Positions 1 to 20,000 of a stretch of 20,000 nucleotides of DNA are shown here, piece after piece. Positions within the stretch are counted from its first letter, which is position 1. The number at the start of each line of letters is the position of its first letter. Source of the stretch: Spirochaetales bacterium. Lineage in GTDB: Bacteria > Spirochaetota > Spirochaetia > Treponematales > UBA12059. The stretch is taken from NCBI GenBank assembly GCA_016928955.1, contig JAFGJV010000033.1, positions 54,413-74,412 of the forward strand, in the 5' to 3' direction. The notes beneath the pieces are model-generated. The model was given only the letters and a program-made list of their open reading frames with translations. It was not told the origin of the DNA and did not search any database. The position numbers and the translations under genes were made by a program.

Positions 1-1398
1 GCCGAATATGCCGCGGTCGTGGCCGAATTCCGCCAGGTCTCGGTGTTTTCTCCCGCGCTGGCGCCTACGCCGCCCCTGGGAAGCGGTAGCTCCGGCGACC
101 TGGAAACGCCATGGACCCTGGACGACCTGTTGGTTTTGGCTTCCTTCAACAATCCCGAACTGGGCCAGGCCGCCAGCGCCCTGGACGCCGCCCTGGCCGA
201 CCTCAGGGGCGCCAGAGCCAGACGTTATCCCTCGCTGGACCTGGAAACGTCCGGGTCGTTCATCGGAAACCCTCTGGGTCCGATCAGCATTACCGCAGAC
301 CAGTTCGGGCCGAGCGTTCCCCCTGAAGACGTGCTGTTGTACAAGGGCATGGAAAACACCCTGTACGACTTCAGCCTGATAGGCCAGGTGCCCCTGTTCA
401 CCTGGGGAAAGCTAAAACTTGGCGTGTCCCTGGCCGAACTCGGCGTGGATGCGGCCAGAATCAGCATGGACAAAGCCAGGACCGAGCTTGGCATACGCAT
501 ACGCGGTTTGTATGACGCCTTGTCCTACCTGCGTGGCGCGGAAAAAATACTGGAGCTGCAATCTAGGATAGGCCAACGCTTGACCGTGCTGGCGGAGGAA
601 AGCGCAAAGGCGGGATTCCTGACCGCGGCCGACCTTGCCAATGCCAAAATCAAGGTTAAAGAAGTCGATCTCGCACGTGTTCGCCTCAGCGAGCAACGTG
701 ACAGCCTTTTGTCCCAACTGGCCCGGGAGACAGGCACGGAATCCATCAGCCTGAACATGCTGGCCGTGCAACCCGCCAAAGCGGGCTCGCCGCGCTGGTC
801 CGAAGCCGAGCTCTTGTCCGTGATGGAAAGCGGCAGCTGGGATCTGACCCTGTTGGCCCTTCAGGAGGAGGCGACCGCTGGCATGGCCCGCCTAGCGACC
901 CTACAGTCCAAAGGACTGCCCGACCTTGGCCTGCGCGTAGAGCTGTCGTACGGCGGGTCGCGTTTCCCGTTCCTGGAAACCGACTGGTACCGGCAGGACG
1001 ACTATCAGCTCACCATCAGCCTGGGCACCACCGGTCCCCTTATCGGGAGCGCGGTGAAAGCCGGCGACGCGGCCAGAGCCACGGCCGAGGCTGAGAAGGC
1101 CGCCATGCAGAGCGCAGACGGACTCCGTGCTCTGCGCGCATACGCCCGTGAAACGTTTCTGACCTTGGAACTCAGCAAGGCAAGGATTGAGTACGCCATA
1201 CTCAAGCAGGAAGGCTGGGCCGCGGATCTGGACAAACGGCTGGTCGAGCTCAGGGTCGGAGCCGGGTCGGAAACCGAGTACCTGTCGGCCATGATAGAGG
1301 CCTTGGCCAACTTGGCAGAGGCGTATGGAACCCTGGGCGAATACCGGCAAGGACTACTGACCCTGGAAGCCCTTGCCGGTTCTGCCGCGGCCGACTGA
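1..1398 (+). CDS. TolC-family outer membrane efflux protein, 5'-truncated by the window edge
   Basis: Frame is open from base 1 (AEYAAVVAEF...) to TGA 1396-1398. OEP-type repeats are visible: 'LDDLLVLASFNNPEL...ARARRYPSLDL', 'QVPLFTWGK', 'GLPDLGLRVEL', with long amphipathic helices. Confidence 0.8.
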   Translation, partial: AEYAAVVAEFRQVSVFSPALAPTPPLGSGSSGDLETPWTLDDLLVLASFNNPELGQAASALDAALADLRGARARRYPSLDLETSGSFIGNPLGPISITADQFGPSVPPEDVLLYKGMENTLYDFSLIGQVPLFTWGKLKLGVSLAELGVDAARISMDKARTELGIRIRGLYDALSYLRGAEKILELQSRIGQRLTVLAEESAKAGFLTAADLANAKIKVKEVDLARVRLSEQRDSLLSQLARETGTESISLNMLAVQPAKAGSPRWSEAELLSVMESGSWDLTLLALQEEATAGMARLATLQSKGLPDLGLRVELSYGGSRFPFLETDWYRQDDYQLTISLGTTGPLIGSAVKAGDAARATAEAEKAAMQSADGLRALRAYARETFLTLELSKARIEYAILKQEGWAADLDKRLVELRVGAGSETEYLSAMIEALANLAEAYGTLGEYRQGLLTLEALAGSAAAD

Positions 1399-1411
1399 CC
1401 CGCGACCGAGG

Positions 1412-2902
1412 CTACTTGAACATGCGCGCCACTGCCACGGCCTTGTCCCAGCGCTCAAGCAGCCGCTGCCTGGTTTCGTCTGCCAGCTCGGGCTGGAACT
1501 CGCGTTTGCGCCTCCAGTTGCGTTCCACGTCGTCCAGCCCGGACCAGTACCCGGTCCTGAGGCCGGCCAGGTAGGCAGCGCCCAGGGCGGTAACCTCACC
1601 CGTTTCAGGCAGTATCACGGGCCGGTCAAACACGTCGGCCTGGAACTGCATCAGGAAATTGTTGGCGCTGGCGCCGCCGTCTGCTTTGATAAAGGGCACG
1701 GCGGTCCCATAGTCGTTTTCCATGGCCTTCAGAAGATCCCTGGACTGGTAGGCAACCGCCTCGAGCGCCGCCCGCACCAGGTGTGCCTTGGAAGTACCCC
1801 TGGTCACGCCCAGCACGGCTCCGCGGGCGTCCGGATCCCAGTACGGCGCGCCCATACCGACAAAAGCGGGGACCAGGACCACGCCGCCGGAATCTGGAAC
1901 CGATCTGGCCAGGCGCTCGCTCTCGGCAGCGTCGGCCAGCACTTTCAACTCATCCCTCAGCCACTGTATGACCGCCCCGGCTATGAACACCGATCCTTCC
2001 AGGGCATAGGTATACCCCTTGCCCAAATCCCAGGCTATGGTCGTAAGAAGATTGTGTTTAGACGCCACGGCGTCCTTGCCCGTATTCATCAGGGCAAAGC
2101 AGCCCGTGCCGTAGGTGTTTTTGCAGGCGCCGGGCTGGAAACACGCGTGCCCGAACAAGGCCGCCTGCTGGTCGCCAGCGCACCCGGTCACCGGTATTTC
2201 CGCGCCGAACAGGTCCTTGCGTGCATATCCGTAATCCGCCGAACTTGGAAGGACAGACGGCAGGATGGCCGCGGGTATGTTCATCATGCGGAGCAGCTCC
2301 TGGTCCCAGCTGCCCTCGTGGATGTTGAACAAGAGCGTTCGGGACGCGTTGGTAGCGTCCGTGGCGTGGCGTCCGGTCAGGCGGTATATCAGCCATGAGT
2401 CCACCGTGCCGAACATCAGGTCGCCGCGCTCGGCCTTGGCCCGAAGGCCGGGAACCTGGTCGAACAGCCACATCAGCTTGGTGCCGGAAAAATACGGATC
2501 CAGCACCAGGCCTGTGCGCGTGCGGATTTCATCCTCGTAGCCAAGGGCCTTGAGTTCCTGGCAAATGCCAGCGGAGCGTCGGCACTGCCAGACAACGGCG
2601 TTGTGCACGGCCTTGCCCGTGGTCCGGTCCCACAGCAAGGTGGTCTCCCGCTGGTTGGTTATGCCTATAGCCGCTATCTGCGTGGGCAGGATCTGGGCGT
2701 CCTCTATAGCGTCGAGAGCGACCTCGTACTGGGTCCTCCAGATCTCTTCCGGATCGTGTTCCACCCAGCCTGGTTGGGGGTAGATCTGATTGAACGGCAG
2801 CTGTTTCATGCCAATGACGATGCCGGACTGGTTGAACACGATGGCCCTGGACGAGGTGGTACCTTGGTCCAGGGCCAGGATGTAGCGTTCCTGCGTGGGC
2901 AT
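1412..2902 (-). CDS. glpK: Glycerol kinase
   Basis: Motifs YILALDQGTTSSRA, GITNQRETT, DPYFSGTK, GDQQAALFG, KNTYGTGCF, ADGGASANNFLMQFQAD. Start placed at ATG 2902 (MPTQERYIL), 1 nt after the upstream gene's TGA, rather than at 2926. Confidence 0.96.
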   Translation of the reverse strand: MPTQERYILALDQGTTSSRAIVFNQSGIVIGMKQLPFNQIYPQPGWVEHDPEEIWRTQYEVALDAIEDAQILPTQIAAIGITNQRETTLLWDRTTGKAVHNAVVWQCRRSAGICQELKALGYEDEIRTRTGLVLDPYFSGTKLMWLFDQVPGLRAKAERGDLMFGTVDSWLIYRLTGRHATDATNASRTLLFNIHEGSWDQELLRMMNIPAAILPSVLPSSADYGYARKDLFGAEIPVTGCAGDQQAALFGHACFQPGACKNTYGTGCFALMNTGKDAVASKHNLLTTIAWDLGKGYTYALEGSVFIAGAVIQWLRDELKVLADAAESERLARSVPDSGGVVLVPAFVGMGAPYWDPDARGAVLGVTRGTSKAHLVRAALEAVAYQSRDLLKAMENDYGTAVPFIKADGGASANNFLMQFQADVFDRPVILPETGEVTALGAAYLAGLRTGYWSGLDDVERNWRRKREFQPELADETRQRLLERWDKAVAVARMFK

Positions 2903-2903
2903 G

Positions 2904-3620
2904 TCAGGCGGCCTGTATCCTGGCAACCAAGCGGTCCACCAGGCACTGCATGGGGTCCACCAGGGGCACGGACACGTCAGCCTGGCCGAGCACCAGGCTC
3001 ATTTCCGCGCACGCCACCACGACCAGGTCGGCCCCCCGGGCTATGAGCCTTGCGGCAGCCTGCTTGAGGAGACGGCGCGGTTCGTCGCCCACATTGCCCG
3101 CCTTGATGCCCTGCGGGCCATAAATGGCCTCCATGACAAAACGCTCCTGGGCTTCGGCGTCGGAGTAATGGACCCTGAGCTCAGGCACATGGCGCTCGAA
3201 CAGCTCTGCCTTGATGGCGCCCGTGGTGGCAAGCACGCCGATGCGCTTGACCGCGGGATATTTGGCGGACAGATGGTCCTTGAGCGCGTCAAAAGCAGAC
3301 ATAAACTCGCAGTGGACGGCTGCGCGCAAGCCGTCCAGATACGCGTGCGCCGTGACGGACGCAACAACGCAGAGCGTGGCGCCCGCTTGCGTGAGGCGCC
3401 GCGCTGACGCCATCAGGGCCGGCAGGGGGTCTGGCCCCGTTCCGAGGATGTGTTCGGTCCTGTCCGGAATTGAAGGATCGGAATCCACGATGACGCGGGG
3501 ATGGCCGGAGTCGCCCGGAGCCCTCACAGCCAAGGTCAGCTTCTTGAACAACTCGGCCGTTGCCAGAGGCCCCATGCCCCCAATGATGCCAATAACCGGT
3601 GCCGTGCCGCGTTCCGCCAT
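2904..3620 (-). CDS. Aspartate/glutamate racemase family protein with atypical active site (238 aa)
   Basis: Motifs IGIIGGMGPLAT, IPDRT, TAH, IGVLATTG, CAE, VDPM. SD GGGAGGA (plus-strand tcctccc 3624-3630) precedes ATG 3620, so the longer ORF call to 3827 is probably not real. Confidence 0.88.
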   Translation of the reverse strand: MAERGTAPVIGIIGGMGPLATAELFKKLTLAVRAPGDSGHPRVIVDSDPSIPDRTEHILGTGPDPLPALMASARRLTQAGATLCVVASVTAHAYLDGLRAAVHCEFMSAFDALKDHLSAKYPAVKRIGVLATTGAIKAELFERHVPELRVHYSDAEAQERFVMEAIYGPQGIKAGNVGDEPRRLLKQAAARLIARGADLVVVACAEMSLVLGQADVSVPLVDPMQCLVDRLVARIQAA

Positions 3621-3707
3621 ACGTCCTCCCTCTTGCTTGTGGCGCGCTGGTCCCGGGACGGGTCGCCATACCGGTACCCGGCAGTGCCGCCGCGCCCCAT
3701 TACGTCC

Positions 3708-3737
3708 AGTATAAGCGGACAGACAAAGCCATCGCAA
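3708..3737 (-). promoter_or_regulatory. Putative sigma70 promoter for racemase-glpK
   Basis: Minus strand TTGCGA-18 nt-TATACT, about 90 nt upstream of the racemase ATG. Confidence 0.45.
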
Positions 3738-3766
3738 TGATAAACCCTCACATGGCGGCGGAGGGC

Positions 3767-3795
3767 TTGCCCAAGAAGGCTTTTTTTCCGATACT
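3767..3795 (+). promoter_or_regulatory. Putative sigma70 promoter for the metK leader
   Basis: TTGCCC (3767-3772)-17 nt-GATACT (3790-3795). It would start transcription near 3802, just upstream of the riboswitch. Confidence 0.45.
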
Positions 3796-3825
3796 GGGTA
3801 GGTGCCCTGGCTCACCAGCCTGGAC

Positions 3826-3903
3826 ACGCCGCCGATTTATACCGAATTGCGGGCGGGTTGCGCGGGCTTATGCCCGACGCAAGGAAACCAGCTAAAAGGG
3901 AGG
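3826..3903 (+). ncRNA. SAM-II class riboswitch aptamer with an inserted hairpin (long-loop variant)
   Basis: Element order: P1 CCGC (3829-3832), CGATTT (3833-3838), ATACCGAA, TTGC (3847-3850), GG, P1' GCGG (3853-3856), inserted hairpin TTGCGCGGGC-TTAT-GCCCGACGCAA (3858-3882), GGAAACCA, GCTAAA (3891-3896), AGGG. This follows the SAM-II pattern (YGAUUU...CC...UUGC..P1'...GCUAAA..GGG) and lies upstream of metK. Confidence 0.85.
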
Positions 3904-4009
3904 GCGCCCTGGCTCCTCGCGGCGTCTCGCTCATCCTCCCGACAGCATGTTCCACGCTCCCCGTTGTCCAGTCGTGCGGAACTATATCCACGCATCACGG
4001 GAGGATAGT

Positions 4010-5176
4010 ATGAAAGACCAACGGTATCTGTTCACCTCGGAATCCGTCGGGGAGGGACATCCGGACAAGCTGTGCGACCAGGTATCTGACGCGGTGTTGG
4101 ACGCCTGCCTTGCCGAGGATCCGGAGAGCCACGTAGCCTGCGAAACCTTCGCCACAACGGGCATGGTCCTGGTCGGCGGCGAAATCACCACCAATACCTA
4201 CGTGGACATTCAAACGCTCGTCCGCGACGTCGTCAGGGACATCGGCTACACCAACCCGGACTACGGCCTGGATTTCGAGTCCATGGCCATACTCAACACC
4301 ATCCACTCCCAGTCGCCGGACATCAACCAGGGCGTGGTCGGCCAGGGGCTCAAGGAGTACACGGGCCAGCAAGGCGCAGGCGACCAGGGCATGATGTTCG
4401 GCTTTGCCTGCACGGAGACGCCCGAATTGATGCCGGCGCCCATCCATTACGCCCACGCCCTTTTGCTCAGGGCCACCGAGCTCCGCAAGGGCAAGGTGCT
4501 TCCCTGGCTCCGCCCCGACGCCAAAAGCCAGGTAACGCTGGAATACGAGGGGCACAAGCCGGTGCGGGCTGACGCGGTGGTCGTGTCGCACCAGCACGAC
4601 CCTGACGTGCCGTATGAACGCATCAAGGAAGCGGTCATAGAGGAAATCATCCGCCCGGTGCTGGAGCCCACGGGCCTTCTGACGGCAGACACCAAGTATT
4701 TTGTCAATCCGACCGGCCGCTTTGTCATAGGCGGCCCCATGGGCGACACGGGGCTCACCGGACGAAAAATAATCGTCGACACCTACGGTGGCATGGGCCG
4801 CCACGGCGGCGGTGCGTTCTCGGGCAAGGATCCGTCCAAGGTCGACAGGTCCGCAGCCTACATGGCGCGCTATGTTGCCAAGAACGTGGTAGCCGCGGGT
4901 CTTGCCGAACGCTGTGAGGTGGAGCTTGCTTACGCAATTGGCGTGCCATTCCCGGTGTCCATCATGGTTGACACGTTTGATACGGGCAAGGAACCGGAGC
5001 ATCGCATCATAGAAGCCATCCGGAAGGTATTTGACCTGAGCCCCGCGGGCATCGTCCGCACGCTCAGACTCAAGGCTCCCATTTACCGCAAAACCGCCGC
5101 GTACGGTCACTTTGGCCGGGACGGCTTCTCGTGGGAAGCGACCGACAAGGCTAAGGAACTGATGGCCGCTATCTAA
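4010..5176 (+). CDS. metK: S-adenosylmethionine synthetase
   Basis: Motifs [73 protein letters not shown] at 3999-4004 precedes ATG 4010. Confidence 0.98.
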
Positions 5177-5204
5177 GCAGGAGCTGATCCACCGTACAAC
5201 ACTC

Positions 5205-5235
5205 GGGCGGCCGGAAGATTCCGGCCGCCTTTTTT
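5205..5235 (+). terminator. Rho-independent terminator after metK
   Basis: GGGCGGCCGGAA-GA-TTCCGGCCGCCT followed by a T run, about 30 nt after the metK stop. Confidence 0.9.
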
Positions 5236-5397
5236 ATCGCCGACAGGCTCTTGCACAAGATCATGGGCAGAGGGATACTGCGGACCATATCTGGCGCGCC
5301 ATAATTGACGCCCACTAATTTTACACTATTAGGCCTTGTGTCATATTAAAGACATGCGGTTACATAATCGTGCGCGGGCATGTGAGGTACTTCTTTC

Positions 5398-6615
5398 ATG
5401 GAATCCATCAGGGATCTGTTCAGAATCGGCCACGGACCGTCCTCCAGCCACACCATGGGACCACGCTCTGCCGCCGAGCGCTTTTATGCCGACCATCCGG
5501 ACGCGGCAGCATTCCGGGCCACCTTGTACGGCAGTCTGGCCGCGACCGGAAGAGGCCATTTTACCGACCGGGCGATCATGGATGCATTCGGTGTAAAACC
5601 CGTGGATATCGTGTGGAAACCGGAGGAGAGCCTTCCCTATCATCCTAATGCCTTGAAGCTTGAGGCTATTTCTCCCACAGGCATCATTCAGGCGGAAGAA
5701 ACCATATACAGTGTCGGAGGCGGCAAGGTTGTTCGGGAAGGACAGTACCTCATGCAAGCCGCGGATACCTATGCGTTGTCTTCCCTGAGCGACATCCTTG
5801 CGTACGTTGACATGCATGGCCAGATGTTCTGGGAATATGTTCAGGACTGCGAGGGACCGGATATCTGGGACTTCCTCAGTGAAATATGGAAGACGATGAA
5901 GACATCTGTGGAGCGCGGCATAGAAACCGAGGGTGTCCTGCCTGGCGATCTTCGACTCCAGAGAAAAGCATCCTCCTACCATGTTCGGGCCAATGGGTTT
6001 CGAGGATCGCTGAAACGACGCTCGCTGCTGTACGCATACGCACTGGCAGTGGCGGAAGAAAACGCGGCCGGGAACGTCATCGTCACCGCGCCGACCTGCG
6101 GCTCATGCGGGGTATTGCCGGGCGTCTTGTACAACCTGGCGGCAAACTACGGCTTTGCGGACACAAAGATTCTGCGCGCCCTTGCCACCGCCGGTCTTAT
6201 CGGTACCTTGGTCAAGCACAACGCGTCCATATCCGGAGCACAGGTTGGCTGTCAGGGCGAGATTGGCACGGCGTGTTCCATGGCTGCAGCGGCTGCAGCC
6301 CAGTTGTTTGGCGGTTCTCCGGCTCAGATAGAATACGCGGCCGAGATGGGGCTTGAACATCACCTGGGACTTACCTGCGATCCTATCGGCGGTTATGTGC
6401 AGATTCCTTGCATCGAGAGGAACGCCTTTGCCGCGTCTAGAGCGTTGGACGCCAACACCTACGCGCTGCTTTCTGACGGGAGACATCGCATCAGCTTTGA
6501 CTTCATTGTGGACACGATGAACAAGACCGGCAAAGATCTTCCCCGTATTTACAAAGAAACATCTCTTGGTGGCCTGGCTCTCGCATCTGGGGCTCAGCGG
6601 TATCGACCTCATTAA
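5398..6615 (+). CDS. sdaA: L-serine ammonia-lyase, Fe-S dependent, single-chain form
   Basis: Motifs IGHGPSSSHTMGP, LYGSLAATGRGH, YSVGGG, EENAAG..IVTAPTCGSCG, SISGAQVGCQGE, EHHLGLTCDP, VQIPCIERN, YKETSLGGLA. Confidence 0.95.
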   Translation: MESIRDLFRIGHGPSSSHTMGPRSAAERFYADHPDAAAFRATLYGSLAATGRGHFTDRAIMDAFGVKPVDIVWKPEESLPYHPNALKLEAISPTGIIQAEETIYSVGGGKVVREGQYLMQAADTYALSSLSDILAYVDMHGQMFWEYVQDCEGPDIWDFLSEIWKTMKTSVERGIETEGVLPGDLRLQRKASSYHVRANGFRGSLKRRSLLYAYALAVAEENAAGNVIVTAPTCGSCGVLPGVLYNLAANYGFADTKILRALATAGLIGTLVKHNASISGAQVGCQGEIGTACSMAAAAAAQLFGGSPAQIEYAAEMGLEHHLGLTCDPIGGYVQIPCIERNAFAASRALDANTYALLSDGRHRISFDFIVDTMNKTGKDLPRIYKETSLGGLALASGAQRYRPH

Positions 6616-6623
6616 GCGCCGCC

Positions 6624-6639
6624 CGTTTCACGTGAAACA
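6624..6639. promoter_or_regulatory. parS centromere-like site
   Basis: CGTTTCACGTGAAACA, a 15/16 match to the consensus TGTTTCACGTGAAACA. It lies 8 nt after the sdaA stop and a few kb from oriC. Confidence 0.9.
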
Positions 6640-6916
6640 TTCTGTCACCCGCCTTGGGACCAACGTATCTACCCATTGTTCTTTGCTGTGTTCCTATCCC
6701 GCCATCCATAGTGTTTTCCACACAATCAACGAACACTCTTCATAAGCTTGCACATGCCAGCAGGCTGTTTAAAAGCATCTGTAGTTGAATAAGAGGCTTA
6801 AACATCTTCAGGTTTATAAGCCCACTAGATGTCTCTGGTCGAAAGGACTGGTATGCCATACACTTGGGCTGCGCGCTCGTAGTGGAAGCGCATCAGCGTA
6901 AAGGAGGAAGAAACTC

Positions 6917-7240
6917 ATGCATAGATCTCGTGGATTGGTGATCAGGGCTACCGCTGTTGTCTGCCTAATACTCGGCATGGCCTTGGGTGCGTGCTCCCTG
7001 TTTGAGGGAACCAGTCTTGAACGCCAGATAGAGCGGCTTCAACGGGACGCGGCGGATATCGTAAAGAAATTAAAGACAGAAGACGATCCAAGGGCAAAAG
7101 CTCGGCTGGAGAAAGACCTGAAAAAAATCCAGGAAAACCTGTCCGAGGCCATGGAAAAGGCAGCTAAAGAACTCAAAAAGGTGGATTTTGAAGGGATGTT
7201 CGAAGACATAGGAGAAGGTATCAAGTCACTCGGTGACTGA
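6917..7240 (+). CDS. Small hypothetical lipoprotein, coiled-coil (107 aa)
   Basis: Strong SD AAGGAGG upstream. Basic N-region, hydrophobic core and lipobox LGA-C (Cys26), followed by a K/E-rich helical body. Confidence 0.75.
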   Translation: MHRSRGLVIRATAVVCLILGMALGACSLFEGTSLERQIERLQRDAADIVKKLKTEDDPRAKARLEKDLKKIQENLSEAMEKAAKELKKVDFEGMFEDIGEGIKSLGD

Positions 7241-7308
7241 GGCTTCCGGGGAACCGGTTTCCCGCATACGCTGACCACGAACCATACCGTTTGAGCTTTC
7301 TGACAAAA

Positions 7309-7350
7309 ACAAAGGGCCGGATGTTTCACGTGAAACATCCGGCCCTTTGT
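7309..7350 (-). terminator. 42-bp perfect palindrome, probable (bidirectional) terminator of gyrB-gyrA
   Basis: ACAAAGGGCCGGATGTTTCAC|GTGAAACATCCGGCCCTTTGT, 24 nt past the gyrA stop. On the minus strand it runs into TTTGTTTTT. Confidence 0.75.
7322..7337. promoter_or_regulatory. parS site, perfect consensus
   Basis: TGTTTCACGTGAAACA, 16/16 match. Confidence 0.95.
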
Positions 7351-7374
7351 ATGCGTTCACTCGTTAATTGTGCG

Positions 7375-9918
7375 TTACTCTTCGGTATCGCTCGGAGCTG
7401 CGCTGGTTTGTTCCTCGGTACCTGCCTCCGTCCCAGTAGCGTCGCGCAAATTCGGCTCAGCCTCTAGGCTTGCTCCCGCCGGACTGTCGCCCTCTTCCTC
7501 CCGGGCTATACGATCCATGCCAACCACAAAATCGGGCGCGTCTATGTTGACTATCCGGACTCCCTTGGCCGTTTTACCGCACAGCCGGACACCTTCGGCC
7601 TTGATCTTCAGGGTTTTGCCCAGGCTGGTCATGATCACCACATCGTCGCTTTCACGTATGGATATGGCGCATACCAGGTCGCCGTTCTCTGGATCGTAGA
7701 TGCGCTGTCCGCCGGTACCACGCCCGTGTTCGGAGAAGTTGTCGTAGTCAGTGCGCTTGCCATAGCCCGTTTCGCTGATCAACAGCATCTGTTCGTTCTC
7801 GGCTACTCGGAGCATGGCGCACAGTTCGTCCTCGGCTACCTTCAGGCTGATACCCCTGACGCCTCGGCTTCCCCTGCCCATAACCCGTACGGCTTCTTCT
7901 TTGATGCGAAGGGCCTGGCCGCGCTTGGTGATCAAGACCACCTCGTTCGAACCGCTGGTCTTGCACGCCGATACCAGCCGGTCGTTTTCATCCAGATGGA
8001 TGGCTATGATGCCCCTGGCCTTGGCGTTGACAAATTCCTTGGTCGCCACCTTTTTCACAACACCGCGCAAGGTACCAAGCATCAGGAAGACGTCGTCGGT
8101 AAAGCCCTTGATGTCAACGATGGTGGTGATTTCCTCGTCCGGGCCAATGGCCAGAAGGCTCTTGATATGGGCACCGCGCGCGGCCTTGCTGGCCTCCGGG
8201 ATTTCATGCACCTTTTGCCAGTACGCCTTGCCTGCGCTGGTGATGAACATCAGGTAGTCATGGGTATTGGCGATGAATATCTGCTCTATGAAATCATCCT
8301 CGAGCAAGGCCGCCGAATTGGATCCCTTGCCTCCCCTGCCCTGGTTCTTGTAGGCGCTGGTGGCAACGCGTTTGATGAAGCCCTTGTTCGATATGAGGAT
8401 GACCATTTCCTCGCGCTTGATCAAATCCTCTATATTGATAGCCTCAACCTCGTCATGGACGATTTCCGTCCGCCTGGGATCGCCGTATTTATCGGCGATG
8501 ACCCTGGTCTCTTCCTTTATCAATGCCAGGATCTTGGGCGGGTTGGCCAGCAGATCCTTGTAGTAGGCGATCTTGGCGCGGATTTCTTCCAACTCTGCGC
8601 GAAGCTTCTCTATTTCAAGGCTGGTAAGGCGACCCAGACGCATGTCGACGATGGCCTGAGCCTGTATCTCGCTCAGGGCAAAACGCTCCATTAGGGCTAT
8701 CTTGGCGGCGTCCACGTTGGCCGACGCCTTGATAATGCGCACTACCTCGTCGATATTCTCGATGGCTATGACCAAGCCTTCCAAGATGTGGGCGCGTTCC
8801 TCCGCCTTGCGAAGCTCGAAGCGCGTCCTCCTTGTGACCACATCCACCCGGTGGTCGACAAAGCACTTGATCAGGTCTTTCAGGGACAGGAGCTTGGGCC
8901 GGCCCCCTACCAGGGCCAGGTTGATGACGCCGAAGGTAGACTGGAGCGGCGTGTGCGCGAACAGGCGGTTGAGGACCAGCTTGGCCACGGCGCCGCGCTT
9001 CAGTTCGATCACCACGCGCATGCCCTCGCGGTCTGACTCGTCGCGTACGTCCGAGGCCCCGTCCACCACCTTGTCGCGCATCAGCTCGGCTATCTTGACG
9101 ATCAGGTTGGCCTTGTTGACGGTATAGGGAATCTCCGTAAAGACGATCTGTTCCCTGCCGCCTTTCAGCGTCTCTATGCTGAACTTGCCGCGGACGGTCA
9201 GCTTGCCTTTTCCGTTTATATACGCTTCCCGTATGCCCCGTTTGCCAAAAATAATGCCGCCGGTCGGGAAATCCGGACCGATCACATACTTCATCAGTCC
9301 GTCTATGCTGATGTCCGGGTTGTCAATGTAGGCCGCAATGGCATCCGTCACCTCGCCAAGATTATGGGGAGCCATGTTGGTGGCCATGCCCACGGCGATG
9401 CCCGACGACCCATTGACCAGGAGATTCGGGAAGGACGCAGGCAGCACGACGGGTTCCCGCAGGCTCTCGTCGTAGTTGGGCACAAAGTCCACGGTTTCCT
9501 TGTCCAAGTCCGCGAGCATTTCGTCGCCCAGCTTGGACAGCTTGGCTTCCGTATAGCGGCTGGCGGCTGGCGGGTCACCATCCACCGAGCCGAAATTGCC
9601 CTGCCCCTGTACCAGGGGATAGCGCAGGCTGAAATCCTGGGCCATGCGCACCAACGCGTCGTACAGCGACAGGTCACCGTGCGGATGGTACTTACCCATG
9701 GCGTCACCGGTTATACGGGCGCTTTTTTTTGTTGCGGCGCTGGGCTTCAGGCCCAGTTCGTCCATGGCGAACAAAAGGCGCCTGTGTACGGGTTTGAGGC
9801 CATCCCGGGCATCGGGCAAGGCGCGGGCCACGATGACGCTCATGGCGTAGTTCAGATACGCCGTCTTTACTTCTTCTTCTATCGGGACAGGGATTATCTT
9901 GCCGGTCAGTTCTGCCAT
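7375..9918 (-). CDS. gyrA: DNA gyrase subunit A
   Basis: Motifs [21 protein letters not shown], catalytic [15 protein letters not shown]. The GyrA-box QGRGGKG distinguishes it from ParC. Acidic C-terminal tail. Confidence 0.97.
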
Positions 9919-9919
9919 G

Positions 9920-11887
<1,968 letters not shown>

Positions 11888-11922
11888 TTACGGTCGAGAA
11901 CGGGCCTTCCGCGTGAAGCTGC

Positions 11923-11951
11923 AGTATATCCTTGACGCCCAGAAAAGTAAA
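11923..11951 (-). promoter_or_regulatory. Putative sigma70 promoter for gyrB-gyrA
   Basis: Minus strand TTTACT-17 nt-TATACT, about 95 nt upstream of the gyrB ATG. Confidence 0.55.
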
Positions 11952-11993
11952 GAACACGCCACTATATAGGAAAGTTCTCGTTTGTCTTTTCAA

Positions 11994-12238
11994 TGTGGAT
12001 AACGTGTGGAAAAAATACAATTTCCTTTCCTGTAAAGGAATAAGGACACGTATAGTATATTCCCTATTTATTCTGCGTGTAGCAACAAGGGATTTATTTT
12101 ATTATTTAGTAACAATTTATTGGTTTCATGCATGTTTTGGACTCTTTTGATGAAACATATACCCTCTATGGCGGAAAAACGAAGAGTGCTATACTCTCCG
12201 AATATTCTGCTGGAAGTCTGTGGATAACTTGTGGGAAG
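11994..12238. promoter_or_regulatory. DnaA-box cluster upstream of dnaA (oriC sub-region 1 / dnaA autoregulation)
   Basis: TGTGGATAA 11994-12002, TGTGGAAAA 12005-12013, TGTGGATAA 12219-12227 and degenerate TGTGGGAAG 12230-12238, arranged as two tandem pairs with an 11-bp period. AT-rich tract at about 12050-12130. Confidence 0.85.
12187..12195 (+). promoter_or_regulatory. Putative extended -10 promoter of dnaA
   Basis: TGCTATACT (TGn-TATACT), with the DnaA-box pair 12219-12238 just downstream, as expected for autorepression. Confidence 0.5.
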
Positions 12239-12309
12239 CCGCGCGGGGACATCCGTAAGGCGCCTGCTGTACTTGATCGAGACACTGGCAAACACGGAGA
12301 AACGACCCT

Positions 12310-13680
12310 ATGAGCGAATGGGATTACAGCCTGTTTTGGAACGAAGCGCTGAGCCAGTTCAGCAAGGAACTCAGCGAACAGGAATTCTCCATGTGGTTCA
12401 ACATAAGCTACGATTCTTCCCAACAGGATACCATCAGGGTTCGGGTACCTTCATCGTTCTACCGTGACCATCTGGACAAGGCCTACCGCCCCGCCATTGA
12501 AGCCAAGCTTTTCGATCTGTCGGGCAAGCGGCTGAAGGTGGAATTTGTCATCGTCAAACCGAACGAGCATGCCCAGCCGAAACCCGCCGCGCAGACCGCC
12601 AAACCGAGCGCCAAGCCCGCCCAGGAAACGCCAAAAACCCAGCACCCCCAGCTTCAGCCTGAGCACAATTTTGAAAACTACGTGATTGCAGAAAACAACG
12701 CTTTTGCCGCCAATGCGGCCATGGCTATATCATCAAACCCGGGCATGGCCTACAATCCTTTCCTGATATACGGAGGCGTTGGCCTGGGCAAAACCCACCT
12801 GATGCAGGCCATAGGCAACCGCGCGTACGCCCTGAACCCAAAACTGAAAATCATCTGCATTACCTCAGAAAATTTTTCCAACGACTTTGTCAGCGCCATC
12901 ACCAACCAGACCATGCCGGCTTTCAAGAACCGCTACCGCTCGGCGGACATGCTCCTGATAGACGACATCCATTTCTTTGAGAAAAAAGAGGGCTTCCAGG
13001 ACGAGGTCTTCCACACCTTCAACGCCCTCTACGAATCCAAAAAGCAGATGGTATTCACCAGCGACAGGCCGGCTTCCGAACTCAAAAACCTGTCAGAACG
13101 CCTCCGCAGCCGCTTTGAACGCGGCCTCAACGTGGATCTGTTGCCGCCAAACTATGAAACCAGGCTGGCCATCTTACGGCGTAAAATGGAACATACAAAA
13201 ATAAAAGTTCCTGACGATGTACTCGACGTCATATCCCACAACATATCCACAAACGTAAGGGATCTTGAGGCGGCGCTTTTGAAACTGACGGCCTACGCCG
13301 AGCTGGTGGGCATAGACATAACCATGGAAATAGCCCAGCAACAGCTGAGGGACGTATTCAGCCAATCCAGGCACGGCAACGTGACTATTGACCACATCAT
13401 CAGGACGGTGGCCGAGCAGTTCAAGGTGACCAGCAACGACCTCAAAGGAAAAAAACGAACCAAAACCATTGTCTTTCCCCGTCAGGTCGCCATGTACATT
13501 GCCAGGGAGATCACCGAGTACTCAACCACCGAGCTTGGTTTGGAATTCGGTGGCCGTGACCACACCACCGTCATGCACTCCTGCCAGAAAATTGACGAAC
13601 GCCTCCGTACCGATCCGGCCCTGGATGTGACCCTCCAAAAACTCATTCAGACTATCAAGCAAGCCAGTATTAAAAACTGA
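12310..13680 (+). CDS. dnaA: Chromosomal replication initiator DnaA
   Basis: Motifs YNPFLIYGGVGLGKTHL, LLIDDIHF, FHTFNAL, RLRSRF, NVRDLEAAL, PRQVAMY, FGGRDHTTVMH. Confidence 0.98.
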   Translation: MSEWDYSLFWNEALSQFSKELSEQEFSMWFNISYDSSQQDTIRVRVPSSFYRDHLDKAYRPAIEAKLFDLSGKRLKVEFVIVKPNEHAQPKPAAQTAKPSAKPAQETPKTQHPQLQPEHNFENYVIAENNAFAANAAMAISSNPGMAYNPFLIYGGVGLGKTHLMQAIGNRAYALNPKLKIICITSENFSNDFVSAITNQTMPAFKNRYRSADMLLIDDIHFFEKKEGFQDEVFHTFNALYESKKQMVFTSDRPASELKNLSERLRSRFERGLNVDLLPPNYETRLAILRRKMEHTKIKVPDDVLDVISHNISTNVRDLEAALLKLTAYAELVGIDITMEIAQQQLRDVFSQSRHGNVTIDHIIRTVAEQFKVTSNDLKGKKRTKTIVFPRQVAMYIAREITEYSTTELGLEFGGRDHTTVMHSCQKIDERLRTDPALDVTLQKLIQTIKQASIKN

Positions 13681-13870
13681 AGGCTCAAAGCCATTTTTGA
13701 AGTCAAGTAGCCTCCAACAGGGTGATGAAGCAGAAGGCATTGCGTTTTCCATTATACTGCTCATACCCTTTGGTTTTGAGGTTTTCTGCTGGTGAAACCT
13801 AAACATCCAGGTTTTCCGCGGGTCATAACCTGCGCATACACCCTGAATATCCGGTGTGTAAGTGACCTAC

Positions 13871-14040
13871 TTGTCCACCGAAACTCCGTTCCTGTGGACA
13901 AAGTGCATAAGCTGGTTCGAAAAAGCAAGGTTTTTTCTACATGCTAAGTTCTTTTACTAAAAGAAAAAAATTGACTTTTACACATTGCGTTATGCTTATT
14001 ATTACTACTACAAATTTATATAAATTTATTTACATAATAG
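13871..14040. other. oriC unwinding region (DnaA boxes, DnaA-trios, AT-rich DUE) between dnaA and dnaN
   Basis: Boxes: TTGTCCACC 13871-13879, TGTGGACAA 13893-13901, AGTGCATAA 13902-13910, TTTTCTACA 13933-13941, TTTTACACA 13976-13984 (fits TTWTNCACA). Then trios TTA TTA TTA CTA CTA at 13996-14010 and an AT-only palindrome AAATTTATATAAATTT at 14012-14027. Confidence 0.82.
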
Positions 14041-14125
14041 AGAAACTCTTTCTAAAGTCGGACGAGTTTTGAAATTGGCTCTAGGGTCTGAAAAAACCAC
14101 CCCTCAACTCTTTGAGGCTTAGTCG

Positions 14126-14155
14126 TTGCGCTGGGCCCCTCCTTCGTGCTATTCT
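14126..14155 (+). promoter_or_regulatory. Putative promoter for dnaN-recF-dciA
   Basis: TTGCGC-18 nt-TATTCT with an extended TG at 14147-14148, 30 nt before the dnaN ATG. Confidence 0.45.
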
Positions 14156-14185
14156 GTCGTGAAACGTGCTAATCCGAGGTTGACC

Positions 14186-15289
14186 ATGAAATTTACCTGC
14201 GACAAAAGCGCCTTCCAGAAGGAAATTTCATTCGCTCAGGAGATCATATCGTCCAAGAGCGCCGTGTCCGTCGTATCCAATGTCTATCTCGAGGCCCAGG
14301 ACAACACACTTCTGATCAGGGCTACTGACATAAAACTTGGCTTTGAGACCAGGATGCCGGTAGAAGTTCAGGAACCGGGCGGAAGCACGGTGTTTTGCGA
14401 CAAGCTCGGCGGAATTCTGGCCAGTATCCCGGACGGCACCATAGAGATTGACCAGAAGGATTCTCGTGTTGTCATCAAGCCGACTTTCAAAAAGGCCCAG
14501 TTCAGCCTCAAGACCATAGCCAGCGACCAGTTTCCCCAGTTGCCTGACATAGACGACAGCGCGTACTTTCCCGTGCCCTCAGCGGACTTCAAGGCCATGA
14601 TAGCCCAGACCGTGTTCGCGGTATCCGATGACGAGACCAGGTATTTCATGAACGGTGTATACCTGGAACGGGCCGAAGACGGTCTTGTTATGGTGGCAAC
14701 GGATGGAAGGCGCCTTGCGTTTTACAAAAAGGCCCTGACCGATTCGCTTCCCCTGTTCAAGAGCGTCATTGTTCCGCCCAAGGTGCTGTCCCTCATACTC
14801 AAGCGCTGTCCGGACGAAGGTCAGATATTTCTGGCGATCAACGACAAAAACCTCTTTGTAAAATTCGGCATGTACAAAATGAGCACGATTTTGATCGAAG
14901 GCCAGTTCCCGAATTACCAGAAGGTCATACCGGAAAGCCAGCAGTACGAGCTCCGGTTCAAGCGTTCCGAGTTCCTGGAAGCCCTGCGTCGCGTATCAAT
15001 TTTCGTGGAGCAAAAATCCAGAAGGACGTTCTTTTCTCTGGCCCAGGACAAGGTAGTGCTTTCCTCAGAAGAAGGAGATATTGGAACAGCCAGGGAAGAG
15101 TTGTCATGCGCCTATGAGGGTCCGGAGGCGGTAATAGCCATGAATTACCGCTATATAGAGGAACCCCTGCGCTACATGGACAGTGACGACGTAACGCTCA
15201 GGTTCACTGAAACCGGTCGGGCTGTTACGGTGTCTCCGGAACCTGCTGGCGACTATTTCCACGTCCTTATGCCCATGCAGGTTGACTGA
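14186..15289 (+). CDS. dnaN: DNA polymerase III beta sliding clamp
   Basis: Begins MKFTCDK. Motifs FAVSDDETRYFMNG, VATDGRRLA, LIEGQFPNYQKVIP, C-terminal VLMPM. GAGG precedes ATG 14186. Confidence 0.96.
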   Translation: MKFTCDKSAFQKEISFAQEIISSKSAVSVVSNVYLEAQDNTLLIRATDIKLGFETRMPVEVQEPGGSTVFCDKLGGILASIPDGTIEIDQKDSRVVIKPTFKKAQFSLKTIASDQFPQLPDIDDSAYFPVPSADFKAMIAQTVFAVSDDETRYFMNGVYLERAEDGLVMVATDGRRLAFYKKALTDSLPLFKSVIVPPKVLSLILKRCPDEGQIFLAINDKNLFVKFGMYKMSTILIEGQFPNYQKVIPESQQYELRFKRSEFLEALRRVSIFVEQKSRRTFFSLAQDKVVLSSEEGDIGTAREELSCAYEGPEAVIAMNYRYIEEPLRYMDSDDVTLRFTETGRAVTVSPEPAGDYFHVLMPMQVD

Positions 15290-15302
15290 CGGCCCTCCGG
15301 GC

Positions 15303-16394
15303 ATGGCCACTACCTCAATACAGACGGTTTCTTTCCGTAACCTTGAAGATGACACCGTGGACGTTTCGGCGCCCACGGTGTTTCTTGTCGGTGAGAACGG
15401 CCAAGGAAAGTCCAATTTTCTTGACGCGCTGTATACCCTCTCGTACGGCGCGTCGTTCCGGGGCGGCACTGACCTGGAGGCTGCCAAGCTCGGAACAAAG
15501 GCCTGGTCCTTGCGTCGACAGTCTAATGACGATACCGGGCTGGACGACGAACTGGTCGTTGCCTGGGATGAGGGCAAAAAGCTCCTCAAGGAAAACGGTA
15601 AAGCCATTCCGGACAGGAAATACCTGGTCGACAAGACTCCAGCCGTGGTGTTCTGCCACGGGGACATGGAATTTGCCCAGGGCGAGCCGGAGCGCAGGCG
15701 CTTTTTTTTCGACCAAACGGCCGGATTAGTGTCCTTGGCTTATATCGATGCCCTGAGGTCCTACCGCCGGGCGCTCAAGGCAAGGAACGCGGCGCTAAAG
15801 GAAAAAATGCTCGATGTCCTGGATATACTGGATATCCAGCTGGCCACCTACGGGACGGAACTGATAGGCGGGCGCAAGGATCTGATACAAGGCTTTGAGA
15901 ATATGTTCAGCGAACGGTACGAACAAGTATCCAGACTGGGAAGCAAGGTTGGCCTGGAGTATAGGCCGTCATGGCCCGCCGAGTGTTCAAGCGACGAAAT
16001 CAACGACAGGCTCCTGGCATCCCGCGAACGCGAGGTGATGTTTGGAACCACGCTCTCGGGGCCCCATAGAGACCGCTTTGTGTTTATTGACGACCATGGG
16101 GATTTTTCTGCCAGGGCTTCTACGGGCCAGCTGAGGCTTTTGGCCCTTACCTTGAGGATAGTCCAGGCGGAATACTGCTCAGGCATGAGCGGCAAGCTAC
16201 CGCTTCTCCTGCTTGACGACGTTCTTCTGGAATTGGATCCGGAAAAGCGCCGCAGGTTCATGGAAAACCTGCCAGCGGCGCGGAAGGCGGTCTTTACCTT
16301 CCTTCCGGGCGAGCCATACGGGGATTATCGTTCGGCCGACACGGCCGTATACTGGGTGGAACATGGACGACTATCGAATACGGCCGGCGTCTGA
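15303..16394 (+). CDS. recF: DNA replication/repair protein RecF
   Basis: FRNL, Walker A GENGQGKSN, GEPERRRFF, GPHRD, ASTGQ, Walker B LLLLDDVLLELD. Start chosen at ATG 15303. Confidence 0.93.
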   Translation: MATTSIQTVSFRNLEDDTVDVSAPTVFLVGENGQGKSNFLDALYTLSYGASFRGGTDLEAAKLGTKAWSLRRQSNDDTGLDDELVVAWDEGKKLLKENGKAIPDRKYLVDKTPAVVFCHGDMEFAQGEPERRRFFFDQTAGLVSLAYIDALRSYRRALKARNAALKEKMLDVLDILDIQLATYGTELIGGRKDLIQGFENMFSERYEQVSRLGSKVGLEYRPSWPAECSSDEINDRLLASREREVMFGTTLSGPHRDRFVFIDDHGDFSARASTGQLRLLALTLRIVQAEYCSGMSGKLPLLLLDDVLLELDPEKRRRFMENLPAARKAVFTFLPGEPYGDYRSADTAVYWVEHGRLSNTAGV

Positions 16395-16863
16395 CATTCT
16401 CTCCAAAGTCCTTGGTCCCAGCTCCGCGGCCAGGGTGGAGCAATGGGCCGGAGTTTTTTCTGGCTGGTCTCGTGTGGCGGGAGACCAATTGGCTGCCCAC
16501 TCCAAGCCCGTAGACATAAAAAACGGTATTGTCATCGTTGAGGCAGACCACCCAGGCTGGATACAACATCTCCAGTTCCGGCAAGAGCGCATGCTCAGGG
16601 AGCTTGTAAAAACCTACCCCGAACTTGACCTCAAGGGTCTTGCTTTCAGGCTGGCGTCTCGTGATTCGGCATACCCAATACGGGATATCGCTAGGAACGA
16701 CCAAGAAACCGGCGGTTCGGCCGATGTCAACGAGGAACCGGAAGACGACACGACGGTGGACAATCAAGCTTCTGATGAGTTGGCGTCCCGGGACCCAGAA
16801 TTCGCCGCCTTGCTGAAATCCGTGAGCGCCAGCCTCAAGCGGAAAAAACCAAGGGCTTCCTGA
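16363..16863 (+). CDS. dciA: DUF721 / DciA-family replicative helicase loader
   Basis: Located directly after recF (32-nt overlap). Motif W..VAG..LAAHS.P.DIKNG...VEADHPGWIQHL, followed by an acidic disordered linker and a basic C-terminal tail. Confidence 0.8.
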   Translation: MDDYRIRPASDILSKVLGPSSAARVEQWAGVFSGWSRVAGDQLAAHSKPVDIKNGIVIVEADHPGWIQHLQFRQERMLRELVKTYPELDLKGLAFRLASRDSAYPIRDIARNDQETGGSADVNEEPEDDTTVDNQASDELASRDPEFAALLKSVSASLKRKKPRAS

Positions 16864-16883
16864 AGCCAGAGCGGAAAAAGCGC

Positions 16884-16912
16884 TTGATTTTTAGGCAGAT
16901 TCCCCGTATCGT
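16884..16912 (+). promoter_or_regulatory. Putative promoter for the CxxC ORF
   Basis: TTGATT-17 nt-TATCGT, ending 15 nt before ATG 16928. Confidence 0.4.
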
Positions 16913-16927
16913 TGCCCACCATCACCT

Positions 16928-17284
16928 ATGAACACACACATACCGATAGAAATTTTCGGGCACGCAAACGCGGAAATATGCGCGTCGTGCGAGGGCCATG
17001 ACTGCTCAGCCTGTTCGGCCGGAGAAAAAACGGCGTTGTCCGAGCTTGTGGCCGAATTCAAGGACCTTCTAGAACGCTCTGAGTTGGGCGCCTTGTACAC
17101 GGCAGAATTGCTGGAAGCAACGGCTGACAACCTTTCGCGCAATCCTGACGTTGAACGGCTTTTGTCCATGGCCCAGCTTGAGCCCGTCATCTGCATAGGC
17201 GGCAAGATCAGCTATCTCGGTGGTTTCAGCCCGCAGGGGCTCCTAGACGAGCTACGAAAAAAGCACGGCCCTACGGATGCGTGA
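16928..17284 (+). CDS. Hypothetical thioredoxin-fold-like protein with two CxxC motifs (YuzD/DUF1462-like)
   Basis: IEIFG...ICASC-EGHD-CSAC near the N-terminus and a cis-Pro-type 'EPVICIGGKISYLG' near the C-terminus. It fills the gap in a co-directional gene run. Confidence 0.65.
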   Translation: MNTHIPIEIFGHANAEICASCEGHDCSACSAGEKTALSELVAEFKDLLERSELGALYTAELLEATADNLSRNPDVERLLSMAQLEPVICIGGKISYLGGFSPQGLLDELRKKHGPTDA

Positions 17285-17498
17285 ATGCCCTTGCCAAGAG
17301 GGAGAAATCGTTGGGAACCCGGAGAAGAGGCCGAGCCATTAAGGGCCTGAAGAAACAGCAGTTTGCGGCTGGTACAACAAATCTGACCTTTTGCACGTAA
17401 GCGGAAAACAGGAATGTTTTCATGAAAGAGCTTGGCAGGATGCTGAAAGGTATAGAGTTTTCACATCCAGCGAAACAACCTAGCACAGAGGAAACACC

Positions 17499-19874
17499 AT
17501 GGAACTGACCGAAGAATTCGTATCAGCGCTGAGTATCGATCAGGCCCAGCTTATCAGCCGTATAGCGGAAAGCATATCGGTCAGGCCGAGCCAGGCTGCG
17601 GCCGTGGTGGAGCTGACGGCGGAAGGCTGTACGGTGCCGTTCATCAGCCGTTACCGCAAGGAGCGTACCGGCGAGCTGGACGAGGTCCAGGTCCGAGACG
17701 TGGTGCATCTTCACCAGTCGCTTACCAACCTGGAGACCCGGCGCATAGAGGTCATCCAAGCCATTTTTTCCCAGGGCAAGCTGACTGAGGACCTGTACGC
17801 CAACATAAAAAAATGTTCCACGCTGACGGAAATCGAGGACATTTACGCCCCCTACAAGCGCAAGAAGAAAACTCGCGGCATGGTGGCGCTGGAGAAGGGC
17901 CTTGAGCCCCTGGCCGAGCTGATGCTCAGCGCGGACGCGGCAACGGTGGAAGCCAAGGCGCCCGAATACGTGCGGGACGACGCGGAGCACCCCGAGCTGT
18001 CTGTGGCCACGCCGGAAGAGGCCATCCAGGGCGCCCAGGACATCATCGCGGAGCGCGTGTCGCAGGATCCCGAGCACCGCGCCGCGGTCAAGAAACTGTA
18101 CCTGCGGGACGGCCAGCTGGTGGTCAAGGGCGTGGACGACACCAAAAAGGAGAAAAGCGTATACCAGATGTACTGGGACTACGCCGAGCCCCTGGCAAGC
18201 CTTAAACCACACCGCGTGCTGGCGGTCAACCGCGGCGAGCGCGAAGGCGAACTTTCCGTGAACCTGGAAGCTCCGGAAGACACCGCGGTTGAACTCCTCA
18301 AGGACCGTTGCTCTCCGGCCAATTCCTATCACGCTGAGGCGGTGGCCGACTCGCTCCGCAGGCTGATTTCCCCGGCGGTGCTCCGCGAGATACGGTCGGA
18401 CGCCACGGACAACGCGGACGGGCACGGCATCCACGTGTTCAGCGAGAACCTCAAGAACCTGCTCCTGTCTCCGCCCATCAAGGGCACCCGGGTGCTGGGC
18501 GTAGACCCCGGCATCCGAACAGGCACCAAGTGCGCGGCCATAGACCAGACAGGCAAGTTCCTGTCCTACTTTGTCATCAACCAGGAGCTGAAGTTCGAGG
18601 AAGGCAAAAAGGCCCTGGCCAAGGCGATCAAGGAACACAACCTGGAGATCGTGGCCGTGGGCAACGGCACCGGCAGCCACGATGTCCAGCGCCTGGTGGC
18701 CGAAGCCATATCCGAGCACGGATTGGACGTCAAGTATACCGTGGTGGACGAGGACGGCGCCTCGGTGTATTCCGCGTCGGACGTGGCACGGGAGGAATTC
18801 CCCGAGCTGGATCTGACCATACGCGGAGCTATATCCATAGGCAGGCGCCTTCAGGATCCACTGGCGGAACTTGTCAAGATCGACCCCAAATCCATAGGCG
18901 TGGGCCTGTACCAGCACGATGTCAACCAGAAGCGCCTGGCGGATTCCGTGGACGAGGTTGTGGAGTCCGTGGTCAACCGCGTGGGCGTCAACCTGAACAC
19001 GGCCAGCCACAGCCTGCTCAAATACGTGTCCGGCATCAACTCGTCGCTAGCCAAGAAAATCGTCAAGTTCCGCGACCAGAACGGACCCATCAGCTCGCGC
19101 GACGAGCTAAAAAACGTGTCCGGCATGGGCGACAAAACCTTTGAGCAGTGCGCAGGCTTTCTCAAAATTCCCGAGAGTCCAAATCCCCTGGACAACACCT
19201 GGGTGCATCCTGAGCGTTACGCCCTGGCATCCGAAATCCTGCCCCTGGTCAAGGCGGGCTCCGATCCCAGCCGAGAGCAGCGCGCCGAGCTTAAAGGCAA
19301 GTACGAGGTTGGTGACAGCACCATAGACGACATCCTCTTGGAGCTCAAGAAACCCAACCGCGACCCGCGCGACGAACTGCCAAAACCCATCCTGTCCCAG
19401 GGCGTGCTGGCCTTTGAGGACCTCAAGGAAGGCATGAAGGTCACGGGCAAGGTCAAGAACGTGGTGGACTTTGGCGCCTTTGTGGACATAGGCATTAAGG
19501 AAAGCGCCCTGATCCACGTGTCCGAGCTGGCCGACCGCTATGTGAGCGATCCCATGGACGTACTCAAGGTGGGTGACGTAAAGGAATTCCGCATCATCAG
19601 CCTGGATACCGCCCGCAAGCGCATAGGCTTGTCGCTCAAAAGCGAGCGTTCCGTGTCGGGCGACCATGGCGAGCCCAGGCGCGTGGCCGTGGTGCGCACG
19701 GCATCAGGTCAGGGTTCGGGCGGCCAGGCCGGCTCCGGGCGGCAGGATGCCGGCAGGGCATATCCTGGCAGGCCGGAACGCGGAGGAAGCCGGTTATCTG
19801 GTCCCGTCCAGGCCAGGGACGACGATGGGACCACGTACAATCCCTTTGCGGAACTCCTGAAAAACAGGAAATAA
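17499..19874 (+). CDS. tex: Tex-family RNA-binding transcriptional accessory protein (YqgF-like, HhH and S1 domains)
   Basis: Motifs TVPFISRYRKERTGELDE, YAPYKRKKKTR, LGVDPGIRTGTK, GASVYSAS, RRLQDPLAELVKIDPKSIGVGLYQHD, S1 NVVDFGAFVDIG. SD GAGG upstream. Confidence 0.95.
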   Translation: MELTEEFVSALSIDQAQLISRIAESISVRPSQAAAVVELTAEGCTVPFISRYRKERTGELDEVQVRDVVHLHQSLTNLETRRIEVIQAIFSQGKLTEDLYANIKKCSTLTEIEDIYAPYKRKKKTRGMVALEKGLEPLAELMLSADAATVEAKAPEYVRDDAEHPELSVATPEEAIQGAQDIIAERVSQDPEHRAAVKKLYLRDGQLVVKGVDDTKKEKSVYQMYWDYAEPLASLKPHRVLAVNRGEREGELSVNLEAPEDTAVELLKDRCSPANSYHAEAVADSLRRLISPAVLREIRSDATDNADGHGIHVFSENLKNLLLSPPIKGTRVLGVDPGIRTGTKCAAIDQTGKFLSYFVINQELKFEEGKKALAKAIKEHNLEIVAVGNGTGSHDVQRLVAEAISEHGLDVKYTVVDEDGASVYSASDVAREEFPELDLTIRGAISIGRRLQDPLAELVKIDPKSIGVGLYQHDVNQKRLADSVDEVVESVVNRVGVNLNTASHSLLKYVSGINSSLAKKIVKFRDQNGPISSRDELKNVSGMGDKTFEQCAGFLKIPESPNPLDNTWVHPERYALASEILPLVKAGSDPSREQRAELKGKYEVGDSTIDDILLELKKPNRDPRDELPKPILSQGVLAFEDLKEGMKVTGKVKNVVDFGAFVDIGIKESALIHVSELADRYVSDPMDVLKVGDVKEFRIISLDTARKRIGLSLKSERSVSGDHGEPRRVAVVRTASGQGSGGQAGSGRQDAGRAYPGRPERGGSRLSGPVQARDDDGTTYNPFAELLKNRK

Positions 19875-20000
19875 GGCGGCCGGCGGAAAGCGTCGCCGGA
19901 GCGTAGCTTCATGCCTTGCTTACTGCCGCGAACCTTATTGGTCGCTCTGGGAGCTAGGGCTCCGTCCGACCTCAGGCAAGGGCGAACCTCGGCGTATACG

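Follow-up and report, generated by a model that had tools for sequence, protein, structure and literature searches.

A SAM-II-type riboswitch candidate with an optional SAM-V-like hairpin and a putative leader-ORF relay to metK in Treponematales

Introduction

Does the metK leader of a probable spirochaete contain a SAM-II-type riboswitch, and if so, how would such an RNA control a gene whose start codon lies about 110 nt away from the Shine-Dalgarno sequence (SD) of its aptamer? These questions are raised by a stretch of 20,000 nt (the window), in which an initial annotation, made from the sequence alone, had proposed a SAM-II riboswitch with a 25-nt hairpin insertion at positions 3826-3903. 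SAM-II riboswitches have been described in Proteobacteria and Bacteroidetes (Corbino 2005; Barrick and Breaker 2007; Meyer 2009; Weinberg 2010; Leyn 2014), and riboswitches are reported to be rare in the bacterial group to which the window appears to belong (PMC2258182). A search of the literature on SAM-II in spirochaetes or Treponema, on ahcY and metK, and on upstream ORFs (uORFs) returned no report of the present family, while the supplements of such papers may mention the L3 hairpin or spirochaete matches.

Results

Anatomy of the metK leader

Direct reading of the sequence recovered all proposed SAM-II core elements, in order and each where it had been placed. The P1 pairing CCGC/GCGG is present as claimed, but the stem is one pair longer than proposed, and the 3' partner of the CC at 3842-3843, given before only as a GG, could be refined to G3899-G3900. 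The gene located 3' of the element, at 4010-5176, is indeed metK. The features of the leader are as follows.

3767-3795 (+): likely sigma-70 promoter, with -35 TTGCCC at 3767-3772, a 17-nt spacer and -10 GATACT at 3790-3795 (read by eye)
3829-3833 (+): P1 5' strand, CCGCC (pairing in 77 aptamers)
3834-3838 (+): GAUUU, predicted third strand of the SAM-binding triplex (RF00521 consensus match in homologs)
3842-3843 (+): CC, 5' side of a 2-bp P2a that would capture G3899-G3900 of the SD
3846-3850 (+): AUUGC, P2b 5' strand (UUGC at 3847-3850)
3852-3856 (+): P1 3' strand, GGCGG (pairing in 77 aptamers)
3858-3882 (+): optional L3 hairpin, at the position of SAM-V P3
3883-3890 (+): A-rich linker GGAAACCA, predicted to make A-minor contacts to P1 (by inference from SAM-V A41/A42)
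3891-3896 (+): GCUAAA, P2b 3' strand (mapping inferred from SAM-V)
3899-3903 (+): upstream SD GGAGG, 3' end of the aptamer, within GGGAGGG at 3898-3904
3909-4013 (+): leader ORF of 34 codons, with a CUG start and a TGA stop that overlaps the metK ATG (ATGA)
3933-3941 (+): anti-SD AUCCUCCCG, complementary to the metK SD (9 nt, 100%) and partly to the upstream SD
3998-4006 (+): metK ribosome-binding site CGGGAGGAU
4010-5176 (+): metK, SAM synthetase, 388 aa (TIGR01034, 613 bits)

The 3' end of the promoter-like TTGCCC-N17-GATACT lies about 30 nt upstream of the aptamer. It is absent from the list returned by a consensus scan; a TTG..N17..GATA(C/G/A)T-like arrangement was seen by eye in most of the upstream regions of 16 relatives. 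An 18-nt direct repeat, 83% identical, links the predicted transcription-start region (3796-3813) to the SD-CUG junction (3898-3915); it occurs only in the window and may be due to chance. The intergenic region that holds the leader is shared with a divergent gene at 2904-3620 (-), which encodes an amino-acid racemase of the cysteate racemase CuyB type (NF052483, 203 bits). Further along the window, 11830-14130 is likely to be a replication origin region, in which gyrB-gyrA diverge from dnaA-dnaN-recF around an AT-rich gap at 11980-12200, with the GC-skew minimum near 14-15 kb; dnaA was confirmed, and the other four genes are presumed from their translations.

Ligand binding in SAM-II is described as near-identical to that in SAM-V (PMC6061858), which allows the contacts to be mapped by inference. 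A3835, U3836, U3837 and U3838 would correspond to SAM-V A7, U8, U9 and U10, and U3893 and A3896 to U47 and A50. By this mapping, all nucleotides predicted to contact the ligand are present (U3836, U3837, U3848, U3893, A3894 and A3896), with U3893 predicted to pair with the adenine of SAM and A3896 with its aminoacyl end. The AA of the linker at 3883-3890 is kept at 90% or more in alignment A1. The locus is a real candidate for a SAM-II-type riboswitch, and it is very probable that the RNA binds SAM.

Conservation of the pairings and the optional hairpin

Homologs were collected by a pattern search, which gave 92 rows; 83 loci were kept (57 before metK and 26 before ahcY) and nine, with other genes or none downstream, were dropped. 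The 83 loci comprise 77 distinct aptamers. In these, pairs 2-5 of P1 are standard in 76-77 of 77 and pair 1 in 69, while a sixth pair, of five different pair types, can form in 64. Compensatory changes in P1 are few within the order; second aptamer copies carry other P1 sequences. P2a, formed with the first GG of the SD, is C-G in all 77 at one position and C-G or U-G in 75 of 77 at the other. The four pairs of P2b are 100% paired and invariant, but this is partly circular, since the search patterns required those motifs; one P2 position changes from U-A to A-U in eight aptamers. The percentage paired exceeds that of all 500 shuffles, but a slid control is equally high for covariation; covariation is therefore modest, and it is conservation and gene context that carry the case. 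The folding z-score of the whole leader (-0.88) is uninformative, as pseudoknots are outside the folding model.

The hairpin at 3858-3882 is exactly 25 nt long, as had been noted, and consists of 5+5 bp with a bulged A. It is predicted to fold at -17.6 kcal/mol (z = -3.85), a value equalled by one of 200 shuffles. The suggestion that it marks a lineage-specific variant did not hold, because the hairpin is optional within the order and also found in proteobacterial copies. A long L3 is present in 44 of the 77 aptamers, while the other 33 have a loop of 12-14 nt instead. The sequences of the long loops are unrelated, and 40 of the 44 fold better than 95% of their shuffles; among the 120 matches listed from a wider scan (see below), at least 17 non-treponemal ones have a long L3, at least 11 of these with a significant hairpin. 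As such, the hairpin is real but optional.

Why covariance models miss the element

It had been suggested that standard models may miss the element, and 3780-4020 indeed gave no Rfam match at E<=10. Across the whole window, the Rfam scan returned two weak matches, both unrelated to the element: one at 12769-12841 (-) inside dnaA, a sub-threshold AsdA match of 31 bits that reflects coding similarity, and one at 7270-7351 (+), sub-threshold as well, on a terminator-like hairpin between convergent genes. Neither RF00521 nor RF01726 exceeded its cut-off in any of 61 related genomes, the best RF00521 score among them being 30 bits against a gathering threshold of 36. Membership of the RF01726 'long loops' class can be dismissed on this count and for want of a match at the locus. 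RF01826 gave no match in the scan of 3780-4020, among 14 chosen loci, or in 41 genomes, but in the last case no control genome was matched either.

The inserted hairpin had been suggested as the possible cause of the miss, which is correct only in part. Among the 14 chosen loci, SAM_alpha was found at E<=1 in five of seven hairpin-less treponemal loci and in none of four with a hairpin, so that the insertion does abolish the weak signal. However, the hairpin is not the sole reason, because hairpin-less homologs, which align along the entire RF00521 model, also remain below the cut-off at 23.6-30 bits. The model itself is narrow, since one proteobacterial copy also scores only 30.3 bits.

A custom model was built from 45 homologs, none of them the window or a member of its MetK clade. 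On the genome, this model gave the window 60.7 bits (E = 6e-14) as its sole match at E<=0.5, and the full pattern (core, P1 and CC/GG) likewise occurs once in the 2.87-Mb genome, with no match for the reversed control. Among 61 relatives the model matched 41, many of them from its training set; in a sample of 150 genomes from the phylum, matches outside the order were weak only.

Distribution and gene context

In a view that is unbiased by the search patterns, the core was found by eye within 300 nt upstream of 21 of the 30 best metK loci, which shows conservation before metK in relatives. The other nine have the end of an ahcY-like gene upstream of metK, and in seven of these nine genomes the aptamer precedes ahcY. 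The patterns matched 32 of 42 genomes of the family (reversed-pattern control 0 of 42) and 71 of 331 of the order (control 1 of 331), the latter divided by family into f1 31 of 41, f3 15 of 108, f4 22 of 69, f5 2 of 107 (without a proper P1) and f6 0 of 4. Within three families of the order the element is widespread, lying ahead of metK or ahcY. A pattern scan across GTDB gave at least 120 matches, 80 of them named; among the 80 named matches listed, 76 carry proteobacterial labels, two Treponematales, one Fibrobacter and one Synechococcus. The two treponemal records, labelled Treponemataceae or Treponematales, share the leader type of the window's family, which supports the proposal of a spirochaete host. 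The Synechococcus-labelled record (L090) has a leader that resembles the Hydrogenophaga type, possibly through contamination of the bin.

Operons of ahcY, in part with metK, are headed by a SAM-II-type aptamer at L199-L203, L216, L217, L261-L263, L266-L272, L275-L278, L302, L303 and L305; in Proteobacteria, SAH riboswitches are the described regulator of ahcY operons (PMC4239095). In several AhcY proteins from aptamer-headed operons, the N terminus is extended in frame by a variable stretch of roughly 10-18 aa that starts at the aptamer SD. Thirteen more SAM-II-like aptamers (L331-L337, L327, L330, L172, L182, L188 and L085) are often second copies with different P1 pairs, and the genes downstream carry no SAM-cycle annotation: they encode a sigma-70-like protein (L182), an HTH protein (L172) and unannotated proteins, with an apparent protein family common to L331, L334, L336 and L337. 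Variants of the GAUUU strand, namely GAGUU, GUUUU and GGUUU, occur at L339, L328 and L327 (G043, G051 and G039), L196 and L331. GAGUU, found in three f4 genomes, alters the U that is predicted to hold the SAM-pairing U, and such variants might differ in ligand affinity or specificity.

Direct leaders, distal leaders and the leader ORF

The 83 loci fall into two kinds. In 58 direct leaders the aptamer SD is the gene's own, with the start codon at +11 to +15 after GCUAAA; in ten of these, ahcY starts with an N-terminal extension. In the 25 distal leaders, which include the window, the gene starts 73-143 nt away. An ATG or GTG is found at +11 to +14 after GCUAAA in 20 of these 25, where 1.4 would be expected (11 of 15 representatives, 0.9 expected). 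The window has CTG at this position, and four distal leaders (L198, L273, L237 and L250) have no start codon there.

The frames opened in this way stop close to the main start. Within -20 to +12 of it, stops were found for 19 of 21 real frames (the other two at +31 and -31) and for 5 of 42 alternative frames; for representatives the count is 10 of 12 with 3.7 expected (P about 1e-4), bearing in mind that this interval was chosen after the data had been seen and that kin are not independent. In the narrower interval of -12 to +4 the stop is still found in 8 of 12 representatives (P = 0.002). The custom model later turned up four more distal leaders, two of them kin of counted leaders and two from a new genus, and all four stop within -20 to +12 (at -9, -13, -1 and -16). 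Genus g11 retains a stop in roughly one position, be it TGA, TAA or TAG. In the window's clade, indels of 6 and 27 nt preserve the frame and all members stop on ATGA; two of them, G022 and G011, have ATG where the window has CTG, and the SD-start junction of G022 is otherwise that of the window. Taken alone, the stop placement in the window is unremarkable (null 0.53), and a second frame also stops at -1.

A conserved leader peptide could be ruled out, the peptides being unrelated between lineages. Substitutions fall on all codon positions (28/35/39), which suggests that the act of translation, rather than the peptide, is what matters. Nor is the leader ORF a remnant of ahcY, as by eye no leader peptide resembles either end of AhcY; in G000, no ahcY was found. 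A general hairpin that covers the first start codon was likewise rejected (45 of 79 above the shuffled mean).

A putative relay to the metK start, and its rivals

The reading that we prefer, with a probability of roughly one half, is that a SAM-II-type pseudoknot with an optional SAM-V-like P3 lets SAM shut down metK translation from a distance, through a gated leader ORF that ends on the metK start. At low SAM, the 3' tail of the aptamer would be free and ribosomes could load on GGAGG 3899-3903, start at CUG 3909 (AUG in close kin) and translate the 34 codons, thereby stripping the anti-SD at 3933-3941 off the metK SD and allowing re-initiation at AUGA 4010-4013. At high SAM, the triplex would close and C3842-C3843 capture G3899-G3900, so that the leader ORF would go untranslated and the 9-bp anti-SD helix would keep the metK SD masked. 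By calculation, opening of the region from the metK SD to the AUG takes 13.1 kcal/mol with the aptamer core blocked and 6.5 with it free, and placing a ribosome footprint over the anti-SD gives 5.9.

Several points speak against such a relay: the CUG of the window is a weak initiator, the start codons seen elsewhere could have been inherited from a direct ancestor, and in Sinorhizobium meliloti metA the upstream AUG proved dispensable (PMC9373788). In the relay described for ppe2 of Mycobacterium tuberculosis, a CUG start mutant nearly abolished function (PMC11260477). The change from AUG to CUG would also suit an aptamer that is uncoupled or decaying in this genome, with the leader as a neutral spacer, as would the A-A at 3845/3897 in place of the common U-A and the mere two pairs of P2a. 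We consider this the least probable of the readings and highly unlikely, given that every core position, the perfect 9-nt anti-SD and the CC/GG are all kept, and that among the differences listed for a ~99% identical strain, none falls within 3826-3911. The RNA-labelled runs of one study (n = 4) contain this strain as contigs only, some longer than 100 kb, which is not evidence of transcription.

With CUG as the start of the window's leader ORF, strand exchange between RNA segments alone has to be taken as a serious and compatible rival. Here, the free aptamer tail would titrate 3934-3940 and open the metK SD, SAM would withdraw the tail into P2a, and the leader ORF would be a relic in the window. 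The upstream SD and the metK SD are nearly identical and would compete for one 9-nt anti-SD, which is perfectly complementary to 3998-4006, with a flanking pair that is G-C in the window and U-A in G011 and G022. By partition function, 32-40% of the free ensemble has the anti-SD paired with 3898-3903, whereas blocking the core brings its pairing with the metK SD to about 100%. Start-less L237 and L250, both strongly folded with strong SD occlusion, fit this exchange too. However, any anti-SD will by default pair with both SDs, freeing the tail has an effect of at most 1 kcal/mol in 9 of the 25 distal leaders, and the starts, frames and stops retained across the family would go unexplained. We therefore regard strand exchange as the lesser candidate and rather unlikely, while it can act together with the leader-ORF relay. 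A strong anti-SD is not a universal feature of the distal leaders, as only 5 of 25 show significantly more occlusion of the main SD than their shuffles (p<=0.05; window p = 0.075).

The weak CUG and the four start-less leaders out of 25 could also point to a distant-SD standby of the Sinorhizobium meliloti metA type, where the aptamer SD would recruit the 30S subunit for a direct start at the metK AUG and the leader would not be translated. One SAM-II riboswitch has been shown to work in this way over 74 nt (PMC9373788). In that system, however, the first AUG shares the frame of the gene and the ribosome-binding site downstream is inactive alone, whereas the leader frame of the window is shifted, ends at the main start, and precedes a metK with a strong SD of its own, which makes standby improbable. 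Rho polarity seems more doubtful still. In this case SAM would block leader translation, and the exposed C-rich, G-poor tract would bring about Rho termination before metK. In its favour, 22 of the 25 leader bodies have a C-minus-G value of at least 0.17 (0.19 in the window, within the top 1% of random genome windows), a rho gene is present in the genome, and no intrinsic terminator was found, which also discards an intrinsic terminator platform. Yet the window's leader is well structured, C-richness would equally follow from a role as anti-SD or from selection against spurious SDs, and Rho would be an add-on rather than the trigger.

Returning to the relay through the leader ORF, the distal arrangement appears to have changed repeatedly. 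On the MetK tree, the distal label requires five changes, at least three of them forced by strong branches, and on the AhcY tree two. Two direct leaders are nested within the window's distal clade, a pattern that would be expected from deletion between the two SDs. For the order as a whole, we narrowly favour the view that Treponematales carry an uncatalogued SAM-II/SAM-V intermediate whose output acts either directly on the metK or ahcY start or, interchangeably, through a sequence-free cassette of two SDs and a leader ORF that has been gained and lost repeatedly. If true, riboswitch-to-uORF relays would be a general, evolvable expression platform and not a one-off.

Discussion

The present locus adds a candidate SAM riboswitch to a group with few reported riboswitches, and annotation pipelines would miss the aptamer and the leader ORF alike. 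Of its two peculiarities, the hairpin to which attention had first been drawn is the lesser feature; the putative leader-ORF relay, which recurs in the family and had been overlooked, is of greater interest. The family provides some 29 natural distal leaders along with some 60 direct ones; their starts are AUG, GUG, UUG or CUG, or are lacking altogether, and this natural range means that coupling, strand exchange and standby should be separable by simple reporters.

Comparison with known systems

Like SAM-II (RF00521; Corbino 2005, PMC1273637), the element combines P1 with a pseudoknot, has GAUUU, UUGC and GCUAAA in the same order, and targets genes of the SAM cycle. It differs in its sub-cut-off scores (at most 30 against 36, with the window itself unmatched), in the G that follows UUGC in most copies where SAM-II has A, in the optional L3 hairpin and the 2-bp P2a, in its Treponematales-type spirochaete hosts, and in having ahcY as the target at 26 of 83 loci. 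SAM-V (RF01826) has a P3 stem-loop 3' of P1, which is stated to be absent from SAM-II, and its P2a, of 2 bp, takes in the SD (Huang and Lilley 2018, PMC6061858). The present RNA shares both the stem-loop and a 2-bp P2a overlapping the SD, along with a predicted translational OFF logic and, by the inferred mapping, equivalent ligand contacts. Unlike SAM-V, the window follows the SAM-II sequence consensus, and its hairpin is longer and optional. The absence of a P3 helix, as stated for SAM-II, does not apply to the window or to 44 of the 77 aptamers; with a SAM-II core, a hairpin at the P3 position and a 2-bp P2a, the RNA thus has the sequence of SAM-II and a SAM-V-like periphery. One core may or may not carry the hairpin at the P3 position, which blurs the boundary between the two classes.

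Two other relatives of SAM-II may be set beside it. The beta-proteobacterial metXZ element (Leyn 2014, PMC4239095) is probably a terminator-linked, proteobacterial form of the same core, but differs in its transcriptional terminator platform and its metX and metZ targets. The SAM-II long loops class (RF01726; Weinberg 2010, PMC2864571) is likewise a SAM-II variant that tolerates insertions, though its hosts are Bacteroidetes and marine organisms.

As for the distal output, S. meliloti metA and the window both have a SAM-II SD and an extra start codon that lie about 75-110 nt ahead of the true start. In metA, the SD acts from 74 nt upstream and the in-frame AUG1 is dispensable, with a terminator intervening (Scheuer 2022, PMC9373788), whereas the leader frame of the window is shifted, ends on the metK start, and is accompanied by an anti-SD and a second, strong SD. 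That study leaves open how prevalent such distant-SD control by SAM-II may be; uORF coupling is reported to be common in S. meliloti (PMC13285730).

A relay by way of a leader ORF has precedent in other riboswitch classes. In ppe2 of M. tuberculosis, a B12 riboswitch acts through a uORF (uPPE2) whose stop overlaps the start of the gene as AUGA (PMC11260477). The arrangement here is similar, with a riboswitch that is predicted to gate a uORF, a conserved start after the riboswitch SD (CUG in the window), and a stop at the main start, which in the window overlaps the metK AUG as AUGA. Unlike here, ppe2 has no SD of its own and its aptamer is of another class, while in the present family, direct and relay forms alternate on one and the same kind of aptamer.

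Follow-up and report, generated by a model that had tools for sequence, protein, structure and literature searches.

The SAM-II riboswitch family (RF00521) was described by Corbino 2005 (PMC1273637), and the structure of its metX representative is used here as given in PMC3303485. Most SAM-II elements are described as transcriptional (PMC6061858), and terminators follow many of them (PMC1273637). A P3 hairpin and a two-base-pair P2a that includes the SD are given as features of SAM-V and of a translational minority of SAM-II (PMC6061858). So far, SAM-II has served as a model of an aptamer that acts as its own expression platform. The first-pass annotation of the locus analyzed here likewise assumed that in characterized translational SAM-II switches the SD lies right beside the start codon. 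This premise is too narrow, as a SAM-II SD that acts from 74 nt upstream has been published (PMC9373788). That site, in front of S. meliloti metA, has been classed as an activating uRBS (PMC13285730). A riboswitch-controlled uORF that works together with Rho is known from the Mbox (PMC12810186). In the spirochaete leader considered below, a SAM-II-type aptamer is again found far from the gene that it would control; its tail is a candidate ribosome-binding site in its own right.

The aptamer and its surroundings

The window, i.e. the whole stretch of 20 000 nucleotides that was analyzed, codes for metK (SAM synthetase, 388 aa; TIGR01034, 613 bits) at 4010..5176 on the forward strand, with the start codon ATG at 4010-4012. 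An in-frame ATG at 3947 was rejected as the start, since no SD precedes it and the homology begins at 4010. A probable sigma-70-type promoter, read by eye, is located at 3767..3795 (+) and includes a -35 element TTGCCC (3767-3772), a 17-nt spacer and a -10 element GATACT (3790-3795); transcription would then start near 3802. A similar layout, TTGNNN-N16-18-GATA(C/G)T, is found in most of the 11 leaders printed. A consensus promoter scan of the window did not report the 3767-3795 promoter. At the putative 5' end of the transcript there is a hairpin of variable sequence (3805-3821), which has a counterpart before P1 in relatives and possibly guards the mRNA 5' end.

Upstream, a cysteate-racemase-family gene (NF052483; 2904-3620, -) is divergent from metK and overlaps glpK (1412-2926, -); in some relatives glpK directly precedes the leader. 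Downstream, gyrA-gyrB is divergent from dnaA-dnaN-recF-DUF721 (7375-16863). Because this is a replication-origin gene cluster, metK appears to be located near the probable oriC.

The boundaries of the aptamer (3829..3900, +) were derived from an alignment of 49 homologs. All of its parts lie on the forward strand: P1 (3829-3833/3852-3856), a third strand GAUUU (3834-3838), a pseudoknot in which UUGC (3847-3850) pairs with GCUAA (3891-3895), and P2a, consisting of two base pairs between CC (3842-3843) and GG (3899-3900). P2a uses the first two G residues of the SD in the aptamer tail. Based on folding and on its direct SD role in relatives, we consider this tail, GGGAGGG (3898..3904, +), an upstream SD (GGAGG, 3899-3903). 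Three alternative partners are available to it: P2a, the anti-SD and the ribosome. Between P1 and the 3' strand, folding of homologs revealed a variable, P3-like hairpin (3858..3882, +), and all 26 long aptamers fold an inserted hairpin at this place despite their differing sequences. The P3 of SAM-V presumably sits in the same loop.

All the SAM-pocket residues are present in the window: U10, U11, U12, U20, U21, G22, U44, A45, A46 and A47 (numbering from PMC3303485) were mapped to U3836-3838, U3847, U3848, G3849, U3893 and A3894-3896. Over the 49 homologs, 91% of the alignment cells of P1 and the H-type pseudoknot P2 are paired, although most of the columns are fixed by the search pattern and covariation is thin (two pairs). 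Outside that pattern, P1 of leaders L311 and L312 has changed from C-G to U-A, and the CC/GG pairs of P2a are present in 47-48 of the 49 homologs. Four other aptamers (L012, L049, L105 and L168) carry a natural U10-to-G replacement in the pocket (GAGUU for GAUUU) while keeping U44, a change that could alter affinity or specificity.

An Rfam search of the window gave no riboswitch match, and RF00521 was absent even at an E-value of 10. Among 11 spirochaete loci, four short-loop homologs scored 24.5-30 bits with RF00521, under its gathering threshold of 36 bits; of three loci that are not of the spirochaete type, one scored 41.6 and another 30.9. The RF01826 (SAM-V) covariance model matched neither the window nor any of 14 loci tested, yet both SAM-V features, the P3 hairpin (3858-3882) and a two-base-pair P2a holding the SD, are present according to the criteria of PMC6061858. 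Judged by sequence, the window element is a SAM-II-type variant and not a member of RF00521, and we infer that it binds SAM.

Related leaders and their upstream frames

A script search of the window's own genome found a single copy of the aptamer motif, the one in the window. We started from 30 metK loci of this genome and its relatives, 11 of which have the motif upstream. An exact-pattern scan of a genome collection returned 77 loci, many of them titled Spirochaetota or Treponematales, and a family search found the element in 31 of 42 genomes. Together with a metagenome scan these searches produced 57 distinct leaders, of which 56 precede metK or ahcY and were retained; a tandem element from a non-spirochaete record (L090) was dropped. 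Eight stretches upstream of ahcY from further genomes included four with the aptamer and four without it, bringing the total to 60 spirochaete-type leaders, all before metK or ahcY. In most spirochaetes searched the element was not found (a phylum-wide pattern search detected it in 3 of 401 genomes), and an order-wide search at two mismatches returned mostly noise, as controls matched too. The metagenome scan revealed chiefly another subtype: 93 of 114 hits have a terminator-like run (by a crude regular expression) and two have a tail GGAG followed by a start codon.

The dropped record, titled Enterobacteriaceae, contains two tandem SAM-II-type aptamers from about position 701, with a terminator-like hairpin after the first. 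SAM-II-like motifs also occur just before four genes without an obvious methionine link (L228:883-1488 (-), L230:1550-2218, L125:1-471 (-) and L145:571-1047), coding for an HTH_11 protein, a MoxR-like AAA protein and two proteins without a Pfam match. These motifs may be either chance matches or instances of SAM control over other functions.

In 35 of the 60 leaders (33 of the 56 plus two more) the tail SD directly starts metK or ahcY. In the remaining 25, termed here long-distance leaders, it is not the SD of the main gene. The window belongs to the latter type. Five bases behind its tail GGAGG begins a leader uORF of 34 codons (3909..4013, +), which has a CTG start and a TGA stop that overlaps the metK ATG, and is C-rich and rut-like with a C/G skew of 0.31. 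In the closest relatives, L003 and L094, an ATG stands at the aligned position. We rejected an assembly error at C3909, as the C is kept in contigs from four of four runs of four studies, two of the runs being marked as ones from which this DNA may derive. In folding, this first base of the frame is dispensable. An in-frame ATG at 3870, within the variable loop of the inserted hairpin, shares the uORF frame.

Such frames are a nearly constant property of the long-distance leaders. In 24 of the 25, the tail SD is followed after 4-7 nt by a start codon (14 GTG, 8 ATG, 1 TTG and 1 CTG). All 24 uORFs have 16-41 codons and stop between -22 and +28 nt from the main start, with an ATGA overlap in seven; in 18 of the first 22 the stop is within -15 to +8. 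The sole exception, L021, has neither a uORF start nor the predicted relay described below. In shuffled sequences a start codon is expected at 0.04-0.24 per leader (0.33-0.37 for L311 and L312) and a suitably placed stop at 0.25-0.58 per group. The combined probabilities of 1e-9 and 7e-5 are overstated, because the -22 to +28 range was derived from the data, the groups were drawn by spacer similarity and kin are not independent. Leaders L311 and L312, fetched after the idea had been noted, have both the uORF and the predicted relay, even if their individual odds are weak.

Stop codons are swapped in place (TGA/TAA/TAG in L004/L005/L084, TAG/TAA in L106/L242), and start codons also interchange in place among relatives. 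Within the window's group the frames have 34, 27 and 36 codons and all end in ATGA; of 14 gene pairs with such an overlap that were tested elsewhere, 13 were coupled (PMC6728339). The uORF peptide has no Pfam match, and a conserved peptide function is unsupported, the peptides of different groups being unrelated by eye. Eight leaders have a uORF before an intact ahcY. In five other leaders that start ahcY directly (L050, L061, L082, L086 and L095), the protein has a C-rich N-terminal extension of about 12-15 codons without a second start, which resembles an in-frame fusion of a uORF to AhcY. We also observed a small hairpin (3899-3920 in the window, and present in most leaders) that sequesters the start codon together with the 3' half of the tail SD; its predicted stability is mostly -4 to -14 kcal/mol in the uORF and direct-ahcY leaders, and it is weak in most direct-metK leaders.

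Predicted pairing of the anti-SD with two ribosome-binding sites

The first-pass annotation had interpreted the leader as a relay. Without SAM, the aptamer tail would capture an anti-SD and leave metK open; with SAM, the pseudoknot would occupy the tail and the freed anti-SD would block the metK SD. The three elements are indeed at the claimed sites, namely the tail GGGAGGG at 3898-3904, the anti-SD ATCCTCCCG at 3933..3941 (+) and the metK SD region CGGGAGGAT at 3998..4006 (+; GGAGG at 4000-4004). The 9-nt complementarity between the latter two is exact, and the metK ATG is about 110 nt from the aptamer. The 9-bp helix between anti-SD and metK SD exceeds chance expectation, since of 150 shuffled spacers about 3% gave one as good or better. 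As a control we used 387 SD-bearing genes with 130 free bases upstream, taken from this one genome with a crude gene caller: one has an exact 9-nt anti-SD, and that one is possibly metK itself. The assembly yielded no 16S 3' end against which the SDs could be matched.

The claim that the tail can pair with the same anti-SD holds in that a 7-bp helix exists, but on its own this helix is not unusual (p=0.26, shuffles). It is automatic, because the tail and the metK SD both read GGGAGG. The pair next to CCUCCC is G-C in the window and U-A in L003 and L094, so that the flank co-varies with the metK SD and not with the tail. Elsewhere, the pairing of the anti-SD extends past the common core to bases that are specific to the tail (11 bp in L106/L242, 8 bp in L069/L072 and in L078/L096), which suggests selection for tail capture in those leaders.

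The overall stability of 3800-4030 folded without constraints provides no evidence, since it is no better than that of shuffles (z -1.05). In the free RNA the states with the anti-SD on the tail and on the metK SD are at most 0.7 kcal/mol apart. In the growing RNA the tail:anti-SD helix forms first, with a head start of about 60 nt, and has a probability of 0.82-1.0 until the metK SD is complete. Once the pseudoknot is mimicked by constraints (its own energy is outside the model, and locking costs 8.2 kcal/mol), the anti-SD is on the metK SD with a probability of about 1.0, and the cost of opening the metK site rises from 6.1 to 12.4 kcal/mol. Shuffled spacers give a free/bound difference of 1.3 +/- 1.8 kcal/mol, and 6 of 300 reach 6.3; closure of the bound state alone is not unusual (38 of 300).

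Constrained folding with and without the pseudoknot therefore supports the relay proposed for the window. The mutations that had been proposed behave in folding as expected: with the anti-SD made unpairable the site is always open (5.7/5.5 kcal/mol), and with tail positions 3901-3904 made unpairable it is always shut (12.2/13.3 kcal/mol). However, 3901-3904 are also part of the uORF SD, and therefore the tail mutation cannot separate the relay from translational coupling.

Extension to orthologous leaders gave a divided result. A relay of at least 2.8 kcal/mol is predicted for 11 of the 25 long-distance leaders, including the closest relatives L003 and L094 (4.3 and 5.2 kcal/mol) as well as L242 and L312, whereas in the other 14, among them L004, the difference is -0.9 to 1.4 kcal/mol. 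Thus, the relay reading stands in folding for the window insofar as two mutually exclusive helices are tipped by the pseudoknot mimic, but it is incomplete as an account, since the tail itself is a ribosome-binding site with a uORF.

Proposed routes to metK expression, their origin and known systems

On balance, we slightly favor a SAM-sensing translational OFF switch that acts at a distance through one anti-SD and two ribosome sites, with the relay as the main route in this genome. According to this model, a single anti-SD cannot block both sites when SAM is low. If it is on the tail, metK would be started directly (the relay); if it is on the metK SD, a ribosome would enter at the tail and, by translating the uORF, unwind the hairpin before starting again on metK (coupling). 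High SAM would close both routes, with the tail held by the pseudoknot and the metK SD by the anti-SD; the untranslated C-rich spacer may then also load Rho. In this genome, metK is probably switched on chiefly by the RNA relay, because decay has left the uORF with a CUG start that lies inside a hairpin. In many relatives the main ON route is probably coupling. It is possible, if rather doubtful, that the shared anti-SD makes the ribosome relay and the RNA relay interchangeable ON routes closed jointly by SAM, with the window lineage (AUG to CUG) in the middle of a handover to RNA only and sister lineages having collapsed the platform by a deletion between the two SDs.

We regard it as unlikely that coupling alone operates in the window, i.e. 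that the anti-SD hairpin always shuts the metK SD and metK is reached through the tail SD, the CUG, the uORF and an ATGA restart, the CUG lowering output. The uORF is better kept than the relay (24 versus 11 of the 25 leaders), the window frame is intact and ends in ATGA, the anti-SD of this group co-varies with the flank of the metK SD rather than with the tail, and the ppe2 B12 switch is a direct precedent (PMC11260477). In that same precedent, however, an AUG-to-CUG change nearly abolished expression (PMC11260477), and CUG starts in E. coli reach 1-2% of AUG (10.1101/063800). Moreover, the upstream site is hard to open (about 10 kcal/mol), and in the free ensemble the tail has a pairing level of about 90% or higher. 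GC-rich frames are also often open by chance (0.51 for this leader).

Even less probable, in our estimate, is that Rho provides the main output, with the uORF shielding a rut site until SAM stops uORF translation, whereupon Rho would terminate transcription either ahead of metK or inside it. Rut sites are C-rich, G-low stretches of about 80 nt (PMC5499598), and precedents exist in thiM (PMC5499598) and the Mbox uORF (PMC12810186). Of the 25 spacers, 19 were examined, and every one of these is C-rich and G-poor, with skews of 0.27-0.60; the 387 upstream regions of this genome average 0.013 +/- 0.127 and 10 of them reach 0.27, a control limited to one genome and a crude gene caller. A rho gene is present, and no intrinsic terminator was found between the aptamer and metK. 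On the other hand, C-richness could reflect avoidance of SD-like or aptamer-pairing G runs, and Rho leaves the anti-SD and the stops at the main start unexplained. In addition, rut sites are unstructured, whereas the window spacer is largely paired in the bound state. As a further layer that acts when the uORF is untranslated, Rho is nevertheless suggested by the C-rich spacers.

Very improbable, to our mind, is a standby site of the S. meliloti metA kind, where the tail SD would recruit 30S for a start at the distant metK AUG and the uORF would stay untranslated. It has the published SAM-II example with the SD 74 nt before the AUG used (PMC9373788), and the start behind the tail is weak in the window and absent in L021; yet a strong SD of its own precedes metK, in the free RNA the tail is for the most part paired, and relatives show the selection on uORF start, frame and stop that a standby site does not predict. 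Equally improbable is a scar without regulatory meaning, a remnant of lost ahcY with pairings as by-products of two SDs in a C-rich stretch: neither this genome nor most of the family's genomes with an aptamer-metK layout yielded ahcY, the junctions of uORF and metK look like those of ahcY and metK, and the tail helix alone is not unusual, but uORFs also precede intact ahcY in eight leaders, the aptamer core is intact, the switch energy is above that of 294 of 300 shuffles, and start and stop codons swap yet keep their place.

Returning to the favored switch with one anti-SD and two ribosome sites, its uORF could have been inherited from an ahcY deletion: relatives carry aptamer-(uORF)-ahcY-metK, the junctions are alike as noted above, and this genome, 99% complete, yielded no ahcY. 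All six genomes of genus g11 (e.g. G010:C51:52563-53771) contain a divergent AdoHcyase-like ORF of about 420 aa, with a PF05221 match that is weak and in two pieces. The direct and uORF layouts are mixed with one another in a quick, unrooted MetK tree (23 of its 65 inner branches are open), where the direct leaders L002 and L035 fall inside the window's group with modest support. Behind its tail, L035 has the bases found at the main RBS of L094, which is what loss of the sequence between the two SDs would produce. Such a deletion may be the origin of the direct layout of L035, and the order of events is tentative.

If the model is correct, this clade has a compact pseudoknot that controls a start about 100 nt away. 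The direct, uORF-coupled, relay and fused N-terminal extension layouts form a natural series on a near-constant aptamer, in which the shares of RNA switching, coupling and Rho lend themselves to simple reporter tests. The hosts are uncultured sludge spirochaetes, in which a SAM-sensing RNA appears to switch off the gene that makes SAM. About 60 SAM-II-type leaders are added from a phylum without a report in the literature searched, the window and the 11 spirochaete loci tested being below the Rfam cut-off. In that literature we found no report of the spirochaete element or of an anti-SD common to a riboswitch-gated uORF site and a main site; supplementary alignments could list spirochaete SAM-II copies. 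Each part has a precedent (SAM-II at a distance, gated uORF coupling, anti-anti-SD), and their combination did not turn up in the literature searched.

With SAM-II (RF00521) the element shares P1 and the pseudoknot, the core residues and SAM-cycle genes downstream, and with the translational metX subtype also the SD in a two-base-pair P2a. It differs in its spirochaete hosts, an optional inserted hairpin, scores below the Rfam cut-off in the window and the spirochaete loci tested, and, for 25 of 60 spirochaete-type leaders, a hidden SD other than that of the regulated gene. SAM-V (RF01826; PMC6061858) has in common the extra P3 hairpin, the two-base-pair P2a with the SD and a translational OFF logic, but RF01826 gives no match and the sequence is nearer to RF00521. 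S. meliloti metA SAM-II (PMC9373788) likewise has a tail SD with an upstream start and the real start far downstream. Its AUG1, however, is in frame and dispensable with a terminator between, and the searched text of that report has no anti-SD wording; in the window the frame is that of a separate uORF, and metK is preceded by an SD of its own and an anti-SD.

The M. tuberculosis ppe2 B12 riboswitch (PMC11260477) is similar in its hidden uORF SD and a stop that overlaps the main start (AUGA), and acts there by termination-reinitiation. A uORF of this type, with riboswitch-controlled SD and start and a stop overlapping or abutting the main start, is found in 24 of the 25 long-distance leaders, the window having only a CUG. 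The ppe2 switch belongs to another aptamer class and phylum, and an anti-SD common to the uORF and main sites is not described in the covered parts of that paper (PMC11260477). Finally, in anti-anti-SD platforms (the metE B12 switch, PMC11260477; TPP, FMN and btuB) the ligand also frees an anti-SD that blocks the SD of the gene, but in the window the anti-anti-SD is itself both an SD and the 3' strand of the pseudoknot.
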